From the IMG/VR virus record IMGVR_UViG_3300045391_004554, positions 1 to 64,000 of that record: a stretch of DNA of 64,000 nt; one strand, written 5' to 3'. Below, piece after piece: positions 1 through 64,000 of this stretch; positions within the stretch are counted from its first letter, which is position 1, and every line of letters begins with the position of its first letter. The stretch comes from a virus. Position numbers and translations under genes: made by a program. The notes under the pieces were generated by a model that was given only the letters and a program-made list of their open reading frames with translations, had not been told where the DNA came from and ran no database searches.

Positions 1-157
1 CGAAGCTTTTTTCAAAAGTTAAACGTAAGCGATGCTTCATGTGCACGCAAGATGTTGTGTTGTGTGAACGTGCATGACGTACACCAAACGACGCGTACTA
101 ATAAATCAGGGTACACCCCTGAACACGTCTAGATTTGCCGGAAAATAAATAGAGTGC

Positions 158-787
158 CTAGTCGGCCTTGGACCGCTTCACCAGGCGGCGCTTCTTTTGG
201 AGCTCAGCCTTCCTGGCTTTCTGTTTGATGGCATAGGATGGCCTGGTAATGTCAGTCTCGTATTCTGGCATGCCCGGCAGCAGTATGGTGATGTAAATCT
301 CGGTCCGTGGCCAGTCGCGTTGGACCTTCCCGTCGAGAACTAACGGGCTGAATACCTGGAAGCAGTCCTTGCGGATAATTCCGACGTCCTGCATCATGTC
401 ATTGAGGGTCTCGGTCTTGTTGGTTAAATCGCGTTCACGATTGTCTGGGAAGTAGAAAAGGAGCTTCCCTTTGGCCCGATCGATTGGCAGGGGAATTTTA
501 TGCCGGTTAATGATATCGTCGCGCCAAGCCTCGAATATTTTTTTGTGCTTCCGGTGCCAGGCGCCATGGGATGCAGATGCCACGATCATTGGAGTGCTCG
601 TAGAAGCCCCAGAATCGTCTACGCCTTTTTTGTAGGCAATCTGCTGATTATTCTTTTTTGAGGGCACCACGAGCTTCTTTACCCTGTCAAAATCGATAAT
701 TTGACCATCATCAAGCTCTACAGAATAGATTTTCTCAGCCACCTCGCCTTTGAGGACCAGCTTTAAGGTTTTATATTTTGGCGCCAC
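158..787 (-). CDS. RusA-like Holliday junction resolvase/endodeoxyribonuclease
   Basis: RDLTNKTETLNDMMQDVGIIRKD resembles the RusA D-x-D-N-x(6)-D-x(8)-D catalytic region, followed by PRTEIYI. Confidence 0.65.
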   Translation of the reverse strand: MAPKYKTLKLVLKGEVAEKIYSVELDDGQIIDFDRVKKLVVPSKKNNQQIAYKKGVDDSGASTSTPMIVASASHGAWHRKHKKIFEAWRDDIINRHKIPLPIDRAKGKLLFYFPDNRERDLTNKTETLNDMMQDVGIIRKDCFQVFSPLVLDGKVQRDWPRTEIYITILLPGMPEYETDITRPSYAIKQKARKAELQKKRRLVKRSKAD

Positions 788-1325
788 GGAGCTGCTTTAT
801 AGCATTCATTTTCTCTACAACCGTTTGTGCGGGAGTATTTGCATGGGCTATTTTGGCAGTGGATGCCTTTTTCCCTACGCTATTTTTTATTTCACCCTCT
901 TCTGCGTCTATTCCTACGTCCGGAGGTGAGATAATCGATTGTGGGGCTTTATTTGAGGTCAAATTTATCCACGAAGGTAGATATGGTTCCGGATTTATGT
1001 TTAAGCAATCTGGTGTTCCAAAAACCTTTGCGAGCAATTCACGCTCAAAATTTACCAGCACTGCATGATCATCGGTAGTCAAGATCACCTCAAATGTGCA
1101 GGAAAGTATCCGCCCCCTTTTGATGTACTGACAAACCTGGTAGAACAGATCCGTCTCCGGACATCCTAACCTAACCTTCCTAGAAAGGTCCCGGCAAACC
1201 TGATCTGCAGTTTGCTTAAGTGCTTTTGCCTTCCAGATGAAATATTTTTTTCCGAACCAAATTTTAACCAGGCAGGTATTGCTTGGATATTTTTCTTTGA
1301 AGCCATAGGGAAAATACATTGCCAT
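771..1325 (-). CDS. Degenerate GIY-YIG-like domain protein
   Basis: KKYFIWKAK, later E and CLN spacing resemble the GIY-YIG fold, but the motifs are diverged; low-complexity C-terminus. Confidence 0.4.
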   Translation of the reverse strand: MAMYFPYGFKEKYPSNTCLVKIWFGKKYFIWKAKALKQTADQVCRDLSRKVRLGCPETDLFYQVCQYIKRGRILSCTFEVILTTDDHAVLVNFERELLAKVFGTPDCLNINPEPYLPSWINLTSNKAPQSIISPPDVGIDAEEGEIKNSVGKKASTAKIAHANTPAQTVVEKMNAIKQLRGAKI

Positions 1326-1399
1326 TTTTTATCAGATTTTTTTATGTCACAAATTTAAATCAATTTTTTAACATAAAAAATATACTCAAAAATTATTTT

Positions 1400-1826
1400 T
1401 AATCCAACCCTCAGATACTCACCCGGAAGGGGGTGGGTGGGCTGGCCGGGCTGTCCTGGGGCAACGGATCACGCTGGACCAGGCCGGACCAACTTCCAAA
1501 AAGGGACTCCTGCTCCGCTTGCGCTGTGCCGTCTGTCTGTCGCTTGCGCTCCGCTATCAGGCTGCTGTCTGTCTGCTGTTTGTTTCGCGCACTCTATTTT
1601 ATTTTCCTGCCGGTTTGTGATAAGCTCGGACCAATGGCGCTGGGGTCTTATGTGTTGGGGGTTGAGGATTGTCTTTTGGTAGGGTGAAGGGGAGGCTTGG
1701 GGGTGTTGTGTGTTGGAGGTTGTGGGCGTTCCCCTTTCGCTCTTTTGGGCTGAGCGAAGGGGGCGGGCTTTCCGCTGTATCTTCCCTGATGGAAGGGAAG
1801 GATGTCGCTGCAATCCCTAACGCGGT
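1400..1826. other. GC-rich, G/T-skewed non-coding region; possible genome terminus/packaging region
   Basis: Composition departs sharply from the AT-rich genome (GGGGGTGGGTGGG, GT runs); only spurious-looking ORFs; lies about 0.6-1 kb before the early promoter. Confidence 0.35.
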
Positions 1827-2273
1827 CTATTGGCTGTCTTTTGCTGGCTGGCTACATATATCTGGCATTCCTGCATTAATATACGCTTCTAAGAATGTCT
1901 CCACAGAACCATATTTTATTTTAATGTTCCTGTAATGTTGCTTAGGGATTGCTATCTCAAACCTCATTAATCTCCGTGGCTTAGGTGCTCTTCCATTATG
2001 CGAGTTACACAGGTATTCGTCGTTCATTAATGGTTTAATATGCCCCATTTCTATTAAAATAAGGTCTTCATACTCGCACTCCTCCAAAACATCAACATTT
2101 GGCTCTCCATATTTATTAAATGCGTGCTGTAGTTTGCCGTTAGGATGTTTATTCTTTTTAAGGTCTCTTAAATGGCTGATATACCTATCGCCTATATTCC
2201 CAGACTTTCCGATGTAGTAGAATTTACAGCTATCCCAGTAAAGCTTGTAAATTCCGCATTTGTTTTCTTCCAT
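1827..2273 (-). CDS. GIY-YIG endonuclease
   Basis: GIYKLY...YYIGKS...R..H...E...N motif; ATG at 2273 lies 3 nt after a TATATTTG -7 box (2277-2284), suggesting a leaderless mRNA. Confidence 0.85.
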   Translation of the reverse strand: MEENKCGIYKLYWDSCKFYYIGKSGNIGDRYISHLRDLKKNKHPNGKLQHAFNKYGEPNVDVLEECEYEDLILIEMGHIKPLMNDEYLCNSHNGRAPKPRRLMRFEIAIPKQHYRNIKIKYGSVETFLEAYINAGMPDICSQPAKDSQ

Positions 2274-2426
2274 CTTCAAATATAACCTTTATACTATTTA
2301 CAATCAATAGCAGATAATCCAACACAAATACATGTACATATTCATATCAAATGTGTATATAGATACCCTACATTAGTATTGATAATCAGCAGATTATAAA
2401 TTATTTTAAAATAAATTAAACTTTTA

Positions 2427-2459
2427 TTTGGAATTAACGTACATATACATGTATATTAG
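2427..2459 (+). promoter_or_regulatory. Bacteroidota sigma70-type early promoter
   Basis: TTTG (2427-2430), 21-nt spacer, TATATTAG (2452-2459; consensus TAnnTTTG); A/T-rich upstream. Confidence 0.65.
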
Positions 2460-2699
2460 CAGAGCGGTTCACTATATGACCGCAAATAGCGTACTAACTT
2501 TCTTAGCATTATACTTCTCAATGCTACTAACCACCTCCGAAAGTTACAGCTATAATAGACACGTGTTGAACGTGTACAGTTAGAGAGTGAAGCCACACTA
2601 AAAACTCTCCGGTCGGGATAACCTGAATTGAACCCGCGTTAAGCTCAAATAGAGTGCCATCGAATAAACCGCAGGCTTGAAATAGTGTCACGGTCAAAG

Positions 2700-2765
2700 T
2701 AAAACGTAAACGGATTAAATCCGTTCTGACGAGTCCTTTACAGTAATACAGGACGAAACGTTTTA
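2700..2765 (+). ncRNA. Hammerhead ribozyme, type III
   Basis: Stem III UAAAACG/CGUUUUA, GUA cleavage triplet (cut after 2708), stem I AACGGA/UCCGUU, core CUGACGA (2726-2732), stem II GUCC/GGAC, GAAA (2755-2758). Confidence 0.95.
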
Positions 2766-2779
2766 AAATCACAAATCAC

Positions 2780-3058
2780 ATGAAAACACAATCAGAAGTT
2801 TACACCACAAAGTTTATGGCTCACAATCCAACCGTGTTAGATACCAGAGTCAACAGCAACCGCCAAGTGTGCACCTTTTTAGAGCATCCAACACTAGGCG
2901 AAGATGCAGCAGTATATGTAATGATCGGTGAAATATTAGCCGATACAGAGTTTTTTGACCTTGAAGACTTTTATTACGGCTCAGATTATGAACCTACATT
3001 AATTGACGGCAAGATCATATGTAAATTTGAATATCAGCCAGTAAACAGCCATGAATGA
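2780..3058 (+). CDS. Hypothetical early protein
   Basis: ORF with A-rich leader directly after the hammerhead. Confidence 0.8.
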   Translation: MKTQSEVYTTKFMAHNPTVLDTRVNSNRQVCTFLEHPTLGEDAAVYVMIGEILADTEFFDLEDFYYGSDYEPTLIDGKIICKFEYQPVNSHE

Positions 3059-3248
3059 TAACATTCCTTACATGTCTGCCGAATACGGCAACGGTCAGCA
3101 AGATAAAGCAAAACAAATGTTCGCCAGCCTGTCACCAACACAACAAACCGAATGCGTAGACTTTTTGTCCGGGCATATGTGGTATGATGTGTTAGACTAT
3201 GACGAGTTAGGCGACTTTGAATTATTTATTAACTTCTTAAAATCATGA
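3051..3248 (+). CDS. Hypothetical early protein
   Basis: ORF overlapping upstream stop. Confidence 0.7.
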   Translation: MNDNIPYMSAEYGNGQQDKAKQMFASLSPTQQTECVDFLSGHMWYDVLDYDELGDFELFINFLKS

Positions 3249-3252
3249 AAGC

Positions 3253-3480
3253 ATGAAAGCACAACTTTGTAAATGCAATAACTGCAACGCCATAATGGTA
3301 GATATGAACCCAGCCGAACAGCCGGAATTTGAAATTCTATCTACTATAATTGACATGGAAAATATACAGGAAATAGACCCCGATAACCCCGCTAACCTTT
3401 GCGAAAACTTTTGGGGTTGTCCTAACTGTAAAACCGATGCGCATCTAATTGATATTATATCTATATCACAACTCCACTAA
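3253..3480 (+). CDS. Zinc-ribbon small protein
   Basis: CNNC and CPNC pairs. Confidence 0.75.
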   Translation: MKAQLCKCNNCNAIMVDMNPAEQPEFEILSTIIDMENIQEIDPDNPANLCENFWGCPNCKTDAHLIDIISISQLH

Positions 3481-3532
3481 GGGAGTATAAACCCTATTAG
3501 GCTTAGTGCGTGCCCTTATTTAGGGCGGTCAG
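3471..3532 (+). ncRNA. Pistol ribozyme 1
   Basis: P1 ACUCC/GGAGU, loop ACUAAG pairs with CUUAGU (pseudoknot), AUAAA, GCGU, P3 GCCCU/AGGGC, G-GU-CAG; P2 has one mismatch. Confidence 0.85.
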
Positions 3533-3550
3533 TAAACAAATTTAAATCAC

Positions 3551-4099
3551 ATGAAAACATCTTATTATCACGGTACAAATGCCGATAACCTGCCCCATAT
3601 TTTAAAACACGGCTTGCAATGTTATGAGTCAAAATTATGGACTGTATCAGAAGACGCCATTTATTTATGGCATCCTGAATCATGCGGTAAAGCTAACGAC
3701 TTAGACCCTGAATATTGGGAATCGGAGGCATTTAGATTAGCTAACGAAAGCGGTCAAATTGCCTGTTCGATTGCTAAAGATTGTCGGGTAGTTGTTCTTA
3801 AAATAGAACTTGACGACGAATTAGTTTCCGGCGATACTTCATGCGAGAATATGGAGTCAGGAGGCGCAAAATGCATATATGACAATATCCCAGTTGAGGC
3901 AATAACAGAAATTCACGTATCTAATGATTTATCTTTAGTTAAAGGCTACTTTATGTCTCTAATTTCAAAACGTCGTTATTGCAATATTGATTTTACACCC
4001 TTTGAGCAACAAGTCGCAAAAATGTTTGAAGGAGGCTATTTAATAGACCATTTGGATGATTATATAGAATTTGAAAAATTAGCCGTGGCAACGGCTTAA
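3551..4099 (+). CDS. ADP-ribosyltransferase-fold (ART/Tpt1-like) protein
   Basis: YYHGT-x(3)-L-xx-I-xxx-GL, AIYL, VVLKI and IPVEAI motifs typical of the ART superfamily. Confidence 0.55.
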   Translation: MKTSYYHGTNADNLPHILKHGLQCYESKLWTVSEDAIYLWHPESCGKANDLDPEYWESEAFRLANESGQIACSIAKDCRVVVLKIELDDELVSGDTSCENMESGGAKCIYDNIPVEAITEIHVSNDLSLVKGYFMSLISKRRYCNIDFTPFEQQVAKMFEGGYLIDHLDDYIEFEKLAVATA

Positions 4100-4148
4100 A
4101 ATAGTCTGTTAAGTTGCCAGCGTTCCCGGTTCAATGCCGGGAGGTCAG
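4081..4148 (+). ncRNA. Pistol ribozyme 2
   Basis: P1 AGCCG/CGGCU, pseudoknot UGGCAA/UUGCCA, UAAAAUAG, P2 CUG/CAG, UUAAG, GCGU, P3 UCCCGGU/GCCGGGA, G-GU. Confidence 0.95.
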
Positions 4149-4164
4149 TAAATCACAAAATCAA

Positions 4165-4326
4165 ATGGAAAAGTTAAACAAAATTATTTACCTTAAAAAA
4201 GGTGGCTATGATTGCACAGAAGAAGAAAGTGCATTAATTAAATCTCTTATAAAAGACTTAGTTAAATATTTCCCTATTGAACACAGCGAAGCCATTGAAG
4301 AGCTTGAAAAGGAGGCGCAATCATGA
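4165..4326 (+). CDS. Hypothetical early protein (start revised to MEKLN)
   Basis: ATG 4165 with A-rich leader; the track start (TTG 4114) lies inside the ribozyme. Confidence 0.7.
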   Translation: MEKLNKIIYLKKGGYDCTEEESALIKSLIKDLVKYFPIEHSEAIEELEKEAQS

Positions 4327-5291
4327 AAAATAATTTCAAACCTAAAAGCAAAAGCGCAGCAAGTGCCAACCCTTTCGACGTTTACCAGATGGTAACGGAT
4401 AAGATTTTAAAGCAGATTGAGGAGACCGGGCGCCTGCCTTGGACAAAACCGTGGAAAAGTGCAGGACTATCCGGCAACGGTGTATTTCCAATGAACGGCA
4501 AAACTAAAAGACGTTACGAAGGCGTTAACTTCTTTTTGCTACAGTTTTCCGGTTTTACCTCTCCTTACTGGCTATCATTCAAACAGGTTGAAGAGCTAAA
4601 AGGCACAATACGCAAAGGCGAAAAGGCCACGCAAATCGTATTTTGGAAGATCAATAAATACGATGAAAAAGACGAGACCACCGGAGAAATTAAGCAAAAA
4701 CAAGTCCCTTTACTACGTTATTACAACGTGTTTAATGTGGAACAGTGCGAAGGCTTAAATTTGCCAGTTGAAGCAATTGCAGAGCCTACAGAGCCACAAA
4801 ATGATAATACGCCTATTGAGCTAAGCGAATCAGTGATAGACCAATACGGACGCTTACAACCAGCCTTAACTATTCAGGTTAGCGAGAGTAACGAAGCCTA
4901 CTACCAGCCGGGACGCGATTTAGTTAATATGCCAGTTATTAACCAGTTTGAAAGCAGCGAAGCGTTTTATTCTGTCTTCTTTCACGAACTTGCACATAGC
5001 ACAGGCCACAAGGACAGGCTAAACCGCAAAGAGGTTGTTGAAGGTAGTGTATTTGGTTCAGGCGGTTACGGTCAAGAGGAACTTTGCGCAGAGTTAACAG
5101 CCGCTTTTATTTGTGCCGAAGTCGGTATTAATAATGAGACCACAGAGACCCGCAGCGCATCGTATATTAAAAATTGGATGCAGACTATTAAAGCAGATAA
5201 GAAACTGTTTATTATGGCAGCAGGACGCGCCAGCAAGGCCGCTAATTACATATTAAATAAGGATGCAGCCATAGAGGAGGAAGTAAACTAA
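4323..5291 (+). CDS. ardC: ArdC-family anti-restriction/ssDNA-binding protein with zincin-like domain
   Basis: PWTKPW, YEGVN, WLSFKQ, IRKGEK, YNVFNVEQ, HELAHSTGH, EELCAEL, SYIKNW motifs. Confidence 0.92.
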   Translation: MKNNFKPKSKSAASANPFDVYQMVTDKILKQIEETGRLPWTKPWKSAGLSGNGVFPMNGKTKRRYEGVNFFLLQFSGFTSPYWLSFKQVEELKGTIRKGEKATQIVFWKINKYDEKDETTGEIKQKQVPLLRYYNVFNVEQCEGLNLPVEAIAEPTEPQNDNTPIELSESVIDQYGRLQPALTIQVSESNEAYYQPGRDLVNMPVINQFESSEAFYSVFFHELAHSTGHKDRLNRKEVVEGSVFGSGGYGQEELCAELTAAFICAEVGINNETTETRSASYIKNWMQTIKADKKLFIMAAGRASKAANYILNKDAAIEEEVN

Positions 5292-5293
5292 AT

Positions 5294-5368
5294 GCCGTCT
5301 AAGCGGCTTAAAATAGTTCTGTCAAGCTTAGAGCGTTCAACCCGTGTTTGTATACGGGTTGAGGTCAG
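5294..5368 (+). ncRNA. Pistol ribozyme 3
   Basis: P1 GCCG/CGGC, pseudoknot UCUAAG/CUUAGA, UUAAAAUAG, CUG/CAG, GCGU, long P3 UCAACCCGUGU/AUACGGGUUGA, G-GU. Confidence 0.95.
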
Positions 5369-5383
5369 TAAAATTAAATCATT

Positions 5384-5641
5384 ATGTCAACTTACTATTA
5401 TCTTAGAGAATCCGCTAACGGTAAGAAAAAGCGGTTTTTAAACAATTGGGATATTATAAAATATCTCGAAGAAAAGCACAATCTTAAAATTGAATGCGCA
5501 GTAGTTGCAGCTTGGAATATTCAAAAAGTATTCTACGTTGCAGCAGGGGAACCCGAAGCAGGAAAGTATATAGCCGAAACTGTATATCTTAATGAAAAGG
5601 ATGAATTGAGTTATTTACGCACAAACATGTTAATTAGCTAA
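5384..5641 (+). CDS. Hypothetical early protein
   Basis: ORF after pistol 3. Confidence 0.75.
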   Translation: MSTYYYLRESANGKKKRFLNNWDIIKYLEEKHNLKIECAVVAAWNIQKVFYVAAGEPEAGKYIAETVYLNEKDELSYLRTNMLIS

Positions 5642-5647
5642 GTCATT

Positions 5648-6004
5648 ATGGAAACATTAACATTAACCCAGCGGGATATGAAACCGCTTTTAATTGAGAC
5701 AGAAGGCAACGAAGTTTTTAACGAAAAACACATGTTAGCCGAAATATTCAATTGTGTGAAATTCTGGAACCGGGAGGGCCTACACTGTCATATTAATAAC
5801 AATGAGCACTACAAAACCGGAGGCAGCTACGAGGATTTTATTTTACGCTGTATCGCAGCAGATTGCCGGGCCTTCGTTAACGCTAAAAAATCAGTGTGGA
5901 ATCCTAATGTAATTGAAGGAGCTTATATAACTGGTAAAGGAGGCAACCACGTTTGGGTTGCCCGTGCCAGTGACAACGAACGTATTTTATTTATTCACTT
6001 TTAA
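5648..6004 (+). CDS. Hypothetical early protein
   Basis: ORF in operon. Confidence 0.8.
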   Translation: METLTLTQRDMKPLLIETEGNEVFNEKHMLAEIFNCVKFWNREGLHCHINNNEHYKTGGSYEDFILRCIAADCRAFVNAKKSVWNPNVIEGAYITGKGGNHVWVARASDNERILFIHF

Positions 6005-6017
6005 AATCACAACCATT

Positions 6018-6131
6018 ATGGAATTTTTAAAACTTATTGGCGGCTTTGTGGGAACTGGTGTTCCTGCTTTGCTTATTGTGGGTACACTCGTTTTTTCTGC
6101 TAAACAGGTACGTAAAGAGCTTGGAGTATAG
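6018..6131 (+). CDS. Small single-TM membrane peptide (37 aa)
   Basis: MEFLKLIGGFVGTGVPALLIVGTLVFSAKQVRKELGV, good A-rich leader; below track cutoff. Confidence 0.55.
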   Translation: MEFLKLIGGFVGTGVPALLIVGTLVFSAKQVRKELGV

Positions 6132-6225
6132 TCCAGGCTCTTGATCATTACCCGGTAGATAGTTTGGAGATCACGTTTGATACCACTTATCTATATATAC
6201 ATAAAGTTTGAGTTAACATTATTTC

Positions 6226-6300
6226 AGTCGGTGCAACGACTTTAAATATCTGTTAGGTTGCACGCGTGCGTACCTGTAGCTTATATTGGTACGCGGTCAG
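6226..6300 (+). ncRNA. Pistol ribozyme 4
   Basis: P1 AGUCG/CGACU, pseudoknot GUGCAA/UUGCAC, UUAAAUA, CUG/CAG, GCGU, P3 GCGUACC/GGUACGC, G-GU. Confidence 0.95.
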
Positions 6301-6315
6301 TAAATTTAAAACATC

Positions 6316-6813
6316 ATGAAAACTAACTTGCCATCTGAAATTACCTCTATTGAAGAGGCTAAAAAATTCCTATCTGAATTACATGCCAATGGGGAATCGT
6401 TTCACCCAGAGGATAACGCGCACGATATAGATTGGGATTTACCTGACGAGCAAAAGCCTGATTATATGCAGTCACGTCAACTTAATAAACTAATGTTTGA
6501 CATTTATAACCTGCCGGGTAATGATAGGAGTCATGTTAATTTAGCTTTTGATCCTTGTGATTATCTGCTTTGGTTGGATGTTAATTTTAATGACAGCAGA
6601 CTAAAGGAAGCTATTGAAAACGGCACTCTTGAAAAGTTTACTACCGAATACGAGTACGTCATCGAAAAAGGCCCAGACCCATATAATCCCTGCTATGAGT
6701 TAACACTTATTAGCGGAGATAATATAATTATGGTGCTGGAATATAACACCCGCCAAGACGCCGAGTATGATGTAGAAATATTGGAACATTGGCTAAATAT
6801 TACCGAAGCATAA
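6316..6813 (+). CDS. Hypothetical acidic early protein
   Basis: ORF after pistol 4. Confidence 0.8.
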   Translation: MKTNLPSEITSIEEAKKFLSELHANGESFHPEDNAHDIDWDLPDEQKPDYMQSRQLNKLMFDIYNLPGNDRSHVNLAFDPCDYLLWLDVNFNDSRLKEAIENGTLEKFTTEYEYVIEKGPDPYNPCYELTLISGDNIIMVLEYNTRQDAEYDVEILEHWLNITEA

Positions 6814-6818
6814 ATAAT

Positions 6819-7067
6819 ATGAGAACGACAATTACCCGAATTCTGGATATTCCTAAGATGGATTTACCAGATACATTTGTTAGTTCATTGCACGCGTGCT
6901 CATGCTATGAGGATAACGTAGAGCAGCAGCACATCTACAATTCATTTGACCTCTTAAATAATGGCCTTTTTGCTGGCGTTTTCAATAAAGCAAATAAAAC
7001 TATCCTTCAAGAAATTGAGGCTTTATGCCTTCAAAACGAGTGTACCTATTTCAGGTTAACTTACTAA
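6819..7067 (+). CDS. Hypothetical protein (start revised)
   Basis: ATG 6819 just after upstream stop. Confidence 0.7.
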   Translation: MRTTITRILDIPKMDLPDTFVSSLHACSCYEDNVEQQHIYNSFDLLNNGLFAGVFNKANKTILQEIEALCLQNECTYFRLTY

Positions 7068-7132
7068 AAACATACGTTTCATATCGCTGTAGCCAGCTTC
7101 AAGCTGGTAGAACAGATACAAAACATAACTTT

Positions 7133-7339
7133 ATGACGTCTTTAATAAAAAGCAAAGAAAATTTTGATAGGCTTGGACAAGTCGGCAAAATAAACTATAT
7201 GAAGAAATTAGGCTTTGCCTGGAATGCACTGGACTCTTACGATTTTTATGGCAGTGAGCGCAGGTTTTTTAGATGGCTGCATAGGAATAATCTTATAGAG
7301 CAATTTATAAACGATTTTTCTCATGAGTCGGCCTCTTAG
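7133..7339 (+). CDS. Hypothetical protein (start revised)
   Basis: ATG 7133 with A-rich leader. Confidence 0.65.
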   Translation: MTSLIKSKENFDRLGQVGKINYMKKLGFAWNALDSYDFYGSERRFFRWLHRNNLIEQFINDFSHESAS

Positions 7340-8046
7340 CGTATTAATCGATTGTGAGCGTTCAGGGATAGTCCGTGAAGCTTTTGCAAAACGCGGTTGG
7401 GATGCTTGGAGCTGCGATCTGGAAGATACCGAAATTCCAGGCAACCACATCAAAGGAGACGCAATAGCGGCCCTGCATTCACGCGTTTGGGATTTAGTTA
7501 TAGCTCATCCGCCTTGCACCCGTTTGGCTAATAGCGGAGTCCTACGGCTTTATATCGATGGCAAAAAGGTAAATGGCATCGACATTGGTAAATGGCATCG
7601 ACATTGGTAAATGGCGTGAAATGGAAGACGGGGCGCACTTCTTTAAAAAGTTTATTGGTAGTTGTGGATATCTGGCTATTGAAAATCCTATACCTCATAA
7701 ATATGCTTTGAAGATCATAGGTGATAAATATACCCAGATCATACAACCGCACCAATTTGGGGAAGATGCAAGTAAAGCAACCTGTTTGTGGCTCTATGGC
7801 CTCCCCAAACTTAAACCTACCCTGCACTATCCCCCGCGTTATGTAGATGGGAAAGCTCTTTGGGGAAATCAAACCGATAGCGGACAAAATAAATTACCGC
7901 CAGACAGCAAGAAAAATAAAGGACTACGGGCTAAAATGCGCTCACAAACGTATCACGGAATAGCTGATGCTATGAGTGCCCAGTGGGGATCATTCATTGA
8001 ACAAAAGTTTCATACTACCTTGTTTCACTCGTCGGAGCGAGTATAA
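7323..8046 (+). pseudogene. Phage-type C5 DNA cytosine methyltransferase, frameshifted by a 19-bp tandem duplication
   Basis: CERSG..VREAF, WSCDL, IAHPPCT in ORF 7323-7610; IENP, IQPHQFG, KATCLWL, RSQTY.GIADAM..QW in ORF 7573-8046; removing one repeat unit joins them. Confidence 0.85.
7568..7615 (+). repeat. 19-bp tandem repeat GGTAAATGGCATCGACATT x2 plus 10-bp partial copy
   Basis: Read directly from the sequence. Confidence 0.95.
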
Positions 8047-8097
8047 ATAGTGCTGCTTAAGCTTCGAGCGTTCCAACCTCTTTAGGTTGGAGATCAG
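8027..8097 (+). ncRNA. Pistol ribozyme 5 (A-U cleavage-site variant)
   Basis: P1 ACUCG/CGAGU, pseudoknot UCGGAG/CUUCGA (one G-U), AUAAAUAG, CUG/CAG, UUAAG, GCGU, P3 UCCAACCU/AGGUUGGA, G-AU. Confidence 0.92.
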
Positions 8098-8111
8098 TAA
8101 ATCATATAATC

Positions 8112-8828
8112 ATGAAAAAAGTATCATTATCATTAACTCAGGTTAATTACCTGATTGAAGAAAGTTTTAACAGTGGGTACAGGTCTGGTCAGAGCGCCCA
8201 ACGTTACTTAAGGTCAGAATGTATCCATCAAGATCAACTTGACAGGCTTAAGGAAGTTAAAGACGGATTATATTCAGAATTTAAGTTTGATAACGCTCAC
8301 GACCAGAACGGCTACTTTAATGCCTTCTCTCACTGTATCTGTATTCTTGCAGATTGGAGAGCTAATAAAGTAACCTTGCAGCCAGATGAAGACAAGCGCA
8401 TAGGTGAGCTTATTGGAGCATTCGAGAATATACACAATAAGTATGAAAATGAAGCCCTCCAAGAATCAAAGCAAACCTTTTCTGATCGTTTAATGGAAAC
8501 TTACCATTCGGCTAAGGCTACCATTGACGAACTTGTTAAACTTCATAACGGTAGCTTTGTGGTTTATGAGTCCTCAGCCGCCTATGACGAGGATGAAGAA
8601 TGCCTGACCGACGATTTCCTGGAAACCTCTACTTCTATTATCGTCAATACTACCTTTAACGATAATGAAACCGTTTATCTGTTAAAGCTGGAAGGCAGTG
8701 AGATATATTATATCACTGAACACGGCACTATAGATAGTGTGGATATCCAATTTGTGGATGACCACACGGTTTGCGATATCGCCGATTGGATAGTTGCCTG
8801 TAACCTGATTGAAAAAGCACAATCATGA
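8112..8828 (+). CDS. Hypothetical acidic early protein
   Basis: 238-aa ORF after pistol 5. Confidence 0.85.
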   Translation: MKKVSLSLTQVNYLIEESFNSGYRSGQSAQRYLRSECIHQDQLDRLKEVKDGLYSEFKFDNAHDQNGYFNAFSHCICILADWRANKVTLQPDEDKRIGELIGAFENIHNKYENEALQESKQTFSDRLMETYHSAKATIDELVKLHNGSFVVYESSAAYDEDEECLTDDFLETSTSIIVNTTFNDNETVYLLKLEGSEIYYITEHGTIDSVDIQFVDDHTVCDIADWIVACNLIEKAQS

Positions 8829-9117
8829 ACCGGGTACTATTCCTCACCTTCTGGATTGCCAAGCAAATCGGAGATGAACAACGAATGACTAACCTACAAC
8901 AAATTATTGTTGTAGGTGTACTGGTAGGTATGTTAGTTAATATGGTTTTAAATAGGTAAATCATGGCTGAAAAAGTATTTTACACGTTGATTATCTTGGC
9001 TCTTATTACAGTGTTAATAAGAATAATTTTATTGGCGTTCCTATTTTAGATCCGGCTATCGCCCTGCAAATCCCGGAGACCATCTCCGGGATAAAAAACA
9101 ACTTAACTTATATAATT

Positions 9118-9327
9118 ATGAAATCCTTTCTTATAACAGCTTCTAAATACATTTTCTTACTAATGGTTTGGAGTGGAATAATGGTAGTAGCATGCAGCAT
9201 CGGACACCTGTTCGTGCTTGTGTGGGAAACCACGAGCGACAAAGGTTTTTTATGGCTCGGGGCTGGCTCTTTGGCATTTATATTATTAATATGCCTATTA
9301 TTTACAAAGGTGTTCGATGATGAATAA
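9118..9327 (+). CDS. Two-TM membrane protein
   Basis: Two hydrophobic segments. Confidence 0.7.
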   Translation: MKSFLITASKYIFLLMVWSGIMVVACSIGHLFVLVWETTSDKGFLWLGAGSLAFILLICLLFTKVFDDE

Positions 9328-9390
9328 CTCCGTGCATGGAGTATAAAAATTGATTAGGGTGCACGCGTCCGGCTATATGCCGGGGTTCAG
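9327..9390 (+). ncRNA. Pistol ribozyme 6
   Basis: P1 ACUCC/GGAGU, pseudoknot GUGCAU/GUGCAC (one G-U), AUAAAAA, P2 UUGA/UCAG, GCGU, P3 CCGGC/GCCGG, G-GU. Confidence 0.92.
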
Positions 9391-9405
9391 TAAAATCAAA
9401 AAAAA

Positions 9406-9912
9406 ATGGAAACCAAAAATCAAAAATCTCCGGCTATTCAGATTTTAGAAGCAATTTGGATAGCAACCCCTTATCCATCTCACCAACACGTTAACAGAAC
9501 CATGCAGTCCGCTCTCTCGCTGGTTATTTCGTCAGGAATTAATTTTCATATTGATGACTTTGAATATATTCATAAGACTTTTCGCCCTGGCTATTGGATG
9601 GGCAGATCAAGCAACGGCCATCATTTAGGAGAGCATTATTACGCGGAGGCATGCAATAGTAATCCGTCATGCGTAGCAGCTTGGGAGCATTATTACAAAC
9701 GTCAGGGTTTTATACTAGACGGCAAGAGAATGTACTGCAACAGTAGGTTTTTATATGACGGCCTTGGCTGCACCATAACAGGCTGGAGTGAAGATAATCA
9801 GCGTTTGACCGCTGTAGGTTACTCAGGTAGTTTTGACAAGGGCAAACGAACGCTTTTAAGCTTTGATAAAAACACCTGGTTGGCCGAACGTAAAACTATT
9901 AAACTCGTATAA
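9406..9912 (+). CDS. Hypothetical early protein
   Basis: ORF after pistol 6. Confidence 0.85.
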   Translation: METKNQKSPAIQILEAIWIATPYPSHQHVNRTMQSALSLVISSGINFHIDDFEYIHKTFRPGYWMGRSSNGHHLGEHYYAEACNSNPSCVAAWEHYYKRQGFILDGKRMYCNSRFLYDGLGCTITGWSEDNQRLTAVGYSGSFDKGKRTLLSFDKNTWLAERKTIKLV

Positions 9913-9914
9913 CA

Positions 9915-10109
9915 ATGGCAGACTTTTATTTACTATCTCAAACAGCAACCGGCCACAAAAAGATAAGCTTGGTTAAATTTATTCGGGCAGCTTGTGGCAA
10001 GATCAAAGTTAAACACACGCACCAATTGCATGAGTATTGCGCCTGTTGTGATGCTATTACTCCTACTTATAGACAAGAATGTTGTGTATGTGGAACGTAT
10101 AAAGATTAG
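9915..10109 (+). CDS. Small zinc-finger protein
   Basis: CACC...CCVC. Confidence 0.7.
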   Translation: MADFYLLSQTATGHKKISLVKFIRAACGKIKVKHTHQLHEYCACCDAITPTYRQECCVCGTYKD

Positions 10110-10161
10110 TTCTGTAGCTTGGAGATCAATATCATCTATATATACATAACCTTTCACGAAA

Positions 10162-10365
10162 ATGAAATTACACTTTAAAGTAACATTCAGGCAAATATAT
10201 TGGTTTGCGGCATTCCTCTTTAGCACCATCCTTATTGGTGCCCAGGACTGCATATCTTACCTTACTACCGGAGCACTGGTTTTCTGTATTGCGAAAACCT
10301 ACTGCTTTATGTTCCTGTCTTCTTATGTGCTTTGGAAAGCGTATAAGATATTTCAAAAAGATTGA
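10162..10365 (+). CDS. Small membrane protein
   Basis: Hydrophobic ORF preceded by a TATACAT box. Confidence 0.6.
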   Translation: MKLHFKVTFRQIYWFAAFLFSTILIGAQDCISYLTTGALVFCIAKTYCFMFLSSYVLWKAYKIFQKD

Positions 10366-10409
10366 TGCAGCGAATTGACTGTTTCGCTCATCATGGTTTG
10401 ATTACTGAG

Positions 10410-10442
10410 GGCGTCGGGTTGTGATTTTCCCGGCGCTTTTTT
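10410..10442 (+). terminator. Intrinsic terminator ending the ribozyme-containing early unit
   Basis: GCGTCGGG/CCCGGCGC stem plus T6. Confidence 0.85.
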
Positions 10443-10476
10443 GTTTTCTTAAGTACATATACATAACTTTAAAAAT

Positions 10477-10671
10477 ATGCAGCTATCAACAGCCTTAATA
10501 GAACATGACGTTAAAATCTGCATTAACCCAGATTGTGGGCTTGTGGTTCTTAATCGCAATTGACATGAAACACATTGCCTAACATGCGATAGCGGTTTGG
10601 TAAAAATTAACCCCAAGCAATTCAGAAAGAAATTTTTAAACAATAAACAAATCATATACTTACAATTATGA
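10477..10671 (+). pseudogene. Zinc-ribbon ORF with in-frame TGA at 10561-10563
   Basis: MQLSTALIEHDVKICINPDCGLVVLNRN*HETHCLTCDSGLVKINPKQFRKKFLNNKQIIYLQL*, ending in an ATGA overlap with the next gene. Confidence 0.6.
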
Positions 10672-10934
10672 AAACTCTAAATCGCTTTTTACTACTCGTT
10701 GCAGTAGTATTCCTTTTTGTAGCAGCGTACTATGCGCCAGCTCTTAAACCATTACCTGAATATAAGCTCACAGTTATTAAAACTACGGTTGCTGAAAATG
10801 GGCTTATTTCGGTTCAATTTACAGACGGCGTGGATACCGCAGCGTATGACTATCTTACTCAACATGAGTATGATCAGTTCCTTAAACATAACAATCCTTA
10901 CTACGACAAAGAACCGCACCTGCCAGGCTTTTAA
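10668..10934 (+). CDS. Membrane-anchored/secreted hypothetical protein
   Basis: N-terminal signal/TM segment. Confidence 0.75.
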   Translation: MKTLNRFLLLVAVVFLFVAAYYAPALKPLPEYKLTVIKTTVAENGLISVQFTDGVDTAAYDYLTQHEYDQFLKHNNPYYDKEPHLPGF

Positions 10935-10966
10935 CTTAATTTCTTAATTTACAAATAACCCTCACC

Positions 10967-11350
10967 ATGAAAAGATTACTTTTAATCTCAGCCCTGTTAA
11001 CCATTTTTACCTCCTGCCACAAAGAGCATAACGAGGAAATTCCAATCATTCCCGGCCAGTCCTACAACATTAAGGCTGACCACTACATTTTTAATAAGGG
11101 TGCATTCCAGCCTCTTTCACCTGCTTTAGTCACCGACCTGTTTATAAGTCCTTCCGGCACGCCATACGCTCATATTATGGCTGCAGTTAACTGGAATGAT
11201 TTTGCGCTAAAATCGGGTAATGGAGTAGCTGAACAAACCGTCCAGGGAAATAAACTTACTATGGCCAGTTTTCCAGCACAAGGTCTTGAGATTGGAGATC
11301 ACAAAATTATTGAATGGAGCATCCCGCAGTGGGATCTGACAGACCGGTAA
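10967..11350 (+). CDS. Lipoprotein
   Basis: MKRLLLISALLTIFTS-C lipobox. Confidence 0.8.
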   Translation: MKRLLLISALLTIFTSCHKEHNEEIPIIPGQSYNIKADHYIFNKGAFQPLSPALVTDLFISPSGTPYAHIMAAVNWNDFALKSGNGVAEQTVQGNKLTMASFPAQGLEIGDHKIIEWSIPQWDLTDR

Positions 11351-11455
11351 TGAAAACCATTTACTGCATCCTTCTTATTGCAGCTCTTATCATAGTGATA
11401 TGGACTGCTAACTTCTTTATAGATTTATGTTTAACCTCATTTAAATAGCCCGCTC

Positions 11456-11827
11456 ATGATAAAATATGAAGAGTTGAAGCTTAATAATTCGGTGATATCC
11501 AAAAAACACAAAGGGCTTATTACGGAGATACGTGACTTACACCCAGACTCATTGGGGCTTTGGGCTAATCCTTTGGCAATTTATAAATACAAGGACATTG
11601 ACCCGATCCCCTTAACTGACGATTGGCTGTTGAGATTTGGCTTTGTTCAAAATCCAGACTGGACTATACGCTGGGGCGATCATAGTCGGTTCACATTAGA
11701 TGATGAGTTTCGCTTCCATGTTGATAGAGGAGCTGGTGCAGTCAGGATTGCCTGGAATGTAGAACATGTCCACACCTTGCAAAACTTATTTTATTCATTA
11801 ACAGGAATTTTCCTAGAACGCAATTAA
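11456..11827 (+). CDS. Bacteroidota-phage family protein (paralog of 15317-15724)
   Basis: PIPLT..WL..FGF and VH.LQNL.Y.L.G motifs. Confidence 0.8.
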   Translation: MIKYEELKLNNSVISKKHKGLITEIRDLHPDSLGLWANPLAIYKYKDIDPIPLTDDWLLRFGFVQNPDWTIRWGDHSRFTLDDEFRFHVDRGAGAVRIAWNVEHVHTLQNLFYSLTGIFLERN

Positions 11828-11984
11828 AACCAAAACATCATGTACAACCAGATCAACGTAGACCGTTCAGTATTCAGAAAAGATAAGCTGGACCAAAACA
11901 AGCTTAAAGTAGCAAAGCGCCGCTTTAACCAATCCCCTGAAGCAAAAGAAAAAATTGTCACACTTTTTAAATTTCAGAAACGAT

Positions 11985-12245
11985 ATGGATCGTAACCAGG
12001 TTCTCCAAACCGACACGGAGTTTAATACTTCGCCAGATGCAGGACACCCGGATTGCATCTGCAGTCGCTGCGGCCTTAAAATAGGGCACCGGGAACTACC
12101 TCTCAGGATATTTACCGGAAAGAAACGCAACACAGAATTTCGCTATTGCCGGGAATGCGCCAGTAAAGATTTTAAAATTGATACTGGCCTCAGCGAAGAT
12201 AGCTTCCCAGACGACGATGACGACGATTTTTTTGATGATTATTAA
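11985..12245 (+). CDS. Zinc-finger protein with acidic tail (start revised)
   Basis: CSRC...CREC, poly-D C-terminus. Confidence 0.7.
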   Translation: MDRNQVLQTDTEFNTSPDAGHPDCICSRCGLKIGHRELPLRIFTGKKRNTEFRYCRECASKDFKIDTGLSEDSFPDDDDDDFFDDY

Positions 12246-12387
12246 CCATGAACCGTCACTTCCGAATTCCCCCAGAGCACCAGGTGTTTTGGGAAGAGAT
12301 CAAGAAAGCCGCTAAGATTTATTTCGTAGCCTTATTACTTGGTTTAACCGCTCTCAGTATCATAATTTACTTTATTGATAAATACTA

Positions 12388-13068
12388 ATGGAAAAGCAAA
12401 TTGAATTGAAGTTTCTGTATGTTAAAGCTTCCGTAAGAGTTTGGGGAAAACCCTGGAACTATAGTGCCCAGATACGTTTCCCATACGCTTATATGGAGCC
12501 GGTATTTAATAATTACAGATTAGACGATGTATTTACCCCAACAATTGAAAAAGCTCTTGAAACGGCTGTATCAGTGTTTAAAGGCAAATACCGTTTCCTG
12601 GACAAAGTACCACGTCAGATCCATCAATTCAATTTCTTTGTTCATAAAGCCAAATTCCAGAAGCTTACTCACCGGGTTATTAATGGCCAACGATTTACCT
12701 TCTTGAATAGTGACTACGTATATGCCATCTCAGAAAATGTAGATGGTAAGAAATATCCTAAATCTCAGTTTGCCAGATATAACGAACTGGATATCATAAG
12801 AGCACTCATGCTCATCAACTATAAAGACATCTTTCAACCTATGCATGATGCAGGATTTACCTTTAAACTAATATCACGCGTCATTGCAAAGAATAACATT
12901 ACCCCTGTTAAAAAATTAAGATTGTTTGTTGATCACACTAACTATATTATTAATCCTGATCAGCTGCTCTATAACTATATCCGTTTACCTGGACAAGAAG
13001 AGCTCTTACAACAACTTGTCTACCGGCATAAGATCATTACTGATTTGAAAAAGCCTAACATTCCGTAA
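12388..13068 (+). CDS. Hypothetical protein
   Basis: 226-aa ORF. Confidence 0.8.
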   Translation: MEKQIELKFLYVKASVRVWGKPWNYSAQIRFPYAYMEPVFNNYRLDDVFTPTIEKALETAVSVFKGKYRFLDKVPRQIHQFNFFVHKAKFQKLTHRVINGQRFTFLNSDYVYAISENVDGKKYPKSQFARYNELDIIRALMLINYKDIFQPMHDAGFTFKLISRVIAKNNITPVKKLRLFVDHTNYIINPDQLLYNYIRLPGQEELLQQLVYRHKIITDLKKPNIP

Positions 13069-13164
13069 AATATTTTACACTTTTGGGCGGCACTCATCTA
13101 CATATACATAATATTTTATAAAATAATTTTAATTTCTTACAATAAACTTTAACTTTGATTTCTC

Positions 13165-13539
13165 ATGGAAGATAATAAACCACTAACCGTAACTGAATTC
13201 GCTTGTATAAAAAACGTGCCTGAAGAAGCCATACTTGATGCTATAAGAGATGGGCGTATCATTCCTATGGAATTGAACAACTCTGATATCTCGCTGGCAA
13301 CAATACATCCAGCCTACATTGATAGCTTTAAGATCGAGTTAATTGGGGTTTATGAATACAGAACCCGGAAGGATGTAACCTATAAATCCGTCTACAATAA
13401 GATTGATAACGGGCAGATAAAATACTACCTGGATCCAACTACTAACTCCATGAAGATCGACTGGGTGCAATATGCCGATGTGCAATTCCGCAAGTTTGCA
13501 ATGAAGCATCGTGGTAAAAACAAAACTATTGTCAATTAA
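13165..13539 (+). CDS. Tandem winged-HTH (Xis/MerR-like) DNA-binding protein
   Basis: Two repeats: LTVTEFA...AIRDGRI and IGVYEYR...KIDNGQI; own TAACTTTG -7 box at 13150-13157. Confidence 0.6.
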   Translation: MEDNKPLTVTEFACIKNVPEEAILDAIRDGRIIPMELNNSDISLATIHPAYIDSFKIELIGVYEYRTRKDVTYKSVYNKIDNGQIKYYLDPTTNSMKIDWVQYADVQFRKFAMKHRGKNKTIVN

Positions 13540-13778
13540 CTAAATCCAGGTAGTAAACCCATAAAATAGATAAAAGACAAAAACATTATGAAAACTACAA
13601 TCAGTATCCTATTAAAACAAGCGCCTCAAATGAAGAAAGCGATTTATAATTGTGGTTATACGGTTGATTATACTACTAAAACAGTTGGTAGTTTGGTGTA
13701 TTTTGAATTCGAATATTTGGAATCACACATAGCTTTTGAGATAGGAAAAGAACTCGGATTGTTGTTGTAAAAGACAAT

Positions 13779-14040
13779 GAGCATGGTGGCGGAAACGCCA
13801 ATCCTTACAGAATCGGAGACTTCCCGATATAGTACGTGATAATCTAATGGCAACACAATTACCATGCTCTAACTTAAAACTCAGAGTGCCCTCAAGAGTA
13901 TAACAAAAGGTGATTGCATCGAATAGATGCATTATGATAGGTTACAATAGTGATTAAATCGGAGAGAGCCTATCGCAGTTTTACGGTGTTCTGAAATAAC
14001 CGTGTTTTCCACCCCATCATACGCGGTAGATGGGCTTTTG
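13779..14040 (+). ncRNA. Candidate structured intergenic RNA(s)
   Basis: 9-bp closing stem 13779-13787/13861-13869 with internal hairpins; second multibranch element closed by CAAAAG/CTTTTG. Confidence 0.45.
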
Positions 14041-14062
14041 TAGGTGAAAAAAAGATTGAATT

Positions 14063-14704
14063 ATGAACAGAGAAATAAAGTTTCGAGGATTAGACCAAAA
14101 AGGCAAATGGCATTTCGGAGATTGGGTATGTGACCCAAATGGATGTAAAATATATTATACAATCGATATCCCGCCTTGTATGTCTGATCCCGGAGGTGAT
14201 ACAAGATTTGAACGTATAGAGGTCGATTTTAAATCAGTTGGGCAATACACTAGCCTAAAGGACAGTAAAGGGGTTGAAATTTATGAAGGGGATATTATAA
14301 GATTCAGGGAACCATACCGATCACATCAAACCCACGTTGGCAATAATATTCCTAATGGAGCTTATACTGAGCCCATGGAAGCTTTGATAAGGACTATTGA
14401 AACAGAGGTATTTTTTAAAGACGGCTGCTTCACTATCGAATTTGAAAGAAATGATGACGATGGGTATCCAAATCATGAGATAACATGGCCAATTACTTGG
14501 TCTATACCTCAATATGATGAAGACGCCATAAAGTCGCTGATTGCTATAAATAAACCGGGATATGATATATGGGATGATCCGGAAGAAGGGGATTTGCAAT
14601 GGCTTTTAGAGAACTACAATCTTAAAGACCTAAAAGAATTGATTGAATATTGCAATTGTTTTGAAGTTATTGGCAACGTGCACCAAAACCCTGAATTAAT
14701 CTAA
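14063..14704 (+). CDS. YopX-family protein
   Basis: REIKFRG, VGQYT.LKD..G.EIYEGDI, EVIGNVHQNPEL. Confidence 0.92.
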   Translation: MNREIKFRGLDQKGKWHFGDWVCDPNGCKIYYTIDIPPCMSDPGGDTRFERIEVDFKSVGQYTSLKDSKGVEIYEGDIIRFREPYRSHQTHVGNNIPNGAYTEPMEALIRTIETEVFFKDGCFTIEFERNDDDGYPNHEITWPITWSIPQYDEDAIKSLIAINKPGYDIWDDPEEGDLQWLLENYNLKDLKELIEYCNCFEVIGNVHQNPELI

Positions 14705-15025
14705 CTCCCCTTTTATCAGGTAGGGGTAGAAAGGGAAGAAGAAAAATAAAAAAGATTATGAAATGCACAATTATCACAAGACGTCGAGGAATAAAGCTAA
14801 CAATGGCTGAAATATGCGTTAGGTATGTCGAGAGTGAGGAATATGCATTAAGGGCTTACCCGCAAATAAGAGGATATGAACGGTGGGAATTTAAAGACAA
14901 ACTGGAGGTTAGATATTATTCTCCTGCTGCTGTAAAATGGTATAATCAACGTAAAGCGATGGATTCATTTAAAACAATTTATTTAACCGATTAACCCCCT
15001 GTCTTGGGATAGAAGAAAAAAGATT

Positions 15026-15274
15026 ATGAAAGTACATGAATTAAAAACAGTTCAGCCATTTTTTAATCAGGTAAAGAACGGGACTAAGCGGTTTGAATTG
15101 CGCAAGAATGACCGGGACTTTATGGTTAATGATATATTGGTATTAAAAGAGTATAATTCGCTCACTAAGGTATTCGTTGGCGATCATGTCGCTGTCAGGG
15201 TCATAGGCATTCTCGATCAATTCGTCGGTCTTAAAGACGGCTATTGCATTTTATCAATCAGTGACCCTATTTAA
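15026..15274 (+). CDS. DUF3850/ASCH-like (PUA) domain protein
   Basis: HELK...FF..V..G.K.FELRKNDRDF...D.L.LKEY...GYCILS. Confidence 0.88.
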   Translation: MKVHELKTVQPFFNQVKNGTKRFELRKNDRDFMVNDILVLKEYNSLTKVFVGDHVAVRVIGILDQFVGLKDGYCILSISDPI

Positions 15275-15316
15275 ATAACTATCAACGGATGTACACTTTA
15301 TTAAACAGGAAGGAAG

Positions 15317-15724
15317 ATGATAAACAAAAATGAATTGCGCTACGGCAATTGGGTTACTTGCTACGGCAACACGTTTCAGGTAGGCGTTATTGATGAAACA
15401 TATATCGAATGGTTAGGAAAAGATGAAGGCGGATTTGCGTATAAAGATTTACAGCCCATCCCATTGGCACCCGAAATATTGGAGAAATCGGGATTTAAAT
15501 TTGGAGTCAATGAAAACGGGACTTATTATGTAGACCTTAATGGAATAGATCAGCAACTTGAAATAGTATTGTCAGGAGATGGGTTCTACCCTCAATTAGT
15601 ACAGGCACCGGAATTAAGTTGCGAGGACTGCCAAGTTATTCCATTAAACAAAATAGATGCCGTTCACCAGCTCCAAAACCTCTACTACGCGCTTTGTGGT
15701 AGCGAACTAACAATAAATATTTGA
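15317..15724 (+). CDS. Bacteroidota-phage family protein (paralog of 11456-11827)
   Basis: ELRYGN, PIPL.PEILEK.GF, VHQLQNLYYALCG. Confidence 0.82.
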   Translation: MINKNELRYGNWVTCYGNTFQVGVIDETYIEWLGKDEGGFAYKDLQPIPLAPEILEKSGFKFGVNENGTYYVDLNGIDQQLEIVLSGDGFYPQLVQAPELSCEDCQVIPLNKIDAVHQLQNLYYALCGSELTINI

Positions 15725-16883
15725 AAAGATGGAAAAATTTAAACTACCAAAAAGTTTTGCCGAAAAATTTGTCATTGCCTTAAGAGATAAATCTAATAAA
15801 GATTTCACACCTAAGGTGGTCGCAAATAAGATCGATAAAAAAATTTCGTCTGAATTTTTACATGGGCATAATGGTATGTACCCTCCGATGCTACATAAAT
15901 TTTTAGAGAATGGCAATTATGGCGTTGCGAATTGGATTGAGCAATACATTGATTTTATTTAACCCTCTAATTACTATAAGATAATGAAAACAAAATTTAC
16001 ACCGGGACCGTGGGAATTTAAAAAAGGCACATCAGAAAAATTCAGCAAAGTTATAATTGGCGGAAAAGAGATTTGTTTTGATATGTTTTCTAAATACTCT
16101 CAAGAAAAATCCAACGCCAAACTAATAGCCGCGAGTCCGACAATGTTTGCAGAATTAGAAAGGCTGTATGAAAAATACGGTGAACAGAAAACTTTGGACA
16201 TTTTAAAATCGGCACTATGAAAGAGCAGAAAAGATGAAAACAGAAGTTAACGGACTGGAAATTAAAATTACTGCTGATAATAAAACAGAAGTATATGATA
16301 TTCTAAAAGCTCTATGTCAAGTTGAGTCAGCTGAATTACATGATCTGTTTAAAGTTGCCGTTCAAACAGCCATAACCCCCACACATTCATACATTAAAGT
16401 AATAGATAAAGATTATGAAAAATAGAATACTTACAAACCGAGAAATTATGAGAATGCCAGAAGGCACTAAAATCCGGGTTAAATCTGATGTTGACTGCCA
16501 TCCAAAATATAAAGAAGGTGGCATACTCTCATTTGACGACGATTTTGAAAGCGGAGAAAAGCCATTTGGTATAAGTATACAGGGTTTCGGTTATTGCAAT
16601 TCATTTAAAGCCGCAGATTATGAACTTATTTAACAACATACACAAAATGATTTACCAAATTTACCCGAATCATGAAACCAACCCCAATATACCAAGACCA
16701 TACAGCCCGAAAACAGAAACCATTTCAAAGAGTATCTAAGTATGACGCGGAAATTATTCTTGAGAAGCTAATCAACAGCTATAAAGACCCTTGTCAAAAT
16801 GCATTGGCTTATGTTGAGGATTACGCAGGTGGTTCTCAGGAATTTATAAACAGAAGTGTTGTTGAGCAATTAATCGAAAAGTT

Positions 16884-17855
16884 ATGCAGATAGTTCCCAT
16901 TTTTAAAGACCATACAGGCGGGTGGAGACCCGAAAACCCTATTAATTTAATCAGTGGTATTCCTATTTGTATTGCTCCAGATGATGAACGTATCGCTTTG
17001 GCTAAGCAACAGCGAAAATACGACGAGTTCGAGCAATCCATAACCTACCACGACTTTCCAAACGAGCCAATCACCAAACCCGGTGAAGTAGTTATGGCTT
17101 ATTTGCAGTGGCAGTATAAAGCGTCTTTTGAAACTGAGTGGCGCAATTTAGAAGGAGAGCTATTTAGTGAAGCCATCAAAAAAGATAATTATCCAACCCG
17201 CCAAATCTGGATATTATCCCCCTCACCAGAAGCAAGCCGGGGTAATGATGTTAGGGGGAAGGAAAACCCCGAAAAAACTAAATATTCCATGAATGATCTT
17301 GATATTATTCACCACCATAGAAAAAATTTGGTTTTTATAAATCAAGATTCAGATCATATTTTAATGAATATTAGAGAATGGAATAAGATGATAGAATTAC
17401 CTATTGGTAAAAAACAACAGCCCCAGTCAGACCACATTACCGATACTGGGGTGAGTGCTGAGCAAGTGTTAAGGCTATATCCAACTCATTCAAGCGAATA
17501 CGGAAAGCATTATGAAAAGGATGAAGTTCTTGAAGCTATGGAACAATACGCCACCCTAAAAGCCCAATCAGTCCTACAGGACAAGGAACAACAAATAAAC
17601 GATTTGATAAGTCTCAACGATCAGATGACAGAAACATATAGTAATCAATTAGCTGACAAGGATAAGGAGATAGCGGAGTTGAAAAGTGGATTAGCTAAAG
17701 CATTGGGATTATTGTGGAATATTCGTCACGAAACTGATTATATGCCTGATATGTATTATGAATGGATTGATAAAATAATTCATGAGACCGATGAACTAAA
17801 CGCTTTTCCAGGCGATTCAGACAATCAATTTACACCTAAAAACAATATATCATGA
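16884..17855 (+). CDS. Mosaic hypothetical protein with coiled coil
   Basis: 323-aa ORF, EAMEQYA motif, heptad C-terminal half. Confidence 0.8.
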   Translation: MQIVPIFKDHTGGWRPENPINLISGIPICIAPDDERIALAKQQRKYDEFEQSITYHDFPNEPITKPGEVVMAYLQWQYKASFETEWRNLEGELFSEAIKKDNYPTRQIWILSPSPEASRGNDVRGKENPEKTKYSMNDLDIIHHHRKNLVFINQDSDHILMNIREWNKMIELPIGKKQQPQSDHITDTGVSAEQVLRLYPTHSSEYGKHYEKDEVLEAMEQYATLKAQSVLQDKEQQINDLISLNDQMTETYSNQLADKDKEIAELKSGLAKALGLLWNIRHETDYMPDMYYEWIDKIIHETDELNAFPGDSDNQFTPKNNIS

Positions 17856-18972
17856 AAATAGCAAATTTTAAAGAACTGAAAGATTATCTGAACACTCGTT
17901 CAGATGAAGAACTTGTAAACAATCCGTTAGGAGTACAAAGATGTGATGAATTTTATTATGATATTCCCGCTATTTGGGTTTTAGAAGAAGATTATTATCA
18001 AAGCGAAGAAGGTATAGAGCCGGTATCTGTTTTCGAGGGCGACCCAAATGACCCTGAAGATACGATAGATCAATTCGCAATCTATCCTAAAGGGTACATA
18101 TTTTTTGACGCTGATGATTTAACCACCCCTTAAACCATTAATGATATGAGCGAGAAAATAGAACCATGTGATTGCGAAATTTGTAAAATGTCTGTAGCGG
18201 AAGCAATGCATTTATCGCTTTTAAACTTATTGTTTGACGAAATTACAGCAGAAGAATATGATAATATCACCACTTATTTTAAAAATTATGGAAGAAAACA
18301 TTCAGATCAAAGCTACCAGCGGAGAACTAATCGATGCTCTGAAATCAGGTAAAGTGCTTCGCCGTGACCCTTATCAAAAATTTGAAGGTCAATGGGAGTA
18401 TACGCATTGCGAAAATGGCGACTATTACTATATTAATGGATGGGGAAGCGCAATTGGTAATTACAAAGATCGTTTGCTACTCGTCATAACCAACCCTGAA
18501 TTATTTGAAATCGTTGACAGTGAAGATTTAACCCCCTCTACTAATGAGTAACATAACCCTAACCAAAAAACAAAAATTCGTTCTGCAAGCCTTAAGGGAT
18601 GGTGGAATGCTAATTTTAGAAGATATAACTAACGAATTGCATTTTGATGATGTTGATGGTAATTGTTATTTAATCCATCATCGTACAGTTGATAAGCTTC
18701 TAAATGCCGGACTGATCAGAATAGGGCATAGACCAGCACTTGATATTACAAGATTTATTGCAGTTTGAGTAACATAACACCGAATTTGAAACCAATAATC
18801 AAAAACATATGAAAAGAACATTTACCCATCAACCAGTAGTCCCTCCAGGATGGACAGGCGACAAAAATCAGTTTAATAACTGGCAGAAGGATCTGCAAAA
18901 GAAATTAGATAAAATAATGGGCACGAAGATCGCTCATAAATACGCAGTTTAAGTTTATAAAATATTTTACAC

Positions 18973-19314
18973 ATGGCACATGATATCACAGCTGACCGCA
19001 AACCGTTTGATTTTACTTCTCCTATAGCTCAGCTTCAATTTGGTAAACATAAAGGAGAAGTAATGTGGACTATTGGACTCTCTTCCCTGGAATGGATGGA
19101 CCGATCCTTAACCTTAACTGATCGGGCCCGGCAAACTATTCACGACGCTAAAGAAATGTTCGTCAGATCAGGAGAGTATGCAGTAATGCGTAATATTAAA
19201 GGAGATAAATGGGAATGTAAACTACAAGGTATTTACTCCTCTAAATCTATAGCAGATGCTCATACTAATATTGGAGAAGGATACGAAGACTTTGTGTATC
19301 ATATCAAAGAATAG
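18973..19314 (+). CDS. DUF3820-like (FGKHKG) domain protein
   Basis: LQFGKHKG...LEW. Confidence 0.6.
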   Translation: MAHDITADRKPFDFTSPIAQLQFGKHKGEVMWTIGLSSLEWMDRSLTLTDRARQTIHDAKEMFVRSGEYAVMRNIKGDKWECKLQGIYSSKSIADAHTNIGEGYEDFVYHIKE

Positions 19315-19367
19315 TATCTATATATACATAAAGAACTGATTAAATAAATTACTTTAAAATAAATCAC

Positions 19368-19903
19368 ATGGAAGTTGAAGGTAAAGTTAGTCTCTCCATT
19401 AAAGAACTGGATGGCCTGCGCGAGACTATTAAAGAATTACAGGCTGCAAATCAGGAATTGGCATCTCATGAAAAAGAGGTTAAAATCGAATTAACCATTG
19501 AAGATCATAGCTATGCAGTTGCACAATTCCGCGATAACACCGATCGTTACGGACGAATTATTTCCAGAGAGGCTATCGGCTTAAAATACCCCACCGTTAA
19601 AAGGATTGATTATCGCAATTTGGATGATGTAAAGGCTGTATTAGTTGAAGAAGTCCGCGAACAAGTAAGGGATGAGATGAGCAGCAAAAGTTTGCTGAAA
19701 AAGAAAAGGCCCTACTTGATCAGATAAAAGAGCTCAAAGGGCAAGCAGTTGAAAAAACGAAAGATAAACAGCTGGCGCAAGCTACCGAGGATCTCGCAGC
19801 AATCAAACGAGAAAATGATATACAAAAAGCTACAATCGAAGTTCTGCAAAAATGCTTGGATGAGGAAAAGGCTTTGCCTTGGTATAAAAAATTATTCAAA
19901 TAA
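19368..19903 (+). pseudogene. Coiled-coil protein frameshifted by a 5-bp duplication (GATGA x2, 19671-19680)
   Basis: Deleting one GATGA gives a continuous frame ...VRDEQQKFAEKEKALL...LPWYKKLFK* ending 2 nt before the next ATG. Confidence 0.75.
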
Positions 19904-19905
19904 TC

Positions 19906-20169
19906 ATGAGAGACGAGCACCAAGTTATATTTAATATCATTGTCGAAGGTAAAACTATCCATAGTGGCAGTAATCCATTTCATCCTTACATACCCCCAAA
20001 GGATAGTGTTATCCACTACCATCAAGCGTCCTACAAGGATGAATTTACCAAGGCAACTACATTAAACCTTGACGTCAATGAAATTCATTTCGAGATAAAA
20101 GACACCTATAATGGCTTATTTAAAAATCGAGTGATTTCAATTATTTGTTCAAAAAAATTATGGGAATAA
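19906..20169 (+). CDS. Hypothetical protein
   Basis: ORF in operon. Confidence 0.7.
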   Translation: MRDEHQVIFNIIVEGKTIHSGSNPFHPYIPPKDSVIHYHQASYKDEFTKATTLNLDVNEIHFEIKDTYNGLFKNRVISIICSKKLWE

Positions 20170-20171
20170 TT

Positions 20172-21032
20172 ATGAAAAAAATCCTGATACTACACAGAAG
20201 TGACCTGTACAATCTCACCTCTGACTTACCAATAGAAAAGCTTTCTGTTGAAGCTTTCCGGATAACTGGCCAAGAGTTTGAAGAGGCCGAGTTTATAGCA
20301 TTTGAAGAAGGTGGCTTGCTGAAGATTTTAAAGAACCTGCACGGCGCTTGTGTTACTATGCCATGGACCTCGTTCTTAATGGCTATTGACTTAATTACAA
20401 AGCAGGAAGCTGTTAAGGCTAGGTTTGCACCAGATATAGGAGAGCAGTATTTTACGCCGGATTTCCACTTTGCAATACCTCCAAAACCCGAACCAAAGTT
20501 TATTATTGGTGATGATCCCGCCAGCAAAGATCAAAGCAAACCTGTCGCCGTATTGTACGATCCGCTTCAACCTGTAAATCCAAAAGCGGCAGTAGCAATA
20601 TACAGATCCTTAAATCAATCTGGAACCGAATTTCATGAAGAAGCTATGAAAACAGCCAAGTATTACGGTGGAAACATGCTGCCAGACTATGATGACCTGA
20701 TCAACAGTGCCGTAGCAAGCGCAATCGAAAACAGTGACACGTATAACTTCGCCTTCCCCGAAAATCTTACAGAAGCTATCCTGTACTTCAATGAATATGT
20801 ACCCGATGTGATTTTTGAAAAGCCGGAGTTCTGGTATGCGCCTGTATTTCCTACAATGCATCCGGATAAATACAAGACAATAGCCAAGGAATGCGGATTC
20901 TGGTGCGAAGATACTCCGCTTTATAAAAGCCTGAAGCATAACTTCAAATGCGATCATGAAGCCTGTATGATCAATATTATTATCAAGGCAGTCTACCGGT
21001 TCAAAAAGTTTAACTTATCCAAAAACTCATAA
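20172..21032 (+). CDS. Hypothetical protein (start revised)
   Basis: About 286-aa ORF. Confidence 0.8.
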   Translation: MKKILILHRSDLYNLTSDLPIEKLSVEAFRITGQEFEEAEFIAFEEGGLLKILKNLHGACVTMPWTSFLMAIDLITKQEAVKARFAPDIGEQYFTPDFHFAIPPKPEPKFIIGDDPASKDQSKPVAVLYDPLQPVNPKAAVAIYRSLNQSGTEFHEEAMKTAKYYGGNMLPDYDDLINSAVASAIENSDTYNFAFPENLTEAILYFNEYVPDVIFEKPEFWYAPVFPTMHPDKYKTIAKECGFWCEDTPLYKSLKHNFKCDHEACMINIIIKAVYRFKKFNLSKNS

Positions 21033-21034
21033 TC

Positions 21035-22180
21035 ATGCAAACAGAATTAGACATAACGCCAAACACCGTCATCCCCATCATAAGAGATGAGATCGCCAGT
21101 CGCGATGAGTACCGTAAAATTACCACCCGCGGGAGAGAAACCTACCAGTTTCCATACGATAATCTGGAGGTCCGTCCCGGCCATAATGCCCGAACAGCTG
21201 ATAACCCTGGATTCTCAATCGAAAGCCTGCAAGAACTGGCACGGTCCATATTCCACGAAGGACTACAGGAACCTATTACTATCGATGTGATTAAACGCGG
21301 CGACAAGCTGATCGGTATTATTACGAAAGGAGAACGCCGCTGGAGATCAATCGGAATTATCCGGGTCTGGATCAAGGATGGCAAACTGTCTGAGCTCTTC
21401 TCCGGAGACGCTGAAAAAGCTATTCCTACTTTCGATATGGTGGAGTGCTTTATAAATACCTCTAAGATCACCCAGAAGGACCGGGATATGATGATGCTGC
21501 TGGAAAACATGGCCAGGGTTGATCTTACTCCATTAGAACAAGCTGAGGCAGTTGCACGACTAAAAGCTGCCGGTATGAGCCAGGCACAAATAGCTAAGAG
21601 CGTACCCGGAATGTCTACCATGATGGTTTCACTTAGGTTGGCTCTCGCCTCGGTATCCGAAGAAGAGAAAGACTTGATCAGAGAAGGTAAAATAAGTGCC
21701 ACAGCCGCAGTAAAATTGTTGAAGGAAGAAGAAGACCCAACTAAGCGCGTTGAGATGATTAACGAGGCGGCAGAAAGCGAAAGTGGTAAGCTTAAAATCG
21801 CTGATATTGTGGATGAAGATACCGGCGAAATATTGACCGAAGAGGAAGCTAACAACTCTTTGCGCGATGGCGATCTGACAGGAGCTTCTACCTCAGAGCC
21901 TATCGATCCGAAAGATGACCCAAGCATGAAGGGTTCAAGTCCCAAGGCACCTCCAATTCCGCAGCGGGATCCGGCACAAAAAACAAAAGACGACGGCGAG
22001 GATACCGACGAGCGTATCACCTCCGGAAAGTCAACTACCTACGACCTGGTTATGCGTTGTATTGACCTGATGAAGGAGATTGACCTGGAGACCGAAGAAA
22101 AACAGAGTCCAAAATTAACCACCCTTATCTATAACATGGATAAGACGCTGGCTGATCTGAGGATTATATTAAAGCGGTAA
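21035..22180 (+). CDS. ParB/Srx-family protein with HTH
   Basis: LARSI...GLQEPI, GERRWR, EN.AR.DLTPLEQA, MSQAQIA. Confidence 0.9.
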   Translation: MQTELDITPNTVIPIIRDEIASRDEYRKITTRGRETYQFPYDNLEVRPGHNARTADNPGFSIESLQELARSIFHEGLQEPITIDVIKRGDKLIGIITKGERRWRSIGIIRVWIKDGKLSELFSGDAEKAIPTFDMVECFINTSKITQKDRDMMMLLENMARVDLTPLEQAEAVARLKAAGMSQAQIAKSVPGMSTMMVSLRLALASVSEEEKDLIREGKISATAAVKLLKEEEDPTKRVEMINEAAESESGKLKIADIVDEDTGEILTEEEANNSLRDGDLTGASTSEPIDPKDDPSMKGSSPKAPPIPQRDPAQKTKDDGEDTDERITSGKSTTYDLVMRCIDLMKEIDLETEEKQSPKLTTLIYNMDKTLADLRIILKR

Positions 22181-22200
22181 ATTAACTGATCATATATACC

Positions 22201-22238
22201 GGCGTCCTCCTACTTCTCAATTGGAGAGCGCCATTTTT
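22201..22238 (+). terminator. Putative intrinsic terminator
   Basis: GGCGTCCTCC/GGAGAGCGCC imperfect stem plus T5. Confidence 0.5.
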
Positions 22239-22252
22239 AAACTAGGCAAATA

Positions 22253-23281
22253 ATGGGTAACGAATTATTAATACCACAAGTTCCGGACGGATATCGGGAA
22301 TTAGCTTCCGGACTTGTTATTCCAAAGACTGTCCGTAAATATCCTATAGGGTTCGACTTCTTTGCTGGAGCGGGAGGCTTTTCTTTGGGATTCATTCAAG
22401 CTGGTTTTGAAATGCTAGGAGCATCTGAATGGTCCACAGATGCAGCGCACACCTATTTGGCCAATCTTGGTGCGCATCCTGTTCAAATGTATTACAGCTC
22501 AGATGCTCACAGAGACCGCATGGCTCAATACTTCGATAAGTATTACAAGAACTGGCAGAAAGCAAATAAAGACAATCCCACCGCGACATTTCCAGTTAGC
22601 GGCCACGCCTGGCGCCAATCTGAATTGAATGCCGGTAATTATTATCCGGGAGTAAAGAACTTTTTCTTTGGTGATATATGCGAATATGACGGAAAAGAAA
22701 TGTGCAGGCTTATGGGAATTGAAGTTGGTGAACTTGACGTGGTTATTGGTGGCCCTCCTTGTCAAGGATTCAGCACACTAAACTCCAAAACAAGAGAAAA
22801 GAAAGCCACAGATCCCCGCAATAACCTGGTATTCCAGTACGCACGCATGCTAGTAGAAATGTACCCGAAATCGTTTGTTATGGAAAATGTTCCTGAGATA
22901 CTTGAAATGCGAACTTCTCAAGGCGTTCCTGTTATTGATCAGTTTCTGCGGATTATTGAAGATGGTAATTATATGAGCTATGAAGCTGGCATGAGAGCAC
23001 TTAATATCCGGGAAAAGGATATCGGTAAAAAGCCAAAATACGTGGTTGTGCCTAAACGCAATGCAACACAAATAAAACAGGAGAACGAGGAAGAGAAAAA
23101 TCCAGCGCCAAAAACATCGGAAGGAATCATTAAACAAATTGCGCGTGCTACTGGCCTCAAATACGCGGATTATAAAGACTTCCTTGAGCGAACTGTCGCC
23201 CGCTACCAGAAGCAAAATAATATTGAAACGCTTACACAGGCTGAGATTAAAAAATTAATCAGAAAAATACAGGAGCCATGA
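22253..23281 (+). CDS. C5 DNA cytosine methyltransferase N-terminal half fused to an unrelated C-terminal domain
   Basis: FAGAGG (motif I), GGPPCQGFS (IV), DPRN, MENV (VI); no QxRxR (VIII) or IX/X motifs seen. Confidence 0.85.
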   Translation: MGNELLIPQVPDGYRELASGLVIPKTVRKYPIGFDFFAGAGGFSLGFIQAGFEMLGASEWSTDAAHTYLANLGAHPVQMYYSSDAHRDRMAQYFDKYYKNWQKANKDNPTATFPVSGHAWRQSELNAGNYYPGVKNFFFGDICEYDGKEMCRLMGIEVGELDVVIGGPPCQGFSTLNSKTREKKATDPRNNLVFQYARMLVEMYPKSFVMENVPEILEMRTSQGVPVIDQFLRIIEDGNYMSYEAGMRALNIREKDIGKKPKYVVVPKRNATQIKQENEEEKNPAPKTSEGIIKQIARATGLKYADYKDFLERTVARYQKQNNIETLTQAEIKKLIRKIQEP

Positions 23282-24057
23282 ATATAGAATTTGATCTCTC
23301 AAAACTCCCTCACCTGGAAAGAGTTGAATTTAACGATGACGTGATCAGCCAATGGGAGCCAGGTGACCGACACCCGCACTCTACTTACGTGTCTACAATT
23401 GAATGGGCGACCGAAGTAATACGATATAGAAAGGAAACAATTCAAAAAAATATACCAATAGTCGAAGCCGGTGGCTGGCCCTCCTCATCTCAAGCAAAAT
23501 ACACTATTGAAAGCGCTGAGAAAGACTTATTATACTGGGAACACATAGCGCTCCCCTGTGCCATTGCTTTCGTTGAGAGACTTAAAAACGATCATGAGAT
23601 CGAGCCACTTTCAGCTGATGAACGCAAACTTCTCAAAGGTCGCGAGTCTGGCATATTGATCAAAGGTCCAAATCTTTCACTGGGAGCGCTTTCTCTAAAA
23701 CCAGGTGATCGGGTAATCGATAATTATCACGCGATTAAGTACGTATATCAGGAATTTCTCTGGCGGCGCACTCCTTACGGCTTTCCGAAAGATACACACG
23801 CCCTTGTACACGAAGGTACCGGCAAGTTAAAGCATATAACCGATCATGAAGCCTTTCAGAAACTCCCTGGCAAAGGAAAGGTAATTCCAACCAAAGAAGT
23901 CATTAGTGCCATAGCAGAAGATGCTGGCCTTGACATGTACGAGTATTACGACTACCTGCGTAATACCGTAGATCGCTACATGCGCCGTAATAAAGTCCTT
24001 GAAATGACAGAAGAACATATTAATGCAGTTGTTGACCTAATTAAAACAGTATCATGA
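23278..24057 (+). CDS. Hypothetical protein sharing its C-terminal domain with the upstream methylase
   Basis: I..IA...GL....Y.D.L..TV.RY...N.....T...I......I in both proteins. Confidence 0.8.
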   Translation: MNIEFDLSKLPHLERVEFNDDVISQWEPGDRHPHSTYVSTIEWATEVIRYRKETIQKNIPIVEAGGWPSSSQAKYTIESAEKDLLYWEHIALPCAIAFVERLKNDHEIEPLSADERKLLKGRESGILIKGPNLSLGALSLKPGDRVIDNYHAIKYVYQEFLWRRTPYGFPKDTHALVHEGTGKLKHITDHEAFQKLPGKGKVIPTKEVISAIAEDAGLDMYEYYDYLRNTVDRYMRRNKVLEMTEEHINAVVDLIKTVS

Positions 24058-24686
24058 CAATAGAAACAAACCAACGAGGCTTTCAATTTGGTAAATTCAT
24101 AGACCGAAACGGCGAAGAGTGTTCAATTCAATTATCTTCCTTAGCAACTGAAGAAGCTATCTGGCTGGGAATTGATAAACCAAAATTATGTGTATTTGAA
24201 AATGATTCACACGGTAAATACCTGATCACAGAAATGCCTAAAAACTTCGATGTATCTTCAAGGATGCATTTAACCAGAAATGACGTGATTGAACTGGTAT
24301 CGGTACTAAATAATTTCTTAAAATACGGAACCCTGCAATTGCCATGAACCACGAATACATCCTAACCGAAGATAATCCCATGTTGGGAGTAAAAGGGCTA
24401 CTTAAAGACTACGACGGATATAAGAATATTGCCTATATGAACCGTTGCCTGTTTCAAAAAATTAGCCCCGATCATGATTTTGTTTTTGAGGCAACCTGGC
24501 AGCATGAAGGATTTCCAAAAAGCTACTTTAAGTTTGAATCCGTAAAGGACTTTAACCATTTCCTTCATGCCTGCGCAAGAGACCATGATGCAGAACTGAT
24601 CTATTTCTCTATTAATGCAGTCAACTCCCCTGCTTATTTTAACTGGGGTAAAGAATACTTCACTTTTACACGTTTACAATAACCTT

Positions 24687-25028
24687 ATGGCAAAATTTAT
24701 AGTTGATACCGAAAAGGACGGAAGCTACCGGTTTATCATTCGCCGGGACACCAACAAAACAGTTGCAACCTGTGATCAGGAATTTGCTAGCAAAGGAGAA
24801 TGCTTATCTGCTATTGCACTGTTTAAAGAGTATGCCAAAGATGCTTTTTACTGGACTCATAAACGTAGTCCAGTGGCTAAGTATCACTATTCTGAATGGG
24901 AAAAGAACGGCGTTAAAATTACAACCAGGCGCTATCAAAATCCAGGAAGCATGCGAATAGCTCTGGACCTAATCAAAACTGAAGTATCCTACAAAACACC
25001 TGTCTTTCACACTACTATTAGAAGATAA
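24687..25028 (+). CDS. YegP/DUF1508-like protein (start revised)
   Basis: MAKF.....KDG.YRF.......VA....F.SK..C..AI. Confidence 0.7.
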   Translation: MAKFIVDTEKDGSYRFIIRRDTNKTVATCDQEFASKGECLSAIALFKEYAKDAFYWTHKRSPVAKYHYSEWEKNGVKITTRRYQNPGSMRIALDLIKTEVSYKTPVFHTTIRR

Positions 25029-28000
25029 TACGATGTCAAAGCAAATTAAACCATCGAGAACAAAGACCGATATTACGCTAGAGTTCTATCACAAATCGGC
25101 AATTTATAAAAGTCCAATTACGGGCGCACAAGTTGAAATTGAAATAAAAAAGGTCGAAGAATATAAATACAATTCCAGCAGCACTAACGACTTTATTCTA
25201 GTAACTACTACACATGGAGTAACTTATAATTTGCAGGATCTAACATTTCATAGGCCATGTTAGAAGAATCAATATTCGATCTGCCAAAAGAACGACTGGA
25301 GCTTATTGATCATGATATCTATAAGTGGCAATGCTGTGCAGAAGGCTGTACTAATGGTACTCATGTATGGGATTTTGGAGAACGGCCTATGTATTACTTT
25401 CCTCGTAAGGTTAAAGCTAGTAAAAACGAGGGTAGCAACTGGTATCACTGCGACAGGTGGTATTGGACATGCGGAAAACATTTCAAATTGGAAAAACAAG
25501 GTATTGAATTCTCCAGAAAAGAATTCGAACTCATGGAGGCTAACCTGGTATTTGTAAAATCTATTACTGTAACTGATATAAAATTTAAGCTATGACAGAA
25601 CTTGAACAAGCAGCGGCAACCCAAGACAAAATTCGTGAGTTAAATGATCGAATAAAAGCAGCAACTGACATGCGCGACTATGCCATTGCACATAAGGACG
25701 AGATTGATAAACAAATCTGGTCCCGCCAAATCAGAGAGCTACGCCAGCAACGCCATGATCTGCACGAAAGCTGCAGGTATGTAAAATTTGAAACTTTTAT
25801 TCAATGCGCCAAAGCATTTCTTACAAAGGAACAATATGAGGCAATCTGGCGAAAAGTGGATGAAGTAATCGAAAACCCTAAATTAATGCAATCATGAAAC
25901 GAACTATAAAAATCAGGATCGCTATAATAGCAACTGCTGTAATCTTCTTGGCTATGGGATATATTGTGGAGTTCCACGGCCCCATAAACTGGTGGTGGTT
26001 CGTCCCATATGGTATTACCATCGGAGCACTCATTTGTTATATCGGATATCAATTTTGGATGAAGTTAATTGAAAGCTGGCCATGAATTTTGAAATAACGC
26101 ACATAAACTACGGCGAGAAAAAACCTTACCAGTGTATCAGGGAAGGCAGTGAAGAAGATTGGGGCGCCCGGATAGCAGAATTAGCTCGAAAGGGCGCAAA
26201 ACTCGGCGATTGCGGCAAGATGTGTACAGATTGCGCATTTAAACATCCGCAAGAGGGCACACAAGATTATTATAATGCTATAGACGGGGCGGTTAAAGTC
26301 CTTTTAATGGGCGGTGTATTTAACTGTCATACTGAAGATCACCAAGACGCAGGAAGGCTTTGCGTTGGAATGTTATACGCTAAACAATTTACTGATAAAG
26401 AAGATGCCGAAACGTAAATCCCATAAATGGCAAAAGATCACCGGCGCACCAGGTACCTACAAATGCCAGCGCTGCGGTATGATTAAATATCGAACATCTA
26501 CCGGTAAAAATATCTACTCCCGACAAGACGGCAGGCTGGATACTAGTGATACTAAACTTAATTGCTTTATACTTTCAAAAGAATAAGATGACCAACGACG
26601 ACAGAAATAATATCCTTATTGATCTCAATCGAACTGGATTTTGGTCGAATGATAGAGGGATCAGAATGTACAGCTATATTGATAAAACGCATCCAGATTA
26701 CGCAAAAGGGATCAGACGTATGCCAATATCAGTTGATAACCTGAACTACAGCGCCCTGGCAAATTTGATACATGAATGGTTTGATGAATATTTTGAAAGG
26801 ATTCATATAATGCCACCGGAAGCCGACCCTAGATGCATTCTCTTTACTGGGGTAAAAAAAATAAGAAATACCCCATACGGGTTTTCAGAAAGAATTGAAT
26901 ATGACGAGGCAAATAATATGTTCAAAGACGGAGTCATCGATAATCTCCGGTCATGGCTTCAACGACATTTTGACTATTTGTACAATCACCCCGAACAATC
27001 ATGAAAGAACATCTCTATAATCCCGGCTCCTTTACAAAGAAGGATTTCCTCGACCTGGTCAAGAAGATGAATAATCAACCGACACAGAAGGAATTCGTTA
27101 TCTACGGAAGCGCGGAAACTTTTCAGCAGATGGATGAAGCTGTGAAAGAAGCTGTATGGTTTATGAAGAATCCGCGCCTAGGTCCAGAACAAAAATGGCA
27201 CCATGCACACGGCTTCTATAGAGTTGTGAGTGACTTCGGACCTCTTAAAGCTGGAGATACTATCCTTATGGTATCACATGTGCATTCTAGAGTAGTTAAA
27301 ATAGCTACAGGAACCACAAAACAAGTCTTCTACAGCTACGAAGAAAACTTTAACGCTAATATGCGATTCACTCCGGCAGAATGGAAAGCTATCCGTCCTC
27401 TTGAAAAATGGGGACTGCTTGAAATCTTCCCGCATCTGAGTGAACGGATTAAAGCTCTGTACGGCGAGTATGCACTTAAACAATTTGACAAATGATTAAA
27501 GTTTCAACATTGGAAAATCCGGTTAAGGTATACCGATCTTATTGCAAATACTACTGGGAATCAAAAATGATAGTGATCCACACATACGATATCAATGGCG
27601 AACAGATATGCGATTTACAGGGACCATACAGCTTGGAGCTTCATAAAAAGGTACTTTCTAATTGTGATGTTTTTTCATTCATGGATGGCTTTCCTGTGAT
27701 TTCTGAAGATACACCGGAAAGCTTTGTTCCCCATTTCCCATCGACCTATAAAGAATGGGTTGAGGCGTTCGGAGAGATTGAACCGGCTAAGATTAGCTAT
27801 GCAAAATCAAAGCGCATTAACTTATAAAATATTTTACTCTTTAAACACTTAATAATTATGGCATGTAACTGCATTGAGAAAGTGACCGATAAAATGGCCG
27901 ATCACTTCCAAAAACAAAACCCGGAATACAACGTATTCGACGCTGAGTTCCAAAAGAAAGGCTTAAGCTTAAAAACTGGCCAGTACGAATCCTATAACGA

Positions 28001-28590
28001 GATTAAGATCCGTTACAACTTCACCAAAAAGGATGGCAGCATCTCTTCTACCAAAACTGAGATCAGAGATGCTTATGGAGAATATTGTCAATTCTGTGGT
28101 AAAAAGCACAAAGAAGAAAGTGAGGTAGCCAATGACTAACGACACCAACAGCTTTGAAGAATGGAAAGCAGAACTTATCCGTATAACAGCCGACGAATTA
28201 AAGATCGACCCTGCTGAGGTAAAAATTAATGAAGAAGAAGCCCGGTTCTGGTATAATGATGGATGGCCTGCTTATGCTGTCTTTCGTGAGAATTGGGATT
28301 CAGATGGGGATTAATTCATCTATATATACATAAAGTTTGACGAAAATGATATCGCAAGAAGAAATAGAAAAAATAATCGAAGAATATTCCGTTGGAGACA
28401 GGCCATACAGCAAAGAGATTGAACTTGTCCTGTTTAATGGGACTGCCACTAATCCGTTGACCATGGAACAAATGCGCCTATTCGCTACCACCATTAAAAT
28501 GCTTCGGGATAACGGCATCCAAATAAGTATACAACGTTCTTATCAAAGAGGGGAACATTATCAAGATCAAACCATTTATATCAAAAATCA

Positions 28591-29136
28591 ATGAAAATTA
28601 TATCACTACTACAACCTTGGGCAACACTGTTAGTTCAGGGACATAAGCGGGTCGAGACTCGCAGCTGGAATACAAAGTATCGAGGACCTATTTTTATACA
28701 CGCATCCGGAACCCTTAATAAGAAAACAGAAGGAATGACTCCTTTCGAACGCGCTTCTTCCAATGATCATTTTATCAGATGCGTTACAAGGCCCTATATG
28801 ATGGAGTTTGGTAAAATAATCGGTATGGTTAATATTGATGAATGCTTAAAAATTCATAGGACCTATGCACCGCCGCAAGAATATTTAGAAATGCTTACTC
28901 CACAAGAACTAGCTTTCGGTAATTATGAAGTTGATAGGTATATGTGGTTCTGCTCCGGCGCAGTTGAATTCAAACGGCCTATGCCTTTTAAAGGAGAAAG
29001 AGGAGTAAGAGATTTTAAAGGCGAAACTTTCTGCCATTACTGCGGCTCTGGCAACTTTCCCAATCCCCAAGGAGTCCATTTTATATCAGATACGGAAGAA
29101 CGTTTTTGTCTTAATTTTTTCACTCCAAAACCATAA
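28591..29136 (+). CDS. ASCH domain protein
   Basis: ISLLQPWA.L...G.K.VETRSW.T.YRGP..IHA. Confidence 0.92.
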   Translation: MKIISLLQPWATLLVQGHKRVETRSWNTKYRGPIFIHASGTLNKKTEGMTPFERASSNDHFIRCVTRPYMMEFGKIIGMVNIDECLKIHRTYAPPQEYLEMLTPQELAFGNYEVDRYMWFCSGAVEFKRPMPFKGERGVRDFKGETFCHYCGSGNFPNPQGVHFISDTEERFCLNFFTPKP

Positions 29137-31215
29137 TATAATGCCAGCAAAAGATTATAAACTTTGTGTTTCCGGATTAATGGGAACGCCATTTATTGCG
29201 AAGGTTAGCAAGACAAATAAAAACCTGATGCTTTCGGACCGTCGAGAAATTCCAAAACCAGAAATGTATGTGGCAGTGGAACAATTCTTCAAGGCCGATC
29301 TTGAAAAAGACAATAGCATTGTCCAAGTCACAGCAGGAGGAAAACTTATTTACGAAGTTCATTTCCCAGATAAAAAAGCCGATAAACGAAGGGCAGAAAT
29401 GCATAAAGTGGCCACTACTGTTTTGGAACTGACTAAAGGCTATACTCCAGAACAAAGGGAATTTCTTAACGAAATGCATAACATGCTCAATACAATGGAG
29501 GAGTTAGCTGGATATGTACAAGCATTAACATCATGAAAGATTCAACCAAACGCAACCTACTGACTATACCAGCTGTGGTCATAGTGATTGCAGCTGCGTA
29601 TTATACTACAGAGCTGATCTTAAGCATTGCCAGGTCCTCCGGAACAATTGTTATGTGGAAAGATTATATTACCATCTGCATGCTACCGCTGATCATATAC
29701 AGTTTTATTATGTTGTTGATCTACGCCAGAATTCTTAATATATTAGGTTGGGATAAAGAGTACCAAAAATTAAAGCCATGACAAAAAGAGAATTAATTAA
29801 CACACTGGAATCACTTTCTATTGATGATGATGCTCCAGTATTCGTATGGGACGCAGACCGGGATGCTTATACAAGCGACGGAGATAGCCCTTCAGAGTGT
29901 ATGTATGACTTTGATGTAAGCGTTTTAAACGATTATATGACCGAGGATGAAAAAGAATATCACCGGGAGATAATAGGCACTGAACCTCGTCCTATTATTG
30001 TTATTTCCTTTGATAATCCCGATTACGAAGATGCACCAGAAGAAGTTAGTCATGGTTGAGAATATCGAATCCGGCTCATTTGTAGCCCGTAAGAAGCATA
30101 GGGATAGTTCCTGGGATTATATCTGCGAATGGTTTTCATACAATAGGCCCTTTGTAAAAGAAGGGCCTACTTTTGCTCAGTATCGAGCTCTCGTTTCTTT
30201 AAAACAGAATCGCGGTTTTATATTACCTGGTCAGCGTTACAACTGGCAAAGAAATAAAATGGACGGCAACCTGTTCACCTGGAAATCATTGCCAGAAATT
30301 GAGCAAATTTGTAAACAGTTTAATGTATACCCTTATGATGAATGGTAGAAGACCTTTTATTGTAGCCAGTCTAGATGACCATCACGAACGCATGTACAAA
30401 GCTTGGCTTGATCAAGACCAAGCTATTTTCATTAAACCACGCTTTTTCCAGTCAGCAATACATAGGCAAGTTGACGTTTTCGGAAATCCTTTAGGCCCTG
30501 AACCGGAAACATTGGAAAAACATCTTTATGGAGAATGGTTTGATAGCCTCAAACGTCCGCTAGCGCCTTATGAATATCCTGTGCTTAGTACTGCCATCTG
30601 GCCACAGGAAATAACAGAACAAGCATATGACGGCTCCGAGCATTCCTGGCAAGAATTTGACGAGATAGGCTTATGGGAATTACCGTGGAAAAACCTACAA
30701 CGCGATTTAAGTGCATCTGTTTCGAAATTACTCCACACCGACACTTGGTTCAATGAAGATTTTATAAAGCTACAGGAGTGGCTAAAAACACGCGGAAAGC
30801 CTATTTATCTAACCGGCAGTGAATATCATAATCTCACCAATATTTATAAATATCGCCACGGACTTTTAATTAGATCACGGCGCTATGGTGAAACATTTTT
30901 TAACGCATCTTTTAAAACCTATTAACATGCATAAAATATCAACTGCCAAAGAAGCTCTTGAACTTTCTATTAAAAATGGCTACGATCTGGAAATGATCCG
31001 TCAGCAAATTGAACAGGACAGCTGGAACCAAGTTATGAACCAAGTAGAATCGGCAGCAAAGAAAGGCCAGGTTTGCGTTCACCTAACATTCAGAGACGAC
31101 CATAAAAATGTATACATGCGGTTGATTGACGCTGGATTTGACCCAACTCAAATGAATTATATACAAGAAGGCGAAATGTACTACAAGGGAGTAATGTATT
31201 GGGGGCCTGAAAAAT

Positions 31216-31250
31216 AAAAAAGCCCCGCCAAACCAATAAATGAGGGGCTA
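31216..31250 (-). terminator. Terminator at the convergence of the two genome arms
   Basis: Minus strand AGCCCC/GGGGCT stem plus T run. Confidence 0.65.
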
Positions 31251-31429
31251 ACGGCTCTATAGCCATTCCTATGCTTGCGCATTACGTTTTACTTTGACTA
31301 TGCAGATTCAGCACCGGGAGTTACCTGGTTTGCTGCTGTATAGGGGCCTTGGTACGCGCCAGAAGCATTGTGCTGGTCCTGCGTAGTATAAACTTTCAAA
31401 TTGACTGTCATAAGCTTAATATTTAATGG

Positions 31430-32137
31430 TTAATGAATGTGTTGTCCGAGATAAAATCCTCCTGCAGCACCGAGCACAACTAATATATATTTAAGCACCG
31501 GCGCTGGTTGCTTTTGCAATACCAACGATTTAAATCCACTTGTATTGGCAAAAGGGTTTTTGCTTAGAGCGAATCCGGTTAGTTCTGATTTTTTAAATAA
31601 TCCATGACTTACGAATTCGCTCTTTAGTTCTATACTGTCATTAAAAACAGGGGTGATCGCATATTGTTTAGGCCCTACCGTTCCTTTTAAGCTATACCAT
31701 TTGGTAGCTGTATCAATAGCATATGTCGGATAAGCTTTTATAGTATCTGGCTTCCCGGCTATCGCCCTGGCACGTACCGTGTCGAACCCGGTTATTTTCG
31801 TAGAACCCTTGATGGTTGTTCCTATAGTCCTGTCAAGCAATACGAGCGACTGAGTGTTACGATCTATCTTTGACTGTATGTTCGCACCCTGCGCGTTTAA
31901 TTCGGCAACAGTAGCCTTTAAACTGCTTATATCAGCAAACACAGACGCAGGTACACTAGCAGTCTGTTGCCCCATTTTATTGCGAAGTGTATCAAATTTA
32001 GAAGACATCGCCTGCTTAAAGGCGCTAAGATCGTCTTTGTTTTCATCAAGCTTTTTCTTCATAATGAATATTGCGGCCAGTAACAGGACTATTACGACTG
32101 CAAATCCAAAAAATATTTTAGTGTTAATTGATATCAT
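31430..32137 (-). CDS. Putative spanin-like lysis membrane protein
   Basis: N-terminal TM, coiled coil, C-terminal TM; follows a holin-like gene. Confidence 0.5.
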   Translation of the reverse strand: MISINTKIFFGFAVVIVLLLAAIFIMKKKLDENKDDLSAFKQAMSSKFDTLRNKMGQQTASVPASVFADISSLKATVAELNAQGANIQSKIDRNTQSLVLLDRTIGTTIKGSTKITGFDTVRARAIAGKPDTIKAYPTYAIDTATKWYSLKGTVGPKQYAITPVFNDSIELKSEFVSHGLFKKSELTGFALSKNPFANTSGFKSLVLQKQPAPVLKYILVVLGAAGGFYLGQHIH

Positions 32138-32553
32138 GCTACGCCGGGTTTTGGAGCTGGCTGCTGTTTCTGCTGAGCCGCAGCTGCGTCTTTTATATCC
32201 TGAGCTTTCTCCTGTATCTGATCAGCTGCTTTTGTAATATTTTGTGTTATTCCACCGCCCCTGATCAATGAAAGCGTATCGTTTACGTTCTGCCAGGTAA
32301 TAAGCCCCACTAATAAGAAAACGGCTACCCAGCTAATGATCACCAATTCGATCAGCCTATCCATTACCTGAATCAGGCTTGTATTAGTTTCCGGCGCTGG
32401 CCGAAATATAACCACAAATGACATTACAATAATAGCCAGGTTGATGAGCACCCCCACCTGCAATATGATCATTGTGATCAACCGTCTGGATGAAATCTCC
32501 GAATCAGCGCCTCCTTTTAATGAATTTACAAATACCTGCCAGATTGTAATCAT
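32134..32553 (-). CDS. Putative holin
   Basis: ISSRRL followed by two TM helices and a charged tail. Confidence 0.55.
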   Translation of the reverse strand: MITIWQVFVNSLKGGADSEISSRRLITMIILQVGVLINLAIIVMSFVVIFRPAPETNTSLIQVMDRLIELVIISWVAVFLLVGLITWQNVNDTLSLIRGGGITQNITKAADQIQEKAQDIKDAAAAQQKQQPAPKPGVA

Positions 32554-32581
32554 GATATAGGTCTTAAAGTTATAAAATATT

Positions 32582-33088
32582 TTATTCGTCGTCCAGTATG
32601 ATCACATCGGTTAGCTCCAGGAAAGACGGATAATAAGCTACTTCTACTTTAGTGCCGTCCTGCATCGGTATTTCCTTTTTTCCGAACTTTTCAGGATCGG
32701 TTGGATAATCGGCAATAGATAAAGTATGGAGAGGCACATCGTACTTCTTTACGTTAAATTCCTTGGTTTCAGCAATCAGAGCTTTCATTAACTCCTCAGT
32801 CTCTGCTTTCAACTCCGGCGTAGAATTCGGATCATTTAAAAACCCATGCAATTTGCCGCGTCGTTCCTCTATGCGCTGCCCTTCTTCAGCAACTTCCTGC
32901 TGTTGAGCGGCCAGAACTTTGGAATTCTTGTGAAGCCTGCGCCCATTGATCAGCGGTGTAAAAACGAAGTCCTTTAAGATGTTGCAGTGATTTTCCATCT
33001 GCTGCATTTCCCGGAATGATAGCGGCACAATTTGTGTTCCTTCAAGAGCCGCTAAAGACGCGTCTCCATTTTGTGTATTTCTCCCCAT
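32582..33088 (-). CDS. Hypothetical late protein (possible fibre chaperone)
   Basis: Helical ORF downstream of fibre genes. Confidence 0.6.
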   Translation of the reverse strand: MGRNTQNGDASLAALEGTQIVPLSFREMQQMENHCNILKDFVFTPLINGRRLHKNSKVLAAQQQEVAEEGQRIEERRGKLHGFLNDPNSTPELKAETEELMKALIAETKEFNVKKYDVPLHTLSIADYPTDPEKFGKKEIPMQDGTKVEVAYYPSFLELTDVIILDDE

Positions 33089-33154
33089 TATATATTAAAA
33101 AATGTTTCTACTAAGCTAAAATATTCTTTTCAATTCCAAAAATAATTTTATAAC

Positions 33155-35749
33155 CTATGTAAGCACGATCACCGGCTGTGAAAAATGTATCACCCCGGCT
33201 ACCGGTATGATTGACAATACTCCTGAATTATAGGTGAAAATATAGTTCTGGGCAACCGCGCCATTGGCAGTAATAGGATATGTCCCCAGAGGCGACGTGT
33301 TCGTTGCAGTCGTAGACACAACCGGTACCGAAGTCAATATAGATGATGTATCACCATTCTGGAATCCGGAGTAAGTTACATCAAGCAACGGAATTGGTGC
33401 GCCTAATTGAATAGTATGGTTGTTGGGAGTCACTGCAACTACCGCTTGGTTAACAGTCATTGGTTGGGAAGCGGTTGTGCTGCCGTTATTAGCTGTAATA
33501 TTTGCCGTACCTGCACCGATAATATGGACCAATCCGGCTACAATCGTAGCTACTAATGGATTGTCGCTTGTATAAGTTATCGCCGTTGTGCTGCTTGCGC
33601 CTGCTCCAAAATCAGCTGCTCCATAAGTTTTGGTTGGAATAGGGCCGAATATAATGCTATTGGCAGTCACGGTCATTGTTCCTGGTACATAAGCAAAGTT
33701 GTAATTTGGTGAAGCTGCTCCGCTAGCCGTAATAGGATAAGTGCCAACTGGTGAGCTTTGGACCGCCGTTGTTGATATCGTTGGCTGGGTCGTTAAATTA
33801 GCTGCTGTATCACCGTTAACAAATCCGGAGAAGTTTGCAGTCAGAACAGGATTGATCGTATTGAACTGCCTGGTGACGTTATTTGCGGTGATCACTAAAC
33901 TTACCTTATTAACTGTCAGAACACCATTGACGTAGTTAATATTATAATTATTAGCTGCAGCCGCGGCAGGCACAATTGAATAAGTACCGGCATTGCTTCC
34001 TATGGTTGCCGGGGTTGTAATATTCGGCTGAGCTGTCAATGCTGAGCTGTTATCTCCATTGACAAAACCTGAGAAGCTAGCGCTAAAAACCGGATTGGCA
34101 GATCCATAATTACGTGATGCATTATTGGCAGTTATTGTGAGATTTGCCTTATTAATCGTTAACGTACCAGCAACGTAAGAAAAACTATAGTTTGCAGCGG
34201 TAGCACCACTGGCTGTAATAGGATATGAACCCACTCCGCTGCCTATTGTCGCTGAAGTTGAAACCGTTGGCTGAGTCGTTAAAACAGCTGACGTCTGGCC
34301 TAATACAAACCCAGTAATGGTAGCTGATAAAACTGGATTAGCTGCTCCATATGTTTTACTGGCATTTCCAGTGCTTACGGTTAAAGGTGCTTTGTTAACG
34401 GTTAATAATTGCTGAATAGATGTCACTCCATCGTTAGCAGTTATCGTAGAAGTCCCGGCACCAACTATATGAATATTCCCGCCTACTATTGTTGCTACTG
34501 CTGTGTTGCTGCTGGTATACGTAATTGCGTTAGGGCTAGTGGCTCCAGGCGCAAAATCGGCATTACCGTATGTTTTAGCCTGTATAGGATTGAAAATCAA
34601 ACCGGTTGAGGCCAAGTCCCAGTCAAACTCGTTGAAAAGAGGATTAGGGAGCATTATTTCCGTAGCCAACGGGTCTACAGCGGTATCAGCGGTATTTGTA
34701 TTCCATCCTGCCGGTGGCCCCTGAAACGCAAACTTATTGTAGGGATTAGGCGCATGTGCTGTGGCGTAATAGGTGATGTGATTATTTTGAAGAATACAGT
34801 TAGCAACCCCAGGAACGCTGTTATAAGTTAGGCCAACATAATTGAATGCGTTGCCGGTATTCTTACTATACATCCTATTGTTCTGAATGGTGATAAAGGT
34901 TGCGCCAGATGGCATTACACCTATACCGCCCTGCCCAGGATTTACCAGAATGTTATTTTCTACTAGCTGATATGAGCCGCCAACATCCCCCGTAGTAATG
35001 CCAATATAACCCGTTACTTGGTTATTGCTGCCGCCCCTGATCTGGTTATCGTGTATCCAAATGCGGCTGGCAGCAGTTCCGTTACATTGAAAAGTGCTGA
35101 TTATATCACCCACCCCGTAGTTATTGTTATTGGCCCCGCTTGGATCCTTGGTATAAAATTTTGAATTGGCTATTTCAATACCAGAACCATTACAGTTATT
35201 CATCTGGATATGCGAACCACCTCCATGAGCCGTATCACCAGCGCCTCCCGCTCCGGCATTTCCTCCTGTTTTAAGCGTATCAAAAATATCAAAGAACCAA
35301 CAATGCGAAACGACAAGGTTTACTACGCCGCCGGTTCCCATCTTAACAGCATTTATACCTCTTATGCCTGCACCAAAAGCCACATTATTTAGTGTGATAT
35401 CATGATGACCTGTAGTAATATATAATATACCGTTAGGCGACTGAGAGTTTTTTAAGTAAAAGTTGCTGATCTGAATGTAGTCTGCATTCAATGTAATTAC
35501 CGGAGTATTGCCCGCGCCTCCATCAAACCGTGGATTATGGCCGGTACCATACATATCAAACTTGATCGGGTTCCCCGCCGTTCCTGATCTCGCATACGTG
35601 AACGTACCGAAAATATCATTGCGATTGAAGAAGAGCGTGTCACCGCCGACTCCTACGGATGAAGCTTTAGAAAGTGGCCAAGGAGATGCTGCTGAAAGTC
35701 CAGTGTTACCGGTAAGTCCGGAGGCCGCGAAGTAATACGATGTTGGCAT
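33155..35749 (-). CDS. Right-handed beta-helix protein with Ig-like and MBG repeats (adhesin/depolymerase-like)
   Basis: Pectate-lyase-like N-terminus (SGTAGNPI); four KAxLTITANN..YG..NP...GFVNGD MBG repeats; two YTSSN..VATI Ig units. Confidence 0.8.
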   Translation of the reverse strand: MPTSYYFAASGLTGNTGLSAASPWPLSKASSVGVGGDTLFFNRNDIFGTFTYARSGTAGNPIKFDMYGTGHNPRFDGGAGNTPVITLNADYIQISNFYLKNSQSPNGILYITTGHHDITLNNVAFGAGIRGINAVKMGTGGVVNLVVSHCWFFDIFDTLKTGGNAGAGGAGDTAHGGGSHIQMNNCNGSGIEIANSKFYTKDPSGANNNNYGVGDIISTFQCNGTAASRIWIHDNQIRGGSNNQVTGYIGITTGDVGGSYQLVENNILVNPGQGGIGVMPSGATFITIQNNRMYSKNTGNAFNYVGLTYNSVPGVANCILQNNHITYYATAHAPNPYNKFAFQGPPAGWNTNTADTAVDPLATEIMLPNPLFNEFDWDLASTGLIFNPIQAKTYGNADFAPGATSPNAITYTSSNTAVATIVGGNIHIVGAGTSTITANDGVTSIQQLLTVNKAPLTVSTGNASKTYGAANPVLSATITGFVLGQTSAVLTTQPTVSTSATIGSGVGSYPITASGATAANYSFSYVAGTLTINKANLTITANNASRNYGSANPVFSASFSGFVNGDNSSALTAQPNITTPATIGSNAGTYSIVPAAAAANNYNINYVNGVLTVNKVSLVITANNVTRQFNTINPVLTANFSGFVNGDTAANLTTQPTISTTAVQSSPVGTYPITASGAASPNYNFAYVPGTMTVTANSIIFGPIPTKTYGAADFGAGASSTTAITYTSDNPLVATIVAGLVHIIGAGTANITANNGSTTASQPMTVNQAVVAVTPNNHTIQLGAPIPLLDVTYSGFQNGDTSSILTSVPVVSTTATNTSPLGTYPITANGAVAQNYIFTYNSGVLSIIPVAGVIHFSQPVIVLT

Positions 35750-35835
35750 AGTTAAATCTAATTAGTGGTATAATTAATTAAGGTCTAAGCTATGTTTTAT
35801 TATTTAATTATACAATCCTTAAAATCAATTATTTA

Positions 35836-37310
35836 CTACATGTTATCTTCATATGTATCCAGCGCTAGGTAAGCGAAAAACATGACGTATCTATCAGCAA
35901 ACCGACCGAATAAGATTACGTACTCAACATCGTGGTGAAATACGATATATTGCCAGAAAGCGGTTATAAAGGCAAATGTATTGGCAATCAATAACAAACG
36001 GCATATATTGAAATTTCTTGCCGTATGTATACTAATATCACCTGTATGGATCTTATGCCTGTATTTTATAAATGACTTAATAAGGACCGCTATGATCGCT
36101 ACATCGATAATTAAGATACAAAGTGGAAAAGTCATATTCATCTGCGTGTAAATTTGTCATAAAAAGGAAGCTTGGATTCTCCCCTTAAAATCAGGCACGG
36201 AAACAATAATAATAGATCAAATAAAACGCCGAGCTGCCATACGGTTAGAAACATGTCTTTATTGATCCGTATTTTAATATCGAGTGGCTCCCGTATTTGC
36301 GGAACGAATAGAAGAATACCTAAAATAATAGTAAGCCCAGGCACAAAGTATTTTGCATAAAGCTGTATATTTTTCAGTCTTGGTGGTAAAGGCGCATCTT
36401 CCATTCATAATCAGTTATTTAGTCGTAACGTTATTTGATGGGTATATAAATTAATGTGCGTTTCCCATCAATTTCTACCCATCGTTGCGTATAAGATTCA
36501 AATCGCCCCCTGAATGATACAGGCTGAGGCTTAGCATCAACTTTATCGGTCAAGGTCTTGATATCTGTTTGGTCAATCTGATGAAGACTATCGATCTTCT
36601 TTTCAAGCTTAAAGTAATGCCATGTGCTGGAATAATTGCTATCCTTTATATCGGCCTTTAGGCCATAATAGATACCAGCCATAGCTAAGAGCATCGAAGC
36701 CGCCCATGCACCAAAATAGAGCGCCGTTTTCCAACGGACACCATTCATGTATTCGCTAATTTCTTGTGTCATTACCATATTTTAATAACCTGATTTTCAG
36801 AATCTCGTTTTCTTTTTTTAACTTTTTATTCTCTTCAAGCTGCAGCCGGTATAAATGAATATTAATAGCGACCATAATGATCAGCAATATTGAAAAGGCA
36901 AAGTCAAAATAGGCAACTGCGTCCACGATTTTTATCTGGTTCTAAGGTTAAGTAAATCATTCTGGTTCACTGTTTTTAAAGGTATAAAAAAGGACTGTAA
37001 TTATAAAATATGATGCGACCTGTACATTTTTATTTTTAATCCAATCAGGCATAGCAAAGATAGTGAGAAGGCAGTAACCATAATAAAAGCCGGTTGAGCA
37101 CATAAAATATTTTATAAATGTGCGCTCGCGAAATGTCAGCTTTATCTGAGAGGTTGATTGCCATAGCCAAAATAATCTGATAATAATTAAAGCAGGCACA
37201 GTATACATGAGTACTAACGCTAACCTATCCCATTTTTCACGATACAGCAAGATTGCGATAAACAAAGGATAAAAGTGAGTCAATACGAATATCTGTGCCT
37301 GCCTCCTCAT
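35836..37310 (-). other. Cluster of small membrane-protein genes
   Basis: 35836-36141, 36138-36404, 36431-36778, 36756-36926 (GTG start, TM plus coiled coil), 36957-37310; all contain hydrophobic segments. Confidence 0.65.
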
Positions 37311-37469
37311 TTAGGGATGTGTCGGATTTGGAGGTACGGGATCACCATCTGTTGTTAACCCAACCTTATTACTGTTGGCTTCGTGCGATTGAAGATAATC
37401 CGCTAATTTTCCCAAATCTTCTGGGCTTAATGAGACCAATGATTCTGCTAATTCTTGTAAGTTATCCAT
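37311..37469 (-). CDS. 52-aa peptide with Pro-rich tail
   Basis: MDNLQELAESLVSLSPEDLGKLADYLQSHEANSNKVGLTTDGDPVPPNPTHP; abuts next start. Confidence 0.6.
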   Translation of the reverse strand: MDNLQELAESLVSLSPEDLGKLADYLQSHEANSNKVGLTTDGDPVPPNPTHP

Positions 37470-37489
37470 TTTATTGTGAGTTTAGTTTT

Positions 37490-39430
37490 TTAATTATTTC
37501 CAATTATAATCCAATTGGCATTATTACTTTGAACTGTTACATATTTATATTGAGAGGCTAATGAATATGTAGTACTTGCATCTATTGTTTGTGATGATGT
37601 GGTGTTAACTGTCACAGCATTTCCACTACTATCAATTTTTTTTATAGTATATATTTGCCCTAATTTTCCGACAGCGGTGGGTAATGTTATATTAAACGCT
37701 GCTGATGTAGCATCTCCGGTTACTGTATAATCACTTGCTGTTAATGTATAAGTAGTTGTCTTTGCGGCAAAGTTTGTTATTAAACCACCTGTTTTTAGAG
37801 TGGCTAATGTCCCACCAGACCCATTATTAACTTCCATTATGCCTGCCGCACTCCTTCTCAACCCAATATCAACACCATTAGATGTGGGATCGCTTGCAGA
37901 AAAACCTAATATGATACCGCTGTTTATGTTAAATACACCATTACTGAAAACGGCTGCATTAGTTCCCGCAGCTATCATATCCATGCTTCCTACAGTCCGT
38001 TGTCTGAAGCCGGAAGTAGTCCCCTGTGAAAATCCAACCAATCCGGTTCCAGATGGCGAAACTATCACGTTTTGGTTTGTGCCGCCTGCGCCTAATTCCT
38101 GTTTAACGTCCCAACTGGCGGCTGTAGTACCTGATGTTAGTATACAAGTAAAAGTCATTTCGGTATTAGACGGCACAGTAGAAACCGTATTCGCACCAGA
38201 TGATTGTACGGTAACTAATCCTGTGCTATTATTAACTATTGTAAACGGTTGCCCTAATACTAGAGTCGATGTTACCGGCAATACAACCGTCTGTGTAGTT
38301 GAACCTGTAAAATATTGATTTTGAGTTGATGAAACGGTTAGCGTAGTTGTTCCTGCCGCCGTTGCTGTTGTAGTGTAGCCACTTAAAAAACTATTGGCTG
38401 ATAAATTCTTATTAGCATCCCATGCTGCGAATGAAGATGCAGTAGGCGAAGTTGTAACGGAACTGACATTTGTACCACCGTTGGCAATTGGTAAGACGCC
38501 CGAAATATCGGCAGTTAAATTAACAGCGCTCCAACTTGGTGAGGTACCTGCTTTTAAAAAACCAGGTCCGGTTGCTAGTCTCGTTGCAGCTCCGGAAACG
38601 CCTCCATAAATTATATCTCCTTGCGACGTCATAGGATTAGTTAAATAGGAGCCAACAGGCTGTTTTCCATTTAGCTGAGTCTGTATTGAACTTGTCGGAT
38701 CGTAATAAGACTTTGTGATGCCATTAATCTGTGATACTGAAGGATTAGGATAACTTCCAGATAAATCTCCCCCAGCTGAACCGCTTGGCGGAAGTGAAGA
38801 CGGCCCCCCTGTTACCAACGAGTAAGGTATCGCACCTGCCACCAAAGTTCCTATGGTAGTAATATCAGACCCCACTAACTTACTTGCAGTAATAGAACCC
38901 GCCAGCATAGCATTCGTAACTTTCCCTGAACCTATGGATGTCGTAATTGCGGTCGCTCCGGATCCTGTAATATCGCCGGATAAAGTTATATTTTGATTGC
39001 CAGATATATAGCCAGCTGGATTTGTAGCATTATAAGGCGTATATCCTAAACTATTTTGCTTTCCATTAAGTGCCGCTTGAAGATCAGTTTGACTGGAGAG
39101 TGTGCCGGTTATCGCCCCCCAGACTGCTGCACCAGAACCTCCTCCTACTGAAGTAAAAAAGTTAGTTAATATATAGGACTGGAGAGCAGCAAACGACGAA
39201 AATATCGTATTGGTATCCCCATTAAATACCCTGGTGTACGGAAACTTATCAATCGGTTTTATTTGATAACTTAGATCAGTATATCTGGGCTCCAATGAAA
39301 AACTTACGCCATCTGGCTGCGCCACGAAATCATAAGTATTTACTCCATAACTTCTTAATATTTTAGATTGCTGATCAAAAATAGTGAAGTATGAGCCTAT
39401 AGTACTTTTCTGAATGGTTAAATAATCCAT
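37490..39430 (-). CDS. Tail fibre protein
   Basis: WG.ITGTLS.QTDLQ.AL, GVLPIANGGT, AGGDLSGSYPNP fibre motifs; C-terminal TLP.A..G..Y.IKKID domain. Confidence 0.85.
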   Translation of the reverse strand: MDYLTIQKSTIGSYFTIFDQQSKILRSYGVNTYDFVAQPDGVSFSLEPRYTDLSYQIKPIDKFPYTRVFNGDTNTIFSSFAALQSYILTNFFTSVGGGSGAAVWGAITGTLSSQTDLQAALNGKQNSLGYTPYNATNPAGYISGNQNITLSGDITGSGATAITTSIGSGKVTNAMLAGSITASKLVGSDITTIGTLVAGAIPYSLVTGGPSSLPPSGSAGGDLSGSYPNPSVSQINGITKSYYDPTSSIQTQLNGKQPVGSYLTNPMTSQGDIIYGGVSGAATRLATGPGFLKAGTSPSWSAVNLTADISGVLPIANGGTNVSSVTTSPTASSFAAWDANKNLSANSFLSGYTTTATAAGTTTLTVSSTQNQYFTGSTTQTVVLPVTSTLVLGQPFTIVNNSTGLVTVQSSGANTVSTVPSNTEMTFTCILTSGTTAASWDVKQELGAGGTNQNVIVSPSGTGLVGFSQGTTSGFRQRTVGSMDMIAAGTNAAVFSNGVFNINSGIILGFSASDPTSNGVDIGLRRSAAGIMEVNNGSGGTLATLKTGGLITNFAAKTTTYTLTASDYTVTGDATSAAFNITLPTAVGKLGQIYTIKKIDSSGNAVTVNTTSSQTIDASTTYSLASQYKYVTVQSNNANWIIIGNN

Positions 39431-39478
39431 TGTGACAACTTACTTTTTTTAATACGAGACAAAAATGCCCGATTATCG

Positions 39479-40489
39479 CTAGTACCAACTATCCGAATCT
39501 GAATCATAAACTAACATCTCTAGTTGGGCAGCGGTTGGGCTAGAAACTCCACCTACAATCGTTCCATTGCTATAGGTAACAGCCGTTATAGCTTGGGTAA
39601 ACTTAATATAAACACAATCATTATTGATAGGAGCAGTTGGCATATTGAGTGTCAAAGCAGCTAACGGAGCAGCAGGATTTATTATATTATATTTATTACT
39701 TTGAACATCTATCGTATCTCCGGTCAAAGGTATAAAAATAATATGCAATTTTGGTGTTGATTCTATAAGCAAATTACCATATTGCACGTATTGATCATCG
39801 CTATTCTTTGCGAAAACTTTAGTCCCCCTTAACCCTATCGAATCAATATCATCTGTAACAACAACTCCGTTGCCGCCGCTATTATCAACTTGGATAGCCT
39901 GCGAATTAACAGTGTCAGATGCCGTTAAATAAGCCACAGTACCGTCGCTCTGAATTTGCGAAATTGCCCCTCCGGCCCTGGTTTGCTGTGCTATGAAAAG
40001 AGAAATGCCACTTGCAACATGCTGCATATAAGAGGTAAATCCCGCGCCATCGTCGGCGGTTAAAAGAAATAAGTGATCACTTTGGGTTATCGTTGTATCT
40101 TGATTGAGTGTATTAGGTCCGCCTAATATGACTGGATCTACATTAGTGCCGGTACCCGAAATGCCATTATCAGTTATAACTGCCCCACCCCCAGAGGCTC
40201 CGTTGGGATTACGAAAAAAATTGGTCAGGATATAAGTTCTCAATGAATCGAAATCGGCGAAAGGATCACCGGTATCACCGTTGATAATTGAACTGAAATG
40301 TGCATTGTCAATGATCTTAAACCTATCAACAGATTTACTACTTGCTGCTTCTAATGAAAATGATTCCCCGTCTTGAGACGGAACAAAATCATACCCATTT
40401 ACCATATAAGGCCGCAAAATTCCATCAGTAGAATCCTGGACGGTAAAATAGGCTCCTGAATCGCTTCTTTGTATTGTTACCTGTGGCAT
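39479..40489 (-). CDS. Tail fibre/spike protein sharing its N-terminal anchor with 37490-39430
   Basis: First ~92 aa clearly homologous. Confidence 0.75.
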   Translation of the reverse strand: MPQVTIQRSDSGAYFTVQDSTDGILRPYMVNGYDFVPSQDGESFSLEAASSKSVDRFKIIDNAHFSSIINGDTGDPFADFDSLRTYILTNFFRNPNGASGGGAVITDNGISGTGTNVDPVILGGPNTLNQDTTITQSDHLFLLTADDGAGFTSYMQHVASGISLFIAQQTRAGGAISQIQSDGTVAYLTASDTVNSQAIQVDNSGGNGVVVTDDIDSIGLRGTKVFAKNSDDQYVQYGNLLIESTPKLHIIFIPLTGDTIDVQSNKYNIINPAAPLAALTLNMPTAPINNDCVYIKFTQAITAVTYSNGTIVGGVSSPTAAQLEMLVYDSDSDSWY

Positions 40490-40501
40490 ATTAAAATATT
40501 T

Positions 40502-43291
40502 TTACGTTAATGTAAATGTTTTTACTACTCCTCCAACTATTGCTTTAAAATTAGTACCGTCAAACCATAGGGTGCCATTTGTAGCACCGGTATAAGCTGC
40601 TCCAGGTGTGATAATTAAGCTGCCATATGCTGACGTTGATGCGGCAAATAAAGACGGTCCTCCTAATACACTTAATGAATAGTTCTGCAGTCCTGTATAT
40701 GTTGTAATACTGCCTACCGGAACTGTGGCTCCAGAACCTACCGGCGAGCCACCAACCAAAACAACTATTCCTAATACATCTCCTGCGGTATAGTTAATAC
40801 CGCCATCGATCAATGTAGCACTTGTTACAGAGCCGCCGCTGCAAACTACCTGTAGTACGGCATTACGCCCGGTGCCCCCCGTCACATTCGATAAAAATGT
40901 TCCTGTCGGATAGCCGCTTCCGCCCACCAATGATCCAACTGTTAAGGTAGCAATCTTTGATTTTCCAAAGGTAGGATTAATTGCCAATCCAACGAGCACG
41001 TCCCCGTTAGCCGAAGGCCGTAAACCGGAGACCATATTATATCCTATCGCAGTTGTACTTACTGATTTTGAAAGTCCGTTATGTACTATCGATCCGTCTA
41101 CACCTATAGTAAAAATGTCCCTGTACTGATTTTGCAACTCCAGAATAAATCCTGTAGATGAAAGATTACTTTGTTGAATTTTCAAGGCCGAGACCGCATC
41201 GCCAACATTTCGTCCGATAACCGTTCCGCTGGCCGAAAGACTAACAAATCCGTTTGCCAACCCCGAAAGGGAATAAATACCGGCGCCACGATAGTAACCG
41301 TCAAATGTTACGAAACCTACATTTGCCCCGTTATATTTAAAAGTCGTCACATTAGCATTTGTAGTCGTTTGATTAAAAGAAGCGCCTGTAGTGTTTGTCG
41401 TGATCGAATCTGCCACTATATCGCCGTACTCCCAGGGATTATTAATTGTTCCAGGATCATCTCCAAAATTCGGACCAGCTGGTTTAAACGTACCGGCAGC
41501 AAAATACGCGGCTTTAGCCAGTATAGCAGCATCCACATAATGCTTATTTGCTGCCTGGGCATCTGCCGTTGGATCTGCAGCAAGGTTTAGCACACCGGTC
41601 ATTGTTCCGCCAGATTTCAATAAGTATCCGGATAGAGATGTGGAAGTCAAATAAGTGGCATCAGCATATGCCTTATTTATTTTGGATAAACCCGTAAAAG
41701 ATCCGCTGACATCCGATACATAGTTATCGAGTCCGGCAGTTTGAACAGCGTAGGAAGTAAATGGTCCGATACCTATCGTAGCGCCTTGAATGATCGTAGG
41801 GATGCCGGAGTCTGTCCCTTTCCAGTTTGGCAATTGGGTGTTAGGGTTAGTACCATTATTTAGGATATTCCAGTATAAACTTGGGCTTACCTGTGGCAAC
41901 GTAAAGAACTGCCTGCTTTTGCTTTTCAGAATTTCTATACTGTAATCCTGGAATGACACTGCGCCTGACAAAAGCTTATGTCGTCCCCTTACCTCGTAAG
42001 CACCGGAAGCATTCTTTGCTACATCTATATGAAGCTCATGACTCCTTCCTGACCTGCTTATATAATCATGTGATTTATAAAGGGGTAAAAGTTCATACCA
42101 GACACCTGCTGTAGCGATTTGCGAAGGCGTAAATTTATACTCTGCAAAATATCCCTGGTTTATTGTATTATTGTCAACGCCAATAGAAAACCCTACCCAG
42201 TCTTCCCCGAATATCGATTGTACTAAGCTAAATAAAGGAAAAGTTGAATTGTTGGTTGTGCTGAAACTTACCTCTAAATATAAGATTCCATCCCCAACTG
42301 GCGAGAATGTATTCGAAATATTTACCCAGTCCAGATAACTTGTGATATTATTAGCGTCAGATACAGCACTTGTAAATTGTATCGTCCTTAAGGCCCGATA
42401 CGGTGTCTCTGTCGAATTCGTTATTGGGTTATTCGTTAGAAATAATAGACTACCATCACTAACAATATTTCCCGTTACGAGATTTTGACCTGATACCCAT
42501 GGATGATACCATTGATTATTCCGGAAGTAACCAGCATCTATAATTGCCCTGTCATTTGCATCAAAATAACTGCTATAGTCATCTAAAAATAATAAGCCCT
42601 GCGTAAACTTCAGCGTGAATGAATTCATATCAATTGTCGTATTCATAGACAACTGACCACCTAAGCCATAATATGGGAAACTAGTAACACCAATTCCATT
42701 ATTGAACTGCTCTCCCGTGATAAAATCAGCAAGTTGATTAAACGCCACCGCATCCTGCCCGGTCACTCCATTCGGAACTTGCGGAGAACTGGTAAAGGTT
42801 TTTATCCCATTGATGGTTTGATCTGAATGCGTATCAACATAATCTATAGGAGGGGGCGAACCAATCGTCACAGATGTAGGCGTGATCAACGCAGTACATA
42901 TTAAAATAGTACTGCCTGGAATTGCCGGTATCACCGGAGAGCTGGACAGGTCTCCTGATAGAAGATACAATCGATTGAACGCATCCGCATAGACAACGTC
43001 ATACCGACTTAAAGTAGGATCCTGAGCATCGAGCGCAAATGTAGTTACGGTAGATGTGCTGTATTGAAGTCTTTGTATTTGCCAAACGCCAGGTTGCACT
43101 GTCAGGTTATTTGAACCATCTACAGCTACACCGAGCCCTGAAATTATTCCGTCTGGAAGAAGGAGATTGGCGAGTTCTTCAAAACAACTTGCCTCGTCAT
43201 CAAGGGAAATAGAATCAGGCAAGGATTTGGTCCTGATCTTCTGATAGGGATAGTCGATTTTATACTGCGCTATCGCGTCAGAAAGTTGCAT
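40502..43291 (-). CDS. Tail fibre protein
   Basis: DQTINGIKTF, GGTMTG.L, AANKHYVD, GG.NY..GD motifs. Confidence 0.8.
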   Translation of the reverse strand: MQLSDAIAQYKIDYPYQKIRTKSLPDSISLDDEASCFEELANLLLPDGIISGLGVAVDGSNNLTVQPGVWQIQRLQYSTSTVTTFALDAQDPTLSRYDVVYADAFNRLYLLSGDLSSSPVIPAIPGSTILICTALITPTSVTIGSPPPIDYVDTHSDQTINGIKTFTSSPQVPNGVTGQDAVAFNQLADFITGEQFNNGIGVTSFPYYGLGGQLSMNTTIDMNSFTLKFTQGLLFLDDYSSYFDANDRAIIDAGYFRNNQWYHPWVSGQNLVTGNIVSDGSLLFLTNNPITNSTETPYRALRTIQFTSAVSDANNITSYLDWVNISNTFSPVGDGILYLEVSFSTTNNSTFPLFSLVQSIFGEDWVGFSIGVDNNTINQGYFAEYKFTPSQIATAGVWYELLPLYKSHDYISRSGRSHELHIDVAKNASGAYEVRGRHKLLSGAVSFQDYSIEILKSKSRQFFTLPQVSPSLYWNILNNGTNPNTQLPNWKGTDSGIPTIIQGATIGIGPFTSYAVQTAGLDNYVSDVSGSFTGLSKINKAYADATYLTSTSLSGYLLKSGGTMTGVLNLAADPTADAQAANKHYVDAAILAKAAYFAAGTFKPAGPNFGDDPGTINNPWEYGDIVADSITTNTTGASFNQTTTNANVTTFKYNGANVGFVTFDGYYRGAGIYSLSGLANGFVSLSASGTVIGRNVGDAVSALKIQQSNLSSTGFILELQNQYRDIFTIGVDGSIVHNGLSKSVSTTAIGYNMVSGLRPSANGDVLVGLAINPTFGKSKIATLTVGSLVGGSGYPTGTFLSNVTGGTGRNAVLQVVCSGGSVTSATLIDGGINYTAGDVLGIVVLVGGSPVGSGATVPVGSITTYTGLQNYSLSVLGGPSLFAASTSAYGSLIITPGAAYTGATNGTLWFDGTNFKAIVGGVVKTFTLT

Positions 43292-43303
43292 TGGCTCTTC
43301 GGT

Positions 43304-43621
43304 TTAAACAAATTCAATATCGAACTCTTTAACGTGAATCTTGAAATGAGAACCACCGCCATCAGGACAGCAATTACCCGCTCCAAAGCATTCATTTAGA
43401 AAATCAGTTTCCCGCATGTTTAATGTGCCGTACTCGTGGCCATCAAACCCAATAAAAAAACCGTACATCATTTTGAAGCATCGGTCTACAGGATCCCAGG
43501 TTTGTTTTTTAAGTTCGCCTTTAACGCTTACCAAGGAACAATCAATAAGAAAATCACATTCCTTTTCCAGCAATTCGCCATCTTTATAAGCAGCAGGAAA
43601 TAAAATGCTTCTCCCTTCCAT
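43304..43621 (-). CDS. Hypothetical protein
   Basis: 105-aa ORF upstream of fibre genes. Confidence 0.65.
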   Translation of the reverse strand: MEGRSILFPAAYKDGELLEKECDFLIDCSLVSVKGELKKQTWDPVDRCFKMMYGFFIGFDGHEYGTLNMRETDFLNECFGAGNCCPDGGGSHFKIHVKEFDIEFV

Positions 43622-43692
43622 TGTTCCCCGATAAAGTTAATTCAAAAGCCAATATTTTTGAAAGTGTTATCCTTTTATTGCAATTGTTTGCA

Positions 43693-44388
43693 TTACAAAG
43701 TTATACCTAAAGCAGCAGCAGTTTGAGAACCTACTTCACCATCCGCTACAAGCTGGTGAGCAATCTGGAATGTTTTCACAATTGCTGAAGTAGCTGGCCC
43801 GTATTTACCATCGACTATGATATGGTAGCCTTTGTTTAATAGCGCCTGCTGGATCTTCACCACTTCATTACCACTCATTAAAGGCGACGTAACGTAAACT
43901 ATATTCGGCTGCTCATGAGATTGAGTGATCTCATTTGTGGTATACTGTACGCCCGGCACTTTAATACCGATACTCCAACGCCTGCCAAGTGCTGTACTTT
44001 GGATAAGGCCGTATTTGGTCGAATTGGCTTCCATGGTGCCTCCTTTACCGTCAGAGAATACAATGTGCCCAATCAAACCATCTCCTCCAATACGCAGTAG
44101 ATATGCGCCCGGTGTATGAATAGCTTCGTCAATACTAATTTTAATACCCAACTGCTCAGCATCCCGCGCAAAGAAACCGGTATAAGCATCTGCGCTATGT
44201 GGAGAGCCTTTGTCGTTCGCCCATCCATAAGGAATGCCGGTGACCTGGTAAAGTACATATGACGCGAATTCCGCACAGTCAAAATTTCCACGATAATTTT
44301 CATTATCTTTTGGAACCAATACGCCCAAAACATAACCTAATCCTTTATAGGTTAAGGCTTTTTCGAATAATTCTTCCCCTGTATGCAT
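43693..44388 (-). CDS. Endolysin: NlpC/P60-like catalytic domain plus peptidoglycan-binding domain (start revised)
   Basis: FDCAEF...GHI; V..IQ.AL...GY....DG.YGP.T...VK.FQ....L.ADG.VG..T. Confidence 0.85.
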   Translation of the reverse strand: MHTGEELFEKALTYKGLGYVLGVLVPKDNENYRGNFDCAEFASYVLYQVTGIPYGWANDKGSPHSADAYTGFFARDAEQLGIKISIDEAIHTPGAYLLRIGGDGLIGHIVFSDGKGGTMEANSTKYGLIQSTALGRRWSIGIKVPGVQYTTNEITQSHEQPNIVYVTSPLMSGNEVVKIQQALLNKGYHIIVDGKYGPATSAIVKTFQIAHQLVADGEVGSQTAAALGITL

Positions 44389-44423
44389 AATGTTTTTTAT
44401 TGTAAAGCTAAAGGAAATATTAT

Positions 44424-44461
44424 AAAAAAGAAATGCCCCGCAGATCAAACAGGGCATTCTT
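44424..44461 (-). terminator. Terminator after tRNA-Met
   Basis: AATGCCC/GGGCATT stem plus T run. Confidence 0.75.
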
Positions 44462-44500
44462 CAGTAAATCAAGTAAACCTAAAATAATAACAGCACGTTG

Positions 44501-44572
44501 TAGCGGGAATCGGAATCGAACCGACGTACGACAAGGTTATGAGCCTGTCAGGAAACCAACGTCCTCCCCGCG
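44501..44572 (-). tRNA. tRNA-Met(CAT), initiator-like
   Basis: CGCGGG...CCCGCTA with unpaired C1; CTCATAA loop; GGTTCGATTCC; own TATATTTG box at 44583-44590. Confidence 0.8.
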
Positions 44573-44596
44573 ATTTATTATTCAAATATAAAAACT

Positions 44597-44755
44597 TTAT
44601 TTCATTTTGTTGCCACTGATTTTCATTAAATTTTTATTAGCCCGTTTCGCTTTATTGCTGGCATTCCTTCCACTAGATGCCAACATAGCATATGCTTCAT
44701 GTAAAGGAACTCCTTCTTTCTTAGCAATTCCTTCTCCTACTGATTTAAAACTCAT
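44597..44755 (-). CDS. Small basic phage protein (52 aa)
   Basis: MSFKSVGEGIAKKEGVPLHEAYAMLASSGRNASNKAKRANKNLMKISGNKMK. Confidence 0.6.
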   Translation of the reverse strand: MSFKSVGEGIAKKEGVPLHEAYAMLASSGRNASNKAKRANKNLMKISGNKMK

Positions 44756-44808
44756 GATTGATGCATTTGATTAGCATAAAATTCTGTAAAATATTTTACA
44801 AAACCAAG

Positions 44809-44888
44809 TCTTCCCTGAGGGATTTGAACCCTCACCCCGAAGGACGGGATTTTAAGTCCCGCGCGTCTGCCAGTTTCACCAAGGGAAG
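44809..44888 (-). tRNA. tRNA-Leu(TAA)
   Basis: CTTCCCT/AGGGAAG-A; CGGGA-CTTAAAA-TCCCG; short UUCG variable arm; GGTTCAAATCC. Confidence 0.9.
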
Positions 44889-44892
44889 TAAG

Positions 44893-44966
44893 TGGGCTGT
44901 GAAGGATTCGAACCTTCAACATCCAGATTCTAAGTCTGGCGCGACTACCAATTGCACCAACAGCCC
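44893..44966 (-). tRNA. tRNA-Leu(TAG), lacking a long variable arm
   Basis: GGGCTGT/ACAGCCC-A; CCAGA-CTTAGAA-TCTGG; 5-nt variable loop. Confidence 0.88.
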
Positions 44967-44971
44967 ATTTG

Positions 44972-45047
44972 TCTTGTGGGAGGGATTTGAACCCCCGTGA
45001 TCTCGCTTCCAGGGCGAGCTAGATAAACCGGACTCCTATACCACAAG
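44972..45047 (-). tRNA. tRNA-Pro(TGG), atypical anticodon loop
   Basis: C1-G72/A73; CTCGC-CCTGGAA-GCGAG (C33, A37); GGTTCAAATCC. Confidence 0.82.
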
Positions 45048-45051
45048 AAAT

Positions 45052-45082
45052 AAAAAACCCCTTGACTTTTTAGATCAAGGGG
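45052..45082 (-). terminator. Attenuator terminator 4 nt upstream of tRNA-Pro
   Basis: CCCCTTGA/TCAAGGGG plus T6. Confidence 0.88.
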
Positions 45083-45107
45083 CGCGTTCAGTTAATAGTT
45101 AATATGA

Positions 45108-45179
45108 TTAATCCATACTTCGCCCCTTAATGCCAGGTAACGGCAAGCCCAAGAGGTTTAATAGAGATATCTGTTTCAT
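45108..45179 (-). CDS. Leu/Pro-rich attenuator leader peptide MKQISLLNLLGLPLPGIKGRSMD
   Basis: Codons CTA, TTA, CTC, TTG, TTG, CCG, TTA, CCT at positions 6-15; contains antiterminator arm TTAAGGGGCG. Confidence 0.8.
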   Translation of the reverse strand: MKQISLLNLLGLPLPGIKGRSMD

Positions 45180-45183
45180 GACG

Positions 45184-45216
45184 CAAGTATAGTAAATTAT
45201 TTTATTAAAATGCAAA
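45184..45216 (-). promoter_or_regulatory. Bacteroidota-type promoter for the leader/tRNA operon
   Basis: TTTG (45213-45216), 21-nt spacer, TATACTTG (45184-45191); ATG 4 nt downstream; upstream terminator at about 45213-45243. Confidence 0.7.
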
Positions 45217-45326
45217 AAGCCCTGTAAATAAATACAAGGCTTTACGGTCGTCGCGCCGGGTTCCCCTTACCCTTTGACTTGGTCTGCAATTAAGCTATGC
45301 TCGATAGCGGGTTTCTGGTTATCTCT

Positions 45327-45779
45327 TTATTCTTGATCGTCCGCTTCCTGGAAAGTAAGAATATACTTTACTCCAGGCTTAAGAAAATCAATTGCTCCTT
45401 TTGCGCTGATCATCATTTCTAATGATCCGCTTGGCGTCGCTTCTGAAAACTGATTATCCTCCGTGTTTCGCTTTGAAGAATAAAGAGCATTCATTTTAAC
45501 TTTTTGATGGCCACCATAGCCATAGTTAGTTACCTCATCGCACCTGAATTTGGCACGCATACTTGGTTTTTGTTCGTCAGACATTGTTTGATTTTTTGAG
45601 CCTAAACCGGCATTGCTAAAATACCTATTTATTTCTTTTTCCAATAATAAATTTTGAGCTAACTGCTCGATCTGCCATTCTCCATAAAATATCGGGGCAT
45701 CCCTCTCAATTGCTTCCTTTAACCATGTGTAATCTTCCATACACATATAATACCAAAGCGTGACAAACAAAAAAGTCAT
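45327..45779 (-). CDS. Hypothetical phage protein (true start probably internal)
   Basis: MRAKF.C...ED.QFS.ATPSGSLEM domain in the C-terminal half. Confidence 0.65.
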   Translation of the reverse strand: MTFLFVTLWYYMCMEDYTWLKEAIERDAPIFYGEWQIEQLAQNLLLEKEINRYFSNAGLGSKNQTMSDEQKPSMRAKFRCDEVTNYGYGGHQKVKMNALYSSKRNTEDNQFSEATPSGSLEMMISAKGAIDFLKPGVKYILTFQEADDQE

Positions 45780-46048
45780 GTAAATTTACATGACTTTCAA
45801 TGGCTTTATCCGTTCCAACGTGGACTTATCCTTTATGGGCCACGCAGTGATGATCACTTCCGGCTTTCATTCCCATCAGACTCTTCGAGTTTTCCCGTAT
45901 TTATTCCTCAGCCTATGGTGCGTTCCGCGCACATACTGAATATTCACCGGTGTATACGTTTCGCCCTGAGTTTCGTTATTGTGGCACATACTCCACGCGT
46001 GTCCCCGGAACCCCGCCGCGTCTTTCAATGTACTCTACCGCCGTTGGC
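45770..46048 (-). ncRNA. Candidate ~275-nt ncRNA with own promoter and terminator
   Basis: TATATTTG at 46051-46058; AAAGTCATGTAAATTTACATGACTTT hairpin plus T run; GC-richer and no long ORF. Confidence 0.5.
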
Positions 46049-46059
46049 TTCAAATATAA

Positions 46060-46290
46060 CTAAAAACTGAATATTCCAAAGTGATCCAGCGCCCACAAAA
46101 GAAATATTAAGAAGAAAAGAGCGAACACAATAGCCTGTAAACTTGGTGACCAAAATCCTACCGTGGCCAGAACAACCCTTAACACATAAAATAATACTGC
46201 CATAATCAATAAAAAAATGAGCAGTGAAATTAACAATCCGATTAATCCGTGCATGGCTTTAAGTTTTAAGTGAATAACCTTAATAACCAA
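46060..46290 (-). CDS. Two-TM membrane protein
   Basis: Hydrophobic ORF. Confidence 0.65.
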   Translation of the reverse strand: MVIKVIHLKLKAMHGLIGLLISLLIFLLIMAVLFYVLRVVLATVGFWSPSLQAIVFALFFLIFLLWALDHFGIFSF

Positions 46291-46307
46291 TTGATTAGGT
46301 TATTGTT

Positions 46308-47258
46308 TTAACGCCAATCGATGCTGTCTTCGTTACGTTGCATAGACGAATGACGGAGATCATGTTCAAGCGCTTTTTTATTCCCAGTCCACTTATAAAG
46401 TCCATTGGCTCCGACATAAATATCTTCATACGGATCAAACCCGTGATCGCAGATAATATTCCATTTCTCTTCATACCCACGTAGATTCATTTTACCATGC
46501 CAATAGTGAATACAAATCCCATCTATATACCCCACATTTTTTTTGATAAGCTTGGCCTTTTCCTGATATTTATGGAAGGCTTTAGTTAATCCTTCAGCTG
46601 GTTTTCGGGTATTATAATAGCTATCAACATCCCCCATTAGCGCATTGCAAAGGTGGCTATCCCCACTTCCCATGATGCAGAAGTCAATTAAACCGCCTAA
46701 TTTGTCCAGAGCTTCGATAGTTGCAGACCAAGCCAATCCTGGGTGACCGAGTGCTATATTTTCACCATAAGTCCCTCTTCTTTCCTCTGGTTTAGGGAAT
46801 ATTTTGTTGCAGAAGTTAAAGAAAACGCCACCACCTATTCCTCCAAGATTGACATAATCAGGCCGAAGCCCCATAGTATAAGAGAAGAGTTGAACAACCT
46901 CGTAATGCTCTAGCGCTTCTAGAGTATCCTTTACCCAATGAACATTTGTAAACCGGACATCTGCATCTATCCAAGCTACTTTCTTAGCATCTGGAACTAA
47001 ACGTAGAAGATGTTGGATACCTAGATTGATACATTTCTCTTTATGCCATAGGTCTTGATCGCTTCTGAGTTGCAAATCAAATGGGTTACTTGGATCCGTA
47101 CATTCAAATGGACGGTCTGCGAATGCGACTTCTACTGTTATTAATACAACATCTTCCTCGCACGCAAGATATTTTTTAAATTCATGATACAGTTGGATAC
47201 GGCGACGAAAATTACGCGGATTGAATATCGGCGTAACGACATAGAGTTTTTCTGACAT
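46308..47258 (-). CDS. GT-A-fold glycosyltransferase-like protein (start revised to MSEKL)
   Basis: VVTPIFNP, WHKEK.INLG, WIDAD (DxD), GSGD, HYWHG. Confidence 0.7.
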   Translation of the reverse strand: MSEKLYVVTPIFNPRNFRRRIQLYHEFKKYLACEEDVVLITVEVAFADRPFECTDPSNPFDLQLRSDQDLWHKEKCINLGIQHLLRLVPDAKKVAWIDADVRFTNVHWVKDTLEALEHYEVVQLFSYTMGLRPDYVNLGGIGGGVFFNFCNKIFPKPEERRGTYGENIALGHPGLAWSATIEALDKLGGLIDFCIMGSGDSHLCNALMGDVDSYYNTRKPAEGLTKAFHKYQEKAKLIKKNVGYIDGICIHYWHGKMNLRGYEEKWNIICDHGFDPYEDIYVGANGLYKWTGNKKALEHDLRHSSMQRNEDSIDWR

Positions 47259-47453
47259 AGTTAAATTAGAGGATAATAAAGATGGCAGTCCCAAAAACCG
47301 CCATCTTCGCATTTATTAATCATCAACCCAGAATCAATAGCTTACATAAGGCATACCGAAATGTCTAACTCTCTGCCCGGCCAAACTGGATGTTATCAGT
47401 AGGTTCTAAGCTACATGTTGCATCGTTTCATAACCGATATGTAAGTATTTTCA

Positions 47454-48179
47454 TTATACTATTACCGGCCAATCCCAGTGGCCCACTTCCGGATCAGTTG
47501 ATTCAGCCAGTTTAATTTTGTGTGGCACATTTTTGCGCAAAGTCCAGCGACCTTCTTCTTCCACGGCAGGGAATATGCGCAAATCCACTTTATGGTTACC
47601 ATACGATTTAACCACAATTGCTGCCACTGAATCTACTTCACCATCCCTTGCCTGAACATCGCCAGGATGAGGATAGAATATTACGATACGACCAATGCTT
47701 GGTTTACGAAAACCGGCAGGTAAAATATTGTCGTTTGCTTCAGCTAATTTAGCGGCGCGTTTATTTTCTTCTTTTTTGGCAACAGCAGCCTGCTCCTTTG
47801 CAGCTTTGTCTTTAGCAGCCTGCTCGTCGTCCAATTTCTTTTGTGCGGCAGCGGCTTCGTCTTCCTCTTTCTTTTTAGCTTCCGCTTCGGCAGCGGCCTT
47901 AGCATCTGCTTCAGCTTTTTCGTCGGCAGCTTTCTTGGCCTCGTCAGCTTTTAACTGAGCTTCGGCATTGGCTTTGGCCTGGGCTTCTTGCTCTGCTTTT
48001 GCTTGATTGGCCGCTTTTTCTTCATCGGCTTTTTTCTTAGCCTCGGCATCATCCTGCGCCTTCTTTTCGTCGGCAGCTTTTTTATCAGCGGCTTTCTGCT
48101 CAGCAGCAGCCTTTTTTTCTGCAGCATCCTGGGCTTTTTTTGCCTCGGCATCCGCTTTTGCTTGTTCCTCTGGTGTCAT
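47454..48179 (-). CDS. Ala/Lys/Glu-rich helical protein with C-terminal KPSIGRIV domain
   Basis: Low-complexity AKK/ADE repeats followed by a small globular phage domain. Confidence 0.8.
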   Translation of the reverse strand: MTPEEQAKADAEAKKAQDAAEKKAAAEQKAADKKAADEKKAQDDAEAKKKADEEKAANQAKAEQEAQAKANAEAQLKADEAKKAADEKAEADAKAAAEAEAKKKEEDEAAAAQKKLDDEQAAKDKAAKEQAAVAKKEENKRAAKLAEANDNILPAGFRKPSIGRIVIFYPHPGDVQARDGEVDSVAAIVVKSYGNHKVDLRIFPAVEEEGRWTLRKNVPHKIKLAESTDPEVGHWDWPVIV

Positions 48180-48244
48180 GATTTTCAGTGATTAATATTG
48201 ATTCAAATTTAAATTATTTTTACACATATAAAATATTTTATAAA

Positions 48245-48448
48245 TTATTTTTCAAGCATTGGCAAACCTAACATCGGGTTACCTTCTATTGGGATTTGGT
48301 TGCTCTCAAAATGCTTAACATCTCCCTTATCATTGAGGCGGACAATCCATATAGAGTTGAGCATCAGCCCATAATCTATAATGAAAAATGCCCATCCTCG
48401 TCCAAGCGGAGTAATAACTTCTATCTGCGGATTCAACTGCGATATCAT
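48245..48448 (-). CDS. Hypothetical phage protein
   Basis: TPLG.G.A.FIIDYG motif; ATGA-coupled. Confidence 0.7.
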   Translation of the reverse strand: MISQLNPQIEVITPLGRGWAFFIIDYGLMLNSIWIVRLNDKGDVKHFESNQIPIEGNPMLGLPMLEK

Positions 48449-51400
48449 TTCTTTTTCTTTTGCAGTTCACCCTCTTTTACCAACGCGTCCAACCCATATT
48501 TTTCGATCAGTTTTGCCTTGGCAACGTTTGACGCGGTAGTCGAGGCGCGTTTGCTATCAACCCCTTTTGCCATCAACTCATTAGCGTAACTCTCTTTGAT
48601 CTTTTCATAGTATTCCTGGTGATCAGTCCCAAGCTGGATAACTTTTGAACCTACCTTTAATGGACCTGGTTTACTGATATCCTCGTAGTTTGGTTCATGA
48701 AACTTACTGGCCAATGAGAATTCTACCTGCTTCCTGATTGACTCAATAGAACGATTCAGATCCGCATCATTCATTCCTGACATGGCTAACATATTAGATA
48801 AGAAGCTGGTAGCCATTACCGATTTCTGATACGGGGTTATATTTACCGGAACACCGTACTTGTCATTATTGTTTATAAATCCGCGATAAATATCTTTCAT
48901 TAAGTCCCCGTTACCGTTCCATGCAGCACCAAGCATACCGTAGTTATTGGCATCCTGAACCTGTTGGGTCGGGCTGATATTTGGTTCATAGAAGAACTTA
49001 CTGTTAGTCAGATCATTTATTCCCCGCTGGGCCAAATCCTGCGGCGCATTCCCCAGACCGCCAAAGAAGTAATTACCCAAGGTATTGGTGTACCATTTCT
49101 GAAAAGCATCATCCTTCATTTTTTCCAGCTTTTGATCAACCTTTCCCAAAGCCTCCTGTTTTTCTTTGTCGGTACCGAACAAACTGGCAAGCGCATACGT
49201 AATGCCTCGTGTTGCCAAGGAAGTTACGCCATAACCTATTACAAGCTTTAAACCTTGGAAGAATGCCTCTTCTGTTAGAGCTCCGACCAAAGACATAGCC
49301 GCTGTCTTAGCCTCTATTTTCCGGTAGTTCTCGTCGACGAAAGTATCCTTGCTCGCCAGGGTCCTGTAGTTTTCTACCATCGTCTGGAACTTGTGCAGGT
49401 TGAACGAACCAAATGGCAGTATAAAGGCTTTCACCAGACGATCACCAAACGCACCGCTGTTCAGGAACTTCGATCTGGCAGCTTTTGTATTTTCGTTTAG
49501 TTGCTTTGAAGTCATTGACTCCGCAAATTCTGCAGCTTCCCGGTTTGGATGAGCAGCTTCTTTGGCCCAATCAATATCCTCGAATTTTTTACCTTCGGTA
49601 TCAATGATATGTTTGGCATAATAAGTCACCCATGCCCACTCGCCAGATTTAACGTCCCCCCATTTGATCGGCTTTGTGAAAAACTTTTCCTCATGGGCTC
49701 CATTCTCCTCCAGGTGTTTGAAGTACCTGTTAAAGAAACTCGTAGCCGATTTGATGTGCTGATCGACGATGTTATTTACGTCAGATATCCCTTCCAGATT
49801 AAGGGTATTTAATTGGGCCAGGTTCTCAGCACGCTCCCCGATAGCATGATCTTTCAGTAGCTTTTGAACGGACTCACTACTCATCTGCTGAATAGCCTTA
49901 TACATCAGCGGCGCATCAAATCCTGTTGTGGCCAGCGTATTAAAGATGGTGGCTCCCCCTTGCTTTGCCAGCGCAGATAAACTTAATAGCTGCTTAAAAG
50001 TACCCGCCTTGGTAATGAAGTTGAGCCCCTCCTTAACAATCCGGAGTTCCTTTTCACCCATGGTATTGTTAAGGCCCATGCTGTTGAGCACGTAGTCACG
50101 TATGGTGTTTTTGTAAAGCGTGTGATTTTCATTACCCAACGCATCGCGGAGGTCGCGATTTTTAATGGCTGAGTCAAATATCTGCCGCGCTTTTAAAGTG
50201 TGAATGTCTTCGAGCTGGTTCTTGATATTCTGATTTTGAACATCAAAGAAATTCAGGTTGAGAACCTTTTGCTTTTCGCCAGACTTGGTAGCAAGCGGAT
50301 CTCCTTTAACACGTTGCAAGGTACTTGTAGAACCCTCAGTCGTGTTTTGGTTGGTCGCAGTAAATCCCAGCTCATCAGGTCCTACCACATCGATCAAACC
50401 GGAGTTAAGGAAACGATAACCATCCCGCATATGATTGTTCCATCCCTCATAGTTTTGATTAAGCTGGCGCTCCACTACGTCGCGGTGCCTGTCTCTTAAC
50501 TGCTCATCGGCATCCCGGTAAGTATCATATATCTTCTTCTCACCCTCGTTCAGGAATGGCAAATCTTTTATGTCAGCATATTTAAGACCGGACAACTCCT
50601 GTTTATTCATTATATCAATACCGGTAGCTTCCTTTATTTTTTGGGCAAAACCATTCCATACTTCCCTTTCGATAGCCGCCTCACCATTGTCTTTTTTCAG
50701 GCCCTCTTCGCTCTTTAACGCCATATCTTTATTGATCGAACTTATACGTTTAACGAGCTCTTTATTCTGCTGATCGGGCGAAGAGAATTCCCTGTTCTGA
50801 TTAAAGTATGAATACAGAGATAGGCGCTGGATTGACTCCGGGCTATTGGCAATCTCAGGATGCTCTTTGAATATGGCATGGATCTTCTTACCTATCAGAT
50901 TATCGTACTCTTGCTTTGCTTTGGCGAAACCGTTCCTGATCTCATCGAAGTGAGTCCCGGTATTGAGTTTATTCAGGAAAGTAAAGTCATTATTGGCTAT
51001 CCTGGTCATGATCACCGATAGCGCAGCACCACGGCTTCTCAGTTCACCCAACTTTGTTTTAAACCGGCCCTCTTTAGCGCCGCGTCCTCGCTCTTCCAGG
51101 TAGTTTACCAGCTTCAAAGCTCCCTCATCACTATTGCCAATTGCCTTAGCTTCGAATATGCCTATGCCATTATGATTGTCATTCAGCAACACATTTTCCA
51201 GCACGTTATTGTATAGGCGAAGATTATCGGCAGTCTCTCCATCCAATGGTACGTTTTTTAGCGTCTCCAAACTTTCTTTTTGTTCAGGAGAAAGACCAGG
51301 ATCTTCGGTATTAATAGCATCTTGCTTAGCTTTCGCAATGTCCTCCAGGTTGTCTCGCAATGATTCCCGGTCGGAAGAGGACCCAGTTTGGATATCCTCC

Positions 51401-54400
51401 AATATTTTATCAAAGTCCTCCGGCTGGCCGGTTACTTCGTTGGTTATCGGATCGATTGACTTCCTTAAACCTGCATCGTACTCATCCAACGCATCGCTGA
51501 TCTCACCAAGCTTTTTTACCTTTTCATTATGAGTCAGCTCCGGATCACGAACAATTCTTTGAATACGTTTTTGAATATCGTAATCGTCTGGTAACGTGCT
51601 TCCTTTTTGCTCTGATACAGCCGCATATTGAGGGCTTTCCTCTATTGAATTACGGGTATCGACAATATCATTGCCGCGTTGCTTAATATCAAATTCGCGT
51701 TCTTTATTAATATAGTCGTTGATCTGGTTTTCGTCAGCCAATGGGATTGACTTGGCACGCTGAGAGTCGTTTATATCCTTTAGGAAAGTTTTAAGTTCCT
51801 TGGGGTTTTCTACCCGGTTAGGATTTAAACTGGTTAGCTCCCTGATCAATGATTTTATATTAGCAGGAACATAATCCTTATTGAGTAATCCTTTGGCCTC
51901 CTTGATCAGCTTCCGGTTCTCGCCTAAATCACGCATGTAATCTACGCTTGTAACTGCCTTAGACACAAAATCCCTGAATTTATCCAGCCCCTTTTCGGTG
52001 GTAATTTTGTTGACCTGGTTGGCGAAAGCAAGTACATCGCGGTCGTTGAACTTAACGCCACCTAACACGCCGCTCATATGAAGCGAAGTGAGTATCCCAT
52101 TTACTTCATTACGGATATTCTGAAACTGCGATTTCAGCTTTTCGGTTTGCTCCTGGCGCAGGTTTTTCTCCGCATCTACCTTTTCCTGGTAACGGGTGCG
52201 CAATTCCGAAAGACGCTTTTGAGTTTCTCCCTTTTTATACGAATCATATTCCAGGAATGCCTGCTTGGTAGCTTCTTTATAATCCGCTAATTTATCAGCT
52301 GAAGCTTTCTTCTCAGCCTTTAATTTTTCCTGCCATTTGGCTTTCAGATCAGACAGGTTCTTTTTGGCAACATCCTTACGATATTTGTCATACTCTAAAA
52401 ATGCCTGCTTCTTTTCTTCGCGTACGCTGCGAACGCCTTCCTGGAAAGCCCTGTTAAGCTCTGCAATTTTTTCACGTACCGGCTTAAACAAACGGTTCAG
52501 TTCGTTCCTGGTACGACCTTGTGGATTATTATATTGATCGCGCTTCCATTCACCAAGGCGACGGGCATATTCTGCCATTGTCTCACCCGGATTGCGGTCC
52601 GGTTTTTTCATCTGGAACTCGTTGGCGCCATTAACCTGGTCGCTTCTCAGTTTAGAAATCTCAGTATCCGAAAGCAGGTATTTTGAGTTGATGGTATTCA
52701 GGAATTCCTGCACGCCCATGTTTTTGATATTCTTAAACTTAGAAATATCAAAACCTGTCTTTTCAAGCAAGTAACGTTGGAACTTATTCCAGACGTCATT
52801 TATAAAAGATTTTATAACGCCACGTTTCCCGCTGTTTTTAATAACCTCATCTAAACGTCCGGCACCTTCACGACCAAGCATGGTTACAAATGCCTCATCA
52901 TTCAGCCTTTTGCCTGATAGGAAATATCCATTTTCTTTTAATTCGGAATGAATATCTTTTGCTTCGCTGCCGTAGCGCTGCATAGCCTCGTAAAGTTTTG
53001 GCGCATGCTGTTCGGCCCACCTAGTTAGGATATGGCCGTATTCATGTATTTGCGTATCGCTGTTGATCTTTTCGGGATTGAAGTGCATCACACCATCCTC
53101 GCCAACAAATGCGTTAGGGAGATTGCTGGAATGCACTTCAATGCCATTTTTATTCATGGCATCTTCAAAGCTTTCTACGTTGTCGTGGAAGTTCGCCTCT
53201 ATACCAGGTAATACCTTTTGCAGCAATCCCTTTGCCAGCAGCACTTTCTGCTCCGGTATGGTATCTCCGTTGCTTTTTTGGAACGGAAGATCATCCTCTA
53301 GTTCCTGGGCTGTCCTGTTATCGGCGTTTCCTTCGGCTCCTTGGGTGGTTTCGGCAGTTCCGGTTTTTTCGGTGTTACCGGCACCCTCGGCAGACGCGGC
53401 CTCGTTGTCAGTCCCCAGCCCAGAGCCTTCAGGCTCGTTTGCAGGTTGATCGTTGCTTCTGCCGCCTGGCTCTTGCCCATTCTGTCGTTCAGTGATAAAT
53501 TCATGTACTCGCTTGATTTGGTCCTCGCTCAGCACTGCGCCATCGAAGACAGGGTGAAATATATTAAATACCTCTTCCGGATCTTTTACATACTCGTCAA
53601 ATTGGCTACGCATCTTATCAGCCCACTCAGCGGTTGAAATATTATCGTCCTCGCCAAATGCGTCTTCAAGAATGTCATTAACCAGTTTTGTATTTTCCGG
53701 CCCATGCAGTTCTTCTGAAATTGTTTTCACACCTTCTTTGGTTGCCTCGCCAGCTATTCTTTCCACATTCGTTTTAAAAAGCTTTTTGCCGGTAAGATCA
53801 TAATATCGATCAGCAATTTCCTTTAAAGCTGGATTGCCCTTAGGAGTAAAGAACGTACGTTCACCAGATGGATGATCAATCATGAAGTTGGCGATATCCT
53901 CTGCGTGCACCACCGGGTTGCCGCCAAAATATAGCCGGTTAATCTCATCAGCCTGTAAGTGCAAATCAACATTCTTACCTTCACCTTTAAAATAACTCAT
54001 CCGGATATTAGGAGTTATATTATTGGCGTCGTTGATCTGGGCGAAGTCTTTTGCAGTAGTACGCGGTCCGTACTGGGCTATTGCCGATTGTGGATTGCCA
54101 GTATCATGCAGCTCATGCAGCTTATCCAGGTACATCTGGGCTACATGTTCAGGATGGTCCGTCGCATATAGGCGGTTATCCTTTTCAGCCCGATCAAAGC
54201 GCTCTGGCTCTACACCAAAGAAATCGTGCATCTCCTGGCGCGTGAAATCGTCACTGGTACCATCACTGAAAGTGGCACGATATTTACCGCCAAATAAACC
54301 CTGAATATCTATTAACCCATGGTCTTTTGATTGATAAGTAAATGGCTGACCTATAAGAACGGGCTTCTCTGTTTGCGCAGTGGCATCAGTTCCATTCCCA

Positions 54401-56511
54401 TCTCCAATGGTATGAGCATCTTCCGTTGTGGATATACTTGCATTTCCCTCATTGTTGGATGGAGCTCCTTCATTTCCGGAAGTGCTGATATTATCCGCAA
54501 TAAGTACCGGCGTACTCTTATTTTCTCCGCTAGCTCCAATTCTTTCCTCAGTGGCGGATGCTTCATTCCCTTTTTGAATAATTCCTTGCTCATTAGCTAT
54601 ATTATTTTGTACGATGTGTAACTTTTGCTCTTCCGGAAACCTGGCTATCTCTTCTTTTGAGTAACCCAATCTTTCAAGCTCCTGTTCATAGGGCTCAATT
54701 TCTATGCCAGCCGGTTTAGAAGTTTGCTCCGTGTGATCAAGAAGTTTTTCCTGTGCGTCAGTCCTTGCTTCCACCATGTCAATCAAAGCGTTCATTTCTT
54801 CCGGACTTCCTTCGGCTGCAATATTTGGGTTTGCCTCTGAAAGCACATCGATATGGTTCTGTGCATTCTGCTCACCATCTTTCAGGTTTGCAGTAATACG
54901 CTCATTAACATCTACAGATGGATTAACGGCTTTATGAGCAATATCAGCATTTTCAAGCAGTCTTGTTTTCAGCTCATCTGGCAAATCTGATTTACCGGCA
55001 GCATCAGTAAACCCAAGTATACCATCAGTCTGTATAGTTTGACCGACTGATTTTATGTCAGCTTGCTTTTGCAGTTCCAACTGCTGAAGATGGAGGGTAT
55101 TTTTATCCTGCAGTGTTTGCGCATTCTGGGCTTCTACTCCTTTCCCAAGCGCCATTACCTGCAGCTCATCGGCAGTCTCAGGTCGGCCAAGGGCAGCATG
55201 AATTTCTTCAGGACTCGCTGTAGCAAAATTAGTTATGCTATTGGCCTGTGCCTGCTGCATAACTGAGTTTATATTCTCATTTAACCGGGCCTTTGTATCA
55301 GCCATATCCTGGCCTTTACCAACAGCTTCTATGACATGCTGTGCTTCAAAAGGCAAAGCTGTTGCCGCAGATACACCGGCATTTGTCCAGTCAACCGGAC
55401 GGCCATTAGCAAGGTCCTCTGCTACAGATGATGCCGCGAAAGTGAATGGTGCGGCTACTACTGATTTTAAAGCTTGTTGCGTGACTACCCCATCTGCATT
55501 TACTACTCCTGACTTTACCGCCAAATCAAATAGCTTGCCCCCCAATTGATCAGCGGCGCTCATCTGACCCTCCAGCATAGTTCCGCTTTCTACACCTTCC
55601 TGGGCGCCTTGTAATGTTCCGAATAATGTTGGCAATACGGCGCCATTGCTTTTCTTATAAGCTTCGGTGCCCTGTTCAGCGGCTTTTGTTAAAGTCAGGT
55701 AACGTGTTAAAGGACCGGAAGCCTGCGTAAGTGCATTCTGGAATATTTGGGATTTAGTGAGATAACCACTCGCAGCATCTCCAATAGCATTGAACGCTTG
55801 GCCTTCTGCAGTTGCGCCACCGCTTGCGGCAGCACCTATTACAGCCGGTATAGTTTGAACAACGCCCCCGGCAAGTTTACCACCAAAAGTATCCGGAAGG
55901 GGATTTTCTTTCACTCCGCTGCGCAACCAATCTGAGGCCCAATTGAAAAGATAACCGGCATCGTATTTATTTACTTTTGACGAATCCAACCCCGGAGTTA
56001 CAGCATCCAACAACTTATCTACCGGGCGAACGATTGCTGCTGCAAGATCCGTTACCGGCGCTAAAGCATAGTTGAATTGTGAAACAAGCGATTGTGGAGT
56101 ATAACGCCCTCCTGCTGCTACATCTTCATCCTGGTCTGCTTGGGCTTGACGCTCATAATCTTTATAACCGCGGGGATGATCAACGGCTGAGAGACTTTCA
56201 TCTTCCTGGTTAATTAAGCCTTGGGTTGACTGACGGCTGATCGGCACTCTGCCTGTTGCTATCGAAGCAAGATCCTGCGCTCCGTGTTCCAATAAAGAAG
56301 AACCATTTCCCGTATCTGATGATGACTGGGAAGGCGCGGCGATATTTGATGGCAGCGGAGTAGCATCCGAAAAAGGCGTCGGAACAACGTTCGCGGATGG
56401 GCTTTTTTTTTCAGGGGTAGTTTGATCTTCAACCAATAAATCTGAAGATGGCGGATGCCAAGTTTCAACTTGGGTATCACTTGAAGGAGGTGTCCAACGC
56501 TGCTTTCCCAT
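48445..56511 (-). CDS. Giant (2688 aa) virion/ejected polyvalent protein with zincin-like metallopeptidase motif
   Basis: TQIHEYGH...DEAFV motif; long coiled coil; position after internal virion genes. Confidence 0.75.
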   Translation of the reverse strand: MGKQRWTPPSSDTQVETWHPPSSDLLVEDQTTPEKKSPSANVVPTPFSDATPLPSNIAAPSQSSSDTGNGSSLLEHGAQDLASIATGRVPISRQSTQGLINQEDESLSAVDHPRGYKDYERQAQADQDEDVAAGGRYTPQSLVSQFNYALAPVTDLAAAIVRPVDKLLDAVTPGLDSSKVNKYDAGYLFNWASDWLRSGVKENPLPDTFGGKLAGGVVQTIPAVIGAAASGGATAEGQAFNAIGDAASGYLTKSQIFQNALTQASGPLTRYLTLTKAAEQGTEAYKKSNGAVLPTLFGTLQGAQEGVESGTMLEGQMSAADQLGGKLFDLAVKSGVVNADGVVTQQALKSVVAAPFTFAASSVAEDLANGRPVDWTNAGVSAATALPFEAQHVIEAVGKGQDMADTKARLNENINSVMQQAQANSITNFATASPEEIHAALGRPETADELQVMALGKGVEAQNAQTLQDKNTLHLQQLELQKQADIKSVGQTIQTDGILGFTDAAGKSDLPDELKTRLLENADIAHKAVNPSVDVNERITANLKDGEQNAQNHIDVLSEANPNIAAEGSPEEMNALIDMVEARTDAQEKLLDHTEQTSKPAGIEIEPYEQELERLGYSKEEIARFPEEQKLHIVQNNIANEQGIIQKGNEASATEERIGASGENKSTPVLIADNISTSGNEGAPSNNEGNASISTTEDAHTIGDGNGTDATAQTEKPVLIGQPFTYQSKDHGLIDIQGLFGGKYRATFSDGTSDDFTRQEMHDFFGVEPERFDRAEKDNRLYATDHPEHVAQMYLDKLHELHDTGNPQSAIAQYGPRTTAKDFAQINDANNITPNIRMSYFKGEGKNVDLHLQADEINRLYFGGNPVVHAEDIANFMIDHPSGERTFFTPKGNPALKEIADRYYDLTGKKLFKTNVERIAGEATKEGVKTISEELHGPENTKLVNDILEDAFGEDDNISTAEWADKMRSQFDEYVKDPEEVFNIFHPVFDGAVLSEDQIKRVHEFITERQNGQEPGGRSNDQPANEPEGSGLGTDNEAASAEGAGNTEKTGTAETTQGAEGNADNRTAQELEDDLPFQKSNGDTIPEQKVLLAKGLLQKVLPGIEANFHDNVESFEDAMNKNGIEVHSSNLPNAFVGEDGVMHFNPEKINSDTQIHEYGHILTRWAEQHAPKLYEAMQRYGSEAKDIHSELKENGYFLSGKRLNDEAFVTMLGREGAGRLDEVIKNSGKRGVIKSFINDVWNKFQRYLLEKTGFDISKFKNIKNMGVQEFLNTINSKYLLSDTEISKLRSDQVNGANEFQMKKPDRNPGETMAEYARRLGEWKRDQYNNPQGRTRNELNRLFKPVREKIAELNRAFQEGVRSVREEKKQAFLEYDKYRKDVAKKNLSDLKAKWQEKLKAEKKASADKLADYKEATKQAFLEYDSYKKGETQKRLSELRTRYQEKVDAEKNLRQEQTEKLKSQFQNIRNEVNGILTSLHMSGVLGGVKFNDRDVLAFANQVNKITTEKGLDKFRDFVSKAVTSVDYMRDLGENRKLIKEAKGLLNKDYVPANIKSLIRELTSLNPNRVENPKELKTFLKDINDSQRAKSIPLADENQINDYINKEREFDIKQRGNDIVDTRNSIEESPQYAAVSEQKGSTLPDDYDIQKRIQRIVRDPELTHNEKVKKLGEISDALDEYDAGLRKSIDPITNEVTGQPEDFDKILEDIQTGSSSDRESLRDNLEDIAKAKQDAINTEDPGLSPEQKESLETLKNVPLDGETADNLRLYNNVLENVLLNDNHNGIGIFEAKAIGNSDEGALKLVNYLEERGRGAKEGRFKTKLGELRSRGAALSVIMTRIANNDFTFLNKLNTGTHFDEIRNGFAKAKQEYDNLIGKKIHAIFKEHPEIANSPESIQRLSLYSYFNQNREFSSPDQQNKELVKRISSINKDMALKSEEGLKKDNGEAAIEREVWNGFAQKIKEATGIDIMNKQELSGLKYADIKDLPFLNEGEKKIYDTYRDADEQLRDRHRDVVERQLNQNYEGWNNHMRDGYRFLNSGLIDVVGPDELGFTATNQNTTEGSTSTLQRVKGDPLATKSGEKQKVLNLNFFDVQNQNIKNQLEDIHTLKARQIFDSAIKNRDLRDALGNENHTLYKNTIRDYVLNSMGLNNTMGEKELRIVKEGLNFITKAGTFKQLLSLSALAKQGGATIFNTLATTGFDAPLMYKAIQQMSSESVQKLLKDHAIGERAENLAQLNTLNLEGISDVNNIVDQHIKSATSFFNRYFKHLEENGAHEEKFFTKPIKWGDVKSGEWAWVTYYAKHIIDTEGKKFEDIDWAKEAAHPNREAAEFAESMTSKQLNENTKAARSKFLNSGAFGDRLVKAFILPFGSFNLHKFQTMVENYRTLASKDTFVDENYRKIEAKTAAMSLVGALTEEAFFQGLKLVIGYGVTSLATRGITYALASLFGTDKEKQEALGKVDQKLEKMKDDAFQKWYTNTLGNYFFGGLGNAPQDLAQRGINDLTNSKFFYEPNISPTQQVQDANNYGMLGAAWNGNGDLMKDIYRGFINNNDKYGVPVNITPYQKSVMATSFLSNMLAMSGMNDADLNRSIESIRKQVEFSLASKFHEPNYEDISKPGPLKVGSKVIQLGTDHQEYYEKIKESYANELMAKGVDSKRASTTASNVAKAKLIEKYGLDALVKEGELQKKKK

Positions 56512-58157
56512 TATTTTTTTGTATAGGTCTTACCATCAGGCGCTATGTATTGCGCACCTTTTGGAAGCGATTTATATTGTTCATCACTGGATACCTGAGG
56601 CAATGTTGATGCTTGACTACTTGGATTCACAAGCGCTTTCAACTTCTCAATATCAGGACTATCGGAACCAGTATTTTTTTGCAGCCATTCACGCGATGCT
56701 TGCGATACTTGCGGAGCATATTTCTCACCAAGGACATGATCAAGATCATCATAAAATTTTTCTCGTGGAATATACATTTGATGGATACGGCCATTTTGAT
56801 TATTCTTAATTGTAATTAAAGCCGTTCCATTGTTAGCCACTCTATTCCCAATAACTGTTTCTTTAGGGACCATTTCTTCATATTGTCCTTCTGCTGTATT
56901 TTTATCTCCGACTATATGCTTAACCTTCGCATTATCCCCATAAATATTCTGAAGCACCTCATTAGGTATATTTCTACCATAGCTTGCGTTGTTTAATGCC
57001 TCTTGTGTCAATCTATCCATTACGGCTATTTTATCAGTAGGCGTTCTATTAGGATCATTATTAATCCGATTTAAATCAACTGGCTGAATGTTATCCGTCC
57101 CTGTTCCTGTAAAGAAATCATGATACAACTTATTCTTGTATTCTCCAACAGCATTCTTATCAAACTTGGCATCCTTACCTTTTAAACCGGCGATCTCCAA
57201 TTGATTTTCACGATTGAGTTCATTTTGATGCGCTTGGAATGCCTCTTCCATTGAAAGATTCTTTCGGGTCTGAGCGCCCTGAGCGGCGATAGTGCCATAT
57301 TGGTTTTCATCAAGTTTAGCCTTTTCCTGCTGATCAGGAGTCATCAAAGCAAGAGCTTGCGTATTGCTCCACTTCTGCGGATCATTGCCGTATTGTGCCT
57401 TGTCTTCGGGACTTAACTGGTTCCAGGCATTGAGCATTGCTGCACGCGCTGTACGCCCATAAGAATCGTCCGAACTTAATAAAGTATTATAAGCCTTTAA
57501 ATAATCCGGGGCCGCAGCTTTTAAACCTTCTTGGGTGAATACATATTTACCATCAGTTGTCGCAGTAGCATATTTTTGCTTTACTGCATCATAGGCTTTT
57601 TTTGCAATGTCTGCCGGGTTGAAAACATAAGCCGGGTTTAAAGCGAACGGCCTCCGTTGGCCGAGCGGCGTGTTCCAATAGTCCTGTACTTTCTTCTGGT
57701 AATCTTCCGTATTAAAATCAGGATGTGCCTGGACGAACTTGTTATTCTCTTCCATAATACCGCGATCCATCTGGCTTTGCGATATTTGGCTTCTTAACGC
57801 AGCTTCCCTAGCCATCAAACTGGCAGCAAGTTCTTTATTTTTTAAAGGGTTCTGAATGACATCGTAGTTATCCGAAATATCTTTAGCCAGGTTAATATAT
57901 TGATTTGACAAAGGGTCATAATCTCCGGGCGCCAGGTTTTTTAAATCGATGTTCCGAAAGTTATTCAGGTAATCCTGCATGCGTTGGTTGTGCACTTCAG
58001 CAAGATATTTATTTGCACCTGCCTGTAAATTAGCTGCATTTTGTAAATAAGCTAAAGCGGTATTATTTTCCGGAAGTATAGCGTCAGTGCCAAATCCGCC
58101 CTGGGCAAGATCGGCATCTCCTTTGATGTTTGCTATTTCGCTCAGTGATACCGCCAT
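56511..58157 (-). CDS. Putative internal virion/ejection protein
   Basis: Helical Q/N/A-rich; C-terminal LPKGAQYIAPDG motif; podovirus gene order. Confidence 0.6.
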   Translation of the reverse strand: MAVSLSEIANIKGDADLAQGGFGTDAILPENNTALAYLQNAANLQAGANKYLAEVHNQRMQDYLNNFRNIDLKNLAPGDYDPLSNQYINLAKDISDNYDVIQNPLKNKELAASLMAREAALRSQISQSQMDRGIMEENNKFVQAHPDFNTEDYQKKVQDYWNTPLGQRRPFALNPAYVFNPADIAKKAYDAVKQKYATATTDGKYVFTQEGLKAAAPDYLKAYNTLLSSDDSYGRTARAAMLNAWNQLSPEDKAQYGNDPQKWSNTQALALMTPDQQEKAKLDENQYGTIAAQGAQTRKNLSMEEAFQAHQNELNRENQLEIAGLKGKDAKFDKNAVGEYKNKLYHDFFTGTGTDNIQPVDLNRINNDPNRTPTDKIAVMDRLTQEALNNASYGRNIPNEVLQNIYGDNAKVKHIVGDKNTAEGQYEEMVPKETVIGNRVANNGTALITIKNNQNGRIHQMYIPREKFYDDLDHVLGEKYAPQVSQASREWLQKNTGSDSPDIEKLKALVNPSSQASTLPQVSSDEQYKSLPKGAQYIAPDGKTYTKK

Positions 58158-58960
58158 TACAGTGTAGGGCTTAAGTAGTCATACATTCCACTAAAATAAG
58201 GGCTATCCTTATACTTGCTAATGATATCACCCATAGCAACATTCCTTGTAGAATTAATTGCATCTTCTGGAATCTGATTTGATAGCGTTATCGGGCCAAC
58301 GCCAGCAGATGAAGTAGTCAATTCCGGCATAGCACCTTGTTCTCTTCCAAGCGCCAGTGCATCTGCAGCACCACCCGCAGTACCTCCAGCTTTATCGGCA
58401 AAGTTTGTTCTCCCCGAAGTATAGCTGTTGATTGCTCCCACTACCGTATTCAGCCCATCGTTAACACCCTGCTGGCCTGCAGTTTTCTCACCGGCAATGG
58501 CCTTTGCTTCATCCTTAAATGGCTCGTATTTGTCAAGCGCCCATTTTTGAGTTTCCTGATCCGCAAGTGCGCGATTGGCCTCCATCAAGGTTTGCAGTTT
58601 TTGCGTACGCAACTGATCGCCTGTAGATGCTAATTGGTTTTGTCCGCGCAGGAAGGAATCATAAAGATTGCCAATAGCATTAGGGCCTTGACCGGTTTGG
58701 AGTGCTGCTCCAATACCGGTCGTCAACCCACGCTCTGCATTAGTATTGTAATAGTTTTTCTCAGCATCAGATAAGCCGGTTGAGGCCATACTGGATGCTA
58801 AGTTCTGGTTATCGTAATATTGTTGCTGGATAGGATAGGTCGGCCTGATATTTAACTTAGCACGGTTACGCGCATCAGAAATCTGGCTATTGCCTTTTAA
58901 GGTTTTATATATGCCCAGTCCGGCTGTCGCTGCGGCGGATGCTCCAAGGAACCATGTCAT
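58157..58960 (-). CDS. Putative internal virion/ejection protein
   Basis: Gly/Ala-rich hydrophobic N-terminus. Confidence 0.6.
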   Translation of the reverse strand: MTWFLGASAAATAGLGIYKTLKGNSQISDARNRAKLNIRPTYPIQQQYYDNQNLASSMASTGLSDAEKNYYNTNAERGLTTGIGAALQTGQGPNAIGNLYDSFLRGQNQLASTGDQLRTQKLQTLMEANRALADQETQKWALDKYEPFKDEAKAIAGEKTAGQQGVNDGLNTVVGAINSYTSGRTNFADKAGGTAGGAADALALGREQGAMPELTTSSAGVGPITLSNQIPEDAINSTRNVAMGDIISKYKDSPYFSGMYDYLSPTL

Positions 58961-59460
58961 GCTATTTCCCTCACTTCTGATGAATCAATTAAAGGATTAA
59001 CCCGTTTCAAAATAATATCCTCTTCCACCAGGGCGACGGCTTTTAAAATCTCTTCTTCCGAATCATCTTTTGGAAAATGATCTGTAGGATGAAATGTAAG
59101 CCAAACGCAATCTGTCACCGTCCTTAGTACTCTTCTTGTGTCCGGTTCCGTGATACCACGCTCCGGCGATGTAACCAGCTTCCAACCTGTATGCTTAGTG
59201 AACACCAATACAATCCCTAAAAGTGACACCCATTGATGTTGTGTGTTATGACATTTACTTATTACTTCTGTACCGGCAGGCATAAATAATTCCCGGCAAT
59301 ACAGCCCTTTGGTAAACGTATGCTTTGCCTTTAACTGGATCTGTGGCCGCGACAAAATAGTTGCTTCCACCATATCCAGAACCTCGTCAACGCTGTAGCG
59401 CTCCTCCTTTATTGGGGTATCTTCTGCAACTTCATTTTCGAGGGTTATAACGTCTTCCAT
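58957..59460 (-). CDS. Cupin-fold podovirus protein
   Basis: H.F..GLY.RE.FMPAG....K.H...H. Confidence 0.75.
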   Translation of the reverse strand: MEDVITLENEVAEDTPIKEERYSVDEVLDMVEATILSRPQIQLKAKHTFTKGLYCRELFMPAGTEVISKCHNTQHQWVSLLGIVLVFTKHTGWKLVTSPERGITEPDTRRVLRTVTDCVWLTFHPTDHFPKDDSEEEILKAVALVEEDIILKRVNPLIDSSEVREIA

Positions 59461-59464
59461 TTTA

Positions 59465-59911
59465 TTAATTAGAGGCTGCTAAAATTAACACATTTTTTCC
59501 GGAATAATCAAGTTTTGGCGTAGCAACTTGTTGGGCATCCTGAGTGGTTAATATATCAGGATCAATATTGTTCACACCCGTGCTATTAAAATGCCCGTAG
59601 GCAAATACCTGCTGCACCAAAGTATTGAAATCCGCCAGCAAATCTTTGGTCCTGCATTGCTTCCGAATATACCAGGCGTTAAGCACTCCAGTTACCGGAG
59701 TAATGGCAAACCAACCCATCAAAGCACCATCTGGCATTTCCAGCTTATAGAAATTTGTGTCAGTCGCAAATGAAGCTAAAGCATTCGAAACGGCAATATC
59801 CAAAGCCAAAGCAGCATTGTTATTCAGAGTTTTCAGAAATGTTAAATCCTCAGAATACATAGCCCTGATTAATGTTGCTTTATCTTTGGTTAGTACTTTG
59901 TGTAACTGCAT
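59465..59911 (-). CDS. Putative GNAT-like protein
   Basis: MGWFA...LNAWYIRKQCR; position typical of podovirus acetyltransferase-like genes. Confidence 0.4.
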   Translation of the reverse strand: MQLHKVLTKDKATLIRAMYSEDLTFLKTLNNNAALALDIAVSNALASFATDTNFYKLEMPDGALMGWFAITPVTGVLNAWYIRKQCRTKDLLADFNTLVQQVFAYGHFNSTGVNNIDPDILTTQDAQQVATPKLDYSGKNVLILAASN

Positions 59912-60966
59912 TATTTTAAAGTAACAGAAGCCAATATTATTATTGGATTTAACCCTTCTATAGTTCTAAATTCTTCATTACCGGCAGTTTGAATAATTAG
60001 ACGTTCTTTATTGTCAATTACTTCAACTGTTAGAATATCAATTACTTGCTTAGTCCCTAAAATCATTCCAGAAGCAGACTCCCAACATTTTGACAATTTT
60101 AAAAATTGGCCATTGGAATTAATATAGTCCAATAATAAAGAATACTGGCCTTTACGGTCAGGTTCTTCTTTTATATCGTTATCAGATACAAATATTCTGA
60201 TTTCGATACCCGGCTTTGCTGTTACAAACATATTTTTTATTTTAGTCCGAATAAACGTTTAAACTTCCTTTCAGCATTCTGAGCATTCAAGGATGGCATA
60301 TAAATACAATTTGGCTTGGTTTTAATTTCCTGCCTGCTTTTCTTTACGCCATTTCGCATGAGCACGATATCGGTTTTAACTACTTCAGCTGGCTGTATCA
60401 ATCCCTCCTTGGCATCGATCTCAAAAAGATGGTGGTTAGGCTTAAGCTGATCTACCTCGTACACTAATTTATTATCCATGGGATTAACCATCTGGGACCG
60501 CAATTCTGTCACAGTCAGATTATCCTTTGAACTTATTGTTAAAACTTCCCCCATTTGTAAAATATTTTATAAATAATAACCTTCGTCGTAAAATACCCCC
60601 ATCACTATATCATGCTCACTTTCGCCAGTTTCAGGTTCACCGTATACAACCATTGGCATATCACCAACAATTGCATCGCCCCAATTAGGACATTCTTCGG
60701 TTTCACAAATCTGCTGGCTCATTATATTCTGTCCAATGTGTTACTCCCCTGATGTGCTGACCTTCCATTGTCTGCCATATTTTCAAATCATGATTATAAT
60801 GGCCAAAATAGCTTCTATATTTATCAAAGCAATTTCTATCTTCGATTAGCCCTATGAAAAAAATAGGCCGGAATTTAAATCTATCAGTCAAAAACGAATA
60901 AACCTGCATTATTCCCGGTTGCTCCCGTTCAGGCAATCCATCTTCAACTTTGGTCCAATCTATCAT
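59911..60966 (-). other. Small hypothetical genes inserted in the structural module
   Basis: 59911-60231, 60237-60554, 60703-60966 (W..VED.LPE...VTHW, DUF551-like). Confidence 0.65.
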
Positions 60967-63900
60967 TTTCCGCTTGTGCTTATATGCTGCATTAAAATAT
61001 GATCAATTTCGCTATAACTATTTAATTGGGTCACATCCCTCACTAACCTGATCCTGCAATACTCCCCGGCGATCTTACCACCGCGATCCACGATCATAGA
61101 CGGTGAATCATTTTGATTTGACGGATAACTGCCCATATTTCTCAGCAAGGTTGAATAAAATTTATTCTGCCTTTTTCTCACCCAAAACGGCGCCACATAA
61201 CTGTATAAGTTTGGATGGTTCGTCTTGATTTTATCTACGAAGAACTTGACTACCGGGCTTGTAATGATGATGCATTGGTAAGTCAGATCGCGCTCCTCTT
61301 TTGGATAAAATGACAGATCAATAACCTGGCTGTCAGAAACTCCATAAAACTCATTAAATGTATCTACATCCTTTGAATTATGCAAATATGGCACGCCATT
61401 TACAAAAGAAATAAATTCATTACCTGATATTGACTTCTGCAGCATGCCATAGAATTCCGGGACAAATGTTTCGAACCTGGCCCATTGTTTCTGCTCTATG
61501 CTGAATGTGAACGTTTCGTTGAGCTCAGTAAAAGTCTCCCGCTCCGTATTCACGAAATCGTTAACCTGAGTTGAGCTATTTTTTCGTTTACGGAAGCTGA
61601 ATGATATCTCCTTGTATTTTGGATTGACACCAACCGTGAGCTCCATTAGATTACTTAAAATCGTCGCCGGATCTAGTGAGTTATTATAATTCCGCTGGTA
61701 GTTGAACTTGTCAGAGAAATAACTCTTTACACCCAGATCGGCGATATCAATAGCGGTGCGATAATCACATAGCGCGATGGCCTCCTTTTTTGAATCCGCC
61801 CAGACAACGTAGTTCTTATCTCCCTCTATAAACTGGATGGTGCCAGTATCGGCATATTCACATCCAAACATGCTTTCTTTTTTCTGCTGAGGATCGCCTA
61901 TGATATTATCGGCACTGGCCACGATAAGCCCGGCAGAAGTACTCCTTACCAGCTGCAGATCATAGTCCGTCATGAACCAATCACTCTGGCAGATGAATAC
62001 GATCAGTTTATTTTGCGCATGCCCGGCAACAATTCCCCCGCGTTCCTGTCCCTTGAACTGCTTCCGGTTACTTCCTCTCCATGTACCGAATCCGTTGATC
62101 TGCCCCTGGTTCACAAACTCGTCAGATTTTATAACATCGTCTGGATACCATTGCTGCATTGCCTGGTTGTTTTTCACCAGAACCCGGCCAAGACTGCTGC
62201 AGTTGGCGCCCCAGAAATCTGATACGGACGACGACATGAAAGGATGCAGAATAGCTTTGCCTGTACATTTCGAGATATTCAGGCTACGGTTTTGATAATA
62301 AGTATCGAAAGCATTCAGCACGAACTGCTTAGCCAGTATTTTACCTTCGCTGGTGAAATACATCCCCGGCACTTCAAAATATGCCTCTTCTTCTTCGCCG
62401 TTGCTTGGGGTTGAAAGCTGTATCCAGAACCCGCACTGCTTGCTCAGGGCCAGCAATCGTTTATCAAATGCAATAAAAATATCACTGCCGGTGATTGTAG
62501 CATTCACATTGTTGGTTGTGGTAATGCCTGTAGTTTCATCCGTAGTAGAAGTTGAAGTGCTTTCTTCCTGAACAGATTGATTAAAGTCAGAGCCTAATAC
62601 CTGGAAGTCCAGATAACCGTTGTTTTTAGCAGGGTCAAAGAGATTACCGTTACCATCATCATAGATACGCACAAAATCTCCAGGCACCTGTTGATATTCT
62701 ACCGTAGTAGAAAAGTTGTTTTGCTTATTATAATCCAGCAATGACTGTATGCTGATCTTTGCCCGGACCGCTCCGTTTCCGTCAGCAAGTATGTTCCCAT
62801 CTTTATCCAGGAAAGAAATTGCATCCCCAACCCAGTGAAGATATTTTTTATTCGTCAGCTCTTTAGTAACTGAAAAACTTATGTAGGCAAGATCATTAGG
62901 TAATATCAAATCCTGTAGAAGGTTCACCACGATCTGCATAGGATTGAAGTTTCCTTTTTGCGGAAAACTTGGCGCATCGATATAACCGATAAAGTTTGCA
63001 TACTGCACGCGTCCCGCACGGTCCCAACCTTGCACTGAAACGCCATACCGTCCGCCTTCCTTAATACTATTTACATTCTGATCAGCAAAGGTAAAAGAGA
63101 AATTAAAAGTCGCCGGATATATTCTTTCGACACAACTGTTACAACCAACAATATTGCTGTCATAAGGTTGTACATCCAGGCAAGACGCCGCACAGGTTTG
63201 CATTAAACAAGATCCTGAAACATTAGCATAAATCCTGCCTTGGTAAGCGGCATTTCCGTCATGCGCTATAATCTCAAAAGCGCCGTCAATGCCTGTATAG
63301 GCTGTGGCGCCCTGCGTTAAGGTAACGCCGACACCTGCTATAGGAGCGCCTGTCTTACAGTCAAGGACGGTACCACGAATCTTTATTTGCATGCACGGCC
63401 CCAGAGGGCCTCCTAAAAAATCGGCTACCGATATATTTTCCTGGTAGTAGCCATTATCCTGTTTGGCATTAAGGTGAATTGCGGTTTCAGCTAAGATATT
63501 AGGGCCATTACAATTCACTAATCCGATGAACTGCACTTCCCCTTTATAGGCAGTTCCCATGGCCATATATTCAAAATAATAGCCGTTGTGATCCGTTATC
63601 TTTCCGCTTCTTTCATATTGTGCTAAACCACCTAAACCAGCTTTTTTAATATATGTTGCCCGTTCATAAGGCTGCAACGAAGTATCATCTTCCTGTAAGT
63701 ACCCTTCGATGAACCGCCATAGATTATTGAAAACACCGGCGTTCCCGGATTGCTGAAAGACATACGGAACAAAAAGATAAAACAAACTATTATTTGTTGT
63801 CCAGGCATCAAAATCCTCTGTGCAAACATCGACCTCTATTTCCTTTACAAAGTTGTTTACACCGGCCCAGTTTGAAAGGCCAAACATCGCGTTGATATTA

Positions 63901-64000
63901 TTCTTATTGGCAAGACCTATTATGGAGGTCGATGTTTTCTGATATTGGGTATTCAGATCGACACCCTGACGTGCCATACGTGCGATATATTTTCCAGCTG
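60963..64000 (-). CDS. Tail tubular/nozzle (stabilization)-like protein, 5'-truncated by the window edge
   Basis: Frame stays open to position 64000; beta-propeller-like C-terminus; directly upstream of ejection proteins. Confidence 0.6.
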   Translation of the reverse strand, partial: AGKYIARMARQGVDLNTQYQKTSTSIIGLANKNNINAMFGLSNWAGVNNFVKEIEVDVCTEDFDAWTTNNSLFYLFVPYVFQQSGNAGVFNNLWRFIEGYLQEDDTSLQPYERATYIKKAGLGGLAQYERSGKITDHNGYYFEYMAMGTAYKGEVQFIGLVNCNGPNILAETAIHLNAKQDNGYYQENISVADFLGGPLGPCMQIKIRGTVLDCKTGAPIAGVGVTLTQGATAYTGIDGAFEIIAHDGNAAYQGRIYANVSGSCLMQTCAASCLDVQPYDSNIVGCNSCVERIYPATFNFSFTFADQNVNSIKEGGRYGVSVQGWDRAGRVQYANFIGYIDAPSFPQKGNFNPMQIVVNLLQDLILPNDLAYISFSVTKELTNKKYLHWVGDAISFLDKDGNILADGNGAVRAKISIQSLLDYNKQNNFSTTVEYQQVPGDFVRIYDDGNGNLFDPAKNNGYLDFQVLGSDFNQSVQEESTSTSTTDETTGITTTNNVNATITGSDIFIAFDKRLLALSKQCGFWIQLSTPSNGEEEEAYFEVPGMYFTSEGKILAKQFVLNAFDTYYQNRSLNISKCTGKAILHPFMSSSVSDFWGANCSSLGRVLVKNNQAMQQWYPDDVIKSDEFVNQGQINGFGTWRGSNRKQFKGQERGGIVAGHAQNKLIVFICQSDWFMTDYDLQLVRSTSAGLIVASADNIIGDPQQKKESMFGCEYADTGTIQFIEGDKNYVVWADSKKEAIALCDYRTAIDIADLGVKSYFSDKFNYQRNYNNSLDPATILSNLMELTVGVNPKYKEISFSFRKRKNSSTQVNDFVNTERETFTELNETFTFSIEQKQWARFETFVPEFYGMLQKSISGNEFISFVNGVPYLHNSKDVDTFNEFYGVSDSQVIDLSFYPKEERDLTYQCIIITSPVVKFFVDKIKTNHPNLYSYVAPFWVRKRQNKFYSTLLRNMGSYPSNQNDSPSMIVDRGGKIAGEYCRIRLVRDVTQLNSYSEIDHILMQHISTSGK

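Follow-up and report, generated by a model that had tools for sequence, protein, structure and literature searches.

Clustered hammerhead ribozymes that flank single genes or short gene blocks, one set of them flanking ardA, were described in prophages by Perreault et al. 2011 (PMC3088659). Cleavage of these clustered phage hammerheads was shown both in vitro and in vivo, and the processing of long transcripts into gene-length mRNAs has been proposed as their role (PMC3088659; review PMC6765202); what self-cleaving ribozymes do for bacteria and phages is still in large part an open question (review PMC6765202). In the halovirus HF2, a hammerhead precedes the start codon of an early helicase gene by 13 nt, and the mapped 5' end of the mRNA corresponds to the cut site (PMC3088659). 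The pistol class (RF02679; Weinberg 2015; Harris 2015, PMC4604425) has been described chiefly in Firmicutes and in environmental DNA; it is characterised by the helices P1, P2 and P3, conserved AAA and GCGU, a pseudoknot that joins the P1 loop to the P2-P3 junction, a cut junction of 2 nt (GU) and an association with phage genes.

The window analysed here, a stretch of 64,000 nucleotides from the 100-kb record of an uncultured soil phage, contains seven ribozymes (six pistols and one hammerhead) within 6.7 kb. The premise of an earlier note on this DNA, that single copies are known near phage-like genes, is wrong if single copies alone are meant, because clustered ribozymes flanking phage genes had been published (Perreault 2011). 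The locus is not a new system but an unusually dense and conserved case of an arrangement that has been known in phages since 2011. It shares with the published cases the presence of several ribozymes between co-oriented small phage genes, the variation of the flanked genes between genomes and an anti-restriction gene among the ribozymes (ardA there, ArdC here). It differs from them in its set of six pistols and one hammerhead, its higher density, its probable Bacteroidota host, the same predicted 5' octamer on each mRNA and one ribozyme adjoining a promoter-like motif; moreover, cleavage was shown for the cases of Perreault 2011, whereas the present copies are known from their sequence alone. 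The features of the pistol class listed above recur, P2 being weak in some copies, but the 3' strand of P2 is fixed as CAGU followed by AAA, and one cut site lies between A and U. As in HF2, a ribozyme is found directly 5' of a start codon, but HF2 is an archaeal virus with a single hammerhead and not with a pistol array. A published multi-copy pistol array was not found in our literature search, and two details appear to be unreported, namely the common predicted 5' end U(U)CAGUAAA and the pistol that adjoins a putative promoter.

The early mRNA of phage T7 is divided at intercistronic RNase III sites into separate mRNAs with a stable 3' structure on the upstream product; in T7, a host protein enzyme acts on hairpins and leaves 5'-phosphate and 3'-OH ends. 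Intercistronic structured elements would likewise divide the transcript of our locus, an analogy of function only and not of membership, but in contrast to T7 the RNA is predicted to cut itself, resulting in 5'-OH and cyclic phosphate ends. RiboJ is an engineered hammerhead-type insulator (derived from sTRSV) with an added hairpin, and insulators of this type located just after a promoter trim a variable 5' end to a constant short leader. Pistol 4 is predicted to be situated like RiboJ, but it is natural and its transcription start is putative. The advance is incremental, since both the arrangement and the proposed role were published in 2011. The locus nevertheless represents a compact natural test bed: one 8-kb block holds seven ribozymes that belong to two classes, a relative keeps the ribozymes with the genes replaced, all released messages are predicted to have a fixed 5' end, and one ribozyme follows a probable promoter. 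It could allow cistron separation, end protection and translation start to be told apart as roles in hosts without Shine-Dalgarno sequences.

Ribozymes and genes of the block

The features are listed in the order of the window; all cuts are predicted.

2427-2459, + strand: predicted block promoter, a motif variant (GTACATATACATGTATATT), from sequence reading and motif comparison
2460-2700, + strand: ORF-free leader upstream of the hammerhead
2701-2764, + strand: type III hammerhead (RF00008, 42.6 bits, E 6.4e-6, gathering score 48.5); cut after A2708, ATG at 2780
3471-3533, + strand: pistol 1 (RF02679, 37.5 bits); cut after G3528, 22-nt leader, ATG 3551
4081-4149, + strand: pistol 2 (RF02679, 51.1 bits); cut after G4144, 20-nt leader, ATG 4165
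4323-5291, + strand: ArdC anti-restriction gene (Pfam ArdcN 5e-34, MPTase-PolyVal 6e-35, phrog_7245 6e-76)
5293-5369, + strand: pistol 3 (RF02679, 50.8 bits); cut after G5364, 19-nt leader, ATG 5384
6186-6210, + strand: internal promoter-like motif, a motif copy (TCTATATATACATAAAGTTTG)
6226-6301, + strand: pistol 4 (RF02679, 49.6 bits); cut after G6296, 19-nt leader, ATG 6316
7323-8046, + strand: DNA methyltransferase gene in two frames (phrog_757 matches both halves)
8027-8098, + strand: pistol 5 (RF02679, 56.4 bits); cut between A and U after A8093, 18-nt leader, ATG 8112
9327-9390, + strand: pistol 6 (RF02679, 38.1 bits); cut after G9385, 20-nt leader, ATG 9406
10131-10155, + strand: second internal promoter-like motif, a motif copy
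~10408-10443, + strand: intrinsic terminator, with a U run after its G+C-rich stem of 12 bp; it folds well

The Rfam cmscan of the window returned six full-length Pistol matches (RF02679), all on the + strand and each spanning model positions 1-68. Their scores of 37.5-56.4 bits all exceed the gathering score of 34.5 bits, barely so in pistols 1 (37.5) and 6 (38.1 bits), and this Infernal/Rfam check places the six pistols where the earlier note had located them. Its type III hammerhead at 2700-2765 also has a full-length match, with a complete core (CUGACGA, stem II, GAAA), the cut triplet GUA cleaved after its A, an open end at stem III and an MFE fold that reproduces stems I, II and III, but the RF00008 score remains below the gathering score. 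The cut sites proposed before (after 2708, 3528, 4144, 5364, 6296, 8093 and 9385) were recovered identically by our own parse. The Rfam scans yielded no further ribozyme match in the window at E<=1 and none at E<=0.1 in the 36 kb of the phage record outside it, and a second hammerhead core (CUGANGA-hairpin-GAAA) was not found anywhere in the 100 kb, in agreement with the proposed confinement of the ribozymes to one co-oriented block of small genes. As a chance control, a strict pistol descriptor of our own recovered five of the six window copies and gave no false positives in ~1.7 Mb of unrelated loci on both strands. Judged by these matches, the six pistols are intact and predicted to be self-cutting. 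It is fairly probable that all seven elements are working self-cleaving ribozymes within + strand messages of the block from 2.4 to 10.4 kb.

The seven ribozymes delimit blocks of one to five ORFs, all on the + strand, and of the block's nine gaps between ORFs that measure at least 50 nt, six hold a pistol. Including the copies of a related metagenome contig (L137), the ATG of a co-oriented ORF is located 15-28 nt past the end of all ten pistols and all three hammerheads. The post-cut leaders are A-rich, extend over 18-27 nt to the ATG and lack a Shine-Dalgarno match, and every message released by a pistol would begin with the common 5' end U(U)CAGUAAA. Several upstream ORFs reach the ribozymes: the stop codon lies inside the P1 loop of pistol 1, whose P2 is weak; the ORF upstream of pistol 2 runs through P1 and terminates within the UAAAA linker; the methylase fragment upstream of pistol 5 ends within the AUAAAU linker; and the ArdC stop codon is positioned immediately 5' of pistol 3. 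Translation of the upstream ORF through P1 could thus allow ribosomes to hinder the folding of pistols 1, 2 and 5. The ArdC label is solid (Pfam ArdcN and MPTase-PolyVal). The methylase is likewise real, with phrog_757 matching both halves, but a 19-nt stretch that is perfectly duplicated in tandem at 7568-7615 (TRF) splits the gene, and for the ‘ART-fold’ protein we obtained nothing beyond weak leads. Gene content and position suggest that the block is ‘early’.

Covariation and conservation in a related contig

The covariation set comprised ten pistols, six from this phage and four from L137. P1 and the pseudoknot are paired in 98.2% of the 110 cells of the alignment, and 10 of their 11 pairs have changed on both sides, which bears out the earlier claim that stems and pseudoknot covary between copies. 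None of 500 shuffles attained the covariation score and the paired share of the real alignment, two of 500 matched it in the number of pairs with changes on both sides, and slid controls were only 28-38% paired as opposed to 98.2% in the true register. P3 is a perfect hairpin of 6-12 bp in all ten pistols, its sequence differing between copies, and the P3-P2 junction with the scissile bond is strictly 2 nt long (10/10), namely GU except for AU at 8027. The AAA linker and GCGU are invariant across the ten-copy alignment, and UUARG is present in nine pistols and replaced by UCAAG at 5293. P2 comprises 3-4 pairs in most pistols and two of four in those at 3471 and L137:1708; its variation is one-sided, the 5' strand changing and the 3' strand (CAGU) never in the ten copies. 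With just two of four P2 pairs and a score near the threshold, pistol 1 is perhaps slow or inactive. The 3' end and the start of the leader are identical in all ten copies, and U(U)CAGUAAA is kept even where P2 base pairs are lost; copies from the same genome share only 32-61% identity.

The comparison of the two genomes shows the same layout in L137, where the conserved leader is followed by a hammerhead and then by pistols; L137 carries two hammerheads and four pistols (40.6-57.1 bits, RF02679). The 3' 110 nt of the leader (2460-2700) are conserved in the alignment, with the common blocks GTCGGGATAAC, AACCCGCGT, ATCGAA and TTTGAAA. The hammerhead has its counterpart at the equivalent relative place (L137 746-806; 38.3 bits), where the sequences of stems I and II differ and the pairing is kept. 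ArdC is the sole L137 protein that recurs in this phage (tblastn, 71% identity), and the counterpart of pistol 3 likewise lies directly 3' of it. The DNA similarity is limited to ArdC and the pistols with their leaders, and matching pistols are ordered differently relative to ArdC in the two genomes. The recurrence of ArdC as the only protein indicates that the ribozymes are conserved while the intervening genes turn over, thereby suggesting that selection acts on the ribozymes.

Self-cleavage and its possible roles

The most plausible role of the array would be a protein-free processing of the phage transcript comparable to that by RNase III in T7. This reading of the earlier note holds best, but the idea had already been published (Perreault 2011) and the assumption of one polycistron is doubtful. 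Each pistol would fold during synthesis (P1, 6-bp pseudoknot, P2, P3) and cut the 2-nt junction between P3 and P2, leaving the upstream RNA with a compact ribozyme fold and a 2',3'-cyclic phosphate at its 3' end, and the downstream RNA with a 5'-OH on the fixed U(U)CAGUAAA followed by the A-rich leader. The hammerhead would cut near its own 5' end, thereby freeing the 245-nt conserved leader, and remain on the 5' end of the first message. Read-through and promoter-started transcripts would thus yield six or seven separate gene-block messages in which upstream RNA no longer affects the translation start region and the ends may be poor substrates for end-dependent RNases. A search for RNA runs containing the sequence found none. 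Cleavage in vivo is inferred, as are the transcription units and any effect on RNA stability or on translation; benefits for the latter two are extrapolated from the RNase biology of E. coli and B. subtilis and not from Bacteroidota. The host is probably of the Bacteroidota type, and the distant relatives of the TerL protein all come from Flavobacteriia phages. Insulated start regions would fit such a host, because initiation there depends on low structure at the start codon and not on Shine-Dalgarno sequences, which Bacteroidetes lack while mRNA structure tunes initiation (PMC6847099).

The turnover of the genes also admits the reading that pistol and standard leader together form a portable joint between interchangeable cassettes. 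The array would then mainly be a product of recombination at the conserved junctions of 60-90 nt, through which cargo for anti-defence or host takeover is shuffled, and cleavage would just let any incoming gene be expressed. This is compatible with processing and, in our view, possible but rather unlikely. The restriction of the similarity to ArdC and the pistols with leaders, the other L137 ORFs lacking a counterpart, is in accordance with it, as are the different order of matching pistols relative to ArdC, the invariant 3' end and leader start, and the inconstant flanked genes in Perreault 2011 (PMC3088659). However, the comparison spans two genomes only, homologous recombination would have poor substrates in copies that are 32-61% identical within a genome, the array has no linked recombinase, and conserved function alone would yield the same pattern. 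We give a small chance to a combined reading in which the invariant U(U)CAGUAAA is a recognition tag on 5'-OH messages, on which a factor might load ribosomes or which it might shield, and which together with the pistol would be a ‘plug’ for swapping anti-defence cargo between fixed self-processing slots; if true, tag and pistol would amount to a natural cassette system that is driven by recombination and has no integrase. Equally improbable is a regulated cleavage that sets the proportion of long and short messages in the course of infection, decided by ribosomes finishing the upstream ORF in P1 or the linker, by Mg or ionic conditions, or by a phage or host factor that would bind the invariant UCAGUAAA. 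The upstream stop codons inside pistols 1, 2 and 5 and the one-sided weakening of P2 in several copies with an unchanged 3' strand are consistent with regulation, which Perreault 2011 raised for slow phage hammerheads (PMC3088659), but our pistols correspond over their full length to the minimal Rfam consensus, without a ligand-binding or extra domain, and those studied so far cleave fast with Mg as the only cofactor (PMC4604425).

Two further explanations are very improbable. An RtcB-type ligase might join the 5'-OH and 2',3'-cyclic phosphate ends into circular or re-spliced inter-ribozyme RNAs; the end chemistry fits RtcB, which a control Bacteroides genome encodes, but neither RtcB nor an RNA ligase nor a 2',5'-ligase-type enzyme was found in the phage record, the free 5' leader would be lost in circles, and Perreault 2011 sought spliced or circular products of hammerhead arrays and found none (PMC3088659). 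Least probable of all is that the motifs are decaying, inactive relics with no present role: the low scores of pistols 1 and 6 and the P2 mismatches of pistol 1 would agree with decay, but the near-perfect pairing with compensatory changes, the retention of GCGU, AAA and the 2-nt cut junction in all ten copies, and the persistence of the elements in L137 though nearly all flanking genes are replaced argue against it.

Promoter-like motifs and transcription units

The promoter-like motif occurs in six copies in this genome. The promoter that the earlier note placed at 2427-2459 is a variant of this repeated motif, with a similar element at the equivalent relative place in L137, but as a promoter it is a consensus-type guess. 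The ‘one polycistron’ of the same note stands as a single co-oriented block, but the two internal motif copies (6186-6210 and 10131-10155) make a single transcription unit doubtful, and cistron separation can therefore not be the sole role of the ribozymes. With start sites placed by the position of the flavobacterial sigma-A -7 box (PMC9723704), transcription from the first internal copy would be expected to start at ~6215, 11 nt 5' of pistol 4, which would remove just ~80 nt from the fresh transcript. The closest L137 counterpart of pistol 4 (5178-5252; 74% identical, pseudoknot fully compensated) is also preceded by a promoter-like motif. The second internal copy is followed by an ATG at 10162, 7 nt past its TTTC, and an mRNA starting from it would thus probably be leaderless. 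The terminator predicted for the end of the block (10410-10442) folds well, and another promoter-like motif is located 3' of it at 10448-10470.

Ribozymes and genes of the small-gene block

The source record represents a linear IMG/VR virus of 100,225 bp, which is 83% complete according to the CheckV estimate, and the window comprises its first 64 kb. A search with Rfam cmscan at curated thresholds identified six full-length matches to the pistol model RF02679 in the window, with scores of 37.5 to 56.4 bits (cut-off 34.5 bits). All are located in a block of small genes between about 2.4 and 10.4 kb:

3471-3533, plus strand, pistol (RF02679, cmscan)
4081-4149, plus strand, pistol (RF02679, cmscan)
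5293-5369, plus strand, pistol (RF02679, cmscan)
6226-6301, plus strand, pistol (RF02679, cmscan)
8027-8098, plus strand, pistol (RF02679, cmscan)
9327-9390, plus strand, pistol (RF02679, cmscan)

By every sequence and structure criterion testable here, they belong to the pistol class. The same block contains a type III hammerhead at 2701-2764, which was retrieved by cmscan at a relaxed threshold (42.6 bits, E 6.4e-6; cut-off 48.5). Direct reading reveals a canonical organization with stem III (AAAACG/CGUUUU), the cut triplet GUA with cleavage at its end, a 7-bp stem I hairpin, the core CUGACGA, a stem II hairpin and GAAA, and the minimum-energy fold consists of exactly stems I, II and III. 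Judged by its sequence, the element conforms to the structural definition of a hammerhead and misses the Rfam score cut-off. Rfam returned no further ribozyme at E<=1 in the 64-kb window and none at E<=0.1 in the remaining 36 kb, and in the entire record a regular-expression search of both strands for hammerhead cores matched the 2701-2764 copy only. The six pistols and the hammerhead reported in the earlier note are hence correctly placed and confined to the block as far as Rfam and core searches across the record can tell, and its predicted cut sites (after 2708, 3528, 4144, 5364, 6296, 8093 and 9385) agree with our parse of the sequence. Rfam also recognizes two adjacent tRNA genes at 44809-44966 on the minus strand (62.1 and 51.4 bits).

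The ORFs from 2780 to 10365 are all encoded on the plus strand. Three proteins had been named in the earlier note, and the remaining block genes encode small proteins without annotation:

3551-4099, plus strand, 182-aa protein with weak leads to ADP-ribosyltransferase (ART) folds
4323-5291, plus strand, ArdC
7323-7610 and 7573-8046, plus strand, DNA methyltransferase in two frames (phrog_757)

Strong Pfam and PHROG matches confirm ArdC. The methylase is backed by its match to phrog_757, but a perfect 19-nt tandem duplication (2.5 copies) at 7568-7615 shifts the frame and splits the gene. The gene may thereby be inactivated or subject to a phase-variable switch, or the repeat may be an assembly variant. 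The ART-fold label is tentative, with a sub-threshold DarT match over 20 residues and protein-atlas leads pointing to it.

The nine inter-ORF gaps of at least 50 nt in the block are filled by a pistol (six), a plain hairpin (two) or a promoter-like motif (one). The hairpins are located at 7092-7108 (gap 7067-7133) and 9070-9092 (gap 9049-9118). The latter, with 10 bp, is the stronger of the two (z -4.4). It lacks the U run that follows a standard terminator and may serve in RNA processing or stabilisation. The distance from the pistol cut to the next ATG amounts to 18-22 nt, and this stretch is A-rich and contains no Shine-Dalgarno match. The upstream ORF terminates within the ribozyme in three copies (3471, 4081 and 8027), two of which provide its stop codon in the conserved UAAA linker.

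Conservation of the ribozymes in a related contig

An ArdC-based scan of metagenome contigs retrieved a relative of 6,581 bp (L137), whose ArdC is 71% identical to that of the phage. It harbors four pistols above the cut-off (1708, 2759, 4178 and 5178), a type III hammerhead (746-806, E 1e-5) and, read by eye, a canonical type I hammerhead at 1172-1221 with stem I (GACUAA/UUAGUC), CUGAUGA, stem II, GAAA, stem III and the cut triplet GUC. In Rfam the type I element is a weak RAGATH-1-hammerhead match (27.8 bits). Its end is separated from an ATG by 25 nt, and this distance is 20-28 nt for each of the L137 ribozymes. By tblastn, no protein of L137 other than ArdC has a counterpart in the phage, and DNA similarity beyond ArdC is found in the pistols and their leaders and in about 110 nt of ORF-free leader before the hammerhead. 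Matching pistols of the two genomes are 74%, 68% and 64% identical, compared with 32-61% for copies inside one genome, and their order relative to ArdC differs. Since L137 keeps the ribozymes and shares only the ArdC protein, the ribozyme punctuation is, in this pair of sequences, the conserved feature, while the cargo genes turn over. Gene turnover around hammerhead clusters was likewise remarked on by Perreault et al. (2011). The leader before the hammerhead (window 2590-2700; L137 640-745) contains the shared blocks GUCGGGAUAAC, AACCCGCGU, AUCGAA and UUUGAAA.

A strict pistol descriptor, which demands P1 and P2, a 6/6 pseudoknot, AAA, GCGU, an R-U junction and a minimum of 5 bp in P3, retrieves five of the six phage pistols; its other matches are located solely in L137, and it gave no false positive on either strand of about 1.7 Mb of unrelated loci. 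The alignment of ten pistols (six of the phage, four of L137) bears out the covariation of stems and pseudoknot proposed in the earlier note. In P1 and the pseudoknot, 98.2% of the cells are paired, and in 10 of the 11 pairs both partners change. The covariation score of the alignment was not reached in any of 500 shuffles, and pairing fell to 28-38% when the partner was slid by one to three columns. P3 is a perfect hairpin of 6-12 bp with a different sequence in every copy. AAA, GCGU and the 2-nt cut junction, which are among the defining features of the class (Harris et al. 2015, PMC4604425), are invariant in the ten copies, the junction being GU in nine and AU at 8027. The weak point is P2, with only two of four pairs in copy 3471 and in the L137 copy at 1708.

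In all ten pistols the released RNA starts with U(U)CAGUAAA, and the invariant octamer at the 5' end of these messages is UCAGUAAA. P2 differs between pistols in its 5' strand, which is at times mismatched, while its 3' strand stays fixed, so that the new 5' end seems to be constrained in its sequence and not in pairing alone. The Rfam pistol consensus is variable at these positions. A single-copy pistol of 71.8 bits in a Mucilaginibacter MAG (Sphingobacteriaceae; L230, G013:C65:38832-38895, minus strand) has another P2 (GAAC) and the same placement, namely stop codon, pistol, 26-nt A-rich leader and ATG.

Close homologues of TerL (82-86% identity) and ArdC (82-83%) are present on long contigs. 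A search of sequencing runs for this DNA listed no RNA run. The one DNA run, labelled soil metagenome, yielded seven short contigs, six of which (151-337 bp) are identical to the window and one of which is a partial match with four differences; they carried no information on processing. Two other IMG/VR records contain one similar pistol each. A loose pistol pattern gave chance matches only in IMG/VR, and neither the lineage-specific pistol pattern nor the conserved-leader pattern had a match there; among genome contigs the lineage-specific pattern gave 13 single matches, none of them a true pistol by the strict descriptor. Pistols were absent from the ten ArdC-bearing IMG/VR contigs (<=57% identity), from the next 19 ArdC metagenome loci, from a 24%-identical fragment that was the only viral contig match to a single TerL query, and from those searched, with limited sensitivity, among 151 sampled Bacteroidota genomes. 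INPHARED phages showed no DNA match to the block.

Host, promoters and transcript processing

The phage probably infects a bacterium of the Bacteroidota, because its TerL has 87 distant matches in sequenced phages and these belong to Flavobacterium, Cellulophaga, Tenacibaculum and Maribacter phages, with an uncultured Caudoviricetes record as sole exception. A Flavo-1 RNA (RF01705) at 1757-1832 on the minus strand, in the region to the left of the block with divergent orientation, fits this assignment (44.3 bits, cut-off 42). The 20-nt motif TCTAyATATACATAAnnTTT occurs in six copies in the genome, all on the plus strand in gaps before plus-strand genes, and a variant precedes the block:

2439-2458, plus strand, variant of the promoter-like motif
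6186-6210, plus strand, promoter-like motif inside the block, start predicted about 11 nt before the fourth pistol (6226)
10131-10155, plus strand, promoter-like motif inside the block, before the last ORF
10448-10470, plus strand, promoter-like motif directly after the block terminator
13093-13115, plus strand, promoter-like motif
19313-19335, plus strand, promoter-like motif
28315-28337, plus strand, promoter-like motif

The motif resembles the flavobacterial sigma-A -7 box, which is located at -12 to -5 (PMC9723704), and L137 carries a similar element just ahead of the pistol that matches the fourth one of the phage. The motif is probably an early or middle promoter of the phage, and transcription is predicted to start near 2460, 6215 and 10160. 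At three copies an ATG follows 5-7 nt past the box, as expected of leaderless messages, which suggests that their transcripts lack a leader. A scan for sigma-70 promoters gave no useful signal, with 39 sites where 36 were expected. Two of the copies lie within the block, which is therefore probably not the single phage polycistron that the earlier note had assumed.

The most likely reading of the sequence is that RNAs that read through or start at promoters would be cut by co-transcriptional self-cleavage into a separate message for each gene block. The RNA upstream of a pistol cut would end in the folded ribozyme with a 3'-terminal cyclic phosphate, and the RNA downstream would begin with a 5'-OH on a short leader free of structure. 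Cleavage by the hammerhead would free the conserved leader as a discrete 245-nt RNA with a cyclic-phosphate end, the ribozyme itself remaining on the first message. The behaviour of end-dependent RNases in E. coli and B. subtilis is the basis for the idea of end protection, and by extrapolation both new RNA ends might be shielded from such enzymes. In Bacteroidota, initiation proceeds without Shine-Dalgarno pairing and is tuned by mRNA structure (PMC6847099); a plausible benefit in such a phylum would be the insulation of each start region from upstream RNA.

The ribozymes might instead be modules for recombination at cassette boundaries, as the pattern of gene turnover between the phage and L137 would suggest, and this role is compatible with processing. 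Their cleavage might also be regulated. The covariation and conservation of the copies argue against decaying relics. Rejoining of the cleaved RNAs by an RtcB-type enzyme is opposed by the gene content, as no RtcB, other RNA ligase or 2',5'-ligase-type enzyme was found in the 83%-complete record, and Perreault et al. (2011) found no such products. A search of the record for a single-subunit RNA polymerase was negative as well. The processing proposed in the earlier note is partly supported, by the ribozymes, their cut sites, covariation and placement; the single polycistron is unlikely and the interpretation is not new in principle.

Perreault et al. [quoted passage not shown] A 2019 review restated the idea and gave the purpose of the ribozymes as unresolved. 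The present arrangement, with several ribozymes flanking phage genes or gene blocks and an anti-restriction gene among them, belongs to this described kind and is an unusually dense and clean case. No multi-copy pistol array is described in the literature searched, which did not extend to Weinberg 2015. Features that merit experiments are the constant 5' end, the pistol next to a promoter-like motif, and the retention of ribozymes while the cargo changes. The likeness to the RNase III sites of T7 is an analogy of function only. The fourth pistol, given the predicted start upstream of it, would also trim freshly begun transcripts, much like synthetic ribozyme insulators.

Follow-up and report, generated by a model that had tools for sequence, protein, structure and literature searches.

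Does self-cleavage of an RNA just before a start codon alter the translation or the life span of the message? Pistol ribozymes, a self-cleaving class reportedly described by Weinberg et al. in 2015, have a well-studied chemistry, and their biological role is still to be demonstrated. An IMG/VR phage record of 100 kb, whose first 64,000 nucleotides (the window) were analyzed here, carries six + strand Rfam pistol ribozymes that separate small early genes. Together with one putative hammerhead they lie within 2701–9390, all on the + strand, and occupy the larger gaps between + strand ORFs (Table 1). Pistol starts range from 20 nt within the preceding gene to 1 nt past its end, with the exception of pistol 4. 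Ribozymes on one strand that separate consecutive genes in one block define a ribozyme-punctuated phage operon (PMC3088659); such operons have been known since 2011, and the window is a clean example of this layout, not a new kind of system. The early genes are small and mostly lack family matches: Pfam and PHROGs searches with 16 early ORFs returned only an ArdC-like anti-restriction gene (4323–5291), three PHROGs without assigned function, and a DarT N-terminal match that is weak and below threshold. A megablast search of 2400–10200 against GenBank phages gave no match, and a search for relatives of the gene at 9406–9912 returned none. A search of sequencing runs returned no RNA run and a single soil-metagenome DNA run, which shares a small part of the sampled sequence words. 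The phage lacks Shine-Dalgarno (SD) sequences, carries Flavo-1, and probably infects a Bacteroidota host.

Table 1. Ribozymes, predicted downstream leaders, and the repeat copy in the early gene block.
Feature	Position	Strand	Score (bits)	Next ATG	Remarks
Putative type III hammerhead ribozyme	2701..2764	+	42.6 (RF00008)	2780	Predicted cut 2708/2709; 3' end 15 nt before ATG
Pistol 1	3471..3533	+	37.5		10-nt overlap with stop codon of ORF 3253-3480; weak P2
Leader 1, 22 nt (UCAGUAAACAAAUUUAAAUCAC)	3529..3550	+		3551	Predicted first base U3529; 182-aa gene, phrog_3303, without assigned function
Pistol 2	4081..4149	+	51.1		19-nt overlap with end of ORF 3551-4099; pseudoknot of 6 pairs
Leader 2, 20 nt	4145..4164	+		4165	Predicted first base U4145; 53-aa ORF overlapping start of ArdC-like gene 4323-5291
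Pistol 3	5293..5369	+	50.8		Begins 1 nt past stop codon of ArdC-like gene
Leader 3, 19 nt	5365..5383	+		5384	Predicted first base U5365
Repeated motif copy ATCTATATATACATAA	6189..6204	+			Ends 22 nt upstream of pistol 4
Pistol 4	6226..6301	+	49.6		
Leader 4, 19 nt	6297..6315	+		6316	Predicted first base U6297
Pistol 5	8027..8098	+	56.4		20-nt overlap with end of ORF 7573-8046; cleavage dinucleotide A/U
Leader 5, 18 nt	8094..8111	+		8112	Predicted first base U8094
Pistol 6	9327..9390	+	38.1		Begins on last stop-codon base of ORF 9118-9327
Leader 6, 20 nt (UUCAGUAAAAUCAAAAAAAA)	9386..9405	+		9406	Predicted first base U9386

The six pistol matches, called with Rfam cmscan (Pistol, RF02679), score 37.5–56.4 bits, above the gathering score of 34.5 bits, and each spans model positions 1–68. 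Pairing across the six copies reaches 100% in the pseudoknot, where five of six pairs have changed on both sides, and 95.8% in helix P1; slid controls give 30–44%. Every copy retains the catalytic motifs UUA(A/G)G, which reads UCAAG in pistol 3, and GCGU, and the G-C pair is invariant; the active-site nucleotides of the class are A/G32, the G33-C41 pair, G40, and G42, with roles given in PMC6154101. With the pistol class (Harris et al. 2015, PMC4604425; structures 5K7C and 5KTJ reviewed in PMC6154101) the elements share the P1 hairpin, the 6-bp pseudoknot, P2, P3, the catalytic nucleotides, and the phage-associated setting, as well as the G/U cut 5 nt from the 3' end, although one copy has A/U at the cut and one a 2-bp P2. 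The class comes mostly from Firmicutes in reviews (PMC6154101), whereas the six found here sit in an SD-less phage that probably infects Bacteroidota. Self-cleavage in the class depends on Mg2+ and yields 2',3'-cyclic phosphate and 5'-OH ends. Judged from sequence and pairing, they appear to be genuine pistol ribozymes and would be expected to cleave in vivo. Helix P2 has 3–4 pairs in five copies. The pistol at 3471 has an unbroken ACUAAG/CUUAGU pseudoknot and non-standard pairing at two of its four P2 positions, and with a two-pair P2 this copy may be slow or inactive. An alternative cut for it at U3520, preferred by the parser and giving a 4-bp P2 with only a 2-bp P3, was dropped, preference being given to the Rfam alignment and to homology with the GGUCAGUAAA ends of the five remaining pistols. 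The pistol at 8027 has A/U instead of G/U at the cut, and an A precedes the cut in 6 of 87 other phage pistols. The hammerhead match, at 42.6 bits (E = 3e-6), stays below the gathering score of 48.5 bits, and its CUGACGAG...CGAAAC core and three stems are visible in sequence and fold.

Cut sites were predicted by placing the published pistol cut, G53/U54 (PMC6154101, PMC4604425), at Rfam model positions 63/64. An earlier note on this DNA had given cut-to-ATG distances of 22, 20, 19, 19, 18, and 20 nt, and these were reproduced exactly from the Rfam-aligned cut sites. Its common product start, (U)UCAGUAAA, was likewise recovered, reading UCAGUAAA in five copies and UUCAGUAAA in one, with an A-rich tract after each. 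On both strands of the 64 kb, GTCAGTAAA occurs only at four pistol ends. Six random draws from 24 independent SD-less pistol leaders have a range of 4 nt or less with P = 0.008, and the leader uniformity in the window is greater than chance. The distance from ribozyme end to ATG is 13–17 nt across the six pistols, and the uniform 18–22-nt leader results from the pistol geometry, with its cut 5 nt before the 3' end, plus this unstructured A-rich spacer. The hammerhead keeps such a spacer too, 15 nt long, but its predicted cut lies at its 5' end, and the resulting leader would be structured and 71 nt long; judged from this one hammerhead, the constant is the structure-to-ATG distance and not the cut-to-ATG distance. 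A search of 49 other pistol-bearing phage records returned no type III hammerhead. The A-rich AAAUCA leader motif is present at ribozyme-free junctions too; at one of them, 6004 to 6018, the 13-nt spacer is of the AAAUCAC type. The predicted unpairing of −13 to +15 is 0.56–0.89 before cleavage and 0.73–0.89 after it, and accessibility of the start region appears little altered by cleavage, rising only slightly. The predicted cuts, at about −20, fall on the upstream edge of the low-structure window from −20 to +20 that characterizes Flavobacterium johnsoniae start codons (PMC6847099).

We consider it probable that the early + strand RNA is cut by its own ribozymes and that leader length follows from pistol geometry together with the A-rich spacer. 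The first ~7 kb of + strand early genes would be transcribed as one or two long RNAs, which the seven ribozymes would self-cut into messages of one to three genes, with no need for a host RNase. Each pistol would be fitted between the preceding stop codon and the following start region. With the cut placed 5 nt short of the ribozyme 3' end, each downstream message would start with 5'-HO-U(U)CAGU; the upstream message would retain the folded ribozyme as its 3' end and close with a 2',3'-cyclic phosphate. The phage would set an unstructured A-rich spacer before its early start codons, ribozyme present or not, and this spacer would suit the SD-less initiation of Bacteroidia, which needs roughly −20 to +20 to be unstructured. 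Separation of the cistrons may uncouple their translation and decay. RNase J, a 5'-3' exonuclease, is missing from those Bacteroidota that have been studied (PMC10234816), so a 5'-OH end is plausibly no liability there and may be neutral or protective. The number of primary transcripts may depend on a repeated motif: ATCTATATATACATAA-type sequences have 12 matches versus 1.45 expected, with exact or 1-mismatch copies on the + strand at 6189, 10134, 13096, 19316, and 28318, and the repeat probably acts as a phage promoter or operator. If it is a promoter, pistol 4 would trim the 5' end of a primary transcript, and with such a repeat before pistol 4 the early block may not be a single polycistron. 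For TANNTTTG, the consensus of host promoters, the window has 66 matches versus 70 expected and shows no enrichment.

The T7 early operon likewise includes an anti-restriction gene, and cuts at its cistron junctions yield separate messages whose ends are defined. Its early polycistronic mRNA is said to be cut at RNase III processing sites, a finding reportedly made by Dunn and Studier in 1973. In T7 the host RNase III leaves a 5'-phosphate and a 3'-OH, whereas the window RNA is predicted to cut itself, leaving a 5'-OH and a 2',3'-cyclic phosphate, and the T7 sites have no sequence or structural relationship to the pistols. In prophages, clustered hammerheads flank single genes or short blocks (Perreault et al. 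2011, PMC3088659). These arrays, including those around the anti-restriction gene ardA, are active both in vitro and within E. coli and were proposed to process long phage RNAs into gene-length mRNAs (PMC3088659). Several ribozymes per phage transcription unit and varied flanked genes, anti-restriction among them (ardA there, ArdC-like here), are common to both. Unlike those hammerheads, the pistols cut near their 3' end, and the downstream message would shed the ribozyme and keep 18–22 nt. In a halovirus, 13 nt separate a hammerhead from the start codon that follows, and a mapped 5' end is near its cut (PMC3088659). The pistols also resemble RiboJ (Lou et al. 2012; PMC6206723, PMC8383906) in that a ribozyme just upstream of the ribosome-binding region would strip variable RNA to give a defined 5'-OH leader. 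RiboJ, in contrast, was engineered as a hammerhead-type part, carries an extra hairpin, and was tested in E. coli; the natural pistols of the window have hairpin-free leaders, and their insulation is putative.

The design recurs in other phages. Among 87 non-redundant phage pistols, an ORF starts 13–50 nt past the cut in 64%, compared with 19% of random positions, and the median leader is ~25 nt for SD-less and ~35 nt for SD-bearing cases. Cut-to-start leaders range from about 1 to >50 nt across phages. The pistol arrays of five other phages have their own set-points, among them narrow ones of 24, 26, 26, 26; 24, 21, 26, 25; 25, 24; and 35, 39, 39, 31, 34 nt, and arrays are tighter within a phage than leaders are between phages (permutation test, p = 7.5e-4). 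This within-phage uniformity and the host-matched leader styles are quantified here for pistols, and no report of them was found in the searchable literature. For two SD-type arrays (G053/L240, 5/5 copies; L216, 5/5), every copy of the complete leader motif in the sampled DNA lies behind a pistol. The G053 leaders open with a 5' hairpin, and the window leaders have none. When 17 pistol loci (148 kb) were scanned with Rfam for further ribozyme classes, only pistols and tRNAs were returned. The DNA pattern GCGT-N(12-34)-GGTCAGTAAA matched 117 stretches of viral contigs and was set aside as matching by chance, with a pistol in none of 50 tested records. Three loci hold relatives of the ArdC-like gene, and the closest, in the complete 66-kb phage G001 (57% identity), is pistol-free. 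A second complete related phage, G100, has a homologue of 3551–4099, the gene behind the pistol at 3471, at 63% identity and no pistol anywhere. Since these two phages carry homologous genes without pistols, expression of at least those genes can do without the ribozymes.

The earlier note had taken the ribozymes for natural insulators that set translation rate and mRNA stability. This is partly supported: the ribozymes are real, the leaders are uniform, and the uniformity recurs in the pistol arrays of other phages, with host-fitting leaders. Selection on the cut itself, with a 5'-OH at about −20 giving each gene the same context-free leader, setting its translation rate, and blocking 5'-end-dependent decay in the manner of natural RiboJ-type parts, is possible but rather doubtful. 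It agrees with the tighter leader lengths within arrays than among phages and with the pistol-restricted motif of G053/L240 and L216, which resembles a ribozyme-plus-leader cassette; the G053 hairpin would fit a Bacillota-type host, as a shield against RNase J, and the hairpin-free window leaders the studied Bacteroidota, which lack RNase J (PMC10234816). There are precedents in synthetic RiboJ, which boosts and insulates expression (PMC6206723), and in some fungal RNA viruses, which require ribozyme cleavage for translation (bioRxiv 10.1101/2024.05.16.594327). However, the hammerhead of the same operon is predicted to combine the same spacer with a long structured leader, the AAAUCA leader of this phage is not ribozyme-specific, the predicted gain in accessibility is slight, leader lengths vary widely across phages, and G001 and G100 do without pistols, all of which argues against the cut setting translation rate and stability. 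The note's related point, that 5'-OH ends are poor substrates for 5'-monophosphate-stimulated decay, does not make such ends universally stabilizing. The 5'-OH product of the Bacillus glmS ribozyme is reportedly degraded by RNase J1, an observation credited to Collins et al. in 2007.

A bolder form of selection on the cut, which we think unlikely, is that pistol-plus-leader units are selected as host-tuned expression cassettes, with each phage fixing its own cut-to-AUG set-point and leader design, so that 5'-OH messages would escape 5'-end-dependent decay and load ribosomes equally. The corresponding designs are an 18–26-nt A-rich hairpin-free leader in Bacteroidota phages and a 31–39-nt leader with a 5' hairpin and an SD sequence in Bacillota-type phages. 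Such cassettes, if real, would be the first biological function for pistol ribozymes.

Similarly unlikely is selection on the upstream fragment, in which the pseudoknotted ribozyme and its 2',3'-cyclic phosphate would block 3'-5' exonucleases and end translational and decay coupling, with the downstream leader as a by-product. T7 early mRNAs are said, after Dunn and Studier, to be stabilized by 3' hairpins that arise from RNase III cuts. Five of the pistols touch or overlap the stop codon of the gene before them and would therefore become the 3' end of that gene, and nearly the whole pistol fold stays on the 5' product, while the 3' piece can be <10 nt (PMC8782182), but neither the exact placing of the ribozyme 3' end before the next ATG nor the full leader conserved behind the cut in SD-type phages is explained in this way. 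It is improbable that ribozyme-plus-leader units serve as module boundaries for recombinational exchange of accessory early genes between phages, with cleavage secondary: the small ORFs behind pistols are unrelated and mostly without family matches, the same leader precedes different genes within arrays, and flanked gene identities are not constant (Perreault et al., PMC3088659), but catalytic nucleotides and all helices are kept through compensatory changes, which points to selection on the RNA fold and not just on a DNA junction, and 9–20 nt of shared DNA is too short for efficient homologous exchange.

With processing by self-cutting as the preferred reading, a single operon holding six pistols, a hammerhead, and near-identical leaders, together with a pistol-free complete relative, makes this locus a compact test bed for the question posed at the outset. 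It can separate the effect of cut position from that of the distance between structure and start codon, and its value is increased by the translation rules now known for this type of host. A positive answer, if true, would yield natural insulator parts for Bacteroidota engineering.

The window makes up the first 64 kb of the source record, an IMG/VR entry of 100,225 bases with an estimated completeness of 83%. It contains six pistol ribozymes above the Rfam gathering score, all of them covering the full pistol model, and an Rfam scan found no further pistol in the remainder of the record. The six copies diverge in sequence, at a mean column identity of 63%, but retain the fold. P1 is paired at 96%, pairing in the P1-loop pseudoknot holds for all six with both sides changed in 5/6 of its pairs, and in a control with the partner columns slid, pairing falls to 30–44%. 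The env25 active-site nucleotides A/G32, G33-C41, G40, and G42 (PMC6154101) are all found in the pistols of the window. Copy 3471 has a P2 of four pairs, two of which are non-standard. At the scissile bond, copy 8027 carries A|U in place of G|U, a natural variant since an A precedes the cut in 6 of 87 surveyed pistols. The ribozymes add new examples to a class that is already known, and their arrangement is known as well.

Ribozymes, leaders, and neighboring features of the window and of other phages
Feature	Position	Strand	Details
Pistol 1	3471	+	product from U3529; ATG 3551; leader 22 nt
Pistol 2	4081	+	product from U4145; ATG 4165; leader 20 nt
Pistol 3	5293	+	product from U5365; ATG 5384; leader 19 nt
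Pistol 4	6226	+	product from U6297; ATG 6316; leader 19 nt
Pistol 5	8027	+	product from U8094; ATG 8112; leader 18 nt
Pistol 6	9327	+	product from U9386; ATG 9406; leader 20 nt
Putative type III hammerhead	2701-2764		42.6 bits, under its Rfam cut-off; full core with three stems
Flavo-1 RNA (RF01705)	1757-1832	-	just upstream of early block
ATCTATATATACATAA copies	6189, 10134, 13096, 19316, 28318	+	
Copies related to ATCTATATATACATAA	near 2349 and 10451		
Tandem duplication	7569-7606		perfect, 19 bp; GGTAAATGGCATCGACATT twice
Hairpin	9070-9092		perfect, 10 bp; ATCCCGGAGA cca TCTCCGGGAT; no T-run on either strand
Array, phage G053 (L240)	G053:C1:12500-17000	-	5 pistols; leaders 35, 39, 39, 31, 34 nt
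Array, locus L216			6 pistols; common leader UGUAAGAAUUUAAUUUAAAAGGAG
Array, locus L206			4 pistols; leaders 24, 26, 26, 26 nt
Array, phage G052			5 pistols; leaders 24, 21, 26, 25 nt and one of 101
Array, phage G051			2 pistols; leaders 25, 24 nt
Pistol, locus L193	13780-13840	-	product begins UAUG
Flavo-1 RNA, phage G100	L244 4682-4753	-	52.7 bits
Gap element, phage G100	L244 2913-3000		88 nt; imperfect hairpin (CCCTAT...ATAGGG) and A-rich leader

The product starts follow from placing the predicted cut between pistol model positions 63 and 64, and each leader runs from there to the next ORF-opening ATG. On recomputation, the six cut-to-ATG distances given in the earlier note were matched exactly, and the shared product start it described, (U)UCAGUAAA, opens every leader. 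The leader length is indeed uniform, but four observations suggest that what stays constant is the spacing between the final structured base and the ATG rather than where the RNA is cut. The last paired ribozyme base lies 13–17 nt upstream of the ATG at all six pistols, and the 3′ end of the putative hammerhead lies 15 nt upstream of the ATG at 2780, although its predicted cut at 2708|2709 would leave a 71-nt leader with two hairpins on the message. The same argument draws on A-rich AAAUCA-type sequence, which also precedes ATGs at ribozyme-free junctions (e.g. 3253, 6018, 10668, and 19368), and on tight packing, as the upstream stop codon is touched or overlapped by five of the six pistols, so that ribozyme plus spacer fill the whole gap as such packing predicts. 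The predicted unpaired probability of the region from −13 to +15, folded without the pseudoknot, is 0.56–0.89 for uncut and 0.73–0.89 for cut RNA; given this similarity, cleavage does not obviously appear to be needed for opening the start region.

The search for further pistols in IMG/VR used a consensus DNA pattern together with a covariance model derived from the six copies of the window, and cut placement required both the P3 and P2 pairings. Rfam re-scoring of 35 collected pistols from 17 loci gave 36–76 bits. Of the 87 non-redundant pistols surveyed, 64% are followed, 13–50 nt past the cut, by an ATG that starts an ORF of 30 codons or more, compared with 19% of random positions in the same loci. 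The median length is 25.5 nt for leaders lacking a Shine-Dalgarno (SD) motif, which mostly measure 17–30 nt, and 35.5 nt for those with one. In locus L193 and about five other cases the ATG is no more than 10 nt from the cut, and cleavage of the L193 pistol would yield a nearly leaderless message.

Multi-pistol arrays resembling that of the window were found again in other phages. In SD-less arrays the spread of leader lengths within a phage is much smaller than that between phages (permutation p = 7.5e-4), and six leaders drawn at random from independent SD-less ones cover no more than 4 nt with a probability of 0.008; a leader-length set-point per phage is therefore real and recurrent. In G053 and L216, every copy of the leader motif in the sampled DNA lies behind a pistol. 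In L240, the G053 locus, the identical motif AACCAAGGGAGAGAACAUG follows all five pistols, and each leader opens at its new 5′ end with a small hairpin, three of which have GNRA loops, ahead of a conserved SD sequence. The enrichment of starts just past the cut with its per-phage set-point, and the match of leader style to host type, may be novel, as neither was found in the searchable literature.

Initiation in Flavobacterium johnsoniae is SD-free, with the region from −20 to +20 depleted of structure and an A at −3 being helpful (PMC6847099), and the leader spacing of the window fits these published data. From the SD-less leaders, the Flavo-1 RNA, and the recurrence of this RNA in G100, a related phage without pistols, we infer a Bacteroidota host.

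The motif ATCTATATATACATAA has 12 matches in the window against 1.45 expected, recurs intergenically 12–50 nt upstream of start codons, and probably serves the phage as its own promoter or operator. For the host −7 consensus TANNTTTG, the window shows no enrichment. One ATCTATATATACATAA copy ends 22 nt upstream of pistol 4 and others precede further genes; because this probable promoter or operator adjoins pistol 4, the ribozyme block may be transcribed as two units, and pistol 4 would then trim a primary 5′ end. Within the block, the tandem duplication shifts the frame and splits an apparent single gene, giving ORFs 7323-7610 and 7573-8046, with no Pfam match for either half. The perfect hairpin, also in the block, has a short ORF on one side and ORF 9118-9327 on the other.

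The earlier note had regarded the ribozymes as insulators setting translation rate and mRNA stability. The related phage G001 carries a homologue of the ArdC-like anti-restriction gene of the window (57% identity) without a pistol, as does the complete phage G100 for the gene at 3551-4099 behind pistol 1 (63% identity). Ahead of the G100 homologue the place of the pistol is taken by a different element. Since both homologues occur without pistols, the ribozymes are, judged by gene content, not required for their expression.

The early transcript would most likely be self-processed into messages of one to three genes, a functional analogue being the RNase III processing sites carried by T7 early RNA. 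Similar processing, a long phage RNA cutting itself, was proposed for hammerhead arrays flanking prophage genes, ardA included (PMC3088659), and was repeated, still as a hypothesis, in a 2019 review (PMC6765202). The geometry of the pistol would give the downstream message a short 5′-OH leader and the upstream one a folded ribozyme as its 3′ end. In Bacillus, a 5′-OH end marks the glmS product for RNase J1. Studied Bacteroidota, in contrast, have no RNase J and depend on RNase E/G and RNase Y (PMC10234816), and the 5′-OH end is for this reason plausibly harmless or protective in these hosts, a difference that fits the 5′ hairpins of the SD-type G053 leaders.

Follow-up and report, generated by a model that had tools for sequence, protein, structure and literature searches.

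We describe a phage tRNA cassette in which the genes for tRNA-Pro(UGG), tRNA-Leu(UAG), and tRNA-Leu(UAA) lie behind an intrinsic terminator and a 23-codon leader open reading frame (ORF) rich in Leu and Pro codons. We suggest, with a probability of roughly 55%, that this leader is a ribosome-mediated leader-peptide attenuator, which would let transcription pass into the three tRNA genes when ribosomes stall at its Leu and Pro codons. The layout is that of a leader-peptide attenuator, with promoter, ORF, antiterminator, terminator, and tRNA genes in this order, as the first-pass annotation of this DNA had recognized.

The window (the whole stretch of DNA that we analysed) is taken from an IMG/VR virus record of 100,225 bp (G+C content 41%), of which it covers the first 64 kb. 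All the elements that had been annotated before –the promoter, the 23-codon ORF, the 10-bp antiterminator, the terminator, and the tRNAs– were found again in their assigned places (Table 1). The terminator of the conserved upstream gene marks the beginning of a separate transcription unit downstream. Within this unit, an intrinsic terminator with a 10-pair stem and a U-tract stands between the leader and the tRNA genes. Its hairpin has a predicted energy of -15.6 kcal/mol and is followed by U6-A-U3, which reaches the tRNA; the T6 run ends 4 nt before tRNA-Pro. The tRNA-Pro and the two tRNA-Leu are the sole confident tRNAs in the whole genome.

Table 1. Features of the tRNA cassette and its surroundings, with positions in the window.
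Feature	Position	Strand	Remarks
Conserved ~85-aa gene, upstream neighbour	45581-45327	minus	homologues and alignment
Intrinsic terminator of the ~85-aa gene	45243-45216	minus	11-pair stem and T run
Predicted Bacteroidota-type promoter	45184-45216	minus	-33 TTTG at 45216-45213, 21-nt spacer, -7 box TATACTTG at 45191-45184
Leader ORF, 23 codons + TAA, MKQISLLNLLGLPLPGIKGRSMD	45108-45179	minus	ATG at 45179, stop at 45110-45108
Candidate regulatory codons 6-15	45135-45164	minus	6 Leu and 2 Pro in 10 codons
Segment r1, codons 8-12, TAAACCTCTTGGGCTTG	45144-45160	minus	pairs with terminator 3' arm r4, weakly with r2
Segment r2, antiterminator 5' arm, codons 17-20, TTAAGGGGCG	45121-45130	minus	pairing
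Segment r3, CGCCCCTTGA	45075-45084	minus	partner of r2; overlaps terminator 5' arm
Segment r4, terminator 3' arm	45057-45066	minus	pairing
Intrinsic terminator before the tRNAs	45048-45083	minus	10-pair stem 45083-45074 / 45066-45057, 7-nt loop
tRNA-Pro(UGG)	44971-45047	minus	
tRNA-Leu(UAG)	44892-44966	minus	
tRNA-Leu(UAA)	44808-44888	minus	
52-codon ORF, later in the same unit	44755-44597	minus	
tRNA-Met(CAT)-like element	44572-44500	minus	found at relaxed threshold only; weak tmRNA-clan match
Closing terminator of the unit	44459-44431	minus	followed by the endolysin gene

At the level of expression signals, a Shine-Dalgarno sequence was found at none of the 45 long ORFs, whose upstream regions are A-rich, and TAnnTTTG boxes precede genes in the phage as well as in two relatives (L100 and L102). 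Both signs mark a host of the Bacteroidota type. The sigma-A box of Flavobacterium, TAnnTTTG, sits at -12 to -5 (PMC9723704). The -7 box of the leader promoter has one mismatch to the consensus (C for T), and it predicts the transcription start at 45179, which is the A of the leader ATG. Thus, the leader mRNA would be leaderless, with a usable start codon right at the predicted start site. Other genes have box and ATG arranged in the same way: the box is 3 and 7 nt ahead of the ATG at the phage genes starting at 2273 and 13165, and the same range of 3-7 nt is seen at real genes of L100 and L102. Leaderless mRNAs are a minority in Flavobacterium (5.5%; PMC9723704), which weighs against this reading. 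The missing Shine-Dalgarno sequence is no argument against translation, because the long ORFs of this phage do without one, and with a leaderless start ribosomes could load right when the 5' end emerges.

The leader peptide is enriched in the amino acids of the tRNAs that follow it. Codons 6-15 read CTA, TTA, AAC, CTC, TTG, GGC, TTG, CCG, TTA, and CCT, and contain, as first listed, six Leu codons (CTA, TTA, CTC, TTG, TTG, TTA) and two Pro codons (CCG, CCT). Leu and Pro together make up 12% of the residues in the long ORFs, and against this background at least 8 of them in 22 residues has a binomial p of 0.003 (0.011 at a 15% background). A Leu and Pro share of at least 8/22 was present in 15 of the 660 short ATG ORFs (2.3%). 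When counted per 10-residue window, the leader ORF was alone among those 660 in having at least eight, and such windows occur at only four places in the six frames of the 100-kb genome; window and threshold were picked after the data had been seen.

Part of this richness is coupled to the RNA pairing segments. A strand complementary to CAAGGGG codes for Pro or Leu when read in two of the three frames. Of the eight Leu and Pro codons, three are inside r1; among the 13 codons that belong to neither r1 nor r2, five are Leu or Pro, a marginal enrichment. Thus, the Leu and Pro content is partly forced, since RNA pairing constrains the same sequence. The initial proposal had also been that the leader codons match the tRNAs. 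This stands for the enrichment in amino acids but not for the choice among synonymous codons, which is not significant: the codons that the two phage tRNA-Leu would strictly read (TTA, TTG, CTA, and CTG) are 71% of all phage Leu codons, so strict anticodon matches for five of the six Leu codons are expected. CTC and CCT are not strict matches to the anticodons of the phage tRNAs.

At the RNA level, each of the two terminator arms has a complementary segment in the leader. The pairing of TTAAGGGGCG (45130-45121) with CGCCCCTTGA (45084-45075), on which the attenuator proposal was built, was recovered with 10 bp, one of them G.U. The duplex energies are -19.4 kcal/mol for r2:r3, -17.5 for the terminator stem r3:r4, -15.3 for r1:r4, and -11.3 for r1:r2. 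The r2:r3 helix (10-11 bp) is mutually exclusive with the terminator, and pairing at least as strong was reached by 12 of 5000 random genomic segments and by 35 of 5000 dinucleotide shuffles (p 0.002-0.007). The complementarity between r1 and r4, absent from the first-pass annotation, performed similarly (15 of 5000 genomic segments and 44 of 5000 shuffles, p 0.003-0.009). In contrast, r1:r2 was no better than chance and was rejected as a classical anti-antiterminator. The whole leader folds with z = -2.3. Since the three strong pairings cannot all be present at once, we consider the leader a genuine alternative-structure element. On the side of its evolution, r1 resembles r3 and r2 resembles r4, and a duplicated hairpin could be the origin of the four segments. 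With such an origin, the p-values of r2:r3 and r1:r4 are not independent.

We also modelled the position of the ribosome by masking a footprint of 28 nt and computing pairing probabilities for the RNA present with the polymerase on the U-tract. Both r1 and r2 lie inside the ORF, and its stop comes 11 nt past r2; this is the placement that an attenuator needs. In the masking model, a ribosome at the stop codon covers r2 and the terminator has a probability of 0.95. When any of codons 6-13 occupies the A site, the footprint lies over r1 and leaves all of r2 accessible, so the geometry fits classical attenuation for these codons. Of r2, 3 nt are hidden by a ribosome at codon 14 and 6 nt by one at codon 15. 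Thus, the notion that stalling frees the antiterminator holds for codons 6-13 but not entirely for codons 14-15 (one Leu and one Pro), where r2 is partly covered. With no ribosome, the equilibrium fold has r2:r3 together with r1:r4.

In the stalled states, or with r1 masked, the terminator was still favoured at equilibrium (P 0.6-0.95). Read-through must therefore be kinetic, with r2:r3 forming before r4 is transcribed, and we infer the same kinetic trapping as in classical attenuators. The proposed mechanism would work as follows. Host RNA polymerase would start at the Bacteroidota-type promoter, exactly at the AUG of the leaderless 23-codon ORF. Under fast translation, the ribosome would reach the UAA and cover r2, r3 would pair with r4, and transcription would stop at the U-tract before tRNA-Pro. 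When the ribosome stalls at the Leu or Pro codons in positions 6-13, r1 would be covered and r2 free, and r2:r3 would form before r4 is made; r4 would then lack a partner and the polymerase would enter the tRNA genes. The new tRNAs would relieve the stall, closing a negative-feedback loop on tRNA supply. In the absence of translation, r2:r3 and r1:r4 would form together, and the switch would probably be off again: this state is plausibly silent because the helix that takes up r4 abuts the U-tract.

We searched for relatives of the locus to see how far the cassette extends. As a single-protein query against IMG/VR, the upstream ~85-aa gene retrieved nothing, and the neighbouring 334-aa protein retrieved one distant contig, which is without tRNAs. 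An alignment of 10 homologues of the flanking gene led to five viral, nine metagenome, and two genome loci. None of these loci (in IMG/VR, JGI metagenomes, and GTDB, respectively) has tRNAs downstream of the flanking-gene homologue, and no tRNA cluster was found in the whole records of four relatives. DNA similarity with the relatives ends at the end of the flanking gene. In the three relatives whose downstream sequence was read (L100-L102), a terminator and then another protein gene follow, with a TAnnTTTG promoter in two of them. All these loci are more distant than the best relatives, P0003 and P0004 (upstream protein 89-90% identical, on contigs of 75 and 34 kb). Among INPHARED phages, the only matches were one of a tRNA-Leu to Rhodococcus phage Trina and distant protein matches. 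The lack of tRNAs at these more distant loci indicates that the cassette and its leader are a lineage-specific insertion. The cassette is thus known from a single sequence, which we count against the attenuator.

The tRNA-Pro(UGG) was missed by Rfam and has a long D loop; it has C33 and A37. A 274-kb phage has a homologue whose D and anticodon arms are identical and whose acceptor and T stems show compensatory changes. This homologue indicates that it is a real type of tRNA.

Leaders of the same design were found in other phages. In Caulobacter phage phiCbK (JX100813), gp083 is annotated as a 45-aa 'hypothetical protein' and is followed by an annotated terminator and then by 14 tRNAs, for Pro, Thr, Lys, Leu, His, Ala, and Ser. 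The peptide takes 41 of its 45 residues from these same seven amino acids (P, T, K, L, H, A, S; binomial ~2e-10 at a background of 45%). Among phiCbK, Rogue, Ccr10, and BL10, about 10 leader substitutions and a 3-codon insertion stay in or enter the set, and none leaves it. Across 26 records, identity of the leader DNA is 92-100%, whereas the overall identity of Rogue to phiCbK is only 62.6% (PMC3556154). The 3' part of the phiCbK leader (z = -4.1) has a pairing over the 5' arm of the terminator, and a second unit in this phage (...YRQFVRQIQVVRNIRAGR...) precedes tRNAs for Phe, Val, Ile, Gln, Arg, and Gly. Attenuation is unmentioned in the phiCbK-like genome paper (PMC3556154). These units are like ours in having a short ORF made of the amino acids of the tRNAs behind an intrinsic terminator, with an alternative pairing of the 5' arm. 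They differ in sequence, with no similarity to our leader, and in scale: phiCbK leaders cover 7 amino acids and 14 tRNAs and are conserved in 26 genomes, whereas the leader described here covers two amino acids and three tRNAs and has no known relatives.

A further case, met by chance, is an unrelated viral contig (L046, IMGVR_UViG_3300033121_001334). It presents TTGACT, 16 nt, and TATAGT, and then, after 6 nt, the ATG of a 16-codon ORF, MNTNFNSLLCGLLLLE, whose six Leu codons are of five kinds. Just past the stop, AGGGATGG pairs both with the Leu codons and with a terminator arm (a 1:2/2:3/3:4 structure), and the terminator lies 16 nt ahead of tRNA-Leu(GAG) and four more tRNA-Leu genes. As in our locus, the spacing from promoter to ATG implies a leaderless start, and the antiterminator segment is within or just after the ORF. 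L046 differs in its sigma70-type promoter, its use of Leu only, a clear 1:2 hairpin over the Leu codons, and an unrelated sequence.

We surveyed phage tRNA genes in two ways. Among 168 tRNAs in the retrieved loci, nine are preceded by a terminator, and L046 is the one clear match. The other survey covered 502 tRNAs in 116 other viral loci, retrieved by a tRNA-Leu D-arm pattern. Here, a strict terminator within 45 nt upstream was seen in 10 cases, and no convincing matched leader was found among them (one, L209, is doubtful). Other arrays have ordinary genes or embedded promoters instead; in L119, for example, ordinary small genes and no leaders stand between single tRNAs. Both surveys and these arrays indicate that the design is not general, and its rarity in the 116 loci weighs against the attenuator. 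Nonetheless, its presence in our locus, the phiCbK-like phages, and L046 suggests that it arose repeatedly in unrelated phages.

The main rival explanation dispenses with translation: the terminator would be leaky or partitioning, the four mutually complementary segments could fold either way while the RNA is being made, and a fixed fraction of polymerases would pass through, with the ORF and its Leu and Pro codons as by-products of C/U-rich arms. We regard it as possible, though on the whole unlikely. Arms of the CCYCUUGR type code for Pro or Leu in two of three frames, and the share of Leu and Pro codons inside r1 fits this, but further ones are outside the arms as well (codons 6, 7, and 13-15). 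The presence of r2:r3 in the equilibrium fold with no ribosome, the likeness of r1 to r3 and of r2 to r4 (which could reflect a duplicated hairpin), and the lack of significant matching at the codon level are all in its favour. What it leaves to coincidence is the position of the ORF, with its ATG at the predicted transcription start, its span over r1 and r2, and its stop just past r2, and it does not account for the recurrence of matched leaders before tRNA blocks in phiCbK-like phages and L046. For these reasons, we prefer the attenuator.

The remaining alternatives are minor. The leader could be an independent tiny gene, for a hydrophobic peptide or a small RNA of ~130 nt, and the tRNAs would then be expressed only when polymerases happen to read through from it or from late transcription upstream. 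Its promoter, ORF, and terminator indeed form a complete unit, and short Leu-rich peptides are typical of membrane or signal segments. However, with 23 residues, Pro and Gly breaks, and a charged tail, this one would make a poor membrane helix; r2:r3 and r1:r4 are left unexplained and no Rfam family was matched, so we find the tiny gene improbable. Its first residues, MKQIS, resemble the MKNIS of a membrane protein at the same position in the relative L101. A gene remnant was therefore considered and rejected, as the L101 protein has no homologue anywhere in the genome and there is no sign of a disrupted gene. Even less probable is an RNA switch operated by a factor in trans, be it uncharged tRNA (as in a T-box), a small molecule, or a protein of phage or host. 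In its favour, the leader does have alternative terminator and antiterminator structures, and leaders that sense tRNA exist (the T-box). Yet the region 43000-47000 gave no Rfam match at E<=1, to the T-box or another leader family, beyond the tRNAs and chance-level matches; it has no specifier loop or T-box motif, and the placement of the ORF is left unexplained.

Lastly, the hairpin could hide a promoter, and the tRNAs would have their own start. This is the arrangement of a group of phages (L024, L031, L069, L083, and L084) whose terminator, CCCCTTGAC...GTCAAGGGG, holds a -35 TTGACT, 17 nt, and TATAAT 14 nt before tRNA-Ala. The promoter scan did not call the equivalent here, TTGATC-17-TTTTAT, in which the key A2 is missing and whose start would fall within the tRNA. 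The host-type TAnnTTTG is absent between 45130 and 45048, and neither the sequence nor the promoter scan gave a good sigma70 site past the terminator. An embedded promoter of the L024 type was thus rejected as poor at this locus, and we give it hardly any credence. Judged from the sequence, the tRNA genes are without a promoter of their own behind the terminator, with neither room nor a motif for one.

Regarding the biological role of the attenuator, the leader may sense the depletion of tRNA-Leu and tRNA-Pro by anticodon nucleases or other tRNA-targeting defences and, through stalling, induce nuclease-resistant replacement tRNAs, a property for which C33 and A37 of the tRNA-Pro could speak. 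It would then be an inducible counter-defence circuit, within a widespread and unpublished class of phage tRNA attenuators. We consider this proposal doubtful. The trigger could be defence tRNases or starvation, a point we purely infer, and an anti-defence purpose is speculation. Phage tRNA genes are usually seen as constitutive helpers of codon usage or as spares against defence. No published description of attenuators before tRNA genes was found in our literature searches. If true, such an attenuator would give direct feedback from decoding speed to tRNA supply, and it would carry a textbook mechanism over to another class of target genes and to a leaderless, Shine-Dalgarno-free system of the Bacteroidota type. 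With two amino acids, three tRNAs, and ~130 nt, the locus is a minimal test case, so the idea is easy to test by reporters. It is the smallest and most easily testable example of the design.

Among known systems, the closest in architecture are the leader-peptide attenuators of amino-acid operons, such as leuL, trpL, hisL, pheL, thrL, and ilvL of enterobacteria. Common to both are a short ORF close to the promoter and enriched in the relevant codons, an antiterminator that overlaps the terminator, a stop codon at which a terminating ribosome would block the antiterminator, and regulatory codons located in segment 1. Our locus differs in its tRNA targets, its predicted leaderless and Shine-Dalgarno-free mRNA, its location in a phage, and its sampling of two amino acids. 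Moreover, its off state with no translation seems to be r1:r4 rather than a strong 1:2 hairpin. Similar leader-peptide attenuators have been indicated in flavobacteria (PMC9723704).

T-box riboswitches are alike in that a terminator/antiterminator leader responds to the state of one specific tRNA. Nevertheless, they bind the tRNA directly, need no ORF, regulate synthetase or amino-acid genes, and carry the conserved T-box motif.

Finally, the nearest published functional analogue is the stress-induced trn operon of Anabaena PCC 7120. This accessory array of tRNAs is off by default and comes on under impaired translation (PMC8421152), and that paper nowhere uses the words attenuation, leader, or terminator. 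The operon is bacterial, not phage-borne, and it is controlled by the repressor TrcR (PMC10272220).

A Leu-rich leader preceding tRNA-Leu genes is found independently in an unrelated viral contig (L046; coordinates of this and the other features are listed in the table). Its short ORF, MNTNFNSLLCGLLLLE, contains six Leu codons of five kinds and is accompanied by a predicted 1:2/2:3/3:4 structure. Five tRNA-Leu genes follow (GAG, TAG, CAA, CAG, and TAA), and the terminator lies 16 nt upstream of the first one.

Coordinates of the features discussed in the window and in other phages
Feature	Location	Strand	Remarks
Repeated motif GGTCAGTAAA + A-rich tract	window 3530-3550, 6295-6315, 8090-8111, 9385-9405	+	
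tRNA-Met(CAT)-like element	window 44500-44572	-	ARAGORN, relaxed threshold only
tRNA-Pro(UGG)	window 44971-45047	-	homologue at L003:2791-2867
Leader unit with 16-codon ORF MNTNFNSLLCGLLLLE, predicted leaderless	L046:6446-6600	-	IMGVR_UViG_3300033121_001334
Terminator hairpin CCCCTTGACTTTTTAGTCAAGGGG	L024:3863-3905		also L069, L083, L084, L031
gp083 leader unit	L111:2541-2792 = phiCbK JX100813 49540-49791		counterparts in L112, L113, L114

In the window, the frame of the Leu/Pro-rich leader is open upstream as far as a TTG at 45215 (45108-45215, minus strand; 35 codons), and translation from this TTG could in principle occur on transcripts that pass the upstream terminator. A relative without the tRNA cassette (L101) carries a terminator 3′ of the homologous upstream gene (L101:1225-1262, GAACGCCTCTTAAT...ATTAGGGGGCGTT), with arms similar to r3 (terminator 5′ arm) and r2 (antiterminator 5′ arm) of the window leader; this likeness may be a clue to the assembly of the switch, or else a coincidence.

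In the tRNA-Pro(UGG) of the window, the anticodon loop has C33 (not U33) and A37, and the D loop is long; the tRNA model of Rfam did not match this gene. Since the base changes between it and its homologue in a 274-kb phage are compensatory in the acceptor stem and the T stem, it represents a phage tRNA type that is conserved. Departures from the usual anticodon loop could play a part in nuclease evasion. Further downstream, the leader/tRNA transcription unit also includes a 52-codon ORF (44755-44597) followed by the tRNA-Met(CAT)-like element, which has an imperfect-looking acceptor stem and a weak tmRNA-clan match. Elsewhere in the window, the repeated motif is located ~20 nt upstream of several plus-strand genes.

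In the phage group of L024, the terminator hairpin contains a -35 TTGACT, followed after 17 nt by TATAAT, which lies 14 nt upstream of tRNA-Ala(TGC). Judging from these motifs, a promoter is overlaid on the terminator.

Among phiCbK-like Caulobacter phages, a third ORF, MTHLLTRYEREATGLDTTTA, upstream of tRNA-Glu/Asp, matches those tRNAs poorly. A second leader unit precedes their Phe/Val/Ile/Gln/Arg/Gly tRNA block. As for the gp083 leader, 14 tRNAs follow its terminator; the leader's composition corresponds to the seven amino acids that these tRNAs carry, and all its substitutions among these phages fall inside that seven-amino-acid set.
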